A stretch of 64,000 bases of DNA from Escherichia phage vB_EcoM-PM133. Every line of letters starts with the position of its first letter. Positions within the stretch are counted from its first letter, which is position 1. The position numbers and the translations under genes were made by a program. The stretch lies in the sequence record MZ234052.1. One strand, given 5' to 3'. This document shows positions 1-64,000 of this stretch, in pieces. The notes beneath the pieces are model-generated. The model saw nothing but the letters and a program-made list of their open reading frames with translations. It was not told where the DNA came from and did not search any database.

Positions 1-1347
1 TTCATTAGCTTTCATTAAAGCATTTTTTCTTTCTTCCGGTGAAAGTTGTTTTAATTTTTCTTCTTCTGCTGCACGTTCTTCGTCAGTAGTCAATGCTTCT
101 TTATTATCTACACCACGAATCCAGTTAGATGCACGAGTTTTCCAGTTCGCAATTTTGTCTAATCCTTTTGCTATTGGGCCAAGATCATCATTCATTCGTT
201 TATCTTGATAATTTGCTACTTTTTCTTGGTCTTCTTTATTAAGAGATGCTCCAGTAGAATTTTGGAAATTTTCTAATGCTCTTCCTTCTACTTCATCAGC
301 AGTATCCTTCATGCCAGGAATGACTCGAAGAATTGCTGCAGATAATTTAGCCATACCTAATTGAATAAGCTCTCCTAAATTATAAAGAACACTTCCAAGC
401 CCTTCAACAATAGCTACTGTTAATCCGCCCCAATCTCCAGCTTCCCAGAACTTTTTAATTTCATCAATAGATTCAAAGATGCTTTGTAATAAAGGGCCCC
501 AAGTTCCTGTTTCGCTTGAGAAAGTTTTAAAATCAGTGCTAAATAAATCCCAGGCTTTTGAAAATTTATCTGACCAGTATTTAAAATGAACCATCAGCAG
601 GTCTATTCCAATAACAACAGCCATTATCAATGCAACCATTTTAGCAGCTTCAATAGCAGCACTGACGGTATACTTAAATAGCATGCTAGATATTTTATCA
701 GTAATTGAAATAGATTTCTTAAATCCGAAATCAACTGTCTTTGTTAATTTATCTAAAGCTTGAGATAATTTTAAGTTAAATGCGTCTCTTTTTTGCTTCT
801 CTTCTGGAGACTCTTGTTTTGGTTCAATTGGCTGAGGAGTAGGGAAAAAATCAGCATCAGGATCATTATTAACTGCTTCAGGAGCCGGTAATAAAGGACC
901 CACAGATTCAGCTGTATCATCCTCGACGACTTTAACAGGAATAGCATTTTCGACTACTGCTAAACTCGTTCCAGTCTGTTGAATTCCAGCTGTTTGAATT
1001 TTTTGTTCTAATAAACTCGTTAATTTATCTAATTTGCTTCCGAGTGATTCGCCTATTTCTTTATTGATATTATTGCCAATTTCAACAGTCTCGGCAATTA
1101 ACTCAGAACCGGCAGTAGTATCACTTACTGCGCTTTCAACGTTATCAATTGCTCCAACTATTTCATTTGATTTTTCTTCAACAGTCTGAGCTATTAATTC
1201 AGAGGCAGCTTGAGCATCATCTAATTTTGTAGAAATGTCATTAAGACCAGATAAAGTATTAGAAGCGGATTTAGCCGCTTCCTGTGTTGGTTTATTATCT
1301 GAAATAACTTTTCTACGCATCGTTTGCATTTCTTGTGGCTTTTTCAT
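1..1347 (-). CDS. 29: gp29 baseplate hub / tail length determinator (partial, 3' end beyond window edge)
   Basis: Minus-strand ATG at 1347 gives [22 protein letters not shown]...; frame stays open to position 1; recalled T4 gp29 N-terminus. Confidence 0.85.
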   Translation of the reverse strand, partial: MKKPQEMQTMRRKVISDNKPTQEAAKSASNTLSGLNDISTKLDDAQAASELIAQTVEEKSNEIVGAIDNVESAVSDTTAGSELIAETVEIGNNINKEIGESLGSKLDKLTSLLEQKIQTAGIQQTGTSLAVVENAIPVKVVEDDTAESVGPLLPAPEAVNNDPDADFFPTPQPIEPKQESPEEKQKRDAFNLKLSQALDKLTKTVDFGFKKSISITDKISSMLFKYTVSAAIEAAKMVALIMAVVIGIDLLMVHFKYWSDKFSKAWDLFSTDFKTFSSETGTWGPLLQSIFESIDEIKKFWEAGDWGGLTVAIVEGLGSVLYNLGELIQLGMAKLSAAILRVIPGMKDTADEVEGRALENFQNSTGASLNKEDQEKVANYQDKRMNDDLGPIAKGLDKIANWKTRASNWIRGVDNKEALTTDEERAAEEEKLKQLSPEERKNALMKANE

Positions 1348-1877
1348 TCAAATAATCCAATAATATTGCCAATTCCGGTTATTGGACCATTAGGGCCAGG
1401 AATTGCTAAAGTTGTAGAAATATCATTTGCCCATTTTAAAACAAATGCTGGCATCTCAAGAAAATTAATTTCTTTAACTTCATCATTGACCTTAAGCAAG
1501 CATTTGGATAACATATCGCTTACAGTTAAAAATTGTTCAAATTTTCCAGGAGGTCTAAAATAAAATGTATTTCCTTGGTATTGAAATTCCAATCTTTGAC
1601 ATACATAAACGTCATTAATATCATAAGTATAACCATCTATTTCTTTACGAGATTTAATCTTTCCATTAAATTCCAATAAATGAATAGAAACGAAATCAAC
1701 TTCTGCCGGTGATAAATTCGGACAAATAGAATCAATAAGAAGTTTTAAATTTTCATCAGGACCTTTAACATCTTTTAAAATGTTATAATGTTTAAGACCC
1801 ATCTTAGGAATAGAAACTTCTTTATTACTTATTGGAAGAACTACTTTCTTCAGTGGTAGTATCAGATTTAAATTCAT
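1344..1877 (-). CDS. 28: gp28 baseplate hub distal subunit
   Basis: 177-aa ORF in the 51-27-28-29 hub gene order; length matches recalled T4 gp28. Confidence 0.8.
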
Positions 1878-2997
1878 TTTTAACCTTAACTGGGTCTATT
1901 GTTTCCAGTTTCGTCGCATTAGTGAACATATATAGATGAGTTACTGAATTATTATTTGATAATTCATGGATAACTTCATCAACGTAAAATTCTGTTTTAA
2001 ATTGGTTTTTACTATCATTAAAAATAATTTTAACACCAGGAGTCAAGTTAAAATTACCGACAGTAGAACATTTAGCATAGCCATCATATTGCGCCATAGT
2101 TTGAAGACGAATAGCTTCTTCATAGCCATTTCTATAAGTCATTTCAGAATAAGCACCTGACCTTGACACTACAATAGAGTTTTCACCCTTTCCTGTAGTA
2201 ATCATTGGCAGTGAAGAATCTAAAAACGAATGAGCATAGATAGTAGCATTTTTCATTGGATCACGTTTATGCGGGTTTGATTTAGTCAACCAAACAAAAT
2301 CATATGCTAATGGATATTTCAATTCTTGGACGAATTGACCTATTAAAGTTGGCTCACCTACAATCATTGGATATGGTTCTTGATTTATCATCATATCATA
2401 GTCCATCATGTTAACTCCCATGATGTCTTGCCATACAAATACGAACTTATCGCTTCCTACCGCTAGAGCAACTTCTCTTACATAGGACAAATAATTTTCA
2501 AATGTACTAGTCCATGGAATATCAGGAACATAAGCATTTATAGCATTTATTGCTGGAGTTAATAACGTGCGATCCTGATAAATGACACCAAGCATTTCCT
2601 TTATAGATTCACCTGCATCAGAGAAAAACGGTCTGCCAAATTTAAGATTTTCTATAGAATGAATAGTTCCCAATTCAATAGCAATGATGTTATCACCCTT
2701 TGAATCTACCGATACGGAAAAGTGCTTACATCCATAAATTCGTGTTTTAACATTATTAATATCGTTTGCATTAGCTACAGAAATCTGAATTATTTCATTT
2801 CCATCCATTTTTGTATGGATATTTTTAGAATCATAAAATTGTAGCATTCCTTCATTTCGACCATAAAGAGAATCCCGCATAGTTAATGTGGTAATAGTAG
2901 CAGCTAATTCAACAAATCTATTATTACTCCAAGCGTCATAACTCTCAAATAATTTAACGCTGAGATTTGGATATCCGGGGCGTTGCAACATACTCAT
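1825..2997 (-). CDS. 27: gp27 baseplate hub subunit
   Basis: 390-aa ORF starting [17 protein letters not shown]; matches recalled T4 gp27. Confidence 0.9.
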
Positions 2998-3746
2998 TGT
3001 TGTTTATCCTTCTCAATCAGTTTTAATACGAATCCGCGCTCAGCAGGAATCATTTTCATTATTGAATTTAAGCTATAATTACTTTTTACAAGTGTGTGAT
3101 TAATTTGATAAAAAGTAAATATCTCATCTGGATTAACTAATAGCTTAAACACATCTACTATATCAGTGTATTTTTTTACATACTTATTACAACACGACAT
3201 ATGCAGTGTTAAATTAATAGGATTCATTGCATCGAGAATTTTTTCTAATGTTTCTATCTCGATGGCATCAACAAGTTCTATTTGACTCGATTCGCTAATT
3301 TCCTTCCAATCATACCACATTTCATCTACTTGAACGGAATGAATATTTTCAGTAATCATCTTTGCTTTATTTTCATAAAACTCAGAAGGAAACTTTAATT
3401 TAATTTTAACATTAGCTACATCAAAATCAGGTTCCTTTAATTCTTTTTGATATATTTCAAATGGAACTGTCTTTTCTTTTTTGCATTTTGGACATACAAA
3501 TGTAACCGGTACTTTAGTTTTACCTATTGACCCTACAAATACCTGCAAAAATATAAATGGTTGCCAAGTCTTCGGATAGTCTCCAAAATAATCGGCAATT
3601 AAATCAGCAATTATTTCTTTTTGTTCTTGTGGTGACCGATGTTCTATATCGTTTCGAACTAACAAAAAATCTCGATAATCTTCTACCGTAAATGGTTTAA
3701 AACGATGAACACCATCTGGTAATTTACAACGAATAATGTTTGCCAT
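2994..3746 (-). CDS. 51: gp51 baseplate hub assembly catalyst
   Basis: 250-aa ORF with CPKCKK zinc-ribbon-like motif; position and length as T4 gp51. Confidence 0.8.
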
Positions 3747-3763
3747 AGATGCTCCTTTTATTC

Positions 3764-3775
3764 TATTTATAAATA
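3764..3775. promoter_or_regulatory. overlapping divergent late promoters (genes 51 and 26)
   Basis: TATTTATAAATA reads TATAAATA on both strands: minus 3764-3771 for gene 51, plus 3768-3775 for gene 26. Confidence 0.6.
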
Positions 3776-3796
3776 TGATAAATAAAGGAGCTAAAT

Positions 3797-4423
3797 ATGT
3801 ATGAATACAAATTTGATGTGAGAGTTGGTTCTAAAATAATCAACTGTCGCGCATTTACTCTTAAAGAATATCTAGAACTTATTACTGCTAAAAAGAATGG
3901 TTCAGTAGAAGAGATTGTTAAAAAGCTAATCAAAGACTGTACAAATGCAAAAGATTTAAACCGCCAAGAATCAGAACTATTACTGATTCATTTATGGGCG
4001 CATTCTCTTGGAGAAGTTAATCACGAAAACTCCTGGAAGTGCACCTGTGGAACTGAAATACCAACCCATATAAATCTATTACATACACAAATAGATGCAC
4101 CAGAAGACCTCTGGTATACACTGGGTGACATTAAAATTAAATTCCATTACCCTAAAATTTTTGATGATAAAAATATAGCCCACATGATAGTATCATGTAT
4201 AGAAACGATTCATGCTAACGGTGAAAGCATTCCAGTTGAAGACTTAAATGAAAAAGAACTGGAAGATTTATATTCTATCATCACAGAGTCAGATATTGTA
4301 GCTATAAAAGATATGCTTTTAAAGCCTACTGTTTATTTGGCTGTTCCAATTAAATGTCCAGAGTGTGGAAAAACTCACGCTCATGTAATAAGAGGACTCA
4401 AAGAATTCTTTGAGCTATTGTAA
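3797..4423 (+). CDS. 26: gp26 baseplate hub subunit
   Basis: 208-aa ORF with RBS AAAGGAG upstream; stop overlaps gp25 start (TAATG). Confidence 0.8.
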
Positions 4424-4821
4424 TGGCAAATATTAATAAGCTTTATTCTGATATTGACCCAGAGATGAAAATGGATTGGAACAAAGACGTTTCAAGATCA
4501 CTTGGATTAAGGTCAATTAAAAATAGTCTTTTAGGAATTATTACAACAAGAAAAGGTTCAAGACCGTTTGACCCTGAATTTGGATGCGATTTATCTGACC
4601 AACTTTTTGAGAATATGACTCCTCTTACTGCTGACACGGTTGAGCGTAATATCGAAAGCGCAGTAAGAAACTATGAGCCACGTATTGATAAATTAGCAGT
4701 TAATGTAATACCGGTTTATGATGATTATACTTTGATAGTAGAAATACGCTTTTCAGTCATCGATAACCCTGATGATATTGAGCAAATAAAACTACAACTG
4801 GCTTCCAGTAATAGAGTATAA
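4423..4821 (+). CDS. 25: gp25 baseplate wedge subunit
   Basis: 132-aa [43 protein letters not shown]; gp25 family. Confidence 0.9.
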   Translation: MANINKLYSDIDPEMKMDWNKDVSRSLGLRSIKNSLLGIITTRKGSRPFDPEFGCDLSDQLFENMTPLTADTVERNIESAVRNYEPRIDKLAVNVIPVYDDYTLIVEIRFSVIDNPDDIEQIKLQLASSNRV

Positions 4822-4847
4822 TGCTTCACGTATAAACGTGGTATAAT
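4822..4847 (+). promoter_or_regulatory. MotA-dependent middle promoter upstream of uvsY
   Basis: MotA box aaTGCTTCA at 4820-4828, 13 nt spacer, TATAAT at 4842-4847, about 40 nt before the uvsY ATG. Confidence 0.5.
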
Positions 4848-4887
4848 GAATCTAAGTCCATCCAATAACAATTGAATAGAGAACAAT

Positions 4888-5301
4888 ATGAGATTAGAAG
4901 ATCTTCAAGAAGAATTGAAGAAAGATGTGTTTATAGATTCGACTAAATTACAGTATGAAGCAGCTAATAATGTGATGTTATATAGTAAATGGCTTAATAA
5001 GCATTCAAGTATTAAAAAGGAAATGCTTAGAATTGAAGCACAGAAAAAAGTTGCTCTTAAAGCTAAATTAGACTACTACTCGGGACGAGGAGATGGTGAT
5101 GAATTTAGTATGGATCGTTACGAGAAATCAGAAATGAAGACAGTTCTATCAGCTGATAAGGATGTTTTAAAAGTTGATACTTCATTACAATATTGGGGAA
5201 TTTTATTGGATTTCTGTAGCGGAGCTCTTGATGCTATTAAATCACGTGGATTTGCTATTAAGCATATTCAAGACATGCGAGCATTTGAGGCTGGAAAATA
5301 A
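4888..5301 (+). CDS. uvsY: UvsY recombination mediator
   Basis: 137-aa ORF MRLEDLQEELKKDVFIDSTKLQYEAANNVMLYSKWLN; recalled T4 UvsY. Confidence 0.85.
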   Translation: MRLEDLQEELKKDVFIDSTKLQYEAANNVMLYSKWLNKHSSIKKEMLRIEAQKKVALKAKLDYYSGRGDGDEFSMDRYEKSEMKTVLSADKDVLKVDTSLQYWGILLDFCSGALDAIKSRGFAIKHIQDMRAFEAGK

Positions 5302-5525
5302 TGAGATATAGCATTGATGATGCTTTTAATTATGAAGAAGAATTTGAAACTGAGATTCAATTCTTAATGAAAAAGCATAATCTTAAGCGTCAGGATATTC
5401 GTATCCTGGCCGATCACCCGTGTGGTGAAGATGTCCTTTATATTAAAGGAAAATTTGCCGGATATCTTGATGAATATTTTTATTCTAAAGATATGGGCAT
5501 TGATATGCATATGAGAGTTGTATAA
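5301..5525 (+). CDS. hypothetical protein (uvsY.-1 position)
   Basis: 74-aa ORF; ATG overlaps the uvsY stop (TAATG). Confidence 0.55.
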   Translation: MRYSIDDAFNYEEEFETEIQFLMKKHNLKRQDIRILADHPCGEDVLYIKGKFAGYLDEYFYSKDMGIDMHMRVV

Positions 5526-5553
5526 ATAGATATATAATTCAGAGGAGACAATC

Positions 5554-5721
5554 ATGTCAGATAAGATTTGTGTTGTCTGTAAAACTCCAATCGATTCTGC
5601 ATTGGTTGTTGAAACAGACAAAGGTCCTGTACATCCTGGGCCTTGCTATAATTACATTAAAGAACTACCAGTTTCAGAAAGTTCGGAAGAACAATTAAAT
5701 GAAACGCAACTTTTGCTATAG
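5554..5721 (+). CDS. small CxxC zinc-ribbon-like protein (uvsY.-2 position)
   Basis: 55-aa ORF below the ORF-track cutoff; RBS GAGGAG; CVVCKT...PGPC motif; followed by a terminator. Confidence 0.45.
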   Translation: MSDKICVVCKTPIDSALVVETDKGPVHPGPCYNYIKELPVSESSEEQLNETQLLL

Positions 5722-5744
5722 TGTGACCTTTAGTCTATAGTTTT

Positions 5745-5773
5745 GGCCCTTCCTTTTTGGTTGGGCCTTTTTT
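5745..5773 (+). terminator. rho-independent terminator after the uvsY operon
   Basis: Hairpin ggccc(13 nt)gggcc followed by TTTTTT. Confidence 0.6.
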
Positions 5774-5776
5774 AAT

Positions 5777-6019
5777 TTAAAAGCTTTCTTCTACTTCATC
5801 GTCTGAATCTTCTAATTCAGCTCTTTTTCCTGCCAAAGCATCTCTGACTGAGATGTCATCAGTATCTTTTAATTCAGTTTCTTTAACTCTTTTCTTATAA
5901 TAAGCTTCAAGTTCTTCTAAACCTTCTAATGTTTGACAAGAGGCAATTTTACCCATAAATTCATCAATAGAAGCTTCATAAAGAAATTGTTTAAATTCTA
6001 GTAACATCTTTTTCTCCAA
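5777..6019 (-). CDS. UvsW.1 small acidic protein
   Basis: 80-aa acidic ORF directly downstream of uvsW on the minus strand. Confidence 0.55.
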   Translation of the reverse strand: MEKKMLLEFKQFLYEASIDEFMGKIASCQTLEGLEELEAYYKKRVKETELKDTDDISVRDALAGKRAELEDSDDEVEESF

Positions 6020-6032
6020 AGGGCCGAAGCCC

Positions 6033-7544
6033 TTATAAATTAACTGTTTTCATTACGTAATTAAATTTTTCATCTGCGTAGCGCTGAATACGATCAATGC
6101 CGTGTTTTAAAAGATAGTTCAAATGAACGTATTTCTTTTTCGTATTAGCAGATTTTGGCTTAACGCCACAATCATCTATGAGGTCCCAGACTGTTGCGAT
6201 TGTTTTAGAACCATGCTTACGTAATACACGACCGATTGTTTGTAATACAATGATTTTTGATTTAACACCGTGTGCTAAAACAACGTGATGCAGATTTTTA
6301 ACTGAAATACCAGTAGAAAATACACCATAACTAGCTACTATAATTATTCCTTTACCGTTTTCAGCTAAGGTTTTCATTATATTGCGGGTTTCGGTATCAA
6401 CTTCCCCTGATACGTAATAAACTTTATCGTATTCATTTTTAATTAAATCGAAAATAGCTTTACCATGCGATACATGTTTAAACATGACAAAAGCGTTTTC
6501 ATCTTTTTGTGCAAGCTTAATAGCCAATTTAGCGATCCATTTATTTCTTTTACTAAGCCCAGTAATAATTTTTATTTCTTCTTGGTAAGTTTTTCCCTTT
6601 AATTTAGTAGTGAACTCATCGGGATAGCGAAGAAAAATACTATTAATTTTTAACTCAGTTACTTGTCCATCTTCCATTAATTTAGAGGTCGTTACTGGCT
6701 TAAATATTTCACCAAACATTCCAACATACTGCATGATATTGGCTTTGCCATCACGTAATGAACCAGACAAACCAAATTTGAACATGCAGTTATTTAAACC
6801 TGATATGATAGATGAAATACTTTTTCCTGTAGCAAGATGACATTCATCATTCATCATCATTCCAAACTGTGAGAACCATTCTTTCGGTTGTTTTACTACA
6901 GTTTGCCATGTACCAACGACGACTGGTGCATCATTTTTATATTTATCATCTTTTGATGCTCCGCCACCAATTTTCTTTATCATTGCATGGCTGAATAAAC
7001 GATAGTCGACGAAGTCATCAGCCATCTGAGTTGTTAGAGCAGTTGTTGGAACAATGATAAGAATTTTACCTTCATAATTTTCCAAATAATATCGCGCAAG
7101 CAAAGCTTGAATTAACGATTTACCAGCGGATGTTGGAAGATTAAGAATTCTACGACGATTAACTAATCCTTCGAACACTGCATCTTTTTGATACCAGTGT
7201 GGTTCAATTCTTTTATTTCCTGAATAGATTTCTAATTTAGAAAGCCATTCATCAAAATCTTTTCTTGATAATTCTTCTTTTTCGTTAATCTGTGGGTCAA
7301 TCCAGGCTTTATAGCCAAAGTTATCACAGAACTTTTTAATTTGCCCGACTAAGCCGAATGGAAGAAGACGATTATAATCTAACAGACGGATTCGTCCATC
7401 CCAGTGGCCATATCTGTACTTCGGATTAAAACGATACCCATCAGCTTCAAAGCTAAAGAAATCACGGAGTTCATGAAATGTACTTTCTTCACAATCAATT
7501 CTCACGTGACTAAAATCATAAAAATGTACTTTAATGTCAGTCAT
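6033..7544 (-). CDS. uvsW: UvsW SF2 DNA/RNA helicase
   Basis: 503-aa ORF with Walker A (PTSAGKS) and DECH box; recalled T4 UvsW. Confidence 0.9.
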   Translation of the reverse strand: MTDIKVHFYDFSHVRIDCEESTFHELRDFFSFEADGYRFNPKYRYGHWDGRIRLLDYNRLLPFGLVGQIKKFCDNFGYKAWIDPQINEKEELSRKDFDEWLSKLEIYSGNKRIEPHWYQKDAVFEGLVNRRRILNLPTSAGKSLIQALLARYYLENYEGKILIIVPTTALTTQMADDFVDYRLFSHAMIKKIGGGASKDDKYKNDAPVVVGTWQTVVKQPKEWFSQFGMMMNDECHLATGKSISSIISGLNNCMFKFGLSGSLRDGKANIMQYVGMFGEIFKPVTTSKLMEDGQVTELKINSIFLRYPDEFTTKLKGKTYQEEIKIITGLSKRNKWIAKLAIKLAQKDENAFVMFKHVSHGKAIFDLIKNEYDKVYYVSGEVDTETRNIMKTLAENGKGIIIVASYGVFSTGISVKNLHHVVLAHGVKSKIIVLQTIGRVLRKHGSKTIATVWDLIDDCGVKPKSANTKKKYVHLNYLLKHGIDRIQRYADEKFNYVMKTVNL

Positions 7545-7573
7545 GTCTAAATACCATGTAATAAATATATCTA

Positions 7574-7581
7574 TATTTATA
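7574..7581 (-). promoter_or_regulatory. late promoter TATAAATA upstream of uvsW
   Basis: Plus-strand tatttata at 7574-7581, about 30 nt upstream of the uvsW start. Confidence 0.5.
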
Positions 7582-7594
7582 CTGAGGAAATATT

Positions 7595-8275
7595 ATGATA
7601 GATAAAGATTATATTGCAGAGCTGAAGGCTCTTGATGATAACAAAGAAGCTAAAGCTAAATTAGCTGAATATGCTGAACAGTTTGGTATAAAGGTCAAAA
7701 AGAATAAATCTTTTGATAATATCGTTGTTGATATTGAAGAAGCCCTCCAGAAGCTCGCTAGTGAACCTATGCCGGAGACTGATGGGTTATCTATTAAAGA
7801 CTTAATTGATGCTGCTGATGCTGCAGAGGGGTTAAAATATGACGATGAAGAAGTCAATCCAGAAGCAGCACTTTTGATTGATTCTCCGGTTAAATCTGAC
7901 ATTAAAATTGAAGTAGTAGAAACAGATAAAATTCCTGAAAATACCACTGTTTTAATTGAAGATACTCCTTTTGTTGAAGAAAAATTCGAACAGGCTGTAG
8001 CTGAGATTATTGAATCTGAAAAGCCGTCTGTATTTACTCTTCCGGAAAACTTTAGCCCGAATCTTCAGTTGATTGGAAAAAATCCAGGATTCTGTACTGT
8101 TCCTTGGTGGATTTATCAATGGATTGCTGAAACTCCTGATTGGAAATCTCACCCAACTAGTTTTGAACATGCGTCAGCACACCAAACTTTATTTAGCTTA
8201 ATTTATTACATTAACCGTGACGGATCAGTTTTAATTCGTGAAACACGCAACTCTTCTTTCGTAACATTAAAATAA
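7595..8275 (+). CDS. inh: Inh, inhibitor of prohead protease gp21
   Basis: 226-aa ORF at the conserved position upstream of hoc; length matches T4 Inh. Confidence 0.7.
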   Translation: MIDKDYIAELKALDDNKEAKAKLAEYAEQFGIKVKKNKSFDNIVVDIEEALQKLASEPMPETDGLSIKDLIDAADAAEGLKYDDEEVNPEAALLIDSPVKSDIKIEVVETDKIPENTTVLIEDTPFVEEKFEQAVAEIIESEKPSVFTLPENFSPNLQLIGKNPGFCTVPWWIYQWIAETPDWKSHPTSFEHASAHQTLFSLIYYINRDGSVLIRETRNSSFVTLK

Positions 8276-8284
8276 GGATAACTT

Positions 8285-9703
8285 ATGACTTTTACAGTTG
8301 ATATAACTCCTAAAACACCGACAGGGGTTATTGATGAAACTAAGCAGTTTACTGCTACACCCAGTGGTGAAACTGGAGGCGGAACTATTACATATGCTTG
8401 GACTGTAGATGATGCTCCACAAGATGGAGCTGAAGCAACTTTTGATTATGTATTAAAAGGACCTGCTGGACAAAAGACTATTAAAGTAGTTGCAACAAAT
8501 ACAGTTCCAGATACTGATGCTGAAACAGCAGAAGCTACTACAACTATCACAGTTCAAAATAAGACACAAACAACTACTTTAGCTGTAACTCCTGGTAGCC
8601 CTGATGCTGGAGTGATTGGAACTCCAATTGAATTTACCGCTGCCTTAGCTTCACAGCCATCAGGTGCAAACGCTACGTATCAATGGCACGTTGACGGTTC
8701 TCCTGTAGACGAAGCAACTGACGCTACATTCAATTACACTCCTGACACAAGCGGAGTTAAAAAAATCAAGTGTGTAGCTCAAGTAACTGCGGCAGATTAT
8801 GATGCACTAAGCGTTACTTCTAATGAAGTATCATTGACTGTTAATAAAAAGGAGCAGACAACTACTTTGGCAGTAACTCCTGATAGTCCTCCAGCGGGAG
8901 TAATCGGAACCCCAGTTCAATTTACTGCTGCCTTAGCTTCTCAACCTGATGGAGCGTCTGCTACGTATCAGTGGTATGTAGATGATTCACAAGTTGGTGG
9001 AGAAACTAACTCTACATTTAGCTATACTCCAACTACAAGTGGAGTAAAAAGAATTAAATGCGTAGCCCAAGTAACTGCTGAAAATTACAATGAAAAGGAA
9101 GTTACTTCTAATGAAGTATCATTGACAGTTAATAAGAAGACAATGAATCCACAGGTTACATTGACTCCTCCTTCTATTAATGTTCAGCAAGATGCTTCGG
9201 CTACATTTACGGCTAATGTTACGGGTGCTCCAGAAGAAGCACAAATTACTTACTCATGGAAGAAAGATTCTTCTCCTGTAGAAGGGTCAACTAACATATA
9301 TACTGTCGATACCTCATCTGTTGGAAGTCAAACTATTGAAGTTACTGCTGTCGTTACTGCAACTGATTACGATAGCAAAACTATTACAGCAGAAGGTCAA
9401 GTTCAGGTAACTGATAAAGTTGCTCCAGAACCAGAAGGTGAACTACCTTATGTTCATCCTCTTCCACATCGTACTTCAGCTTATATCTGGTGCGGTTGGT
9501 GGGTTATGGATGAAATCCAAAAAATGACCGAAGAAGGTAAAGATTGGAAAACTGAAGATCCAGACAGTAAATACTACCTGCATCGTTACACTCTTCAGAA
9601 GATGATGAAAGACTATCCAGAAGTTGATGTTCAAGAATCACGCAATGGATACATCATTCATAAAACTGCTTTAGAAACTGGTATCATCTATACCTATCCA
9701 TAA
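8285..9703 (+). CDS. hoc: Hoc highly immunogenic outer capsid protein, with an extra tandem Ig-like domain
   Basis: 472-aa ORF with Ig-like repeats and C-terminal capsid-binding region (YIWCGWWVMDEIQKM...IIYTYP); about 96 aa longer than recalled T4 Hoc (376 aa). Confidence 0.85.
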   Translation: MTFTVDITPKTPTGVIDETKQFTATPSGETGGGTITYAWTVDDAPQDGAEATFDYVLKGPAGQKTIKVVATNTVPDTDAETAEATTTITVQNKTQTTTLAVTPGSPDAGVIGTPIEFTAALASQPSGANATYQWHVDGSPVDEATDATFNYTPDTSGVKKIKCVAQVTAADYDALSVTSNEVSLTVNKKEQTTTLAVTPDSPPAGVIGTPVQFTAALASQPDGASATYQWYVDDSQVGGETNSTFSYTPTTSGVKRIKCVAQVTAENYNEKEVTSNEVSLTVNKKTMNPQVTLTPPSINVQQDASATFTANVTGAPEEAQITYSWKKDSSPVEGSTNIYTVDTSSVGSQTIEVTAVVTATDYDSKTITAEGQVQVTDKVAPEPEGELPYVHPLPHRTSAYIWCGWWVMDEIQKMTEEGKDWKTEDPDSKYYLHRYTLQKMMKDYPEVDVQESRNGYIIHKTALETGIIYTYP

Positions 9704-9708
9704 TCATA

Positions 9709-9735
9709 AGGGGCTTCGGCCCCTTTCTTCATTTT
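9709..9735 (+). terminator. rho-independent terminator after hoc
   Basis: Hairpin aaggggcttcggcccctt followed by a T-rich tract. Confidence 0.65.
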
Positions 9736-9792
9736 GAAAGCACACAAAACACAATCAGAAAATGATGTATATAATGGCACCAACTCGATAAC

Positions 9793-10008
9793 ATGAGATT
9801 GATTATGAGAACTGAGGTTGTGGTGTTTACTCTTCATGAGTCTGGAAAGTCATTCATTGAAATTGCTCGTGAATTAAACTTACAGGCAAAAGAAGTGGCT
9901 GTATTATGGGCTCGAGCTATGACTGCTAAAAATAAATTTGAAACTCGAGAAAAAGTCGTCTATAGAAAAAGACATATCAATAAAAAGGTGAAAAATGGAA
10001 CAGTATGA
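9793..10008 (+). CDS. hypothetical protein (24.3 position)
   Basis: 71-aa ORF between hoc and rnlB. Confidence 0.45.
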   Translation: MRLIMRTEVVVFTLHESGKSFIEIARELNLQAKEVAVLWARAMTAKNKFETREKVVYRKRHINKKVKNGTV

Positions 10009-10273
10009 TCTTTATGAAAATGAATCTTTTGCTAATCGATTACGCGAAAAAGCACTTAAAAGTAAACAGTTTAAGCTAGAGTGTTTTATTAAAGATTTTT
10101 CGGAACTTGCTAATAAAGCAGCTGAACAAGGTAAAACATATTTTAGTTATTATTGTACTGCTCGCGATAAATTGATTACTGAAGAAATTGGTGATTGGCT
10201 GAGAAAAGAAGGATTTAGCTTTAAAGTCAATAGTGATCAGCGTGATGGTGATTGGTTAGAAATTACATTTTGA
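9995..10273 (+). CDS. hypothetical protein (24.2 position)
   Basis: 92-aa ORF; start overlaps the preceding stop. Confidence 0.5.
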   Translation: MEQYDLYENESFANRLREKALKSKQFKLECFIKDFSELANKAAEQGKTYFSYYCTARDKLITEEIGDWLRKEGFSFKVNSDQRDGDWLEITF

Positions 10274-10282
10274 GGATTAATT

Positions 10283-11287
10283 ATGTTTAAAAAGTATAGC
10301 AGTCTTGAAAATCATTACAACTCTAAATTTATTGAAAAACTTTATAGCTTGGGATTGACTGGTGGGGAGTGGGTAGCTCGTGAAAAGATTCACGGCACAA
10401 ATTTCTCATTGATTATTGAGCGTGATAAAGTAACTTGCGCTAAACGCACTGGTCCTATTCTTCCTGCTGAAGATTTCTTTGGGTATGAAATTATTTTGAA
10501 GAATTACTCTGATTCCATTAAAGCAGTACAAGATATTATGGAAACTTCAGCGGTTGTATCTTATCAAGTTTTTGGCGAATTCGCTGGACCTGGCATTCAG
10601 AAGAATGTCGATTATGGCGATAAAGATTTTTATGTATTTGACATTATTGTTACTACAGAAAGTGGTGATGTGACTTATGTCGATGATTATATGATGGAAT
10701 CATTCTGCAATACATTTAAATTTAAAATGGCTCCACTTTTAGGTCGCGGTAAATTTGAAGAACTTATTAAATTGCCAAATGATTTAGATTCTGTCGTCCA
10801 GGATTATAATTTTACGGTAGACCATGCTGGATTAGTTGATGCAAATAAATGCGTTTGGAATGCTGAAGTAAAAGGCGAAGTATTTACCGCTGAAGGATAT
10901 GTATTGAAACCTTGTTATCCTTCTTGGATGCCTAATGGCAATCGCGTAGCTATCAAATGCAAGAACTCTAAATTTAGTGAAAAGAAAAAGTCTGATAAGC
11001 CTATTAAAGCTAAAGTTGAACTGTCAGAAGCTGATAACAAATTGGTTGGAATTTTAGCTTGTTACGTTACACTGAACCGAGTAAATAACGTTATTTCTAA
11101 AATTGGTGAAATTGGTCCAAAAGATTTTGGAAAGGTGATGGGGCTAACTGTTCAAGATATTTTGGAAGAAACTTCTCGTGAAGGTATTACTCTAACTCAA
11201 GCGGATAATCCTTCTTTGATTAAGAAGGAATTAGTTAAAATGGTACAAGATGTACTTCGTCCGGCTTGGATTGAATTGGTAAGTTAA
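10283..11287 (+). CDS. rnlB: RNA ligase 2 (Rnl2)
   Basis: 334-aa ORF with nucleotidyltransferase motif I KIHGTN; recalled T4 Rnl2. Confidence 0.85.
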
Positions 11288-11291
11288 ATAA

Positions 11292-11320
11292 AAAGGGACC
11301 TTTCGGTCCCTTTGTTTTAT
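11292..11320. terminator. bidirectional terminator between rnlB (plus) and gene 24 (minus)
   Basis: Hairpin aaagggacctttcggtcccttt with U-tracts on both strands. Confidence 0.65.
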
Positions 11321-12600
11321 TCATCAATGATAATTTTTGGTAGCTTAACACCTAATAAAACAGACAAATCTGAACGACCCGCCATTTTATCCATATCTCC
11401 ACCATCAATTACTCTTGCTTCTTTTTCATCTTTTGCTACAGTGTAAGGATTTGCAGATAAAGCATATCTAACTAATAAACCGATAGATGGCTGCAAACTT
11501 TCTGGATCAACTACAACTTTAAATGCACCTACATGTTCAGGGTCATCTAAGTCAAGACCTTCTGTATACGGAGCATAGAAAATTGATCCAACAATTTCTT
11601 TTTCACCAATATTTTCTACTACGCCAACGATTACATAATCTAATGGACTGTTGGTATCGCAATAAAGCGGTAAACCATTAGCTAAGAACCCGTAGGCATT
11701 TTGTGAAAGATATTTGTCATCTTCTGGTTTATGTTTTAACCAACCTGATGCAGCAAGAATCGCAGCGGCACGAGCTGAAGCAACACAGAACGTTGCTGTA
11801 TAAGTTGATTCTTTCTGGATATGTGAAACCATTTCACACACCATTCGGTATAATGAACGACCAGCTTCAGGTGCAGATGCATAACTCAAATCAATGAATC
11901 CAGTATCAGTAATTCCTGTAACTTTATAGCGTTTTGACACTGTAATCAAAGACTGCAGAATATCTTTATTGATTTCATCTGCCATTTCAGTTGCAAGCAA
12001 ATCTTCCAAGAAATTAGGAGCATCGAATCCATTTGCTTCTAAATCTTGTGCTAATTCAACTGTGATACCAGTTTTAAGTTTACGAGATTTAACTGCGGTT
12101 TGCCATTTATTAATCTGAAATCTAGCATCCGCAATTTCACTATCAGAGCTTTCAAATTTGCTTGTTGACGCTGCGTCAGAAAATAGACGAACCTTTAAAA
12201 GAACAATTGCAATCTGAAGAGCTAATTCTAAATCGCTTTCTTCAATATCAGCAAATGGTGTATCTTCTAATACTTTATAAACGATATTATTATATTTGAA
12301 TAAATCGCCCTTATTGAGAGTTAATTTAGACTCTTCTGTTAATTCTGTGATTTGTTCTCGGTCTACATATCCAGCTTCGCCAGCATAAGTAGCACCAGTT
12401 TTAAATGTAAATTCATTGTCTGGGTTAAGGTATTTTATACCATAAAAAGCAGCAACAGGTTGATTAGTTCTTTGCGTTGCTACAATGTCAGAATATATTA
12501 ATTTAGTGGTAGCGCGAGTCAAAGCAACGAGATTTGGGCGACCGATTGAGTTGCTATTCGTTGTGGTTGATTCGCGCAGAAGTTCGTTGATTTTAGCCAT
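11317..12600 (-). CDS. 24: gp24 head vertex protein
   Basis: 427-aa ORF MAKINELLRESTTTNSNSIGRPNLVAL; gp23 paralog. Confidence 0.9.
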   Translation of the reverse strand: MAKINELLRESTTTNSNSIGRPNLVALTRATTKLIYSDIVATQRTNQPVAAFYGIKYLNPDNEFTFKTGATYAGEAGYVDREQITELTEESKLTLNKGDLFKYNNIVYKVLEDTPFADIEESDLELALQIAIVLLKVRLFSDAASTSKFESSDSEIADARFQINKWQTAVKSRKLKTGITVELAQDLEANGFDAPNFLEDLLATEMADEINKDILQSLITVSKRYKVTGITDTGFIDLSYASAPEAGRSLYRMVCEMVSHIQKESTYTATFCVASARAAAILAASGWLKHKPEDDKYLSQNAYGFLANGLPLYCDTNSPLDYVIVGVVENIGEKEIVGSIFYAPYTEGLDLDDPEHVGAFKVVVDPESLQPSIGLLVRYALSANPYTVAKDEKEARVIDGGDMDKMAGRSDLSVLLGVKLPKIIIDE

Positions 12601-12627
12601 TGCGCTTTCCTTTCAGTTTATATGATT

Positions 12628-12635
12628 TATTTATA
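12628..12635 (-). promoter_or_regulatory. late promoter TATAAATA upstream of gene 24
   Basis: Plus-strand tatttata between the gene 23 terminator and the gene 24 start. Confidence 0.6.
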
Positions 12636-12670
12636 CCATAAAAACAACTAAAGGGACCCGAAGGTCCCTT
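12636..12670 (-). terminator. rho-independent terminator after gene 23
   Basis: Minus strand reads aagggaccttcgggtccctt followed by tagttgttttt. Confidence 0.7.
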
Positions 12671-12683
12671 AAATCGTCAAAGA

Positions 12684-14249
12684 TTAGATACCTTTAACAT
12701 ATACACGGCGGAAGTAAGCGTTTTTACCAAGGCTATTCAGAATAGAAGGCATACCGCTCTGGATGCGAGAAGCCGGAGCCTGAGCAGCGGATTCTGCAAA
12801 TGGGTTGATACCGATACCGTAACGAGTTTTGAATCCCATTACCGGTTGGAAGTTCTTCGGATCGGAACCACGCAGCGGAGTCAGAGCTACATATGGAGCA
12901 TAGTAAATACCAGCATCCATTTCGTTCGGACCTTTATAACCTACGGTGAAATAATCCTGTTTAGCATACTGGTCGATATATACACGGTATTTACCACCCA
13001 GAACACCAGCAAATACTGACTTGGTAGTATCAGTGTTAAAGCCAGTAGCCAGACCTTGTGCAGCATAAGAAATGCCGGTATCAACTGAAGCCAGAACGTT
13101 AACTACGTTACGGGAAGCGATAATGAAGTTACCTTCGCCGCGACCAGTCTGACGAGCAATTTCAACTGCTTCTTTGTCAATCTGGAACAACAGAGCTTTA
13201 AAGGATTCACCCGCCCAGCGAGCACCACGAATATCGATTGGGTCCTGGAAGTCAAATACACCAGCTTTAGAACCCGGAGTCAGGGTCATACCAGATTTAC
13301 CAACCTGAGCAGAGTAGTTAATCCAATCAACAACTTCACGGTTGATTTCCAGCATAATTTCGGTAGCCAGAATACCAGACAGTTCAGCATCAGCATCCAT
13401 ACCATGAACAGCGCGAAGGTCTTGTGCTAATTCAATAGAGTAAGCAGCTTTCAGCTGACGAGATTTAGCTTCGATAACTTGCTTATCGATACGGAAGCCC
13501 ATTTCATTCCATGGGTTATCGGTAGAACCGTTAAAACCTTCCTGAAGTTCAGCGATAGAAGTAGCCATACCTTCAGCGATTTCTACCAGTACACCAGCTT
13601 CCATTTGTTTCTTAATTTCAGCATCTAATTTGTCTGCGTCAGATGCGCCTGAATCAATTTGTTTAACTTCTGTAGCTTGCAGATATACTGTACCAGTTTC
13701 CTGGAAGAAGTGAGTGTAAATAGTTCCGACTTCAAGAGTATCACTTGCTTTCAAAGCAGCGAATTTCTTAGCAGCACCCTGACCAGAGAACATTGCATCT
13801 GGACCATACATTGGGTGGAATGCTTCTTTAGCACCGGAAGCGATTGGGTCTTTACCATATACTGCGCGCAGTGCGAATACCTGGCCAGTCGGGCTGTTCA
13901 TTGGCTGAACACCACAAATATCGAAAGCAATCAGGTTAGGAATAGCACGACGTACCATACCCATAACAGCTGGGCCAATCTGAGTTACTGCTCCAGAAGT
14001 CTGACCTGCAGCGATGTTGGTAGCATTGTAACCGTGGTCACCACCGATTTCAGCTTCTGTTAAGAAAGAACCGAATGCCTGAGCAATTTTTTCGTCTTTA
14101 TATTCCGGAGCTGTCTGGAAATCTTTTTCCTGGTTTTCAAAGATTTTAGCGATAATCGCTTGTTTGCTATTAGCAATTTCCGGTAAACCTTCACCTTCCA
14201 GTAATGGCTTCCATTTGTTCAAAAGTTCAGCTTTAGTTTTGATAGTCAT
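12684..14249 (-). CDS. 23: gp23 major capsid protein
   Basis: 521-aa ORF MTIKTKAELLNKWKPLLEGEGLPEIANSKQAIIAKIFENQEKDF; matches recalled T4 gp23. Confidence 0.95.
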   Translation of the reverse strand: MTIKTKAELLNKWKPLLEGEGLPEIANSKQAIIAKIFENQEKDFQTAPEYKDEKIAQAFGSFLTEAEIGGDHGYNATNIAAGQTSGAVTQIGPAVMGMVRRAIPNLIAFDICGVQPMNSPTGQVFALRAVYGKDPIASGAKEAFHPMYGPDAMFSGQGAAKKFAALKASDTLEVGTIYTHFFQETGTVYLQATEVKQIDSGASDADKLDAEIKKQMEAGVLVEIAEGMATSIAELQEGFNGSTDNPWNEMGFRIDKQVIEAKSRQLKAAYSIELAQDLRAVHGMDADAELSGILATEIMLEINREVVDWINYSAQVGKSGMTLTPGSKAGVFDFQDPIDIRGARWAGESFKALLFQIDKEAVEIARQTGRGEGNFIIASRNVVNVLASVDTGISYAAQGLATGFNTDTTKSVFAGVLGGKYRVYIDQYAKQDYFTVGYKGPNEMDAGIYYAPYVALTPLRGSDPKNFQPVMGFKTRYGIGINPFAESAAQAPASRIQSGMPSILNSLGKNAYFRRVYVKGI

Positions 14250-14267
14250 TTGTGTTAACCTTTAAAA

Positions 14268-15077
14268 TTAGAAACGAGATGCGACTTTCGCATATACACT
14301 TACAATATCTTCTGCACCTTGTGCAGATTTATCTTCTACAGCTTCAGTGACGAAATTCAGTCCGGCTGCTTCAGTATCAGGAGTATTTATACTCTCAGTA
14401 ATAGTGCTTTCATCTTTATTAGATTTCTTCACCATTTCTACGATTGCACTCAATTTACTTGAGAATGCATCTGAATAATCCATACCTTCGACCAGAGCAG
14501 AGACTTTTTCTTTTTGAGACTCAGTCAGATCTTTAGTACTTTCGCTCAATGCCACTTCACGCTGCACATAATTGATATATGCGTCACGCTTATTGAGTTC
14601 TTCGAACAGACGAGCTGATTCTTCTTTATGTTCTTGCAGTTCTTCTTCCATTTCAGCTACAACATCAACTGATTCTTCTGGAACAACAACGTTGTGTTCA
14701 ACGAAGAGCTCTTTCAATCCACCAAGCATGGATTCAAACAGTTCGGCTTTGATACCTTTATCTACTGCTAATTTATTTTCAGTGAGCCATTCTTTTGCAA
14801 GATGGTCAAGGAATTTAGAAGCTTGCTCAGCGATTTTCTTCTCAGCTTTTTCTTCTGCTTCTTCTTTATTTTTTTCTACTTCTTCTTCTGCTTTTTCAGC
14901 AATTTTAGCGATATGAGATTCAGCTAATTTAACGGCGTGCTGCTTGACGGTAGCTTCGAATACAGTGCCGAAAGTTTCTTTTGCTTCCGGAGAAATATTA
15001 ACTGATTCGAAAATACTATCAAGAGCAACGGAAGCATCAATTTTCTGCGCTTCGGCAATCAGTTGTTCTTTAAGCAT
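14268..15077 (-). CDS. 22: gp22 prohead core scaffold protein
   Basis: 269-aa Glu/Lys-rich coiled-coil ORF upstream of gene 23. Confidence 0.85.
   Translation of the reverse strand: MLKEQLIAEAQKIDASVALDSIFESVNISPEAKETFGTVFEATVKQHAVKLAESHIAKIAEKAEEEVEKNKEEAEEKAEKKIAEQASKFLDHLAKEWLTENKLAVDKGIKAELFESMLGGLKELFVEHNVVVPEESVDVVAEMEEELQEHKEESARLFEELNKRDAYINYVQREVALSESTKDLTESQKEKVSALVEGMDYSDAFSSKLSAIVEMVKKSNKDESTITESINTPDTEAAGLNFVTEAVEDKSAQGAEDIVSVYAKVASRF
14384..14391 (-). promoter_or_regulatory. late promoter for gene 23, inside the 3' end of gene 22
   Basis: Minus strand reads TATAAATACTCCTGATACTG, about 135 nt upstream of the gene 23 ATG. Confidence 0.55.
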
Positions 15078-15104
15078 TTTGTAGTCCTGTTGTTTAGATA
15101 ATAA

Positions 15105-15112
15105 TATTTATA
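15105..15112 (-). promoter_or_regulatory. late promoter TATAAATA upstream of gene 22
   Basis: Plus-strand tatttata 28 nt upstream of the gene 22 start. Confidence 0.55.
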
Positions 15113-15746
15113 ACGCTTTTTTCATGGCCTCTGCGAGAGCCATATAGGCGTCATCGGCACTTGTATCGGCTTCCGCCGTCTGTGATTCGGTAATTTCCTT
15201 AGGAGTTACCCATGCATCTGGAGCACTTGGACCCCATACTGCATCAACACCTACAGTTAATTTGAATCCTTCGTTTACGATACGATAACCTTTATTTGTG
15301 TCAGTCAATGAACCTAATCCACGAGAAGAAACTCCTGGAATCCATCCGGCACGAATATTAGCTGCTAATTTATCTCCAGGACCGTGGTCACCTTCAATAA
15401 CACGAGCTCGTCCGTATACGTCATTTCCTTTCCACCACATATCTTCTATAATGATAGCGGCTTGCATCGGGTCAACATTAGCGCGTGGAGGATGATTTAA
15501 TTCTCCGAGAGCTTGTTTAGTTAAAACTTGCTCATTAATATAGTCTTTTACCGCTTTTTCTAATATACGTTTTGGATAAAGACGTTTATTTCTATTGACG
15601 ACTTCCGCTTGCATGAATATTCCTTCGATGTATAAACCCGGTTTTAAACCTAAGTCTTTTCCATCATGAGATTCAAGCATTGGTACGCCATCAATAATTT
15701 CGCCAGGTTGACCCCAAGTTTCAATTAGTAATTGGGGTTCATTCAT
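15108..15746 (-). CDS. 21: gp21 prohead core protease
   Basis: 212-aa ORF between 68 and 22; length and order as T4 gp21. Confidence 0.85.
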   Translation of the reverse strand: MNEPQLLIETWGQPGEIIDGVPMLESHDGKDLGLKPGLYIEGIFMQAEVVNRNKRLYPKRILEKAVKDYINEQVLTKQALGELNHPPRANVDPMQAAIIIEDMWWKGNDVYGRARVIEGDHGPGDKLAANIRAGWIPGVSSRGLGSLTDTNKGYRIVNEGFKLTVGVDAVWGPSAPDAWVTPKEITESQTAEADTSADDAYMALAEAMKKAL

Positions 15747-16171
15747 TAGCTTAATCCTAATGCTTTACGGCGTTTAAGAGCTTTTTTACGCTTACGCTGA
15801 GCACGAGATTGACCTGCTGGATTGGCAATCTTCGTTTTGGTAGCTTTACGAGCAATTTGTCTACGTTTTGCTTTAGACAACCCGGTAGTTTGAAATGCAT
15901 TACGTTCGCGGGTTTTGCGATCTTTAGTGCGAGTAATTTCACCACGGGCAGAAACATGTTTAACGATAAATTCATTTAACGGCATATTTTCATTAATAGA
16001 AGCTAATGCAACCGCTAAATCAGTTTCATCATCAAGCATATTCTCGACAATTGTATTTATATCGTCTTTATTTAAAGCAGAAGACAATTCGTCAAAGCGA
16101 CCCTGTGCTTCAGGAATAAGTGCTTCGACATTCTCGAGAACTAATTCATGAGTTTCAGGGATCAGAAGCAT
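15746..16171 (-). CDS. 68: gp68 prohead core protein
   Basis: 141-aa ORF with basic C-terminus; position between 67 and 21. Confidence 0.7.
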
Positions 16172-16409
16172 TATTCATCATCCTCGTCTTCGTCAGAGTC
16201 TTTGTCTTTTTTGTCGTCTTTATCATCACTATCTTCGTCTTCGTCATCATCCTCGTCATCAGGTTCTTCACCTTCGATTAAGAAATTACGAGCGATAGCG
16301 ATTTTTTCTTCTTTAATTAAATCAGTCGTTCTTGCAGCCATGGCTTCAGCAAATAATTTACGAGCGGCTACGAGGTCGTTTGATTTAATAGCTTCAATTA
16401 AACCTTCCA

Positions 16410-16410
<1 letters not shown>
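16171..16410 (-). CDS. 67: gp67 prohead core protein
   Basis: 79-aa ORF with poly-Asp/Glu tail; position after gene 20. Confidence 0.7.
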
Positions 16411-18035
<1,625 letters not shown>

Positions 18036-18067
18036 TTAAGCAGGATGGGGATTTCTCCCCATTCATT

Positions 18068-18559
18068 TTATTCCCAATAATCGAGAGCAAGAGTTACTTC
18101 AAAGGTTTGGATTTCATTGTTTGAATCCCAATCTAATTGAAGTTCACCCACGTTAGTAGGCCACAGACCTTTAATTTCAATTTCTTTTGTTACTGTTTTA
18201 GCATCACGAGCATATTGACGAACAATAGCGCTCTTTTTATACTCTGCAGGTTTTCCACCAGTAATTTCGTTTCCTTGACCAGCAGCAATGCTTTGCCAAT
18301 CAACAAACTTCTGGCGAGCATCATGAGCTTCATCGTTCATTACTGTAACAGTCCAGTCATCGAATGTACGATCGCCTGCTACGTTAATTTTACGGTTCAT
18401 AAATCCAACTGGAATTTTTTCTACAATACCAGCTGGTAAAGCAGTGGCTTTACATTGGAATGTAAAATTTTGTCCAAGATAAGAAATTTCTACTTGGAAT
18501 AAGTTAGGTCGAGCAAAATCACCAGATTCAAACGCTCGTGTTACATCATCTACAAACAT
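18068..18559 (-). CDS. 19: gp19 tail tube protein
   Basis: 163-aa ORF MFVDDVTRAFESGDFARPNLFQVEISYLG; recalled T4 gp19. Confidence 0.95.
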   Translation of the reverse strand: MFVDDVTRAFESGDFARPNLFQVEISYLGQNFTFQCKATALPAGIVEKIPVGFMNRKINVAGDRTFDDWTVTVMNDEAHDARQKFVDWQSIAAGQGNEITGGKPAEYKKSAIVRQYARDAKTVTKEIEIKGLWPTNVGELQLDWDSNNEIQTFEVTLALDYWE

Positions 18560-18573
18560 ATTAGCCTCTGTAG

Positions 18574-18581
18574 TATTTATA
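18574..18581 (-). promoter_or_regulatory. late promoter TATAAATA upstream of gene 19
   Basis: Plus-strand tatttata 15 nt upstream of the gene 19 start; a second copy lies at 18633-18640. Confidence 0.55.
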
Positions 18582-18641
18582 TCCCTATGTTTAACCTAGG
18601 GCATATAGAATTAAAGAATTAAGGATATAGTGTATTTATAT

Positions 18642-18663
18642 GGCCTGCCGAAACAGGCCTTTA
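18642..18663 (-). terminator. RNA hairpin after gene 18 (partial terminator or stability element)
   Basis: ggcctgccgaaacaggcc stem-loop between the gene 18 stop and the gene 19 late promoter; no clear U-tract. Confidence 0.35.
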
Positions 18664-18675
18664 GAATGCACCGTA

Positions 18676-20655
18676 TTAACCAGCAAGACCAGTTAACTCA
18701 TCGAAATCTGCACCAGTAGCAGTTGCGACGAAATTCAAAGTAATATAATTTATACTGCGCGCCGGTTGAATATAGAATGTTGCAACAAACTCATTTCTAT
18801 CAATTACTGACGGAGTGTTATTTGTTGTATCGCAAACTACACGATATTCATAAATTCCACCGAGAGCTTTAATTCCCTGTAAGTATTGGGCAGTTTCTGT
18901 GCGGAATGATGAACGAGTAAACGCGTTGTTTAATTCGAACAAACGATATTTTGAACTACGTCCGATATTCGTTTTCAACATATTAAACAGACGACGAACG
19001 TTAATACGATCAAATGGAGAAGGAACAGAAGTAGCTGTTTTATCACCATACAATACGTAACCATCACCACCTGTACCAGTTACTGGGTTGATAGCTTCTT
19101 GATATAAACGGTCGCGCTGAGCTTGGCGAGTTTCAATAGCAAGTTTAATAACGTTAAGAATCTGACCACGATTATAACCAGCTGGAGACATCCAAGTCTG
19201 AGAAACGTTATCAGTTCTCGCGCATAAACCGGCAATATCAGCTGCTAATGGAACCCAACGATTCACATCATTATATTTGTCATACTGATATTTGTAGTTG
19301 CCGTCGATTGCTGCATAGGTTGAACTGATATTAAAGTTATTATCAGTGTATGAACCTGCCGCAGTTCTCCAGTTAACTAAATTATCTACTGCACGAGTTA
19401 CAGGAATTCCAACAACAGTTTCACGCGGTGGTGAGCACAATACTAAGCAATCTTGGCGAGCATCTCCAATTGAAACGACGTGTTTTTGGACAGTAGATGC
19501 TGTTTCTAAAGATTCACCGGCACAAGAACCCGCAATAAACAACTGAACGTCAACAGATTCGCGGTCAGCAAAGAAGTCCCAAGCTTCCATCAAATCTCCT
19601 GCTGTTACTTCAGCATTTGATGATAATCCACCGGACAGAGTTAAAATTCCAGAGAAGCCTTCTGGCCAGTTTTGCGCAGTTGCGAAAATATATTCTGAAC
19701 CACCTTTTGCGAAAAAGTCATCAATATAGATGTTACTATCGTAAATATCTTTTTCACCACGCTTAGTTGAAAGAACAACGCTTTGAACAATAGCATCATT
19801 TCGACGAACTATAATAGCGTACTGTGAGTCAGTCTGCGGCCCATATCCAAATACTGCCTTGGCAGTAGATGCACGAGTACCACCACCTGGATAAATTGGC
19901 AGTAATGCAGAAGCGCCTTTCGCATAGTCAGCTTTAGATACGATTTCAATTTCAATTTTATCGCCTAATTCGCCTGGATAGAGAGCTACTACTCCTGGAA
20001 TTCCATATTTTTCAAGATTTGCTTGAAAGTCAACCGCTGTCATAGCAGCTTCAGCATTTTCAATTTCAGCTAATAAAATACCAGAATCAGTAATAATTTT
20101 TCCAAGAGTTATTACTGCAGCTAAACCGGAAGAAGATGAAGAAATTTCTGCAGTCCAGTTAGAACCTAATGTTGGGTATTCGCCAACTTCTTTAGCTTTA
20201 GCAATAATTTTTGCAGTAGGAATATTAATTTTCTTAATTTTTCCATCAGCATCTACTTCGGTAATTTTACCTTCTGTTTCAACATCTTCTGAAACATATT
20301 TGACCGTGATTTTATCTCCAACCGCGTAGTTACTACCTGGGGTAGAAATTGTGTATTCAATATTACCAGCAATCGGAGATGAGTTTTTAGCGGTATCTCT
20401 ATCGACAGCGCGCACAACTCGCAAATCATTTCCATATTGTAAGAAATTCATTGCAGACATAAAATAGTCAGCAGTTTCAGCTGTAGGTTGACCAAAAGTA
20501 TTAACTAAATCTACTTCGTTTGTAACCTGTTTAATCTGAAAAGCAGGACCCCACTGGAATTTACCGGCCAAAGCTGCTGTACCAGTAGAGTTATTAACCA
20601 CGGTGCTTTGAACCGTAGTTTCTTTGAGCTCAATGCCCGGAGATAATAAAGTCAT
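18676..20655 (-). CDS. 18: gp18 contractile tail sheath protein
   Basis: 659-aa ORF; length and order as T4 gp18. Confidence 0.95.
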   Translation of the reverse strand: MTLLSPGIELKETTVQSTVVNNSTGTAALAGKFQWGPAFQIKQVTNEVDLVNTFGQPTAETADYFMSAMNFLQYGNDLRVVRAVDRDTAKNSSPIAGNIEYTISTPGSNYAVGDKITVKYVSEDVETEGKITEVDADGKIKKINIPTAKIIAKAKEVGEYPTLGSNWTAEISSSSSGLAAVITLGKIITDSGILLAEIENAEAAMTAVDFQANLEKYGIPGVVALYPGELGDKIEIEIVSKADYAKGASALLPIYPGGGTRASTAKAVFGYGPQTDSQYAIIVRRNDAIVQSVVLSTKRGEKDIYDSNIYIDDFFAKGGSEYIFATAQNWPEGFSGILTLSGGLSSNAEVTAGDLMEAWDFFADRESVDVQLFIAGSCAGESLETASTVQKHVVSIGDARQDCLVLCSPPRETVVGIPVTRAVDNLVNWRTAAGSYTDNNFNISSTYAAIDGNYKYQYDKYNDVNRWVPLAADIAGLCARTDNVSQTWMSPAGYNRGQILNVIKLAIETRQAQRDRLYQEAINPVTGTGGDGYVLYGDKTATSVPSPFDRINVRRLFNMLKTNIGRSSKYRLFELNNAFTRSSFRTETAQYLQGIKALGGIYEYRVVCDTTNNTPSVIDRNEFVATFYIQPARSINYITLNFVATATGADFDELTGLAG

Positions 20656-20683
20656 TTTTAATCCTCTTTAATATGCTTTAATA

Positions 20684-23824
<3,141 letters not shown>

Positions 23825-23865
23825 GATTTCTCCTAATCTGGGCTTTAATTAGTTTATAATATTTA

Positions 23866-25567
<1,702 letters not shown>

Positions 25568-25598
25568 TTAAAATCCTTTGGGGCCTTGCGGCCCCATG

Positions 25599-27056
25599 TT
25601 ATGCTGGTGATAAAAAGGTAGAAAGCAATACCCATTCGCCGTCTTTACGAACGTAAGCTTGGCCATCTTTTGGAGCTTCAGGAATATAACCTGCTTCTTG
25701 TAGAGCTTGAACGCTGCTCTGTAAAGAGGATATATTGTCTTTAGCTGTATTTACTTCATGCGTGACTGCCGCAATGTTGGTTTCATTCGTTTTTATAGAA
25801 TTAGTTAATCCTCGTTCTTCAACAGTTGATCCGTCAGGATTATTTCCATTTATAAGTGAAGTAAGTTCAATAACTTGACCTTTAATTCCTGTTCTATTAT
25901 TTCCTATTTCAACTTGTATATTTTGAACATTATTGTTTAAAACTGAAACTTCTCCTTCAAGCACTGAAACTTTATTTAATAGAGATCCAGAAGGAGACGG
26001 TTGTCCTCCGCTGGAGTCAGTTCCAACAATTTGATTTAACCACGAAACATTCGCTCTTAAACCAGACGAAGTGTTTTCACCAACAATTCCGTTTAAAGAC
26101 TCAATAGAAGTTGTGTGATTTTTAATTTTTCCTTTAATACTAGAAGGAATATCATCTGAACCTATAGAAGTTTCAATAGCCGTTAAGCGCTGTTTAACAC
26201 CTTCACTCTGATTTAATTCATTATTAATAGCTTCAATGCTACTTTTGTTATTATTAATTTCTGTTATTATAGAAACATTTTCTGGGTATCCAATAGAAGA
26301 TTTAATTTCTGCTATATCAGAATTTATTAAAGTTTGTTTATCATCTATAGTGTTTAATCTATTATAAATATTTGGCCCAAAATCTACTGGTTTATTACCA
26401 AGTTCATCACGTAATTTACCAACTTCAACAGTTAATGATCCTACGTCAGATTCAGTAAATTTATTTTCTAATTCGCTTAAACGAATGCCTTGTGAAGATA
26501 ATAATGTACTATTTGTTATTATTCTGTGTTTCATTCCTGTGCTAGCATTACCAACAACAGGAAGACCGTTAATGTCTTGGCCAGAATATTGTCCTAATTC
26601 CTGTTTAATCCACAATAAATCATTTCTAATTGTTCTATAAACAGAGTTTTCTTCATCATTAAATGGACCTATATCAGCAATAATTTTGTCAACTGTATTA
26701 TTAGTTCCAGTTAATATATCAGTGTGTTCACTGGTAAGTGTCTTTAAATTCGATATGTCATTTTTATTAACACTGATCTGCGATAGTGCTTCTATATCTC
26801 CTGATACATCTAAAACTCCTTGAATTGTTTTAATATCTTTCTGTGATGTTTCAATGGCAGTTTTAAGAATTCCCACATTTTCATCAAGAACTTCGACGTT
26901 TTTAAACACGGAAACAATTGGTCTATTCATTGATCCATCATTTCCATACTTAGTACTAGCTCCTAATATTTCTTCACCATTTTTAATCCATGAAATACGT
27001 TCCTGACCTTCGTCAGGAACGCTATCAACAAAAGGTAACTCTTTTAATTCAATCAT
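25599..27056 (-). CDS. wac: fibritin (whisker antigen control)
   Basis: 485-aa coiled-coil ORF ending in the foldon [27 protein letters not shown]. Confidence 0.9.
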
Positions 27057-27065
27057 TTGTAATCC

Positions 27066-28616
27066 TTAGTAATGAACTTTAATAATATAGTTTAATGATA
27101 TATTCCATGGTCTAGTTTCATAACCAATTAATCCTTCACGATTAAGTGTACCATGAGCATCTCTCGGTCCACCTAATTCAAATCCATCATTAGTGAAGTA
27201 TGAAGCATTATCCCAGTCGGAATATTTTCTAGTTCCAAGATATCCTTGATAAACTGACGCGCCAAATGGGCCTTCACTTCTGTTATATTCACCCCAACCA
27301 CCAGCATGTTTATGGTATGACATTTGTTGTGCCTGAACACCACCAACATGCATTCCGTCACATCCTACGCCCAGTCTATCCTTTCCATAGCCATCTTGTC
27401 CACGTTGATTTAAAATATGACCGCCTGTGCCGGCTCCTCTGACGAAAAGACCCCGCATATCAGGAACGCCAGGATTATTCCAATCGCCACCAAATCTTGT
27501 TCCAACTACGTTTCTATAATCAGGAAATTGGTCACCTGACACGGTTCCACCATGACACATAATCCAACCTGGAGGTGCTGAATCACCCGCAAACATCATA
27601 ATAGTTCCAACCGGAACTCGTTCGGACGCATATCTTTCAGTGGCAACAGGTTGATCGCCATTTTTCCACATTCCACCGCGTGACCAAATTCCATTTGCTG
27701 TAAGATGGTCTAAATTTAAAGAACCATTAATAGTTTGTCCACCACGAGTATTAATTACATCTGCGTTCCATGCTAATGCTCCAGAGCTATCACCTTCAGG
27801 GGCAATACCGGCTTGCGTCGTTAATTTAACTACTCCACGCATAGAACCGGTAGCTCCTCGACCATTTAGTGTTTCACCTGTTACTGCAACACCACCCAAA
27901 TTATTATTAATTTCAGTCTGCGTTCCTAGGCGTATAACACCCTTATATTCATGTGTTGCAACAGAATTCATAAAGGTATACGGGGAAATTGCATATCCTT
28001 CGCGGAGAGTTCCTTGACGAATTTGTGCAACAGTAGATAATTGAACTACTCCTCTCACCGATTCTGTTGCAGTGTCTTCTGAAGGAGCTATTTGCGAAAT
28101 TAATTTTATTGCAAGTTTTTGGGTTTTTAGCGGAGTCATCGCAGTAGTATCATCAACTCCAGCCAAAGCTGCAGGTGTAGATGATATTTTAATAACCCCG
28201 TTTGATGACTCAGACGAATATCTATTTTTGAACACATCGTCAGTGTGGTATTTCAGTTTTTGTGGTGTTATTGATGAATTATTATCTGAGCCTTTTAATG
28301 TTTCTTCATTTGTTGAATAACGCGTTAAACCATATTTAGTTTCAGTAGCATTTGGATACAATAATCTTGTTGCTAATGTAGCTGGTGTAACGATTTTAGA
28401 ATTATTAGTTCCATCTAAAACCTCTTGCTCTGACGCAATCATTGCTATTCCTTTAACTTCCATAGTTGCATCAGGAATACCATTTACGCCGATATTACTT
28501 ATTTTTGATAATGCAGACTGTACTGTCGTAACAGTGCCAGGAAAATTCGATCCAGTAGGATCGAATTTAACATATTTTGATTCATTTGATACGTGCTGAT
28601 ATGTATTGTTACTCAT
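27066..28616 (-). CDS. 12: gp12 short tail fiber
   Basis: 516-aa ORF between wac and gene 11; slightly shorter than recalled T4 gp12. Confidence 0.85.
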
Positions 28617-29272
28617 GCTACTCTCTCAAAATAATAAAATACTGTAGGTTGTGTGTGACTATCTAGCGTAACAGTTTGCGCACCTAATAATTGCCAAGTT
28701 CCATACCCAGGTTTAGAAGGAGAAATTATTTCCTGTTTGAAAGTAATTCCTTTATCAGAGTATTGTTCTAAGATATGTTCTTGGTTATCTAAATACTTAA
28801 CTTGTATTTTATTTCCTATGGTAGGATGGTCTTCAAATGAATCAATTGCAATAAATTTTACAACCATTTCCTGTAGAGCTATTCTAACGGCACTAGTAAA
28901 TTCAATTGAAGTCATTCCATTAGTAGCTTTAACTGGAATACCAAACATGTTAACAATAACTGGGTCACCTGATTTGACTGAAGTATCAGTAACAGTTCCT
29001 TCAAATGACCAATAGTCGGTTTGTTGCACGCCAGTAGGAGATACGCCGCTTATATTAACTAATACAGCTCCAACCGGTTGCTCTGCCATATTTCTAACAT
29101 CATTGATAGCAGATTCTACATTCGGGTCATAAAAACCTTTTGCTATTTGTGAAATTGTTACAGCGCCTACTGGCTGATTATTCATAACCGAAATATCATT
29201 TTTCTTAGTTCTAAAACCAAGAAAATCTGCTAAGCGGGAAATAACTCCCGCTTTATTATTAAGTAAACTCAT
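28613..29272 (-). CDS. 11: gp11 baseplate wedge / short-fiber attachment protein
   Basis: Start chosen at [20 protein letters not shown] (219 aa), overlapping the gene 10 stop; ORF track runs 6 codons further. Confidence 0.8.
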
Positions 29273-31077
29273 TATGCAATCCTTATCCAACGGTATACAG
29301 TAATAGACGGTTGAATATTACTAATATTAGTAGGAGGAGTATGTGAAGAGTTTGTTGTTGCGTAGTCTTCACGATATTTTGTATATATAGGACCAGTTTC
29401 GTCTGGGTCATATTGACAACCTCCAATAATAACTGATCCGTTTTCATCTTCAATTAAAACTTTTTCATCAGTTTTAGTCGCAGGAAGATTTGCGTTCTCA
29501 AGTGTCACCGATGTTGTTCCAACTGTTCCACCGGCAGTATGTGAAGGATTTCCGCTAGAATCTAAATCATTATTGTTTAAAGCAAAGTTTGGATCCGTAA
29601 CATCATCATTCCATCCTACTAAAACTTGTCCTTTACCAAATAATTTCCATGAACCAAATCCCATATAAGTCACCGGATTATTTGGATTTATAGCATTTTC
29701 ATAAATTGAACCTACAGGATAAATGCTATCGAAAATAGATGATATTGAATTATACGTTCTAGTATAAGAATCAACTTTTTCAACATTTGGCCAACCGATT
29801 TTATCAAAATCTGTTAAGGCTACATCACCAGTAACTTCGGTAGATGATCCTTTACTAACATAACGGTCATCAGTTAATTCAATAATGTCATCTTTTTCTA
29901 AAAGAGTTCCTAAATCATTATTAAACCATGTTATAACGATTATATCACCTGATTCAAATTTTCTATCAAATAAAAGACTGACAGGTTTTCCATCTTCATA
30001 TTCTATAGAATAATCTGTGTTCGATTCTTTCCATTCACCACCAAGAGATATACATCCTGCTTGCGTATCTGAGTTAGCACCTTCACACAAAAACAGAGGA
30101 TATCCTGCTGTTCCAGCTTGTTGTTGTAAAATTCCATTAAAACGAACTTCAAGAGAATTAGGATTAATAGGTTCTCCAGGAATTAATCCAAATGCAGAGA
30201 ATGGAATTGATTTCATTGTTGATAAATCAGTAACGTAAATACTTCCTTCTAAAGAAGTTTTTGACGTTAATTTTGAATCTAATACTTTTATTTGGCGTCT
30301 TGTATATGAACTTCTCCATTGTGATATACCATCCATAAATGTTTCAATTTGAACAGTGTCACCAATATTACAAGGCTGTCTTAACCTAATATTAAATCCA
30401 TCAAGAGGAATCAATTCTCCTTCATTTTCCCCAGGAGAGCCAAAGTCACTGTTTTCACTAAATACATCGCCGTAATATAATTCATTACCACGGTGTTTTA
30501 CTCGGATGTTATTAACATTATAGCTAGTTCCGCGGAAAACATCTAAAAAGTCCGTTTGTCCTTGAACTTCTACTAAAAATTCTTTACGTGCTACATTACT
30601 AATATCTGAACTAATAATTTTATCAATTTGTTTGTTTTTGACATATTCCCAACGTCCTGGAGCGCAATAAACGAGCTCTAAATCACTAAATTGAGTATTA
30701 ATTTCAACCGATGATGACGACCCTTTAATTGTATCTCCAGAAGCAGCTACTAAAGTAACTGGATTAATGTTCCATGTTGCAAATACATCCCTAGCTCTAA
30801 TTACTTTATTATAATCATTAACAGTTCCTTTAGGAAGTTGTAAAGTTACTCTTCCAGAAGAGGTATTAATAGCGTATGATTTTCCCCACTTAGCTTTTAA
30901 TGTTTGACCGGATGAAGCATTATAAGTTTTCCAGGCACCGGCTGAATATGGAACATCTCCATCGCCAAGTTCATAATAAAGTTCATCAAAGTTTTCATTT
31001 ATTTTTATACCACCTTTACGCAGGTAGTCACCGGTACCATCATCAACAACATTACCGATATTAATATTTTGTTTCAT
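29272..31077 (-). CDS. 10: gp10 baseplate wedge protein
   Basis: 601-aa ORF in the 9-10-11 order. Confidence 0.85.
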
Positions 31078-31943
31078 TATTGAGCCACCCCGATTTTCTG
31101 CGTAGCGATAACTTTAACTGCTGCTCTCATGCCAACGGTAGAAGAACTTATAGTCGCCGTTACATAGTTGGTTTTAATACTAAATGCAATATTAGCAATC
31201 TCGTCTTCTTCTGTTTCATTTCCAACTCTCATGACAGCATACTCAGAAGAAATAACTTCTGAATTAACAGTATCCACAAGAATATTTATTTCTGCTGTTT
31301 TAATTTTTCTTCCATCTACTGATTGGCACGTAACTAGCAATTTAGCCATATTGTATTCAGTGCGATGAAATAGTGGAATATCAACTGATCCGGATGTAGA
31401 AATATTCCATGTACCTTCAGCTGGTGATTCCTTTTGTCCAAACATACTTTCAATAGAATAATTCCAAACCGATGTAGAATTATCAGATGAAATACAGCGT
31501 AAAGTTACTTTACTATATGGGCTAGTTACTACTAAATTACCTGAAACGCCTTTAATTGAATCAATAGCCTGAATCGTTAAAGGATTAGTAACTGATATTG
31601 ATCCATTAGAGTTAATGAATTCAACACAATCGCCAAGTTCTCCTCTTTCAATAATAACTTTAACACCTACAGTAGAGGTATCAATATCATGTCTAGTGCC
31701 AACTTTCACTGGAGTTGCGTACTCTGTAATAGAGTGTTTTTGATAATACCCAGTAGCATGGATAATTTGACCATCTGCTCCAGTGCCATTTGCTACTGCC
31801 ATTTTACGCTGATCGCCAAACGCATTATAAATTGCGTTAAAATCACTATTAATTTTATTACCACCGTCGAATAAGATATCACCAGTAGAAGCGTTACCAA
31901 TTTCGCCGGTATCAATCAATTTCTTTGGTTCTTGAATGAACAT
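31077..31943 (-). CDS. 9: gp9 baseplate wedge / long tail fiber socket
   Basis: 288-aa ORF; late promoter upstream. Confidence 0.85.
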   Translation of the reverse strand: MFIQEPKKLIDTGEIGNASTGDILFDGGNKINSDFNAIYNAFGDQRKMAVANGTGADGQIIHATGYYQKHSITEYATPVKVGTRHDIDTSTVGVKVIIERGELGDCVEFINSNGSISVTNPLTIQAIDSIKGVSGNLVVTSPYSKVTLRCISSDNSTSVWNYSIESMFGQKESPAEGTWNISTSGSVDIPLFHRTEYNMAKLLVTCQSVDGRKIKTAEINILVDTVNSEVISSEYAVMRVGNETEEDEIANIAFSIKTNYVTATISSSTVGMRAAVKVIATQKIGVAQ

Positions 31944-31967
31944 AGCGGTTTCCTTATGAGTTTATAG

Positions 31968-31975
31968 TATTTATA
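31968..31975 (-). promoter_or_regulatory. late promoter TATAAATA upstream of gene 9
   Basis: Plus-strand tatttata between the post-gene-8 hairpin and the gene 9 start. Confidence 0.55.
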
Positions 31976-31980
31976 AAGAA

Positions 31981-32003
31981 AAAGGGAGCCCATGGGCTCC
32001 CTT
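31981..32003 (-). terminator. terminator hairpin after gene 8
   Basis: Palindrome aaagggagcccatgggctccctt followed by a minus-strand T-tract. Confidence 0.55.
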
Positions 32004-32006
32004 AAT

Positions 32007-33011
32007 TTAAAATGTAAACAGAATATTGATTTCTTCTGTCTGATCCATTGCCATGATAATAGGTGGCCTATTTTCCATATAAATCATTTCGCCCGAATGC
32101 CTCATTAAATCTTCTGGGTCATAATAATCCTTTTCAGCTTTAACGTTTGGGTCATTTGGATGAGCTTTAGCTTCAAGAGGATTCGTGATTATTGATATTT
32201 GTCTAAATCCTTTATTTCCTGGCAATGCAGCATCAGGAAAATAAACTGAATCTAAATATGCTTTAAAACGGATAGTATTTGCCTTAACCCGGTAAATTAA
32301 TCCAAAATCATCTTGCTGCCAAGTGAGATTATCTTCATACCCCCATCTAGTTGGATCTTCTTTTAATTCCTCAGGCCAAGGAACTACGATATATTCATTT
32401 GTGCATCTATTTATAGATACATCGGGCGGAATCTCAAAAAGATATTCCCATACATACCCGTCTCCAGGTTCGATTGTTCCTTCCGCATCTCCTCGACCTT
32501 CAGGAGGAGTCATTGACCTAACAGAAGGAGTCCATTTTCCGCCTAATTTAAGGCATTCATCCTTATCAGTTAAAGATGCAATTGAACACATTCCAGTATC
32601 AGGAACATCTAAACAACGATATACTAACCAGCCTGCGCCTGATTCAGTAGCGTTGTAAGGAGCTGAGTTACACACTACAATATCGTTAATTCTAAATGTG
32701 TATGGATCCGGATATCTAGTATCTCCCCAATCTCGACGAGGAATAACTGCGTCAAGCATTGATGGAAGAACCTTTACTGTTCCCATCATATGCGTCCACA
32801 TGTCAGTTACGCCTAATACAGAATCGGTTGGATAAGGTGGGGCAAAGCCCACCTCATTTTCATTTGATGACCACGGTTCTGATCTTCCAAATGTGATAAA
32901 GATAGTGTTTTTATCCGGACCACTTCCAATTGAATTATAAAAATTCAACATTTTTTCTGTTCTAAATTTTGAAGTAACTATCGCACGATAGATAACACTT
33001 GAATCATTCAT
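32007..33011 (-). CDS. 8: gp8 baseplate wedge protein
   Basis: 334-aa ORF; length and order as T4 gp8. Confidence 0.85.
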   Translation of the reverse strand: MNDSSVIYRAIVTSKFRTEKMLNFYNSIGSGPDKNTIFITFGRSEPWSSNENEVGFAPPYPTDSVLGVTDMWTHMMGTVKVLPSMLDAVIPRRDWGDTRYPDPYTFRINDIVVCNSAPYNATESGAGWLVYRCLDVPDTGMCSIASLTDKDECLKLGGKWTPSVRSMTPPEGRGDAEGTIEPGDGYVWEYLFEIPPDVSINRCTNEYIVVPWPEELKEDPTRWGYEDNLTWQQDDFGLIYRVKANTIRFKAYLDSVYFPDAALPGNKGFRQISIITNPLEAKAHPNDPNVKAEKDYYDPEDLMRHSGEMIYMENRPPIIMAMDQTEEINILFTF

Positions 33012-36000
33012 CTATTTTAACCTGTGTTGGATTTTCAGGGTCTCTTGGATTTCCTATATTATCTTTTAGACGTTTATTAACTAAATCCCTAAACTGTGCA
33101 AATGTTGTTCCAGATGCGTCAAATAGAGGACTCATTAACTTGCGTCGTTCAGAAGGCAATTGACCTTGAAATATTGAATTATTATTTTCAGCATTATAGT
33201 CATCAGGAAGAGGATATTTTACACCAGCCATTGGGCCAGGTTCATAAATTGCTTCTCCTGTTACTGAATCATGTTCAATTTCGCCAGTTGGAGTTAATTT
33301 AGCTACTCTATCAGCATATTCAGTAGGCAATCCAGAATCCCATTTGTAGTTTTTATATTTATTAATTATTGTCTCTGTGTGTTTAAGAGTTAAACCGACA
33401 TTAATAAACATAGTTAAAAGCGTGATTGCTATAAATCCAAATCCTACTGGATGAACAAAACGAATAACGTCAGATTTCCAACGAGAAGAAGGTAAATTGG
33501 ATTTAATTTTCATTACATAATATGATCGACTTCTATTAATATAGTCTATATTATTTTGAAGCAAATCCTTTCCTTTAACCCCACGAATAATTTCGCCTTC
33601 AAAACTAGGAAGTCTTTCTGCTTTAACTTCTTGCCCTGCTATTAAACGCCCCAAAAGATTATGTATAGTCACGGTCCATTGCAATTTACCATTAGAATAA
33701 CTTCTTTCTATATAAGTAACATTACATCTTCCTGTAGCTGTATAAATCGTTTGTCCTACTAAATCCTCAGTCAAAGAATCAGATTGAACGATTATATCAT
33801 ATTCAGTACCAGCTCCAGATTCAATTTCAATTTCAACTTCTTCATTATAAAGAACTTTAAAAAGAAATTTGTATGATGCTTCAATTCCTTTAGTAGAATA
33901 AAAATCATAACTACGTGATTCAAAAAATCTTGCAACAGCATCACGTTTGTCAGCATTTAAATAAATGTTTCTTTTATATATCTCTGACCACAAATATTCC
34001 CACGCATGCTCTTCTCGTGGATACTGATTACGAATTAAATTTCGTAAATTATTATACTGAGTTCCGTATCCGTCAGAAAGATATTGAATATATGCTTCAC
34101 AAAATGCCTCAAAATTCGAATCCTGCAACAAATAAGAATCAGGCATCATTGTGCCAATTAATGGTCTTAAATCAGGGTCAGCTAATCCATGCTCTTCTTC
34201 TGGCGACCAAGGAGTCTCATGCTCTTGGTTTTGTAAAAATGCTTTTAAAAATACTCCAGTCGGCTTCCAAATAATTTCTACTGTATCTCTCACACGATAG
34301 TTAAAATCATAATAAGAAATTATTTCACCAGAAGATTTATAAAAAAGCATCCCAGACGCATATTTTTTAAATCCCGTGAATTTAACATTTGGCATTACTA
34401 TCGTACAATCACCATCATCCCAGTATTCATGAACTAATCTATCTGGTGATGTTTCCGGAATATTTTCTATAACTTTAGTGTATTTTAAATCAGCATAAAC
34501 TACTACAGCTCTATTAGAGTTGTTTATCCAACAGCGTGTGTTAGATTTTTTAGACCAATTAAAGAACGGTTCTGCGTAGTATTTCATTGGCTGAGGCGTA
34601 AAAGTTTCCCAATCAGACTTTTCATCTGCTATAAATGCCATCATATGATAATGCTTATCAGCTAACCATTCACGAGGAAATTCATATTTAACGGCACCGA
34701 TTAACTGATATTTTGCTACAGTTTCAGGGTCATTAACAACGTTATCATTTAAAAATTTAAAATTACTCGAAGATAGAGAAACTAATTTACCATCAGTTGA
34801 CATATTCGCATACCCAGGTTGAATACGTCTTCTTTCTTCTTCAGTGTTGCCAAAAACTCTTTTCCACGTTTTTGTGTCATGATTTAAAACATATATTCCT
34901 TTATCAGTAGAATCAATTATTTTTGACGTTCTAGGATTAGCATTTAATGTTTCAACTTCACCGATAATAAGAGCAAAAACTTTATCACCAATAGAATCCA
35001 TTTTATAGCATACTGCTTTAGGATTTCCAGTTATAGTCATTGTATCAGATTCAAATAGCCTTTCCGAATATGTTGGAGATAATGGATCAGAATCTATAGG
35101 TGCATTGCTCGTTTTTATATATCTAACTTTATCTCTGGCAACAACATAGATATAATCATCCGTACAAGTAATGGCTTCAGCTATACGATATACATTCGCT
35201 GGTAAAGTCGCATAAGTGGCAAAAATTTCTACATCAAATCCTAGATGTAATTGGTAGCCAAGTTTAGCGAATGTTATATCCTGTGAACTAAATCTGACAT
35301 CATCAGCTGACCATCTAACATCAGTTGATTTACGGCCATAGAAGATCTTGTCGTATCCTAGAACGTATGTTGTGTTCGCAGATTGGTAATATACTGTCTT
35401 AGATAAAGGATATCCTACACGGTCATTGAAGAGCTTCACAGCTTTCCAGGTTTGTCCTTTATCATTAGATACTTTAACTACGGGTTGATAGCGCTCAAAA
35501 AGATATAGAATCCCTTCTGATTCCATCAAATAAACTCGGTTAATATCCTTACATACTTGCTGAATGGAACCTTGTATTTCATGATACTCATTTTCACCAA
35601 TAATAAAATTACTTATTGATGAAACATCAACATACGATGGGCTGAATTGAAATGATTCATTCATCAATGCAGCCATTATAGTGTCATTGTTAAAATTAAC
35701 ATAATCAGAATTATTAAGAGTAAATTTTTCCTGAATGAATTTATTGGCTAATTGCATTTCAATCATGTTTTGAAATGTATAAGCATTTGTAGCAAAAGTT
35801 TCAAACTCTTCGGTATAAATCCAATCAGACTGCTCAAAATCTTGCGCAGCTGTAGCTACTCTGATAATGTATGATGTCAATGGGTCAGCATCATCAAAAA
35901 AGAAGCTGTTATTTGCAGTATATCCTAAGTTAATCCATCTGTATTGATTACTCGGGAGATTTTCCCCCGAGTTCGTTTTTGTCTCAGCGATTTCTACAAA

Positions 36001-36102
36001 ATAGTAGAAATTAGCACCAACGTCATCCCAGCGTACTTGCACCTGATTTGCGGATAACTTGGAAATTCTGAGACTAGTGACTGAAGGTGCTTTTACTGTC
36101 AT
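33004..36102 (-). CDS. 7: gp7 baseplate wedge protein
   Basis: 1032-aa ORF, exact length of recalled T4 gp7. Confidence 0.9.
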   Translation of the reverse strand: MTVKAPSVTSLRISKLSANQVQVRWDDVGANFYYFVEIAETKTNSGENLPSNQYRWINLGYTANNSFFFDDADPLTSYIIRVATAAQDFEQSDWIYTEEFETFATNAYTFQNMIEMQLANKFIQEKFTLNNSDYVNFNNDTIMAALMNESFQFSPSYVDVSSISNFIIGENEYHEIQGSIQQVCKDINRVYLMESEGILYLFERYQPVVKVSNDKGQTWKAVKLFNDRVGYPLSKTVYYQSANTTYVLGYDKIFYGRKSTDVRWSADDVRFSSQDITFAKLGYQLHLGFDVEIFATYATLPANVYRIAEAITCTDDYIYVVARDKVRYIKTSNAPIDSDPLSPTYSERLFESDTMTITGNPKAVCYKMDSIGDKVFALIIGEVETLNANPRTSKIIDSTDKGIYVLNHDTKTWKRVFGNTEEERRRIQPGYANMSTDGKLVSLSSSNFKFLNDNVVNDPETVAKYQLIGAVKYEFPREWLADKHYHMMAFIADEKSDWETFTPQPMKYYAEPFFNWSKKSNTRCWINNSNRAVVVYADLKYTKVIENIPETSPDRLVHEYWDDGDCTIVMPNVKFTGFKKYASGMLFYKSSGEIISYYDFNYRVRDTVEIIWKPTGVFLKAFLQNQEHETPWSPEEEHGLADPDLRPLIGTMMPDSYLLQDSNFEAFCEAYIQYLSDGYGTQYNNLRNLIRNQYPREEHAWEYLWSEIYKRNIYLNADKRDAVARFFESRSYDFYSTKGIEASYKFLFKVLYNEEVEIEIESGAGTEYDIIVQSDSLTEDLVGQTIYTATGRCNVTYIERSYSNGKLQWTVTIHNLLGRLIAGQEVKAERLPSFEGEIIRGVKGKDLLQNNIDYINRSRSYYVMKIKSNLPSSRWKSDVIRFVHPVGFGFIAITLLTMFINVGLTLKHTETIINKYKNYKWDSGLPTEYADRVAKLTPTGEIEHDSVTGEAIYEPGPMAGVKYPLPDDYNAENNNSIFQGQLPSERRKLMSPLFDASGTTFAQFRDLVNKRLKDNIGNPRDPENPTQVKIDE

Positions 36103-38081
36103 TGTGATATAGGCTCCAAATCGATAGTTAAGTATTGCGGACGTAAATCATTTTCAAATACAATCAGTGAACCATCACGGGTAAAGATAACATCATCGGT
36201 TGGGTCAGAATATAATTCAATAGTCTGAACCTCAAATTTTTCAGATGTTAAATTAATTTTAGCGATATTCCAATAAATCATGTCAGCCGGATAATTTATT
36301 TCACCGATAACATAGTATTTGTCGCGTCCATCAGAATTTGCTAATTTATTAAAATCATTGCCTGTATATGGCTGAATGTTTTCATTTTCTGTAACATCGC
36401 CAGAAGCAAATGGACCAATAATAACTTTACCAATTCCTTTAGAATCTCGGTCTGTTGATACTATGCGAACGTCATATAATACATCTTCTTCTAAACCAGT
36501 ATCAGGATTTACAACCTTTCGTCCAGAATTAAATGAAAACGTATTAGATTCCATAGAACGATCTTTTATTTGATTATTGTATTTAATACCTGCTTCAGGC
36601 GTTTTATAGAAGTTTTGTACTTCACGAACCATTTGAATAGTCGCTGATGAACCAATGACAGAATGATCTGCATCATCTACATAAGTTAACATCTTAGATT
36701 TAGCGAAAGACGAGTTAAAAATTTCTACATCTTCGGTATAATAGCGATCAATTTTATCAATTATTTGACCTTCAAGCCACTGCTCGGATTCTTGTAGTTT
36801 ATTTAAAGCATATGTGACTTTTAAATTAGTCTTAATAAAAAGATAATTAGGAGAAATAATTGATGGCGTAATAGGAGCTAAATTATAGTCTTTGAGATAA
36901 TTTTTAATATCTTCACGCTGTACAGTAGTTAAATACAGACCTGATTTAGGTTTAGCAGCAATAAATGCATACCCAGGTTTAGTAGAATCAGTGAAAGTCT
37001 GAACTGCCTGAATAATAGAACCAAATCTCTCTGAAACGAATGTATCATAGTCAGTCGCAGTTACGCAGCGTTGCTGGGTTTCGCGTTTAATAGTACCCAA
37101 TTCGCGGATACGCTCAATATCTTCTGGATCACCGCCGCCATCTGCCCCAACAAAATCTGGGTCATCGTTTGGATTTTCATTAATATTGATGACAGTTATA
37201 TTTGTTAATGTATCTGCGTATGAAAATCCGACTGCTCCGTTCGCGTCAGCACCATTAGTACTGATGTACTCAATAACAATCGTAGAGTTCTGAGTAGGTT
37301 TAAGACCTCCGATATAATTAGCGGTCAAAGCTCCTTCAGAAGCATTAACAGAAATTTCACCTTCACCAAAATAGAATTCAGTATTTCCATCAATAGTTTC
37401 ACGCATGTAGTAAATTGTCGATGTAGAACCAGCATGAACCATTGACTTTCTTGTCCAGTTAATCCATTCTGCTCCATCAACGTATAATTTAACCTGGTTT
37501 CTATCAATATTTTTATCATAAATGATAATAGGTGTTAATTTATCATAAATGATTTCAGTTCTTACTATACGTCCCTGGGCCAATTTTAAACGCGGAAAAT
37601 ATTGGTTATTTTTATCACGAATAGCAATAACGTCTTCGGTAGAAACGAAGTTATATGGATTAACAGAAGTATCTTTTGCATATGCTAAAAAGCGAGTTCC
37701 GCGAGGAATAGTAATGTAATTCCTATTCAATGCGTCGGTGCATGTTAACATAATTTCGGTCTGCGCAGCGGATTTTGAAGTAGGTAAATATCCGTTATCT
37801 TGTGCAGCTTGAACAACTGAACTTCGTAAGTTAGCAGTACGCATAAAGCTTTCATACACAGCAGCATTACCAAACTGTTGAATGTACAATGTATTATAAG
37901 CTAAAAGGTCACACAGAACGTTTAATCTTGAGCCTTCAAAATCATAATCCAAAAATTCATTTTGGCCATTAAGCCATTCAATGAGGTTTTGTTTTATTTC
38001 AGCAAACGTACCCCCGACGAATATCTCGGGAATAGCATTTGCTGTTCTTGTTAATTGATAATTTACAGGGGTATTTGCCAT
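36099..38081 (-). CDS. 6: gp6 baseplate wedge protein
   Basis: 660-aa ORF; length and order as T4 gp6. Confidence 0.9.
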   Translation of the reverse strand: MANTPVNYQLTRTANAIPEIFVGGTFAEIKQNLIEWLNGQNEFLDYDFEGSRLNVLCDLLAYNTLYIQQFGNAAVYESFMRTANLRSSVVQAAQDNGYLPTSKSAAQTEIMLTCTDALNRNYITIPRGTRFLAYAKDTSVNPYNFVSTEDVIAIRDKNNQYFPRLKLAQGRIVRTEIIYDKLTPIIIYDKNIDRNQVKLYVDGAEWINWTRKSMVHAGSTSTIYYMRETIDGNTEFYFGEGEISVNASEGALTANYIGGLKPTQNSTIVIEYISTNGADANGAVGFSYADTLTNITVININENPNDDPDFVGADGGGDPEDIERIRELGTIKRETQQRCVTATDYDTFVSERFGSIIQAVQTFTDSTKPGYAFIAAKPKSGLYLTTVQREDIKNYLKDYNLAPITPSIISPNYLFIKTNLKVTYALNKLQESEQWLEGQIIDKIDRYYTEDVEIFNSSFAKSKMLTYVDDADHSVIGSSATIQMVREVQNFYKTPEAGIKYNNQIKDRSMESNTFSFNSGRKVVNPDTGLEEDVLYDVRIVSTDRDSKGIGKVIIGPFASGDVTENENIQPYTGNDFNKLANSDGRDKYYVIGEINYPADMIYWNIAKINLTSEKFEVQTIELYSDPTDDVIFTRDGSLIVFENDLRPQYLTIDLEPISQ

Positions 38082-38089
38082 TTTAAATC

Positions 38090-38383
38090 CTATTTAATGA
38101 ATACTTTAGATGATGCCTGAGCCACAGTATCACCGCATGATATTGGATCAGCCATTTGAACAGCTTTCTTTCCAGTGACATATACCTTAGAAGTTCTGGG
38201 TTGTGTCACTCCGCCATGTGTTTCATATGGCTTTTTAATTTCTGTATGTTCTGTAATTGGATCACCTGCTACGAGAACAGCAATTCCTCCAGTGAATACT
38301 TTACTTTGTGTAGCATTCACAACTGTTGGAGGCCACGCTTCATGACCAGCAGTAACACATTTATCATAACTTAATCCTGACAT
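38090..38383 (-). CDS. 5.4: gp5.4 PAAR-repeat spike tip protein
   Basis: 97-aa ORF between genes 5 and 6; recalled T4 gp5.4. Confidence 0.8.
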
Positions 38384-38941
38384 CTATGACCTCTCATACA
38401 CATAGCTTCTTAATTTATTAGCCCAACGACTCCAATTTCCAACTATAGTTTTAGTATAATTTTTAACGAGAGTTTTTCTTACTGGAGCAGGAGGATCTGT
38501 CGGTTCAGTAGTATCAGAAGATGACCTAGAATTACTGCCAGAACCTCCAGATTCACTTTGTTCTTGGTAGTCATATATTAATGTTACTTCGTAAGTGAAT
38601 GTCTTCTGGAGGTTTTGAGGAGCTTTCCATAAATACAACTGAGTATCAGAATCAGTAGGAAGTTCTTCCCATGAAGCAGCAGTTTTAAATTCATCGCCTA
38701 AACGATATTTCAACGCGTCATTTCCAAATCCAAACACAGATTCATATGTTCCGTATAAGCGATTTTCTTCTACTAAAACCCCAGGAGTTTCTTCGTAACT
38801 AGTTATATTTATAGATACTAACGTTTCACCTGTTTCTAATTGAGCGGTAAAGGTGACGTCGATAGAAGAACCTTCCATGGATTCTCCTAAATCAGCGCTC
38901 ATTGGAAGTATATTAGCCAATGTCAATCCTCGATCCATCAA
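38384..38941 (-). CDS. hypothetical protein (5.1 position)
   Basis: 185-aa ORF overlapping the 3' end of gene 5; start codon uncertain. Confidence 0.55.
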
Positions 38942-40640
38942 TTGTGTATTGACCAGATGAAATAGAACTCATAGATGCCATTTTTTCTGTCCAATCACCA
39001 CCAACGTCCCAATCAACTGTCCCAGCAACTTTCCAAGAAAGATTTCCATTTACTGTGTTAGTTTGATTTCCTTCAACTAAAGTGGTAGCATCTCCTTTAA
39101 CTGTAATGTCAGCATTACCTTCAACTACAATAGTAACATTACCTTTAACTAGGATAGTTCCATTGCCTTCAACTGTCTTAGTTTCATCGCCACGTACAAA
39201 TATTGTATTGCTTCCATCTATTTGGTGAAGACGATTATCCATGTTGTAATAAATTTCTGATCCACCGACGTTAGTCTTTTTATCACCGGCTACCAAAAAA
39301 TTACCATCAGCGTTGGTTATATCATACAAATTATCGACAGTTTTTCTTGTTCTTCTTCCTGACGGTGATACTTCTTCATAAGTTCCAGTCGGATGAACTA
39401 ATCTGTATCGTTCTTGCCCAGGAGTATCATCAAATTCCTGAATATGTCCGCTTTCAGTTTCCATTGTATGCACATAAGGATATTCACCTTTATATGAAGA
39501 AACTGGTTCTTTGAATAAAATTCTCGAGTCATTTGGAATAGGAGGGTCAGCCGGGTCAGAAGATTTAGCTACAGTAGCAGCCATTGCTGATAGAGACCTA
39601 GCTGGGGTTTTCACTTCAACACCATATGATTCCAAATTCCCCGTAAGAATAATCATGGTAACACGGGATGCACGGCCTTTTGTTTGTTGATACCACAATG
39701 AATCACGACCGGCTTTATATGCTTTTTCCCAATCTCCGGCTAACATAGCAGTTAACATTGTGTTAAATTTAGCTACACCGCCAACACCCATTTGAAATGC
39801 CATATTTTCTAACGCCATTTGACGAGAACGGTTGACAGCTTGCCAGACTGGTCCTACTTTAGAATGTGATTTAATGTCCCGTTGCATATCAGCCAAATCA
39901 CGTTCAAATAAAGTCGTCGCCTCTTCCATCGTAATAGAACCTGGGTTTCCAGTAATTTCACGACCAACTTGTTTTGATAAAACTTTATTAATTTGAGCCA
40001 TATCACGAACTGGCTGCTTCATGATAAGATGACCAATACCAATTGTCGGATATCCTTCAGTATCCCAATAAACTTTTAGTCTTAATCCTTCATCACGGCG
40101 AAGCATGTCAGCCATTGACATATTTGGATTATCATCGGTTGGAATCTCTGATAGTGGTCTATCATCGGGATTTATTGCAGTGTCTAAGTTACTATCTTGG
40201 ATAATGTTAGAAGACGAATCATATCCTACTTCTCCGCCTTGGTTTAATACATTAGTATCATTTCCTAAACGTCTAGGATATTGCCCAGTTGGGTCAGAAA
40301 ATCCTTCAAGTCTATTCGGTTTTTCGCGAACTATTCCACCATACGTGCCAAGGACAATTCCGTTAGTTTTCCATTTGTCTAAAAAATGACCATAAACTCT
40401 AGTTCCTTCTACCGGTCCAGTAACAGAACCTCCAATTCCAGACATTGCTGCAGAAGTTATAGGTTGAATAACTGACATCCATGGTAATTTTTCAGTTGGA
40501 ATACCCATTACATCGCCTTGTGCTCTTTGAGGTGGATGCAGACCAACCACACGAACACGAACACGACCTAATTTTAATGGGTCCATTCTATCTTCAACAA
40601 CACCAACAAACCAATTAAGGTTATTACTTATCATTTCCAT
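38913..40640 (-). CDS. 5: gp5 baseplate hub with tail lysozyme domain and beta-helix needle
   Basis: 575-aa ORF; lysozyme domain (RRDEGLRLKVYWDTEGYPTIGIGHLI) and C-terminal VxGxxxxx beta-helix repeats. Confidence 0.95.
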   Translation of the reverse strand: MEMISNNLNWFVGVVEDRMDPLKLGRVRVRVVGLHPPQRAQGDVMGIPTEKLPWMSVIQPITSAAMSGIGGSVTGPVEGTRVYGHFLDKWKTNGIVLGTYGGIVREKPNRLEGFSDPTGQYPRRLGNDTNVLNQGGEVGYDSSSNIIQDSNLDTAINPDDRPLSEIPTDDNPNMSMADMLRRDEGLRLKVYWDTEGYPTIGIGHLIMKQPVRDMAQINKVLSKQVGREITGNPGSITMEEATTLFERDLADMQRDIKSHSKVGPVWQAVNRSRQMALENMAFQMGVGGVAKFNTMLTAMLAGDWEKAYKAGRDSLWYQQTKGRASRVTMIILTGNLESYGVEVKTPARSLSAMAATVAKSSDPADPPIPNDSRILFKEPVSSYKGEYPYVHTMETESGHIQEFDDTPGQERYRLVHPTGTYEEVSPSGRRTRKTVDNLYDITNADGNFLVAGDKKTNVGGSEIYYNMDNRLHQIDGSNTIFVRGDETKTVEGNGTILVKGNVTIVVEGNADITVKGDATTLVEGNQTNTVNGNLSWKVAGTVDWDVGGDWTEKMASMSSISSGQYTIDGSRIDIG

Positions 40641-41214
40641 AAGATTTCTCCATTATACGTATAAGGTCGTTCATAAATGAATTAATGTCTGATTTTGCTA
40701 TTATTTTTATTTGACGAAGTTTTTCATTTTCAAGAACAGCATCTTCATACGTATTAACAGCAGCAAGTGCTCCTTCATATTGAGGATATTTTCTAGCTTT
40801 ATCACCTTTATCATACCAAACATATGGATTATCATCGTATGATATTAAATTATAAAATTTTTCACCGTTCTCATTCACATGATATACTATTTGGTCTCCA
40901 CCTACATTTTTGTATTTTTGTATAGATGCTTGATAAGCTGCTTCTTGTGAAGTAATCCATCCATAATACGGGTCATAATTATCATTACACATCAATAAAA
41001 CCCAATACAACTGTGGATTTCCATATATAGTATTTGCTAATTCTTCCGGGCGTGGTGAACCTTTGATATAATAAGTACGTAAGCGGTATCCCGCAAGAGC
41101 GCGTTTAAAATAGTCTTTATAGTTTCTAAAAATATCTGTCATAGGAATAGTCGGCGCGTTTTTATTCACCGTTTTGGCCGCATATTCAATCGGATCAAAA
41201 AATGTAAAGAGCAT
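40624..41214 (-). CDS. 53: gp53 baseplate wedge protein
   Basis: 196-aa ORF; late promoter upstream. Confidence 0.85.
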   Translation of the reverse strand: MLFTFFDPIEYAAKTVNKNAPTIPMTDIFRNYKDYFKRALAGYRLRTYYIKGSPRPEELANTIYGNPQLYWVLLMCNDNYDPYYGWITSQEAAYQASIQKYKNVGGDQIVYHVNENGEKFYNLISYDDNPYVWYDKGDKARKYPQYEGALAAVNTYEDAVLENEKLRQIKIIAKSDINSFMNDLIRIMEKSYGNDK

Positions 41215-41227
41215 GGGCCCTCCTGTT

Positions 41228-41251
41228 TATAAATATATTATCTATTTATAA
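41228..41251. promoter_or_regulatory. divergent late promoters (gene 4 plus, gene 53 minus)
   Basis: Plus TATAAATA at 41228-41235 before gene 4; plus-strand tatttata at 41244-41251 is the minus-strand TATAAATA before gene 53. Confidence 0.6.
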
Positions 41252-41261
41252 GGAGAATCCA

Positions 41262-41714
41262 ATGGCATATTCTGGAAAATGGGTTCCTAAAAATATATCA
41301 AAGTATAGAGGTGACCCTAAAAAAATTACGTATAGATCAAATTGGGAAAAATTCTTTTTTGAATGGTTAGATAAAAATCCAGAAATTATTGCATGGGGTA
41401 GTGAAACAGCAGTAATTCCTTATTTTTGTAATGCAGAAGGGAAAAAACGTAGATACTTCATGGATATTTGGATGAAAGATTCTTCTGGACAAGAATTTTT
41501 TATTGAAATAAAACCTAAAAAAGAAACACAACCACCAGTTAAACCAGCACATCTAACAACCGCAGCGAAGAAAAGATTTATGAATGAAATTTATACATAT
41601 TCTGTTAATACCGACAAATGGAAAGCAGCGCAAGCTTTAGCTGAAAAGCGTGGAATAAAATTTAGAATTCTGACAGAAGATGGATTACGAGCTCTTGGCT
41701 TTAAGGGGGCATAA
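41262..41714 (+). CDS. 4: gp4 head completion protein
   Basis: 150-aa ORF; plus-strand TATAAATA 27 nt upstream. Confidence 0.85.
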
Positions 41715-42538
41715 TGGCTATTTTTCAAATAATTAATGAAAGCACTCCCCAAGTTCCAAAGGTTAAGCAATCATTAAACGAAAAGAAATGGATTCAGATA
41801 GGTCTTGAATATAAAAAGGCCAAAGCAAAAGGAATGACAGGAAAGCAATTTGCTGAAGAAAGAGGAATCAAATACTCTACGTTTACTTCAGCAATGTCAA
41901 AATATGCTTCAGGAATTAAAACGGCTGAAAAGATTCAAAAGCTTGAATCAAAACCAATGAATAAACTCAATAAGCAAGAAAGACAACTGCTTATGATAAA
42001 TTCATTCAGACAAACATTGCGCGATAAAATTCGTAATGAAGGCGCAGCAATTAATAATAAAACCAGAAAGTGGTTTGCTGAAACTATTAAGCAAGTAAAA
42101 GGACATAAAGTTGTTCGCCCGCAGCCGGGACGAATATATGCTTTTGCTTATGATGCTAAACACAAGGAAACTCTTCCTTACTGGGATAAATTTCCTTTGA
42201 TAATTTACCTTGGTTTAGGTAAGCATAATTTAATGTACGGATTGAACTTGCACTATATTCCACCTAAAGCTCGTCAGCAATTCCTAGAAGAGCTTTTAAA
42301 GCAATATGCAAATACACCTACTATTACTAATAAAACGAAATTAAAAATTGATTGGAGTCAAGTGAAAGGATTTAGGGGTGCAGACCAAATGATTAAGGCA
42401 TATATACCTGGTAATGTTATGGGTAGCCTTGTTGAAATCGCCCCGAAAGACTGGGCGAACGTTGTATTAATGCCACTTCAGCAGTTCGTTTCAAAAGGAA
42501 AACGTTTCTCTGCAAACAAAGTCTGGTCAAATATCTAA
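41714..42538 (+). CDS. 2: gp2 DNA end protector protein
   Basis: 274-aa ORF; ATG overlaps the gene 4 stop. Confidence 0.85.
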
Positions 42539-42644
42539 TTCTATTATCTTCCATTCTTTTCTGTTGTTTGTTCTAAATGGAATTGAATGGAAGGGACTTA
42601 GACCCATTATACCACCAACAGTTATAAAGCATTATGAGGAATAT

Positions 42645-43175
42645 ATGTCGCAAGCACTGCAACAAATTTTTAACCAAGCAAATACAACTAACTTTGTAGT
42701 ATCAATACCACATAGTAATACTACATCTGCTTTTACTTTAAATGCTCAGTCAGTTCCTATTCCAGGAATTAGAATACCTGTTACTGATACCGTGACTGGG
42801 CCGTTTGGACTGGGCCGAGCACAACGTCCAGGTGCTACATTTGAGTACGATCCACTCATCGTGAGATTTATAGTTGATGAAGAACTTAAGTCATGGATAG
42901 GAATGTATGAATGGATGCTAGGAACTAGCAACTATCTTACAGGTGAAAATACTGCCCAAAAAACAGGTCCTGAATACATTACGCTTTACATTTTAGATAA
43001 TAGCAAAACTGAAATCGTGATGTCAATAAATTTTTATAAGCCTTGGGTTTCTGACCTATCTGAAGTAGAATTTAGCTACACAGAAGATTCAGACCCAGCT
43101 TTAGTATGCACAGCAACGATTCCTTATACGTATTTTCAAGTAGAAAAAGATGGAAAAATTATAGCGGAAGTTTAA
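42645..43175 (+). CDS. 3: gp3 tail completion / sheath stabiliser
   Basis: Start chosen at MSQALQQIFNQANTTNF (176 aa) with RBS GAGGAA; ORF track extends upstream to 42564. Confidence 0.8.
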   Translation: MSQALQQIFNQANTTNFVVSIPHSNTTSAFTLNAQSVPIPGIRIPVTDTVTGPFGLGRAQRPGATFEYDPLIVRFIVDEELKSWIGMYEWMLGTSNYLTGENTAQKTGPEYITLYILDNSKTEIVMSINFYKPWVSDLSEVEFSYTEDSDPALVCTATIPYTYFQVEKDGKIIAEV

Positions 43176-43199
43176 TGCTTCAGTTTCATGTGTTATAAT
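43176..43199 (+). promoter_or_regulatory. MotA-dependent middle promoter upstream of gene 1
   Basis: TGCTTCA at 43176-43182, 11 nt spacer, extended -10 TGtTATAAT at 43191-43199. Confidence 0.5.
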
Positions 43200-43224
43200 C
43201 TTAACTAAATTTGAGGAGAAACAT

Positions 43225-43949
43225 ATGAAATTAATCTTTTTAAGCGGTGTAAAGCGTAGTGGAAAAGATACTACTGCTGATTTTATCATGAGCAATTATT
43301 CTGCAGTTAAATACCAACTTGCTGGTCCTATTAAGGATGCATTGGCTTATGCATGGGGAGTATTTGCAGCAAATACCGACTATCCTTGCTTAACTCGTAA
43401 AGAGTTTGAAGGAATTGACTATGATCGTGAGACTAATTTAAATCTAACTAAATTAGAAGTAATCACGATTATGGAACAAGCATTTTGCTATCTTAATGGT
43501 AAAAGCCCAATTAAAGGTGTGTTTGTTTTTGATGACGAAGGACAAGAATCAGTTAATTCCGTAGCATTTAACAAGATTATTGACGTTATAAATAATATTG
43601 AAGATCAATGGTCAGTCCGTCGTCTGATGCAAGCCCTAGGTACGGATTTGATTGTTAATAACTTCGACCGCATGTACTGGGTAAAATTATTTGCTTTAGA
43701 TTATCTTGATAAATTTAACTCAGGTTATGATTATTATATCGTTCCTGATACCCGTCAAGATCATGAAATGGATGCGGCTAGGGCGATGGGTGCTACAGTA
43801 ATTCATGTAGTTCGTCCTGGTCAAAAATCCAATGATACACATATTACAGAAGCTGGATTGCCAATTCGTGATGGCGATTTAGTAATTACAAACGATGGTT
43901 CTCTTGAAGAACTTTTTTCTAAAATTAAAAATACACTAAAGGTACTATA

Positions 43950-43950
<1 letters not shown>
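43225..43950 (+). CDS. 1: gp1 deoxynucleoside monophosphate kinase
   Basis: 241-aa ORF with P-loop GVKRSGKDT; RBS GAGGAG. Confidence 0.9.
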
Positions 43951-44647
<697 letters not shown>

Positions 44648-44659
44648 TTTCACAAAGTT

Positions 44660-44689
44660 GTTTACATACTGATGAGGTAGTGATACTAT
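44660..44689 (+). promoter_or_regulatory. T4-type early (sigma70) promoter
   Basis: -35 TTTACA (44661-44666), 17 nt spacer, extended -10 TGaTACTAT (44681-44689); shares a 23-mer with the next promoter. Confidence 0.6.
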
Positions 44690-44698
44690 TACCTCATC
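44671..44698 (+). repeat. promoter-embedded inverted repeat cassette, copy 1
   Basis: Arms gatgaggta / tacctcatc flank the -10 core gtgatactat; related copies at 45036-45068, 45338-45367 and 63944-63973. Confidence 0.6.
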
Positions 44699-44719
44699 AA
44701 AATTAATTAGGAAAATAAA

Positions 44720-45011
44720 ATGAAAACATTTAAAGAATTTACTTCTACTACAACTACCCCGGTTTCTACCATTACCGAAGCTACTCTTACTTCTGAAGTT
44801 ATTAAAGCAAATAAATGACGAGAAGGTAAACCAATGATTAGTCTGGTTGATGGCGAAGAAATCAAAGGTACTGTTTATCTAGGTGATGGGTGGTCTGCTA
44901 AAAAGGATGGTGCTACAATCGTTATCTCTCCTGCTGAAGAAACTGCGTTGTTTAAAGCTAAACACATTTCTGCGGCACATCTCAAGATTATTGCTAAAAA
45001 TCTTTTGTAAT
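44720..45011 (+). pseudogene. ipI-like internal protein gene interrupted by in-frame TGA (codon 33)
   Basis: ATG at 44720 gives MKTFKEFTSTTTTPVSTITE...KANK, then TGA at 44816-44818, then the same frame continues REGKPMISLVDGEEIKGTVYLGDGWSAKKDG... to TAA at 45009-45011. Confidence 0.55.
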
Positions 45012-45029
45012 AAACAATTTCACAAAGTT

Positions 45030-45059
45030 GTTTACATAGGGTTTTAGTTGTGATACTAT
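45030..45059 (+). promoter_or_regulatory. T4-type early promoter
   Basis: -35 TTTACA (45031-45036), 17 nt spacer, -10 TGaTACTAT (45051-45059). Confidence 0.6.
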
Positions 45060-45093
45060 TACCCTATCAAAACAAAACCAAATGGAAATCAAA

Positions 45094-45327
45094 ATGAAAA
45101 CTTACCAAGAATTTATTGCTGAAACTGCTGATGTAAAAGTTGAGTTTATTTACACTGGCAAGAAAGATAAAATGGGTGAAATGCCTCATGGAGTTCTTCG
45201 TGATGCATTAGATAATTTCGGTCAACTCGCCGCAGAAGATTACGGTGATAAAATTGTTGTTACTGGTCCTGCTGCAGTTATTGAAAAATGGGCAGCAGAA
45301 AATAAATCAATTTTTCGTAAAAAATAA
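45094..45327 (+). CDS. internal-protein-like ORF with capsid targeting sequence
   Basis: ATG at 45094 gives MKTYQEFIAE...; early promoter cassette upstream. Confidence 0.6.
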   Translation: MKTYQEFIAETADVKVEFIYTGKKDKMGEMPHGVLRDALDNFGQLAAEDYGDKIVVTGPAAVIEKWAAENKSIFRKK

Positions 45328-45357
45328 GTTTACTTTTAGATAGGGTAGTGATACTAT
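45328..45357 (+). promoter_or_regulatory. T4-type early promoter
   Basis: -35 TTTACT (45329-45334), 17 nt spacer, -10 TACTAT (45352-45357). Confidence 0.55.
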
Positions 45358-45385
45358 TACCCTATCTACTACTGAGGAGAATAAA

Positions 45386-45571
45386 ATGAAACGTTGTGAA
45401 TTAATTCGAAATGTTGCTATTGCAATTTCTGCTTCCGCTTTCAGTTTTTCAATGTTTGTTGGATTTATATGCGGATTATTGACTACGGCAGAAAATGTTT
45501 TTTCACTTGTAGTAGCATTTTTAATTGGTTTAATTGCTATTGTTATGGATAAAATTTCTAAAGGTGAATAA
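45386..45571 (+). CDS. small hydrophobic membrane protein
   Basis: 61-aa ORF with RBS GAGGAG; two predicted transmembrane segments. Confidence 0.5.
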   Translation: MKRCELIRNVAIAISASAFSFSMFVGFICGLLTTAENVFSLVVAFLIGLIAIVMDKISKGE

Positions 45572-45969
45572 TGAACGTTGAATATTATGTATATGCGGAT
45601 TACGAAAATAATCCGTCTAAAGATGAAGATAATCGTTTAGGTGTAGATGCTTTCGATTCCCCTGCGGCGGCATGGCAATGGGTTGAAAGAACCGATATTC
45701 CTTACCGTTATATTGAAGTGGTTGACCACGCAGGAAACAAGTATCCTAAGGAAGCATATGTTGCTTCCGGGAAGGTAAATTTCCTTTTGTTTGCAGGTGA
45801 TAATTATTATCCCCGTGGTGGGTATACCGATTTAATTGCTAAAGCATTCTCTGAAGATGAACTCCGTGACATTATCAAAGAAAATGAAAACAAACCGATG
45901 GATTCTAATCGCTTTGATTGGTGGCAAATCGTAAATGCTAATACTCACACTATTGTTGATGAAGGCTGA
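45571..45969 (+). CDS. hypothetical protein
   Basis: 132-aa ORF; start overlaps the preceding stop. Confidence 0.55.
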   Translation: MNVEYYVYADYENNPSKDEDNRLGVDAFDSPAAAWQWVERTDIPYRYIEVVDHAGNKYPKEAYVASGKVNFLLFAGDNYYPRGGYTDLIAKAFSEDELRDIIKENENKPMDSNRFDWWQIVNANTHTIVDEG

Positions 45970-45971
45970 TA

Positions 45972-46259
45972 ATGATTCTTTATGCGAAAGTATCATCCAT
46001 TGAAAATGGATATAAATATGATCAAGACGCGGCTAAAGCTTTGATTGATGATTATGGCATTTTAACATGTTTTGAAGTTGAAAAGGTTTACATTGACCGT
46101 TCATCTTCTCAAGTTAAATTAGTGAAGGAAGAACGTAAATTTAATACAGTAAATTTTGATTTCTTTATTGAAACAGAAAAAGGTCCTCTTGAATATGATA
46201 TTTTCAAGAATCCTTTGGGTCTTGAATGCATCGTAAATATGTATTATTATAAATGGTAA
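45972..46259 (+). CDS. hypothetical protein
   Basis: 95-aa ORF immediately upstream of the tRNA cluster. Confidence 0.5.
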   Translation: MILYAKVSSIENGYKYDQDAAKALIDDYGILTCFEVEKVYIDRSSSQVKLVKEERKFNTVNFDFFIETEKGPLEYDIFKNPLGLECIVNMYYYKW

Positions 46260-46356
46260 ATATGCTTTAAGAATTATTTGTTATTATTAACTCATATCGC
46301 ACTGATTAATACCCTCTATCATCAAGGGTTCTTGCTTAAGAGCCTTTGTTAATAAT

Positions 46357-46429
46357 TGGGAATTAGCCAAGTTGGTAAGGCACTGGATTTTGATTCCAGG
46401 ATGCAAAGGTTCGAGTCCTTTATTCCCAG
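46357..46429 (+). tRNA. tRNA-Gln (anticodon UUG)
   Basis: Cloverleaf: acceptor tgggaat/attccca, anticodon stem ctgga/tccag, loop ttTTGat; CCA not encoded. Confidence 0.85.
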
Positions 46430-46430
46430 C

Positions 46431-46517
46431 GCGAGAATGGCCAAATTGGTAAAGGCACAGCACTTAAAATGCTGCGGAATGATTTCCTTGTGGGTTCGAG
46501 TCCCACTTCTCGCACCA
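46431..46517 (+). tRNA. tRNA-Leu (anticodon UAA)
   Basis: Acceptor gcgagaa/ttctcgc, loop ctTAAaa, long variable arm; CCA encoded. Confidence 0.85.
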
Positions 46518-46522
46518 AATTT

Positions 46523-46596
<74 letters not shown>

Positions 46597-46606
46597 ATTT
46601 AATTTA

Positions 46607-46680
46607 CTCCGTGTAGCTCAGTTTGGTAGAGCGTCTGCTTTGGGAGCAGAATGTCGTAGGTTCAAATCCTGCCACGGAGA
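46607..46680 (+). tRNA. tRNA-Pro (anticodon UGG)
   Basis: Acceptor ctccgtg/cacggag, D-arm agctcagtttggtagagc, loop ttTGGga. Confidence 0.85.
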
Positions 46681-46682
46681 CT

Positions 46683-46772
46683 GGAGGCGTGGCAGAGTGG
46701 TTTAATGCACCGGTCTTGAAAACCGGCAGTCGCTCCGGCGACTCATAGGTTCAAATCCTATCGCCTCCGCCA
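46683..46772 (+). tRNA. tRNA-Ser (anticodon UGA)
   Basis: Acceptor ggaggcg/cgcctcc, loop ctTGAaa, long variable arm; CCA encoded. Confidence 0.85.
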
Positions 46773-46777
46773 GTTTT

Positions 46778-46853
46778 GCTGATTTAGCTCAGTAGGTAGA
46801 GCAACTCACTTGTAATGAGAAGGTCGGCGGTTCGATTCCGTCAATCAGCACCA
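46778..46853 (+). tRNA. tRNA-Thr (anticodon UGU)
   Basis: Acceptor gctgatt/aatcagc, loop ctTGTaa; CCA encoded. Confidence 0.8.
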
Positions 46854-46854
46854 A

Positions 46855-46929
46855 GGCCCTGTAGCTGGAAGGTTCAAGCAAGCGACTCATAATCGCCAGA
46901 TGGTGGTTCAATTCCACCCAGGGCCACCA
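46855..46929 (+). tRNA. tRNA-Ile (anticodon CAU, probably lysidine-modified; could score as Met)
   Basis: Acceptor ggccctg/cagggcc, loop ctCATaa; T4-like phages carry an AUA-reading tRNA-Ile at this position. Confidence 0.7.
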
Positions 46930-46938
46930 AATTAATTT

Positions 46939-47025
46939 GGGGAGTTATCCCGTAGAGGTAGCGGTGTGGACTGTAAATTCATTGTCATTGCGACTCGGGT
47001 GGTTCGACTCCACCACTCCCCACCA
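46939..47025 (+). tRNA. tRNA-Tyr (anticodon GUA)
   Basis: Acceptor ggggagt/actcccc, loop ctGTAaa, long variable arm; architecture like bacterial tRNA-Tyr. Confidence 0.7.
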
Positions 47026-47029
47026 ATTT

Positions 47030-47104
47030 GGATGTGTAGCTCAATAGCAGAGCGATCGCCTGTTAAGCGATTGGTTATAGGTTCGAATCCTATCACGTCC
47101 GCCA
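47030..47104 (+). tRNA. tRNA-Asn (anticodon GUU)
   Basis: Acceptor ggatgtg/cacgtcc, D-stem gctc/gagc, anticodon stem atcgc/gcgat, loop ctGTTaa; CCA encoded. Confidence 0.75.
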
Positions 47105-47108
47105 AATA

Positions 47109-47184
47109 CGAGGCATAGCTCAGAAGGAAGAGCAAGGACCTTCTAAGTCCTGGGTCGTAGGTTCGATCCCTACTGCCTCGACCA
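47109..47184 (+). tRNA. tRNA-Arg (anticodon UCU)
   Basis: Acceptor cgaggca/tgcctcg, anticodon stem aggac/gtcct, loop ctTCTaa; CCA encoded. Confidence 0.85.
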
Positions 47185-47500
47185 GACAAGAAGCCGGGTC
47201 GCTACCGGCAAGTCGTCGGACTGATGTTCCCTGTTTAAGGACTGGTATTAATAAATCTTTATGTTTTGTTAATGTCCCCTTATATCACAGCAGAAACGGC
47301 GCACCGAATTATCGATTCGAGGAAATATCTTTGCCGTAAGCCGAGTAGCGTTTTTGACGGAACGTTCGGATATGGTCGAGATATGGCCTTTTAAAAATAT
47401 TGAGTAGCGTCAACTGCTTAATAACCGGGTTCGAATCCCGGCGTTTCGTACAAACACTTGCCTTAGCAGGTGGAACCCCGACAAGGTTGCCGCAAGGCTT
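47185..47500 (+). ncRNA. candidate small stable RNA region (rnaC/rnaD-like) with tRNA-like T-arm
   Basis: No ORF; contains ccgggttcgaatcccgg T-arm-like element; lies between tRNA-Arg and a terminator, where T4 encodes stable RNA species 1 and 2. Confidence 0.3.
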
Positions 47501-47528
47501 AGCCCCGACCGAAAGGTTGGGGCTTTTT
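47501..47528 (+). terminator. rho-independent terminator after the tRNA / stable RNA region
   Basis: Hairpin agccccgaccgaaaggttggggct followed by TTTTT. Confidence 0.7.
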
Positions 47529-47530
47529 AG

Positions 47531-47538
47531 TATAAATA
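47531..47538 (+). promoter_or_regulatory. late promoter TATAAATA
   Basis: Directly after the terminator at 47501-47528 and 37 nt before the ATG at 47575. Confidence 0.5.
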
Positions 47539-47574
47539 AGTATATTAAAACCCCGAATTAAAACAGGAAATAAG

Positions 47575-48048
47575 ATGAAATCATATACTCAATTTTTAAA
47601 TGAAGCGGTGTTAAATGAAGCATCTAGCACTGAAATTCAAGCTGTTGCAAAAGCTGCCATTGCCGCGGGTAAATATTCCTATAAAGATGCTTCCGATGAA
47701 TCACGATTCCAATTTGCTCGTGATATGAAAGCCGAAGGATTTACAGGGAATGCAGTTAGTATGGCTTGGAAAAGTTTAGTTGCTACTGGAGCTGCTTTTG
47801 CAAAGGCTTCAGGTAAACCTGCTCCTAAAGCAGATCCTAAAGTCACACAAGAGAAAAATATTGTTAAAGGAATTATCTCCAAATATGAAGCTATCCTTAA
47901 AGAGCTTTTAGTAATCAAAACTGAAGGCCAAAAGCTAGCTCGTGCTTATAGTTTCAAAGATAACCCACATGTTCACTCTCTTGAGTATGTTGAAGACATC
48001 CAAAAAATTATTAAAGACCGCATTTGGTCTGCTAAACAAATCAAATAA
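47575..48048 (+). CDS. hypothetical protein with internal-protein-like N-terminus
   Basis: 157-aa ORF starting MKSYTQFLNEA; TATAAATA late promoter 37 nt upstream. Confidence 0.55.
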   Translation: MKSYTQFLNEAVLNEASSTEIQAVAKAAIAAGKYSYKDASDESRFQFARDMKAEGFTGNAVSMAWKSLVATGAAFAKASGKPAPKADPKVTQEKNIVKGIISKYEAILKELLVIKTEGQKLARAYSFKDNPHVHSLEYVEDIQKIIKDRIWSAKQIK

Positions 48049-48055
48049 CATTCTT

Positions 48056-48084
48056 AGCCCCGACCAAAAGGTTGGGGCTTTTTG
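48056..48084 (+). terminator. rho-independent terminator
   Basis: Hairpin agccccgaccaaaaggttggggct followed by TTTTT; near-copy of the terminator at 47501. Confidence 0.7.
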
Positions 48085-48217
48085 GTATCTAGGCCTTTCC
48101 GGGCCTCTCTAGACATCATTTAGTTTCTACCCTTTATAATATATTATCCTATCTTTTAATTGCCCCTCCCTGCCCTAGAATTCCCTAAAACTTTTTAAAA
48201 AATTTTTTCACAAAACT

Positions 48218-48248
48218 GTTTACACCCCTGTTCTTCCATGGTACTATA
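48218..48248 (+). promoter_or_regulatory. T4-type early promoter
   Basis: -35 TTTACA (48219-48224) with A/T-rich upstream, -10 TACTAT (48243-48248). Confidence 0.5.
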
Positions 48249-48289
48249 CAACTATCAACTACTGATACAAAAACAACTTGGAGAATGAA

Positions 48290-48553
48290 ATGGATAATTA
48301 CGGCGAACTGTTCAACTTCTTTATGAAATGTGTTTCAGAAGATTTCGGTCGTACAGTGAATGATATTAAAGTTATCGGTCCTGACCATCCGATGTTTGAA
48401 ACCTATGCAGTAATGGGTAATGAAGATGGTCAGTGGTATACTGTAAAGGTTGTGATTAACATGTTCACTGCTGAAGGTTATGTTAAACTGTCTTCTAAAG
48501 TTTACCATGATAACGATGAAATCGCAGAAGAATATTTCAATAATATGAAATAA
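48290..48553 (+). CDS. hypothetical protein
   Basis: ATG at 48290 after RBS GGAG; ORF track begins at an upstream TTG (48278). Confidence 0.5.
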   Translation: MDNYGELFNFFMKCVSEDFGRTVNDIKVIGPDHPMFETYAVMGNEDGQWYTVKVVINMFTAEGYVKLSSKVYHDNDEIAEEYFNNMK

Positions 48554-48622
48554 TTGTGTACAAACGCCAAGGACGGTGTTATTATAGACTTATCAAAACA
48601 AATACAGAAAACGGAGAAATAA

Positions 48623-48799
48623 ATGACTACTTTAATTATTTGGTTCGACGAAAATGAAGAAACATACTGCGTGAACATTGGCGAAAGCCCAATGCCAGAA
48701 TTTGAATCTTCGGATAAAAACTCGGTTGTATCTTGGGCTGAAGGTTATAAAGCAGCAAAAGGCGATGTTGAAATAGTTTACAAACTATCCGGAGTATAA
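48623..48799 (+). CDS. hypothetical small protein
   Basis: 58-aa ORF with RBS ACGGAGAAATAAATG; preferred over the antisense ORF 48636..48824. Confidence 0.4.
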   Translation: MTTLIIWFDENEETYCVNIGESPMPEFESSDKNSVVSWAEGYKAAKGDVEIVYKLSGV

Positions 48800-48842
48800 T
48801 ACTCTCATGGATTTTAAATCTCAATTAACCTAAGGAAATACT

Positions 48843-49436
48843 ATGAACACACTGAAGAAAATTGTTGAGTTTATTCACACTAAACTTGGTTCTGCTATGG
48901 CTAAAAATCTATCTGTCGAAGAACAGTATACTGCTGCAGCAGCAAAACTACTTGATAAAATTAAAGATCTAAAAACTGCTTCTGTTAAATCTATTAACGA
49001 AGAAAAACGTATTCGTGAACTTGTTATCGAAAAGAATCGACAGGCCGAATCAAAAGAGCGTGAAATTCGTAAACTTCTTTCCGAAGGCCAAGATGTAACA
49101 ATGCATGCTAAACTCGGTTTACTATATCGTCGAACAGCTGAGCAGTTGACTACTAAGGCTGACGGTTATGCTGAAATGCGAATTGAAATCGCCAAGAAAG
49201 TAGTTGAGTTAGATGATGCTCGTCAAGAACTTGCGGTTAAATTGGAATATATCCGTGAAACTCGTGCAGCGAATGCCCTTGGAATTAGTACTGCCGATGA
49301 TGTAGTTGAAATTGCAGCACTGACTAAGGTTGATATTGAAGATACCCTTGCTCGAGTTGAAACCTTTAACGGTAATATTTCTGGGGTTGAAACTACCTCT
49401 GCCGATGTTCAGGAATACATTAATTCTCTGAAATAA
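48843..49436 (+). CDS. hypothetical coiled-coil protein
   Basis: 197-aa ORF with RBS AAGGAAA; followed by a hairpin. Confidence 0.55.
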
Positions 49437-49440
49437 TGAT

Positions 49441-49460
49441 AAGGGGCTTCGGCCCCTTAT
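49441..49460 (+). terminator. terminator-like hairpin
   Basis: aaggggcttcggcccctt after the stop at 49436; weak U-tract. Confidence 0.4.
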
Positions 49461-49477
49461 ACTTGGAGTAAATAGGA

Positions 49478-50092
49478 ATGAAAATGAAAATGCAAAGTGA
49501 TTTCAATTCAATGTTTGAAGAGTTCCAAAAACAGGTTGATGTTCCAGACCAATTACTAAATGCTCTTAAACGCATGGCAGAAGGACGTAATTACTATTGG
49601 GGGTCTTCATATGAAACTGATGAAAGCCTTTCCGGAAGATTTTCTAGAGGTAAAAAGTCTTTAATACGTCCTGGAATACTCATTAACAGTATTGAATCAA
49701 TTCATTCATTGACGTGTGATTTTGATGTTGAATTTACTGATTTCATTTCTCCTGAATGGACGGTTTGTTATTTAAACGACGATTTTGATTATCTCGGTGT
49801 TTATAGTTTAAGTGACGCATGGTTTAAACGTAATTTACAAAAGTCAAATTTATTTTATATTGATACTACTGTAAAATTTCAGGGCAAGAAATATTTCTTT
49901 ACTCTTATAGTTGATTCTGAAACGAAGCATGAAAATAAACGTATTCTTAGTAAAAAGAATATCTTAACTATTGTTGATGATCTTTTTGATAAATTTGTAG
50001 AAAATCCCAATTTTGAAAGTGATTTATTACTAGAAAAATTTGTTAAGGAATGTAGAGAATATGTCAAAACCATCACTATACCTTCCAAGTAA
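49478..50092 (+). CDS. hypothetical protein
   Basis: 204-aa ORF; C-terminus KFVKECREYVK overlaps the next gene's start. Confidence 0.55.
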   Translation: MKMKMQSDFNSMFEEFQKQVDVPDQLLNALKRMAEGRNYYWGSSYETDESLSGRFSRGKKSLIRPGILINSIESIHSLTCDFDVEFTDFISPEWTVCYLNDDFDYLGVYSLSDAWFKRNLQKSNLFYIDTTVKFQGKKYFFTLIVDSETKHENKRILSKKNILTIVDDLFDKFVENPNFESDLLLEKFVKECREYVKTITIPSK

Positions 50093-50453
50093 ACCTGTGA
50101 AGTATGAACCAAAGCGTCAGATAATTTCTACTGATGTGTTAATAGGTCCTGTTATACTCATATCATTTGTAATTCTATTGATTATTGGAGGTGTTTTAGA
50201 TGTTATGACTGATATTGATTCTGGCGAAATACTTGTGTTAATGCTAATTCTTCCATTAATAGTTCCACTTTTATTAGTACCCGTAAATTGGGTAGGATAC
50301 TGGTATCAAGGAAGACATTATCGTAAACGTGTACGTGATTGGAAAGCTCAGTGTAAAAAGATTAAAAAGGAACACCGGCTTAAGCTAGATATGTATGAAT
50401 TTGATGAAATTATGAAATTTGTTAAGGAATCACGATGCAAAAGCCAAAACTAA
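50061..50453 (+). CDS. small membrane protein (paralog family)
   Basis: Start chosen at MSKPSLYL; two transmembrane helices; C-terminus FVKESRCKSQN. Confidence 0.5.
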   Translation: MSKPSLYLPSKPVKYEPKRQIISTDVLIGPVILISFVILLIIGGVLDVMTDIDSGEILVLMLILPLIVPLLLVPVNWVGYWYQGRHYRKRVRDWKAQCKKIKKEHRLKLDMYEFDEIMKFVKESRCKSQN

Positions 50454-50797
50454 ATAAAGTCAAATATTCGTTTCCTGAGGCACTATTAATTCTTGCTGTA
50501 TCAGTATTTGCAGCTCTTGCGGGTAGTCTTATTGGATTGTTAATTGACTGTTTTATTTTAAATATCGACGGCACAGTAATTATAACAGAGGTTTGGAGTG
50601 AACTTCGTTTTACTATAGCGATTTCATTATTTTCATTCTTTGGTACCATGTTATATTTTCATTATGATAATTTTAAAATAAATTGGCAAAGAAAAAAGGA
50701 TTACAAAATACAATTAAAGGAATATAATAGCTATATGTCTTATATTGAAAAAGAATCAATGGAAGAGTTTGTGAGTGATTGTAGGAAAATTAAATGA
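50435..50797 (+). CDS. small membrane protein (paralog family)
   Basis: 120-aa ORF; two transmembrane helices; C-terminus EEFVSDCRKIK. Confidence 0.55.
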   Translation: MQKPKLNKVKYSFPEALLILAVSVFAALAGSLIGLLIDCFILNIDGTVIITEVWSELRFTIAISLFSFFGTMLYFHYDNFKINWQRKKDYKIQLKEYNSYMSYIEKESMEEFVSDCRKIK

Positions 50798-51282
50798 TTT
50801 TAAAAACTCGCTGGTATGATTTAGATGATGGGGACGATGGCATTTCAGTTGATAGAGTTGACTGGAATGGTTGTTCTGAAGATATGAAAAATTTGTTGAT
50901 TAGGGAGTTTAGAATGGGATATCAAGCAGCTAAGCCATTTACTGTAACAGATGATAAGTTCGTATGTATTCAAAACGGTCGCGCTAAGTTAACGAATGCT
51001 GATTGGTTCACAGATAAGAAGGTTCTTCTGTGGTATATCATTAGTCTTCCTATATCATCGTTCGTATTTTACTTTTTTATAAAAAATCCAATGGACAGAA
51101 TAGGAGATTGGGTTCTTTTAACTATACTTGTTAATATTTTTACAGCAGCAGTATTATCAGGAATATGGCGTATGTTCATTGAAATGCCATGGCGTTTACG
51201 CAGACAACAAAAGATTTTTGATGAAAAGAAATATACTCAAAATTTAAATAACTTTATCACTGAATGCAGGAAATTAAAATGA
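50794..51282 (+). CDS. small membrane protein (paralog family)
   Basis: 162-aa ORF; transmembrane helices; C-terminus NNFITECRKLK. Confidence 0.55.
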   Translation: MILKTRWYDLDDGDDGISVDRVDWNGCSEDMKNLLIREFRMGYQAAKPFTVTDDKFVCIQNGRAKLTNADWFTDKKVLLWYIISLPISSFVFYFFIKNPMDRIGDWVLLTILVNIFTAAVLSGIWRMFIEMPWRLRRQQKIFDEKKYTQNLNNFITECRKLK

Positions 51283-51711
51283 AAACATTATCAGCTGGTA
51301 TTATCTTTATGACAGAAGATAAAGATTTATTTATGGGACGAGTTACCGGTTCTCGTAAACCTGGAATGATTGCACATCGCTGGGATATTCCAAAGGGGCG
51401 TGTAGAAAGTTCTGATTTGAATGCACTGGAAGCTGCAAAAAGAGAATGCTCAGAAGAGACTGGTTTTATCGATTATAATCCAGACCTTCTAGAAGACTTA
51501 GGTGTATTTAAATATTCTAGTAATAAAGACTTACAGTTATTTTATTATACGATTCCAGTAGAGCATGAGATGTTTAGAAATTGCCATTGCGAGTCTTATT
51601 TTGAAAATAAAGATGGCGTTATGATTCCAGAGATGGATGCTTTTGCTCTTATTCCTCGTACTCAGTGGCAATATGTGATGGGTCCTTCACTTTACCGAAT
51701 AATGAACAGCC

Positions 51712-51719
<8 letters not shown>
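51264..51719 (+). CDS. nudE: Nudix hydrolase NudE
   Basis: 151-aa ORF with Nudix box GRVESSDLNALEAAKRECSEETGF; alternative start at 51279 (ATGA overlap). Confidence 0.8.
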
Positions 51720-52250
<531 letters not shown>

Positions 52251-52254
52251 AGTT

Positions 52255-52284
52255 GTTTACTTTCTCCTAGAATTGTGATAGTAT
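52255..52284 (+). promoter_or_regulatory. T4-type early promoter upstream of denV
   Basis: -35 GTTTAC (52255-52260), 17 nt spacer, -10 TGaTAGTAT (52276-52284). Confidence 0.55.
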
Positions 52285-52309
52285 ATTCACAGTTACTTGG
52301 AGGGATAAA

Positions 52310-52726
52310 ATGACTCGTATTAATTTGACTTTAGTATCTGAACTTGCTGATCAACATTTAATCGCAGAATACCGTGAATTGCCGCGTGTTTTTGGTATAG
52401 TTCGTAAGCATGTGGCAAACGGTAAGCGCGTTAAAGATTTTAAAATATCTTCTAAATTTATTTTAGGTTCTGGTCATGTTACTTTCTTTTACGATAAGTT
52501 AGAATTTTTGCGAAAGCGTCAATTAGACATTATAACGGAATGCTTAAAACGAGGGTTCAGTATAAAAGATACTGAAGTTCCTGACATCAGCGATATTCCA
52601 GTAGAATGGAAAAATGATTATAATCCATGCAAATCAGCTATTAAATTGAGTCAACAACGACTTGATGAAAAAATTTTAATGAAACCACATTGGTATAAGT
52701 ATTACGGTAAAAATATTTACATTTAA
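52310..52726 (+). CDS. denV: endonuclease V, pyrimidine dimer DNA glycosylase
   Basis: 138-aa [32 protein letters not shown]; diverged from recalled T4 endoV at several positions. Confidence 0.9.
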
Positions 52727-52735
52727 AGGAAACAT

Positions 52736-53053
52736 ATGAAAACATATCAAGAATTTATTGCAGAATCTGCCGCAGGACAACGTGTAGAAGGCGGTTATAT
52801 TTGGATTGAACAAGTTGAGCCGCCGAGTCGCACTTCTACAGGTAAATGGAAAATCACTGTTGATGGTCCTGGTGGTAAACGTAGGACTCTTAAAGAAATT
52901 AACGGGTACTATGAAGAAGCTCTTTCAGACGCGGGTACTTATATGATGCAAATTATGATTAAAAACCCAGAAAATCGTTTTGCAGCTAGAGTTTTTCGTC
53001 GTATTGGAAATAAGCTTTACGACGCATATTCTAAAAATTTTCCTAAAGAATAA
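52736..53053 (+). CDS. internal protein with capsid targeting sequence
   Basis: 105-aa ORF starting MKTYQEFIAE; RBS AAAGGAAACATATG. Confidence 0.6.
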   Translation: MKTYQEFIAESAAGQRVEGGYIWIEQVEPPSRTSTGKWKITVDGPGGKRRTLKEINGYYEEALSDAGTYMMQIMIKNPENRFAARVFRRIGNKLYDAYSKNFPKE

Positions 53054-53069
53054 AAATTAAAGGAATCAT

Positions 53070-53543
53070 ATGAAAACATATCAAGAATTTATCACTGAAG
53101 CAGCTATTAATTCTCAAATTATTGCTGAATCTTTTACTGATCTTTTGAAATTTAAAAAAGGTCAAAAAATCACTGCTGTATTGGATGATGGTACAGAAGT
53201 TGAGATGGATGTACAGGGATATAATTATGCAGTAGATGGAAAACTGTATAATAAATCTCATGCTAAATTTGATTCATTTGACGACTTTGTTAATACAGTT
53301 GAAGATGAAAAAACTCGTCGATCCATTGCAACCGGTGATGCTAAGGTTCTTATGGCACATGGTCATGAACGCATTCGCGCTAAACAGAATAAAATGGGCG
53401 AAGATAATTTCGCATTAGTTGGTTATCAATCTGGTAAACAAACTTATGGTTATCAACGTACTGCTACCATGTATAATAAAAATGGTAAAATTGCCTTTGT
53501 AAATAGTAAAGGTTCTATTCAGTACGTTAAATCGTTCAAATAA
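53070..53543 (+). CDS. internal protein with capsid targeting sequence
   Basis: 157-aa ORF starting MKTYQEFITEAA; RBS AAAGGAATCATATG. Confidence 0.6.
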   Translation: MKTYQEFITEAAINSQIIAESFTDLLKFKKGQKITAVLDDGTEVEMDVQGYNYAVDGKLYNKSHAKFDSFDDFVNTVEDEKTRRSIATGDAKVLMAHGHERIRAKQNKMGEDNFALVGYQSGKQTYGYQRTATMYNKNGKIAFVNSKGSIQYVKSFK

Positions 53544-53678
53544 TATGGGAACAGCCTGGACCTCATTTGAGGTATTCCCGTCAACCTGTGATAAGGTCGA
53601 GCCAAAGCGCGGTAATGGGTAATGCAGGAATGGACAACTCATGTGCCATGGAATGGCCCAAAAATTAAGAGAGAAAAT

Positions 53679-54218
53679 ATGAGAACATTTTTAACTGGCC
53701 CGTATCTATCCCTGATGAATGCTTTTACACACCATTCTGATGCTAGAGTAGAAGAAATTTGTAAAAACGAATATATCCCGCCATTTGAAGAATTACTTAA
53801 GCAGTACTGCACACTTCGTATAGATGGTGGACGTCAATCTGGTAAATCAATTGCTGTGACTAACTTTGCTGCTAATTGGCTGTATGATGGCGGAACAGTT
53901 ATTGTTCTTTCTAATACTTCAGCTTACGCTAAAATTTCTGCAAATAACATTAAAAAGGAATTTTCGCGTTATTCTAATGATGATATACGTTTTCGTTTAT
54001 TTACTGATTCTGTACGCAGTTTTATTGGTAATAAAGGAAGCAAGTTCAGAGGTTTATCGCTTTCGCGAATTTTGTATATAATTGATGAGCCTGTCAAATC
54101 TCCTGATATGGATAAGATTTATAGCGTCCATATTGACACTGTACACTACTGCTGTAATAGTAAATGTTGTATTGGTGGTATTACTCGTCCACAGTTTTTC
54201 GTAATCGGAATGCAATAA
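53679..54218 (+). CDS. small P-loop NTPase-like protein
   Basis: Start chosen at MRTFLTGPYL; Walker A GGRQSGKS and Walker B-like ILYIIDEP. Confidence 0.5.
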   Translation: MRTFLTGPYLSLMNAFTHHSDARVEEICKNEYIPPFEELLKQYCTLRIDGGRQSGKSIAVTNFAANWLYDGGTVIVLSNTSAYAKISANNIKKEFSRYSNDDIRFRLFTDSVRSFIGNKGSKFRGLSLSRILYIIDEPVKSPDMDKIYSVHIDTVHYCCNSKCCIGGITRPQFFVIGMQ

Positions 54219-54544
54219 TGACAGACACACAGCTTTTCGAATATCTCTATTTTTCGCCAAAAACTATTAAAAATAAATTGGTAAATCATTTTGAAATTTT
54301 GGCAAATAACAACATTTTAAGCGAATTTTATCCCAAGCAATACAAATTACAAAAAGGTGTATTCAAAGGATGCAGAGTTTTGTGCACTGCTCCTAACGCA
54401 CAGTTAATGAATAAAATTCCATATTTTACCATGGAATTTATTGATGGACCTTTTAAAGGACTAATCACCCAAAGTTTAATGGCATATGATTCTGAGCCAT
54501 TTTTAATTAAAGAACAATCTTGGATAAATTTATTTTCTAATTGA
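54218..54544 (+). CDS. hypothetical protein
   Basis: Start chosen at MTDTQLFEY (ATGA overlap); ORF track extends upstream to 54164. Confidence 0.5.
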
Positions 54545-54551
54545 GGTTTAT

Positions 54552-54914
54552 ATGAAAGCATATCAAATTCTTGAAGGCACACATAAAGGTACTATTTATT
54601 TTGAAGATGGTATTCAAGCACGAATTATTGTCTCTAAAACCTTTAAAGAGGACTCTTTTGTAGACCCAGAAATTTTCTACGGTTTGCATGCTCGTGAAAT
54701 TGAAATTGAGCCACAGCCTACAGTTAAAATTGAAGGTGGTCAACACCTGAACGTTAACGTTCTGCGTCGTGAAACTCTGGAAGATGCAGTTAAGCATCCG
54801 GAAAAATATCCGCAGCTGACCATCCGTGTATCCGGTTATGCAGTTCGCTTTAACTCTCTGACTCCGGAACAGCAGCGCGACGTTATTGCTCGTACCTTTA
54901 CTGAGAGCTTATAA
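54552..54914 (+). CDS. GrcA/YfiD-like autonomous glycyl radical cofactor
   Basis: 120-aa ORF; C-terminus ...[33 protein letters not shown] carries the glycyl-radical motif RVSGY and matches recalled E. coli GrcA. Confidence 0.8.
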
Positions 54915-55135
54915 TGGCAAAGATAATTATTGAAGGTTCTAAAGATGTGCTAAATGCTTTCGCCGAGTGGTTTAGTAATTCAGGCGAACAGCAATTTAAC
55001 GAAGCGTGGAATATGGGTGATATTGATGGAATTTATCCTACTACAGAAATTTCTGTTCAGGGATATGGCATTCATGAACCTATTCGTTTAGTTGAATACG
55101 ATTTATGTACTGGTGAGGAAGTCAAATATGATTGA
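54914..55135 (+). CDS. hypothetical protein
   Basis: 73-aa ORF; ATG overlaps the preceding stop. Confidence 0.45.
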   Translation: MAKIIIEGSKDVLNAFAEWFSNSGEQQFNEAWNMGDIDGIYPTTEISVQGYGIHEPIRLVEYDLCTGEEVKYD

Positions 55136-55394
55136 AGATATTAAAGGTTATAAGCCACATACCGACGAAAAAATCGGTAAAGTAAATGCTATTAAAGACG
55201 CTGAAGTTCGTTTAGGACTTATCTTTGATGCTTTATATGATGAATTCTGGGAAGCACTAGATAATTGCGAAGACTTTGAACTCGCGAAGAATTATGCTGA
55301 AAGCCTCGATCAGTTAGCTATTGCTAAAACGAAACTCAAAGAAGCCAGTATGTGGGCTTGTCGTGCTGTGTTCCAACCAGAGGAAAAATACTAA
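55128..55394 (+). CDS. hypothetical protein
   Basis: Start chosen at [11 protein letters not shown], overlapping the preceding stop. Confidence 0.45.
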
Positions 55395-55672
55395 TGGCTC
55401 AATTAAGCGCAGGGTTTGGTTATGAGTATTATACTGCCCCTCGTCGTGTGTCTGCTGCTCCTAAGAAAATTCAAAGTCTTGATGACTTCCAGGAAGTAGT
55501 CCGTAACGCTTTCCAGGACTATGCACGGTATCTTAAAGAAGATTCACAGGACTGTCTCGAAGAAGATGAAATTGCTTACTATACGCAGCGTCTTGAACAG
55601 CTCAAAAATCTACATGAGGTTCGTGCAGAAGTTTCAAAGTCTATGAATAAATTGATTAGATTTAAAGAATAA
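55394..55672 (+). CDS. hypothetical protein
   Basis: Start chosen at [13 protein letters not shown] (TAATG overlap). Confidence 0.5.
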
Positions 55673-55675
55673 CTG

Positions 55676-55704
55676 TTTACTTTTCCTCTTGACTGTGGTA
55701 TAAT
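55676..55704 (+). promoter_or_regulatory. T4-type early promoter upstream of regB
   Basis: -35 TTTACT (55677-55682), 16 nt spacer, extended -10 TGgTATAAT (55696-55704). Confidence 0.65.
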
Positions 55705-55731
55705 TTTTCTATCAGTTAAGAGGAGAACAAC

Positions 55732-56193
55732 ATGACTATCAATACAGAAGTTTTTATCCGTCGAAATAAGCTTCGTCGTCATTTTGAGTCGGAGTTTCGT
55801 CAAATTAACAATGAGATTCGTGAGGCATCAAAAGCAGCAGGAGTCTCATCGTTTCATCTAAAATATTCTCAACATCTTCTTGATCGTGCAATTCAACGGG
55901 AGATTGATGAGACATATGTTTTTGAATTATTCCATAAAATAAAAGACCATGTTTTAGAAGTTAATGAATTCCTGAGTATGCCTCCGCGTCCTGACATTGA
56001 CGAGGATTTTATTGATGGGGTTGAATATCGTCCTGGACGTTTAGAAATCACAGATGGAAATCTTTGGCTTGGATTTACGGTTTGTAAGCCTAATGAGAAG
56101 TTCAAAGACCCGTCACTTCAATGCAGGATGGCAATTATCAACAGTCGTCGTTTACCAGGAAAGGCTTCTAAAGCAGTAATTAAAACTCAATGA
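55732..56193 (+). CDS. regB: RegB sequence-specific endoribonuclease
   Basis: 153-aa ORF MTINTEVFIRRNKLRRHFESEFRQINNEIREASK; early promoter and RBS GAGGAG upstream. Confidence 0.8.
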   Translation: MTINTEVFIRRNKLRRHFESEFRQINNEIREASKAAGVSSFHLKYSQHLLDRAIQREIDETYVFELFHKIKDHVLEVNEFLSMPPRPDIDEDFIDGVEYRPGRLEITDGNLWLGFTVCKPNEKFKDPSLQCRMAIINSRRLPGKASKAVIKTQ

Positions 56194-56200
56194 GGTAAGC

Positions 56201-56746
56201 ATGAGAAAAGCACTACTCGCTGGTCTATTGGCCATTTCAATGATGGCACATAGCTCCGAGCATACTTTCAGTAATGTCCAACTCGATAACATGCGTTACG
56301 CGTATCAATTCGGGGAACAATTTTCTAAGGATGGAAAATATAAAACACACAAAAATATCCACAAGAGCGGATTGGGTCATATAATGGCTGCTATTTTATG
56401 GCAAGAAAGCTCTGGCGGAGTTAATTTAAAATCTAAAGCAAAGCATCACGCCTACGGAATGTTCCAAAATTATTTGCCTACTATGCGAGCAAGAGTTAAG
56501 GAACTTGGTTATAATATGACCGATGCTGAAATAAAAAGAATGTTGAATAAACGGTCCAATTCAGCTTCCTGGGCGTACATTGAACTTTCTTATTGGTTAA
56601 ATATACATAAGGGCGATATAAGAAAAGCAATATCCTCTTATAATTCGGGATGGAATGTTAAAGCAGGTTCTAAATATGCTTCTGAAGTCCTAGAAAAGGC
56701 TAATTACCTTAAAAATAATAAACTTTTGGAAATAGTAAATGACTAA
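56201..56746 (+). CDS. secreted lytic-transglycosylase-like protein
   Basis: 181-aa ORF with signal peptide MRKALLAGLLAISMMAHS and SLT-like motifs WQESSGG, GMFQ, SYNSGW. Confidence 0.5.
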   Translation: MRKALLAGLLAISMMAHSSEHTFSNVQLDNMRYAYQFGEQFSKDGKYKTHKNIHKSGLGHIMAAILWQESSGGVNLKSKAKHHAYGMFQNYLPTMRARVKELGYNMTDAEIKRMLNKRSNSASWAYIELSYWLNIHKGDIRKAISSYNSGWNVKAGSKYASEVLEKANYLKNNKLLEIVND

Positions 56747-57080
56747 AATTTTGGTTTTATGTATAGGATTAATTTCATTTTCTGCGTTAGCAGATACATC
56801 ATATACTGAAATTAGAGAGTATGTAAACCGTACTGCAGCGGATTATTGCGGGAAAAATAAAGCATGCCAAGCTGAATTTGCGCAGAAATTAATATATGCA
56901 TATAAAGACGGAGAAAGAGATAAATCAAGCAGATACAAAAATGATACATTGTTAAAACGATATGCTAAAAAGTGGAATACCTTAGAATGTTCAGTTGCGG
57001 AGGAGAAAGATAAAGCCGCTTGTCATTCAATGGTTGACCGTTTGGTAGATTCTTATAATCGAGGATTGAGTACTAGATGA
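56739..57080 (+). CDS. periplasmic Cys-containing small protein
   Basis: 113-aa ORF with signal peptide MTKILVLCIGLISFSALA and four Cys. Confidence 0.5.
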   Translation: MTKILVLCIGLISFSALADTSYTEIREYVNRTAADYCGKNKACQAEFAQKLIYAYKDGERDKSSRYKNDTLLKRYAKKWNTLECSVAEEKDKAACHSMVDRLVDSYNRGLSTR

Positions 57081-57556
57081 TTGTAAAATATATCAAGGGC
57101 GATATTGTCGCCCTATTTCTTCAAGGTAATATTATTGCGCACGGGTGCAATTGTTTTCATACTATGGGTTCAGGTGTAGCTGGTCAATTAGCAAGAGCCT
57201 ATCCCAAAATTTTAGAAATAGATAAAACCACTACTGAGTACGGTTCTCGTGATAAATTAGGCGATATGTCTATTGTTTTTAAACATAAACCTAATGGTTT
57301 TGGTATATGCTATAACCTGTATACGCAATACGAACCAGGTCCTAATCTTGATTATGGTGCTTTAGTAAACTGCATGATAGAATTAAATCTACAGGCAGAA
57401 ACCCTTTTGTTTAAACCAGTAATTTACATTCCACGCATAGGTTGTGGTATTGCTGGCGGCGATTGGGATAAGGTTTCTAAATTAATCGACATGTTTACTC
57501 CTGATATTGATTTAATAGTGGTGGATTATGAAAGTGCATTACCCACATCCGTTTGA
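57077..57556 (+). CDS. macro-domain-like protein (putative ADP-ribose binding / hydrolase)
   Basis: 159-aa ORF; KGDIV...IAHGCNCFHTMGSGVAGQLARAYP and PRIGCGIAGGDWD resemble macro-domain motifs (GDIT...NAAN...GGGVxxAI; PAISTGVYG). Confidence 0.5.
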   Translation: MIVKYIKGDIVALFLQGNIIAHGCNCFHTMGSGVAGQLARAYPKILEIDKTTTEYGSRDKLGDMSIVFKHKPNGFGICYNLYTQYEPGPNLDYGALVNCMIELNLQAETLLFKPVIYIPRIGCGIAGGDWDKVSKLIDMFTPDIDLIVVDYESALPTSV

Positions 57557-57740
57557 TCCTAAAAACAAAGCAGTAATTATTCGTCAATGGGAACGCATTT
57601 GCCGTACTAAATGTCCAATTAATAGTCCACATGATGTAGATAAAGACTACATTGGAACATTCGTTGAATATACCTTTATTGATAAGAAAGGTCGTAAACA
57701 ACATGTAGAAGAATATTGCTTAAAGGTTACATGGTTATGA
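57528..57740 (+). CDS. hypothetical protein
   Basis: 70-aa ORF overlapping the preceding gene's 3' end. Confidence 0.4.
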   Translation: MKVHYPHPFDPKNKAVIIRQWERICRTKCPINSPHDVDKDYIGTFVEYTFIDKKGRKQHVEEYCLKVTWL

Positions 57741-57943
57741 GCCAAACTAGTATTCTTAAAAATGCCCACTGTGAAAAGTGTAAGTGGCCGGTTGTTTTTG
57801 CTTTATGCAACGATGAAATGGCTTGTGATTTCGATTATTGGTGCTATTGTTCTAATAAAGGATGCATCAATCATAAAGGTGAAGGATTTTATTCAGGATT
57901 TTATCCTTATCCTGATTTCGTTAAAGAAGGTAAACCAAAATGA
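57731..57943 (+). CDS. Cys-rich small protein (possible zinc binding)
   Basis: CEKCK...C..C...C.C..C..GC pattern; start at 57731 or 57737. Confidence 0.45.
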   Translation: MVMSQTSILKNAHCEKCKWPVVFALCNDEMACDFDYWCYCSNKGCINHKGEGFYSGFYPYPDFVKEGKPK

Positions 57944-58113
57944 ATAGTTTTGAGTTACAATACGAAGTGTTACGTGAGCTTGATAATTTAATTGAACTCG
58001 CTGTTAATAAAGGTTTTGCCATTGGAATCGGTCAAAAAGATACTGGTCATTTAACTATGGAAATATTTAAGCAAAAGCGAATTATTTTAAAACTCCTGGA
58101 AATTAATATATGA
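57940..58113 (+). CDS. hypothetical small protein
   Basis: 57-aa ORF translationally coupled to both neighbours. Confidence 0.4.
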   Translation: MNSFELQYEVLRELDNLIELAVNKGFAIGIGQKDTGHLTMEIFKQKRIILKLLEINI

Positions 58114-58295
58114 GTCTGAGCAAAGAACAAAAAGATAAATTGTTTGAGCTTATCCATGAACTTCTAGATGAGCATATAGAAGCAAACACCTTTTATGATG
58201 AATACGGCCCGCTATCTCCCGAACAGCAGGAAGAATTTGCTGATCGGTTTGATAAGAAAGAAAATGAATTAATAGCTTATGTGAATACGCTTTAA
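58110..58295 (+). CDS. hypothetical acidic protein
   Basis: 61-aa ORF immediately upstream of tk. Confidence 0.5.
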   Translation: MSLSKEQKDKLFELIHELLDEHIEANTFYDEYGPLSPEQQEEFADRFDKKENELIAYVNTL

Positions 58296-58304
58296 GAAGG
58301 TGAT

Positions 58305-58886
58305 ATGGCGAGTTTAATTTTTACTTATGCAGCAATGAATGCTGGAAAATCTGCTTCTCTTTTGACTGCTGCGCATAATTATAAAGAACGTGGAATGAGT
58401 GTATTAGTTCTTAAGCCTGCTATTGATACTCGCGATTCTGTCTGCGAAGTCGTTTCTCGCATTGGAATTAAACAGGAAGCGAATATTATTACAGATGATA
58501 TGGATATTTTCGAGTTCTATAAATGGGCTGAAGCACAAAAAGATATTCATTGCGTATTTGTAGATGAAGCCCAATTTTTAAAAACTGAACAAGTACATCA
58601 ATTGAGCCGAATTGTTGATACATATAATGTTCCTGTTATGGCTTATGGATTAAGGACTGATTTCGCTGGAAAATTATTTGAAGGTTCTAAAGAACTTTTA
58701 GCGATTGCAGATAAACTTATTGAACTAAAGGCAGTTTGTCATTGCGGCAAAAAAGCGATTATGACAGCTCGATTAATGGAAGATGGAACACCAGTTAAAG
58801 AAGGTAATCAAATCTGTATTGGTGATGAAATTTATGTTTCTTTGTGTAGAAAACATTGGAATGAATTAACTAAAAAGCTCGGTTAG
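58305..58886 (+). CDS. tk: thymidine kinase
   Basis: 193-aa ORF with P-loop NAGKSASL and CHCGKKA zinc motif; recalled T4 Tk. Confidence 0.95.
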   Translation: MASLIFTYAAMNAGKSASLLTAAHNYKERGMSVLVLKPAIDTRDSVCEVVSRIGIKQEANIITDDMDIFEFYKWAEAQKDIHCVFVDEAQFLKTEQVHQLSRIVDTYNVPVMAYGLRTDFAGKLFEGSKELLAIADKLIELKAVCHCGKKAIMTARLMEDGTPVKEGNQICIGDEIYVSLCRKHWNELTKKLG

Positions 58887-58895
58887 TGCAAAAGT

Positions 58896-58903
58896 TATAA
58901 ATA
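58896..58903 (+). promoter_or_regulatory. late promoter TATAAATA upstream of the rI region
   Basis: TATAAATA 26 nt upstream of the ATG at 58929. Confidence 0.45.
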
Positions 58904-58928
58904 GGTTTATCTAACTAAAGGGGTATAT

Positions 58929-59141
58929 ATGCTACAATTAACTGAAAAGCAACTTCGCAATCTTACTGTGCTTCAATTAGATGAAATTCGTAGGGAAGTT
59001 GGAAATGTTATTTCAGCTTTGCGTCGAGAAGTATCACTCAACCAATCTCCGGCAGACTATACTAGATTGCGAAATTTTGAAAAATACCTTGATAAAGTTA
59101 AGGCCGTGCATCGGCATAAAGTAAATACAGGACAAAAATGA
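58929..59141 (+). CDS. hypothetical protein (rI.1 position)
   Basis: 70-aa ORF; TATAAATA late promoter upstream. Confidence 0.5.
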
Positions 59142-59153
59142 TAGGAGGCCTTT

Positions 59154-59447
59154 ATGGCCTTAAAAGCAACGGCACTATTTGCCATGCTAGGATTAGCATT
59201 TGCTTTATCTCCACCAATTGAAGCGAATGTCGATCCTCATTTTGATAAATTTATGGAATCTGGTATTAGACACGTTTATATGCTTTTTGAAAACAAAAGC
59301 GTAGAATCATCTGAACAGTTCTATAGTTTTATGCGAACGACTTATAAAAATGACCCGTGCTCTTCCGATTTTGAATGTATAGAGCGAGGCGCGGAGATGG
59401 CACAATCATACGCTAGAATTATGAACATTAAATTGGAGACTGAATGA
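59154..59447 (+). CDS. rI: RI lysis inhibition regulator (periplasmic antiholin)
   Basis: 97-aa ORF MALKATALFAMLGLAFALSPPIEANVDPHFDKFMESGIRH; recalled T4 RI. Confidence 0.85.
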   Translation: MALKATALFAMLGLAFALSPPIEANVDPHFDKFMESGIRHVYMLFENKSVESSEQFYSFMRTTYKNDPCSSDFECIERGAEMAQSYARIMNIKLETE

Positions 59448-59830
59448 AATTCAGCGACTTTTCACAAAGTGGAAAACCTTCAAAGGCAGATGAATACTTA
59501 GGTTTATTAATGGCTGCACAAGCTTATTTTCATTCTGCACATTTTGAAACTAAAAGTTATGCTAGACACAAAGCATACGATTTTATTTTCTCCGAGTTGC
59601 CAGATTTGATTGATAAATTTGGTGAGCAATATTTGGGGTATTCTGGTAGAAAATACACGCCTTCAATTCCAGATGCCAGTAAACTTCCTACCGACACAAT
59701 TAAAATGATTGATCGCATACTAGACCAATCTAACAGCATTTATAAAGAAATGCCTCCAGCCATTCAAAGCACGATAGATGATATTACTGGAATGTTTTAC
59801 CAGAGTAAGTATCTTCTTTCCCTCGAATAA
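59444..59830 (+). CDS. hypothetical protein (rI.-1 position)
   Basis: 128-aa ORF; terminator downstream. Confidence 0.55.
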
Positions 59831-59834
59831 CATT

Positions 59835-59858
59835 AGTCTCCTTCGGGAGACTTTTTTC
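59835..59858 (+). terminator. rho-independent terminator
   Basis: Hairpin agtctccttcgggagact followed by TTTTTT. Confidence 0.7.
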
Positions 59859-59867
59859 ATTTTGCCG

Positions 59868-59897
59868 GTTTACTTTCCGTTTGAGCTGTGGTACTAT
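59868..59897 (+). promoter_or_regulatory. T4-type early promoter
   Basis: -35 TTTACT (59869-59874), 17 nt spacer, -10 TGgTACTAT (59889-59897). Confidence 0.55.
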
Positions 59898-59925
59898 ACA
59901 ACTATCGGATAAAGAGGAGAACATC

Positions 59926-60114
59926 ATGAAAATTGAAGCACTCAATCAAGAAGGAAATATCTACGTCATCATTAATGGTGATTTTTTCGTCGACATGGAT
60001 GAAGTTACTAGTGAAGAACTTGTAGAACTTCTTAAGAATCGTTATAATATGTGTGATGAAGTTGCAACTCACATGGCGTGTGCAATATTCTCTCTTTCAT
60101 ATGTGGTGGAATAA
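59926..60114 (+). CDS. hypothetical protein
   Basis: ATG at 59926 after RBS AAAGAGGAGAA; ORF track starts at an upstream TTG (59881). Confidence 0.45.
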
Positions 60115-60317
60115 TGATTAGTATCGAACAAGCTGATAAAATTAAGGAATTGGTAGCTTTAATTCGTAAAGCAGATGAGGAACTTAGTGACTTTGCTTGG
60201 TTTTCGTCAGGCATTGCAAATAAAGGCGCTGAAGAACTTGAAGCTAAAGTTGATAATGCTATAGAAGCGTTAGATATGTTTCTTGATGAAATTATCGATC
60301 ATAATACGAGAGTGTAA
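60114..60317 (+). CDS. hypothetical protein
   Basis: Start chosen at [13 protein letters not shown] (ATGA overlap). Confidence 0.45.
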   Translation: MISIEQADKIKELVALIRKADEELSDFAWFSSGIANKGAEELEAKVDNAIEALDMFLDEIIDHNTRV

Positions 60318-60319
60318 GT

Positions 60320-60514
60320 ATGCTAACACGCGAACAGTTTGAAAAAATCATTAAATTAGCACGTGATATTGAAATAGATTCATATCAATTAGCAGTTGAG
60401 CATTGTGAAGGATATTCATACGATGGTATAGAAGCAGCTAAAAAGGATTTGGATAAATCTAAAGCTAAGTTAGTTCAATATCTTGAAATGATTAGGTGGA
60501 ACAATGAAAACTGA
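60320..60514 (+). CDS. hypothetical protein
   Basis: 64-aa ORF MLTREQFEKIIKLARDIE. Confidence 0.45.
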   Translation: MLTREQFEKIIKLARDIEIDSYQLAVEHCEGYSYDGIEAAKKDLDKSKAKLVQYLEMIRWNNEN

Positions 60515-60677
60515 AAAGCAGATGTTTTTAATGAAACTAATTGAAGAATATGCTAATGCAGTTTCTGACTATGAGTGTTCTTCTCGGGAAAGAGGTACAG
60601 CTTTCGCCAAAGAAGAAATGAAAATCATGGTTGATGCTCACACAAAGCTTCAGAATTTTATTGAAAACGTCATTTAA
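60504..60677 (+). CDS. hypothetical small protein
   Basis: 57-aa ORF MKTEKQMFLMKLIEEY with RBS GGTGGA. Confidence 0.35.
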   Translation: MKTEKQMFLMKLIEEYANAVSDYECSSRERGTAFAKEEMKIMVDAHTKLQNFIENVI

Positions 60678-60680
60678 TGG

Positions 60681-60721
60681 TTTACAAGTTGACAAGATTA
60701 CTATATCATAATCTTGTCAAC
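60681..60721 (+). promoter_or_regulatory. early promoter overlapped by a 13-bp perfect inverted repeat
   Basis: -35 TTTACA (60681-60686), -10 candidates TATCAT/CATAAT (60703-60710); arms gttgacaagatta (60688-60700) and taatcttgtcaac (60709-60721). Confidence 0.5.
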
Positions 60722-60868
60722 TGCCAAGGAGAAGAGAATGAAAGTTTTGTTTGTTGTGTATGTGATGATTCAATATAATTATCCAATGTTTACTTATAAT
60801 CTGGTGAACAACATTATTGATATTATTCAAAGGAGTATGTAATTGTGGGTGAGTCGAAGAGAATCAAT

Positions 60869-61402
60869 ATGAAACGATTAGTATTAGAAGTTAGTCCGCT
60901 TTTTGGTGAATTAGCTATAGAAAAAGTAAATAATATGTATCGTTTGACACAAGAAGACGATATGCTATATTTTACGCCTAGTGAAATCATTCATTTAACC
61001 CAAATTGAATATCCTTATACTGATAAAATAGTAAGCATCAATGATGAGCACAAAATTCATTTTTATTCTTCATGCCCAGGATTTAATATTAAAAGTGAGT
61101 CAATGTGTTTATCAGTTATCCATTGGGATAGTTTTATAGATAAGATTAAATATTTTTATTATTCTAATGAAAGAAAACATAGTTTAAAATGGCTCAAAAA
61201 TTGCAATGCTATTATTACTAACGCTTGCAATCAGAATGATGAAACTGTTTTAAACGTATCAAAATGCTATGAAGATGGTGATGTCTTAACTATTCGTCAA
61301 ATTGATGATTTTCGATCGTATATTGTCACATTTACCAAAGACGAAGCTATTGCGCTAAAGACTTATCTCGATTCTGTCATTCCAACTATGATTTCAAAGT
61401 GA
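60869..61402 (+). CDS. hypothetical protein, paralog A of a tandem pair
   Basis: Start chosen at MKRLVLEV; ORF track begins at an upstream GTG (60845); C-terminus KDEAIALKTYLDSVIPTM. Confidence 0.5.
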   Translation: MKRLVLEVSPLFGELAIEKVNNMYRLTQEDDMLYFTPSEIIHLTQIEYPYTDKIVSINDEHKIHFYSSCPGFNIKSESMCLSVIHWDSFIDKIKYFYYSNERKHSLKWLKNCNAIITNACNQNDETVLNVSKCYEDGDVLTIRQIDDFRSYIVTFTKDEAIALKTYLDSVIPTMISK

Positions 61403-61408
61403 GGAAAT

Positions 61409-61930
61409 ATGTTTATTTCAAGTGGAAGTGGTTTAATTCGTGTTGAATTTAAAAATGACATCTTTCTTATTCAAGGAGATGATATTATTAAAATGAGTTA
61501 TGACGAAATCAAGAAAATTTGTCATGCTCTTGAAAGTCATGGAAAAGTGAACGCTGTTATTGATATTGGCGATTTATGGGTGACACTTTATGAAGTATCC
61601 GAAGGATTTAACATTGAAGATGAAAATAACATTTTAGCTATTGATAAAAGAAGTGATTTGTTTGATGTATTAAAAGTTTATGAACAGTCAAATGGCGGAA
61701 GAAAAGCTGTATTGATTTATCAAAAACCGCATTCATGTGGAACTGCTTCAATCATTTCAGATATTGAAGATGAAACTGATACTTATATGTGTGTTTTAAA
61801 AGCTGGTGGTGACCGTCATCCGGATTTTATTTCTATTCGTCAAAACAATGAAGAAATTTCATTATCAAAATCAGAAGCTGAAGCTATGATTAAGTATTTA
61901 ACAACTGTTACACCTTCAATGAAAGGATAA
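61409..61930 (+). CDS. hypothetical protein, paralog B of a tandem pair
   Basis: 173-aa ORF; C-terminus SKSEAEAMIKYLTTVTPSM resembles the upstream gene. Confidence 0.5.
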   Translation: MFISSGSGLIRVEFKNDIFLIQGDDIIKMSYDEIKKICHALESHGKVNAVIDIGDLWVTLYEVSEGFNIEDENNILAIDKRSDLFDVLKVYEQSNGGRKAVLIYQKPHSCGTASIISDIEDETDTYMCVLKAGGDRHPDFISIRQNNEEISLSKSEAEAMIKYLTTVTPSMKG

Positions 61931-61932
61931 TT

Positions 61933-62394
61933 ATGATTATTAATGAAAACTCTTGGCACTATAAATTATTCAAATTGTTTAACGATGAATGGCAACGACC
62001 TAAGACGCTGTGCGCATACTTTTGGTCTATTGTTATCCCTACATTTTTCGTTTCTTTTTTCGGATGTACTATACTCGTAGGTCTAACTATCATCTGCGCA
62101 GAAATCATACAGAAATGGCTTATTTTTGGTAGTTTATGGACTCTTATTCCATCAGCATTTATACTTGCCATTTTGCTTGTTTTACTTATTATCGGTTCAT
62201 TTGTTATTCCTGCACAACTGCGTGAAAAATATAAAGATTATAAATGGAAAAAGGATTATGCTTTACACGTAGAAAATATTGATAGGGCGTATAAAGGTTT
62301 ACCTCCTATTCAACCCAAGAAATCGATTATCGTTGAATTTTTAAAAGCTCGTAAAGCTAAAGTATGTCCTGTTATTGAATATAAGGCTGAATGA
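61933..62394 (+). CDS. small membrane protein
   Basis: 153-aa ORF with two or three hydrophobic helices. Confidence 0.5.
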   Translation: MIINENSWHYKLFKLFNDEWQRPKTLCAYFWSIVIPTFFVSFFGCTILVGLTIICAEIIQKWLIFGSLWTLIPSAFILAILLVLLIIGSFVIPAQLREKYKDYKWKKDYALHVENIDRAYKGLPPIQPKKSIIVEFLKARKAKVCPVIEYKAE

Positions 62395-63404
62395 TGAAAA
62401 CAGTAATGAAAAGCTATTTTGGTAGTCATCTTTATGGAACTTCTACCCCAGAATCTGATGTAGATTTTAAAGAAATCTTTGTTCCTCCTGCTCGTGATAT
62501 TCTTATCGGAAATGTTAAAGAGCACATGAGTAAAAACACTAACAACACATCATCTAAAAACACTAAAGATGATATTGACCATGAACTATACAGTCTTAAA
62601 TATTTCTTTAAATTAGCAGCAGATGGTGAAACTGTAGCGTTAGATATGCTTCACACTCCACCTGAACTAGTGGTTAAATCTGATTTGCCTGATGTGTGGA
62701 AGTTTATTCAAGACAACCGTTCTCGTTTTTATACGACTAACATGAAATCCTATTTAGGATATGTCCGTAAGCAAGCTTCTAAATACGGCGTTAAGGGTTC
62801 TCGTTTGGCTGCATTACGTGATGTATTGAAAGTAGTTAATCAAATCCCTGAGCAATGGGTTGATTACCAAGAAGATGGTTCTATTAAGCAGCGTCGTACT
62901 AAAGTTGAAGATATTAAGCATCGTCTTCCAGAAAACGAATTCTGTGAATGGGTGTTCCATAATCATGAGAAAACAGGCCCACAGACGTTCTACACAGTGT
63001 TGGGTCGTAAATATCAGACAACGCTTTCTCTTATTGAGCTTAAGCAGTCACTGAACAAATTAGATGCTGAATACGGTGAACGTGCTCGTAAGGCCGAAGC
63101 CAATGAAGGTATTGACTGGAAAGCTCTGAGTCATGCTTGCCGTGGTGGACTCCAACTATTGGAAATTTACAAAACTGGTGACTTGGTTTATCCACTCCAA
63201 GATGCTCCATTTATTCTCGACGTGAAGTTGGGTAAACATCCATTTAAAACGGTTCAAGAGTTTTTGGAAGATGTGGTCGATCAAGTAGAAGCAGCATCTA
63301 CTGAAGCTTCTAAGAACGGTATGCAGCAAAAAGTAGACATGGGTTTTTGGGATGACTTCCTTGAGAGGGTTTATCTTGAAAACCACCGAAGTTATTATAA
63401 ATGA
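62391..63404 (+). CDS. Pol-beta-superfamily nucleotidyltransferase-like protein
   Basis: 337-aa ORF; N-terminal GSHLYGTSTPESDVDF fits the NTase motif hG[GS]x9-13Dh[DE]h, with downstream ALDMLH acidic residue; terminator after the stop. Confidence 0.55.
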   Translation: MMKTVMKSYFGSHLYGTSTPESDVDFKEIFVPPARDILIGNVKEHMSKNTNNTSSKNTKDDIDHELYSLKYFFKLAADGETVALDMLHTPPELVVKSDLPDVWKFIQDNRSRFYTTNMKSYLGYVRKQASKYGVKGSRLAALRDVLKVVNQIPEQWVDYQEDGSIKQRRTKVEDIKHRLPENEFCEWVFHNHEKTGPQTFYTVLGRKYQTTLSLIELKQSLNKLDAEYGERARKAEANEGIDWKALSHACRGGLQLLEIYKTGDLVYPLQDAPFILDVKLGKHPFKTVQEFLEDVVDQVEAASTEASKNGMQQKVDMGFWDDFLERVYLENHRSYYK

Positions 63405-63406
63405 TA

Positions 63407-63430
63407 GGGAGCCTTCGGGCTCCCTTTTTT
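63407..63430 (+). terminator. rho-independent terminator after the nucleotidyltransferase-like gene
   Basis: Hairpin gggagccttcgggctccc followed by TTTTTT. Confidence 0.7.
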
Positions 63431-63454
63431 ATTTCAAAAATTTTTCACAAAATT

Positions 63455-63484
63455 GTTTACAAGCATAAAGCTTTATGGTACTAT
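63455..63484 (+). promoter_or_regulatory. T4-type early promoter
   Basis: -35 TTTACA (63456-63461), 17 nt spacer, -10 TGgTACTAT (63476-63484). Confidence 0.6.
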
Positions 63485-63521
63485 ACAACTATCAAAACAA
63501 ACACTTAAACGGAAAAACAAA

Positions 63522-63671
63522 ATGAAAATTACACCAATTGAAGTAAAAAAGTTGATTGATACAGAAGAAATTTCAGAGTGTTTTGAAAGTTTCTTAGAAG
63601 ATGCAACTGAAGATAATGCAGTTTATCTCGCTCAGAAAATTATCGAAACTTATTTGGAGAAGAATCAATGA
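63522..63671 (+). CDS. hypothetical small acidic protein
   Basis: ATG at 63522 downstream of an early promoter; ORF track starts upstream inside the promoter. Confidence 0.4.
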   Translation: MKITPIEVKKLIDTEEISECFESFLEDATEDNAVYLAQKIIETYLEKNQ

Positions 63672-63931
63672 CAGTTTACGTAGATGTTTTAATGAATCAT
63701 GGATGGAAACTTCGCGGTCATCCAACTAAAAATTGTCATATGTTCACTGATGGAGATATTGAAGAGCTTCATGAAATGGCAGAAGCAATAGGAATGAAAC
63801 GTTCTTGGTTTCAAGATAAACGCATTAAACATTATGACTTACACGCTCGCCGACGCCAAAAAGCTGTAGAACTTGGAGCTGTAGAAGTATCTCGCCGTGA
63901 AGCAGTAAAAATTTGGCGAACGTTAAAATAA
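63668..63931 (+). CDS. hypothetical protein
   Basis: 87-aa ORF with ATGA overlap to the preceding gene. Confidence 0.5.
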   Translation: MTVYVDVLMNHGWKLRGHPTKNCHMFTDGDIEELHEMAEAIGMKRSWFQDKRIKHYDLHARRRQKAVELGAVEVSRREAVKIWRTLK

Positions 63932-63934
63932 ATT

Positions 63935-63964
63935 GTTTACAGAAGGGTAGTAGTGTGATACTAT
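63935..63964 (+). promoter_or_regulatory. T4-type early promoter
   Basis: -35 TTTACA (63936-63941), 17 nt spacer, -10 TGaTACTAT (63956-63964). Confidence 0.55.
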
Positions 63965-64000
63965 TACCCTATCAAAACAAATGTGAGATTGGAGAATAAA

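Follow-up and report, generated by a model that had tools for sequence, protein, structure and literature searches.

The phage gene nrdC.11 encodes, as judged from sequence and predicted fold, a Pol-beta superfamily protein of a long and divergent type within the RlaP family (PF10127). We propose, at a probability of roughly 55%, that NrdC.11 works as a template-independent nucleotidyltransferase on RNA 3' ends and restores tRNA nucleotides together with Pnkp and the ligases Rnl1 or Rnl2. We studied the gene in a 64,000-nucleotide stretch of DNA from Escherichia phage vB_EcoM-PM133 (MZ234052.1), hereafter the window. It is the already catalogued nrdC.11 of T4, and both its annotation as a nucleotidyltransferase (NTase) and its placement in RlaP were previously known. 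New in the present analysis are a probable correction of the third carboxylate, the description of a beta-rich insert, the confinement of the RlaP likeness to the NTase domain, and a tandem arrangement with canonical RlaP in bacteria.

nrdC.11 is a conserved phage gene

62391..63404, plus strand: nrdC.11 coding sequence, 337 aa; ortholog of T4 nrdC.11; PHROG 388

The open reading frame, with N-terminus MMKTVMKSYFGSHLYGTSTPESDVDF, is present as a preliminary description of this DNA had given it. RefSeq starts the proteins of T4 and fFiEco06 at the second ATG, here 62394, which yields 336 aa. This is probably the true start, because the spacing of a TAAGG Shine-Dalgarno sequence favors it and most orthologs agree.

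NrdC.11 shares 99% amino acid identity with T4 NP_049709, and megablast matches the window DNA at 100% identity with many Tequatrovirus genomes, among them vB_EcoM-fFiEco06. RefSeq names the product 'nucleotidyltransferase' in T4 and fFiEco06 alike, and the ORF matches PHROG 388, which bears the same name, at E=8e-137. Many GenBank records give the product as 'thioredoxin', an error copied from the name of the neighboring gene nrdC. The 39-kDa enzyme is described as soluble.

An exhaustive homolog search returned 3,421 cluster representatives at E<1e-3 (827 of these below 1e-30), mostly as full-length matches at 36-58% identity. By tblastn the gene is present in 1,517 of 50,697 phage records, and its carriers are mostly T4-like phages with Escherichia, Klebsiella, Aeromonas, Acinetobacter and Vibrio as hosts. 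Values of dN/dS against orthologs run from 0.06 to 0.14, indicating strong purifying selection. Combining these observations with the PHROG match and a confident AF2 model (pLDDT 94.7, pTM 0.84), we conclude that the ORF lies far beyond chance.

The transcription unit and its upstream genes

59868..59897, plus strand: promoter-like element, GTTTAC and TACTAT separated by 17-18 nt; a repeated element
61933..62394, plus strand: membrane ORF, 153 aa, with 2-3 hydrophobic segments; phrog_944 'membrane protein'
63406..63432, plus strand: intrinsic terminator, AGGGAGCC-TTCG-GGCTCCCT plus T-run, directly 3' of the stop codon of nrdC.11

From its flanking signals, nrdC.11 appears to close a 3.5-kb unit as its final cistron, since a terminator stands 3' of its stop codon and a terminator and promoter-like element together occupy 59835-59897. 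The terminator previously assigned to the gene is found at 63406-63425, where an 8-bp stem with six GC pairs carries a TTCG loop and is followed by the T-run. The second terminator, at 59835-59852, lies upstream of the promoter-like element, of which near-identical copies recur at 63455-63484 and 63935-63964. We take the GTTTAC...TACTAT element to resemble the T4 early promoter consensus, and infer that its copies may serve as T4-type early promoters. The copy at 59868-59897 probably starts the unit, which runs in the order mobD.5, mobD.4, mobD.3, mobD.2a, mobD.2, two MobD.1 paralogs, the membrane ORF and nrdC.11. The stop codon of the membrane ORF overlaps the start of NrdC.11 (ATGA), an arrangement that suggests translational coupling of the two.

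The small membrane protein and pair of tandem paralogs reported upstream of the gene are both there: the former is the 153-aa ORF listed above, and both paralogs match PF24449/PF24448, the T4 y05I/MobD.1 family. Their co-occurrence with nrdC.11, put forward earlier as a check on a shared role, extends to T4-like phages only. Of 80 T4-like viral loci, 42 have the membrane ORF ahead of nrdC.11. T4 itself is without it; there mobD, an HNH homing endonuclease gene (PMC2988022), fills the position that in the window belongs to the second paralog and the membrane ORF. In the 80 bacterial and archaeal loci that we inspected, the membrane ORF is absent beside the NrdC.11 homologs. With synteny limited to T4-like phages, interrupted by mobD in T4 and missing in bacteria, we do not credit the membrane ORF and the paralogs with a functional tie to nrdC.11, and read the shared order as backbone collinearity, a conserved genome order and not a functional pair. 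More distant T4-like phages place NAD-salvage genes, a DNA methylase and an SPFH protein next to nrdC.11; as candidate partners we judged these to be neighbors from a hyperplastic region. PADLOC, run on the neighbors of nrdC.11, returned nothing meaningful.

A predicted nucleotidyltransferase core with a clade-specific C-terminus

We took residue conservation from an alignment of 139 diverse homologs and secondary structure from the AF2 model. The features of the protein, in window coordinates, are as follows.

62391..62795, plus strand: N-terminal Pol-beta nucleotidyltransferase domain, aa 1-135, from the PF10127 match and the model strands
62421..62426, plus strand: G11-S12, the hG[GS] motif; invariant in the 139 homologs
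62457..62465, plus strand: D23-V-D25, predicted metal-binding DxD pair; 99% conserved; aligns with D39/D41 of canonical RlaP
62571..62579, plus strand: D61-H-D63; 95-97% conserved; D63 aligns with D72 of canonical RlaP
62643..62645, plus strand: D85 in ALDMLH; helix 81-87; aligns with invariant E94 of canonical RlaP
62850..63026, plus strand: variable beta-rich insert, about aa 154-212; least conserved and most gapped
63027..63401, plus strand: clade-specific C-terminal helical region with conserved basic and aromatic residues

The model contains an alpha/beta NTase core built on strands 3-10, 24-31, 45-49 and 62-68. The minimal signature of G[GS] and DxD read earlier from the N-terminus is borne out by the alignment and by its position in the model, where F10-G11-S12 occurs as strand 3-10 passes into helix 12-15 and D23-V-D25 stands at the start of strand 24-31. 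D63 (97% conserved) begins strand 62-68, and D85 (96%) lies within helix 81-87. The preliminary description had pointed to the acidic residue of ALDMLH as a further member of the signature. D85 is indeed conserved, but the third catalytic carboxylate is more likely D63, because in the hhalign comparison D72, an invariant residue of canonical RlaP, falls opposite D63, and its invariant E94 opposite D85.

Six residues are invariant across the homologs (G11, S12, Y132, H248, R251 and P268), and a larger set is at least 90% conserved (D23, D25, N57, D61, D63, D85, Y124, Q128, K131, Y228, R231, D242, W243, K244 and K279). The C-terminal region contributes Y228, R231, D242-W243-K244, H248, R251 and K279 to these sets.

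Beyond the NTase core, the model continues with helices to about residue 150, then the beta-rich insert (strands 155-159, 165-169, 185-192, 196-203 and 206-209), and then long C-terminal helices, ending in two that span 285-308 and 317-336. The helical C-terminal region of about 230 aa described before therefore stands as regards its long helices, but it is not wholly helical. The insert has a mean top-residue frequency of 0.26 and a gap fraction of 0.22, with indels even within T4-like phages. The best conserved segments of NrdC.11 are residues 1-135 and 213-262.

Placement in the RlaP family

Pfam assigns NrdC.11 to PF10127 (RlaP, 'RNA repair pathway DNA polymerase beta family') with 44.3 bits against a cut-off of 23 (E=2.4e-11). 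The match is confined to aa 7-135, corresponding to profile positions 23-142 of 249, and 138 of the 139 clade homologs match likewise. When the NrdC.11 clade is compared with canonical RlaP, hhalign gives a probability of 94.6 over 125 N-terminal columns only; because the alignment ends there, we consider NrdC.11 a distinct long form of RlaP. For the C-terminal half, hhalign on four sub-alignments found no similarity to canonical RlaP, no probability exceeding 1.3%. The same comparison gives no support to a K-x3-[H/Y]-A-x-R motif, which by eye seemed common to both C-termini. Since the C-terminal 200 residues, the part to which a preprint on canonical RlaPs (PMC12776372) assigns the substrate cleft, lack profile similarity to canonical RlaP, the substrate of NrdC.11 could differ.

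Structure comparison of the AF2 model recognizes the Pol-beta NTase core. Foldseek against PDB yielded weak NTase matches only (E of at least 3.6e-3), headed by kanamycin nucleotidyltransferase ANT(4') and the uncharacterized NTase-like protein 3c18 (E about 4e-3, TM 0.25-0.30, 7-8% identity), and against BFVD it yielded only unannotated viral NTases. The closest solved structure is that of HalB (PDB 9dbh), at 16% identity, among compared entries that did not include the PfRlaP crystal structure. PDB searches by sequence gave no match at E<=1 with the single protein, and profile searches with the clade and canonical-RlaP profiles gave noise only. Sequence, profile, fold and context thus agree on a Pol-beta-type nucleotidyltransferase, as had been claimed from the sequence at the outset.

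Two of the functions floated alongside that claim fall away. For a cGAS/DncV-like signaling enzyme, that is, a CD-NTase of CBASS, PADLOC returned zero matches to the NTase. For an NTase toxin or antitoxin of the MNT type, the MntA model NF047752 aligned over only 18 residues for 13.2 bits, where the cut-off is 60, and no HEPN gene adjoins. NCBIfam as a whole gave this sub-threshold match and none above cut-off. Together, the PADLOC and NCBIfam results remove both the cGAS/DncV-like and the MNT readings. Of the CCA-adding families, PF01743 was absent from the Pfam search and PF01909 scored 13.6 bits, below its cut-off.

RNA-repair genes near relatives of NrdC.11

We fetched 80 bacterial and archaeal loci encoding proteins 32-54% identical to NrdC.11, clustered the neighboring genes and identified them by Pfam. 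Seventeen of the 80 carry RtcB, Pnkp ligase/Hen1, Ro60/TROVE or a T4-type PseT+Rnl1 pair within 6 kb. By our own estimate, chance would supply fewer than one repair-gene neighbor per 80 loci, given 12-kb intervals in megabase genomes. The repair genes often lie directly upstream in the same orientation, and several of the loci are simple operons. Examples are the following.

L054 and L080: gene order Hen1-Pnkp-NTase
L079: gene order RtcB-NTase
L037: gene order Ro60-RtcB-x-NTase-RlaP-Hen1
L006 (archaeal MAG): gene order NTase-x-PseT-x-Rnl1

In 23 of the 80 loci, the gene directly downstream encodes a shorter paralog with a full-length PF10127 match (E about 1e-79), a canonical RlaP. A repair gene, a canonical RlaP or both occur in 34 loci, and the other 46 have neither nearby. 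The frequent tandem occurrence in bacteria suggests that the long and canonical forms are not redundant, and they probably divide labor. This arrangement and the divergent C-terminal half mean that NrdC.11 may act on a different substrate or at a different step.

Viral loci show less of this pattern. Rnl1, PseT or RtcB lies within 10 kb in 7 of 80, all of them more distant relatives, which is weak evidence given the genome sizes of such phages. No ligase or kinase gene adjoins nrdC.11 in the phage locus studied here. The window contains one ligase gene of the T4 repair set:

10283..11284, plus strand: rnlB, ortholog of T4 RNA ligase 2 (tblastn, 99.7% over 334 aa)

It lies 51 kb from nrdC.11 and is not co-transcribed with it. 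A reference genome identical to the window across nrdC.11 also carries pseT and rnlA, which fall outside the window. The phage carries 10 tRNA genes.

A proposed role in tRNA repair

RNA repair was discovered in T4, where Pnkp plus Rnl1 undo cleavage by PrrC. RloC is the host's answer: it also removes the wobble nucleotide, leaving a religated tRNA that is dead.

The literature already holds much of the framework for NrdC.11. A 2006 study linked the gene to the nucleotidyltransferase domain COG3541 (PMC1524935). RlaP was named in 2016 by Burroughs and Aravind, who, as relayed in later papers, predicted that it restores nucleotides before ligation (via PMC7824862, PMC12776372), and a role in phages has been predicted as well (PMC7824862). 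A December 2025 preprint reports that two Pseudomonas RlaPs, PfRlaP and PaRlaP, add 1-2 NMPs, or dAMP, to RNA 3'-OH ends (PMC12776372). These canonical enzymes prefer Mn2+, are inactive on DNA or proteins, and, given a mimic of cleaved tRNA, favor its 5' half over the acceptor end; whichever NTP is supplied, they label numerous E. coli RNAs, rRNA and full-length tRNA among them (PMC12776372). When a tRNA missing one anticodon-loop nucleotide was repaired, RlaP raised its aminoacylation, and the authors propose RlaP as an antidote to 'smart' ribotoxins such as RloC, with a 3'-OH product that in their view suits 5'-phosphate ligases better than RtcB (PMC12776372). The substrate cleft of PfRlaP runs between the NTase and helical domains, and its last helix packs on the NTase domain (PMC12776372). 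The same work lists T4 NrdC.11 as an uncharacterized family member and marks it in cluster 5 of a similarity network (SSN), while the tested enzymes belong to cluster 1a (PMC12776372). Our literature search found no activity or phenotype reported for nrdC.11 or any member of its clade.

On these grounds we propose the following course of events. NrdC.11 would be made from an early transcription unit and be dispensable in laboratory hosts. A host anticodon nuclease such as RloC would cut a tRNA and excise a nucleotide, defeating simple religation. The phage Pnkp (PseT) would heal the cleaved ends to a 3'-OH and a 5'-phosphate. In a divalent-metal-dependent reaction NrdC.11 would next extend the RNA 3'-OH by one or two nucleotides, before one of the 5'-phosphate ligases, Rnl1 or Rnl2, joins the ends. 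Some of the tRNAs repaired in this way would be functional again. The analysis shows the ORF with its conservation and selection, the NTase motifs and fold, the partial RlaP match and the repair genes near bacterial clade members; that the substrate is RNA, how many nucleotides are added, the cooperation with Pnkp and Rnl ligases, and the role in counter-defense we infer. T4 stays viable after loss of the region from nrdC.11 to mobD.3 (PMC9825161), and such dispensability is expected of a conditional counter-defense gene. RNA repair as counter-defense is the most likely reading and falls within the range of functions that the preliminary description had proposed.

Restoration of the wobble nucleotide by NrdC.11, if it occurs, would be the phage's missing reply to RloC and would provide the first in vivo role for the RlaP family, which has more than 10,000 sequences. 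The PfRlaP results should not be transferred simply to NrdC.11. The family assignment and predicted role are already in the literature, and a specialist would not be surprised. The RloC counter-defense hypothesis is directly testable in T4, where the gene is non-essential and assays have been published.

Other readings of the enzyme

Some observations pull against tRNA repair. The enzymes with measured activity come from a different SSN cluster; no kinase or ligase is next to the phage gene; and more than half of the bacterial loci (the 46 noted above) have no repair context. Against RNA as the substrate, the solved structure that the model most resembles is that of an enzyme making DNA, not RNA tails. 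NrdC.11 could instead be an RNA 3'-end tailing enzyme that works outside anticodon-loop repair, mending the CCA 3' ends of tRNAs or marking RNAs of host or phage for decay or stabilization. The NTase and RlaP evidence for this is identical to that for repair, the breadth of RNAs and NTPs used by canonical RlaPs fits it, the phage has tRNA genes of its own, and the clade-specific C-terminal domain could direct the enzyme to another RNA end. The recurrent neighbors are nevertheless ligases and end-healing enzymes (RtcB, Pnkp/Hen1, PseT+Rnl1) and not decay or maturation factors, and the preference of canonical RlaP for the 5' half of a cleaved tRNA points away from the acceptor end. We consider tailing outside repair unlikely.

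It is very unlikely, in our estimation, that NrdC.11 nucleotidylates a protein or small molecule, in the manner of MNT, the DrrA and GlnE AMPylators or the aminoglycoside NTases, and so modifies a host factor or toxin. Another prospect is a HalB-like template-independent polymerase, one producing oligodeoxynucleotides or a nucleotide signal as a decoy or against host signaling; we give this reading a slimmer chance still. Most improbable of all is a broader version in which the long-form NTases as a group are HalB-like template-independent synthases and not simple RlaP equivalents. Their product would be an oligonucleotide or a chain grown on the invariant Tyr132, serving as a decoy or signal against nucleotide-gated defenses of the host such as Hailong, perhaps together with the membrane protein encoded upstream. 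Restoration of tRNA nucleotides remains our preferred account of NrdC.11.

Comparison with known systems

Class II CCA-adding enzymes are, like NrdC.11, Pol-beta NTases, and they extend tRNA 3' ends in a template-independent way; they differ in their C-terminal domains and have Pfam families of their own that NrdC.11 does not match. ANT(4') and 3c18 share its two-domain layout, an NTase domain plus a helical substrate-binding domain. Their substrates are small molecules, whereas nothing in the context of nrdC.11 hints at antibiotics. HalB is the oligodeoxyadenylate-synthesizing NTase of Hailong, an anti-phage system. It is a 217-aa, tetrameric, tyrosine-primed enzyme; it synthesizes DNA, has the HalA channel as its partner and lacks any sequence-level match to NrdC.11.

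Canonical RlaP is the closest relative. The two share the GS and DxD motifs, probably the third Asp as well, and a layout in which a helical C-terminal region comes after the NTase domain; RtcB, Pnkp/Hen1 and Rnl-type ligases are found in association with the NrdC.11 clade. NrdC.11 differs in being about 80 residues longer, with its variable beta-rich insert, in a profile match that stops at residue 135, and in its SSN cluster (5 versus 1a). In bacteria the long form often stands in tandem with the canonical one and does not replace it.

The T4 RNA repair system consists of Pnkp (pseT), Rnl1 (gene 63) and Rnl2 (rnlB), and counters the anticodon nuclease PrrC. nrdC.11 is not a known component and is unlinked to pseT, rnlA and rnlB in the genome. 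It belongs to the same phage lineage, however, and we propose its product as an added step in this pathway; the archaeal-MAG locus L006 lines up NrdC.11-like, PseT-like and Rnl1-like genes.

Gene neighbours of NrdC.11-like proteins outside the window

On a Bathyarchaeota MAG contig (L006), the gene for an NrdC.11-like nucleotidyltransferase (NTase) shares its orientation with genes for a polynucleotide kinase/phosphatase resembling T4 PseT and a ligase resembling T4 Rnl1 (L006:80-3803). With the NTase gene as a member, the group has the look of a compact repair cassette of the T4 type.

In bacterial loci, a canonical RlaP of 250-290 aa that matches PF10127 over its full length often comes directly after the NrdC.11-like long form, frequently with a stop/start overlap between the two genes. 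Such tandem pairs occur at L007, L009, L020, L024, L025, L032, L037, L052, L054, L056, L061, L072, L073 and L079, with the NrdC.11-like match at ~6001-6980 of each locus and the paralog directly downstream. The NTase domain is the sole part common to the two proteins. Both retain the catalytic motifs, which hints that they are either separate enzymes with non-redundant roles or subunits of a heteromer.

Distant T4-like phages surround their NrdC.11 gene with NAD-salvage genes, encoding NAMPT, a NadR-like NMNAT-Nudix protein and a PRPP-synthetase-like protein; genes for a C5 DNA methylase and an SPFH/Band-7 protein also lie nearby (L122-L141, L146 and L152; neighbours within ~5 kb of the NrdC.11 match at 10001-11000).

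Repair ligase and tRNA genes in the window

10283-11284, same strand as nrdC.11 and 51 kb from it: rnlB (RNA ligase 2) ortholog
46357-47184: cluster of 10 tRNA genes (Gln, Leu, Gly, Pro, Ser, Thr, Met-CAT, Tyr, Asn, Arg)

Any tRNA-repair activity of the phage might act on these 10 tRNAs. T4 has 8 tRNA genes, so the Tyr and Asn genes of this relative are extra.

The nrdC.11 neighbourhood compared with T4

59868-59897, 63455-63484 and 63935-63964: three near-identical promoter-like elements
60845-61402 and 61409-61930: tandem T4 MobD.1 paralogs (Pfam T4_y05I_N/C, "putative transcription factor")
61933-62394: membrane ORF, 3' of the second paralog
63522-63671: 49-aa ORF (phrog_6888), downstream of nrdC.11
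63668-63931: gene for an 87-aa DUF4031 protein, downstream of nrdC.11

Each promoter-like element reads GTTTAC, 17-18 nt, TG-n-TACTAT, then ACAACTATC or a close variant, and each precedes a small-gene cluster; two of the three stand immediately 3' of terminators. The 49-aa ORF and the DUF4031 gene each have a promoter-like element of their own nearby.

GenBank and RefSeq records widely carry wrong labels derived from gene names: nrdC.4-nrdC.11 appear as "thioredoxin", MobD.1 and MobD.4 as [quoted passage not shown], and one NrdC.11 ortholog as "HNH homing endonuclease".

Upstream of nrdC.11, T4 has MobD.1 in a single copy, and next comes the mobD homing endonuclease, whose position is occupied here by the second MobD.1 copy and the membrane ORF. 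Downstream, nrdC.10 directly follows nrdC.11 in T4; here the 49-aa ORF and the DUF4031 gene are found on that side.
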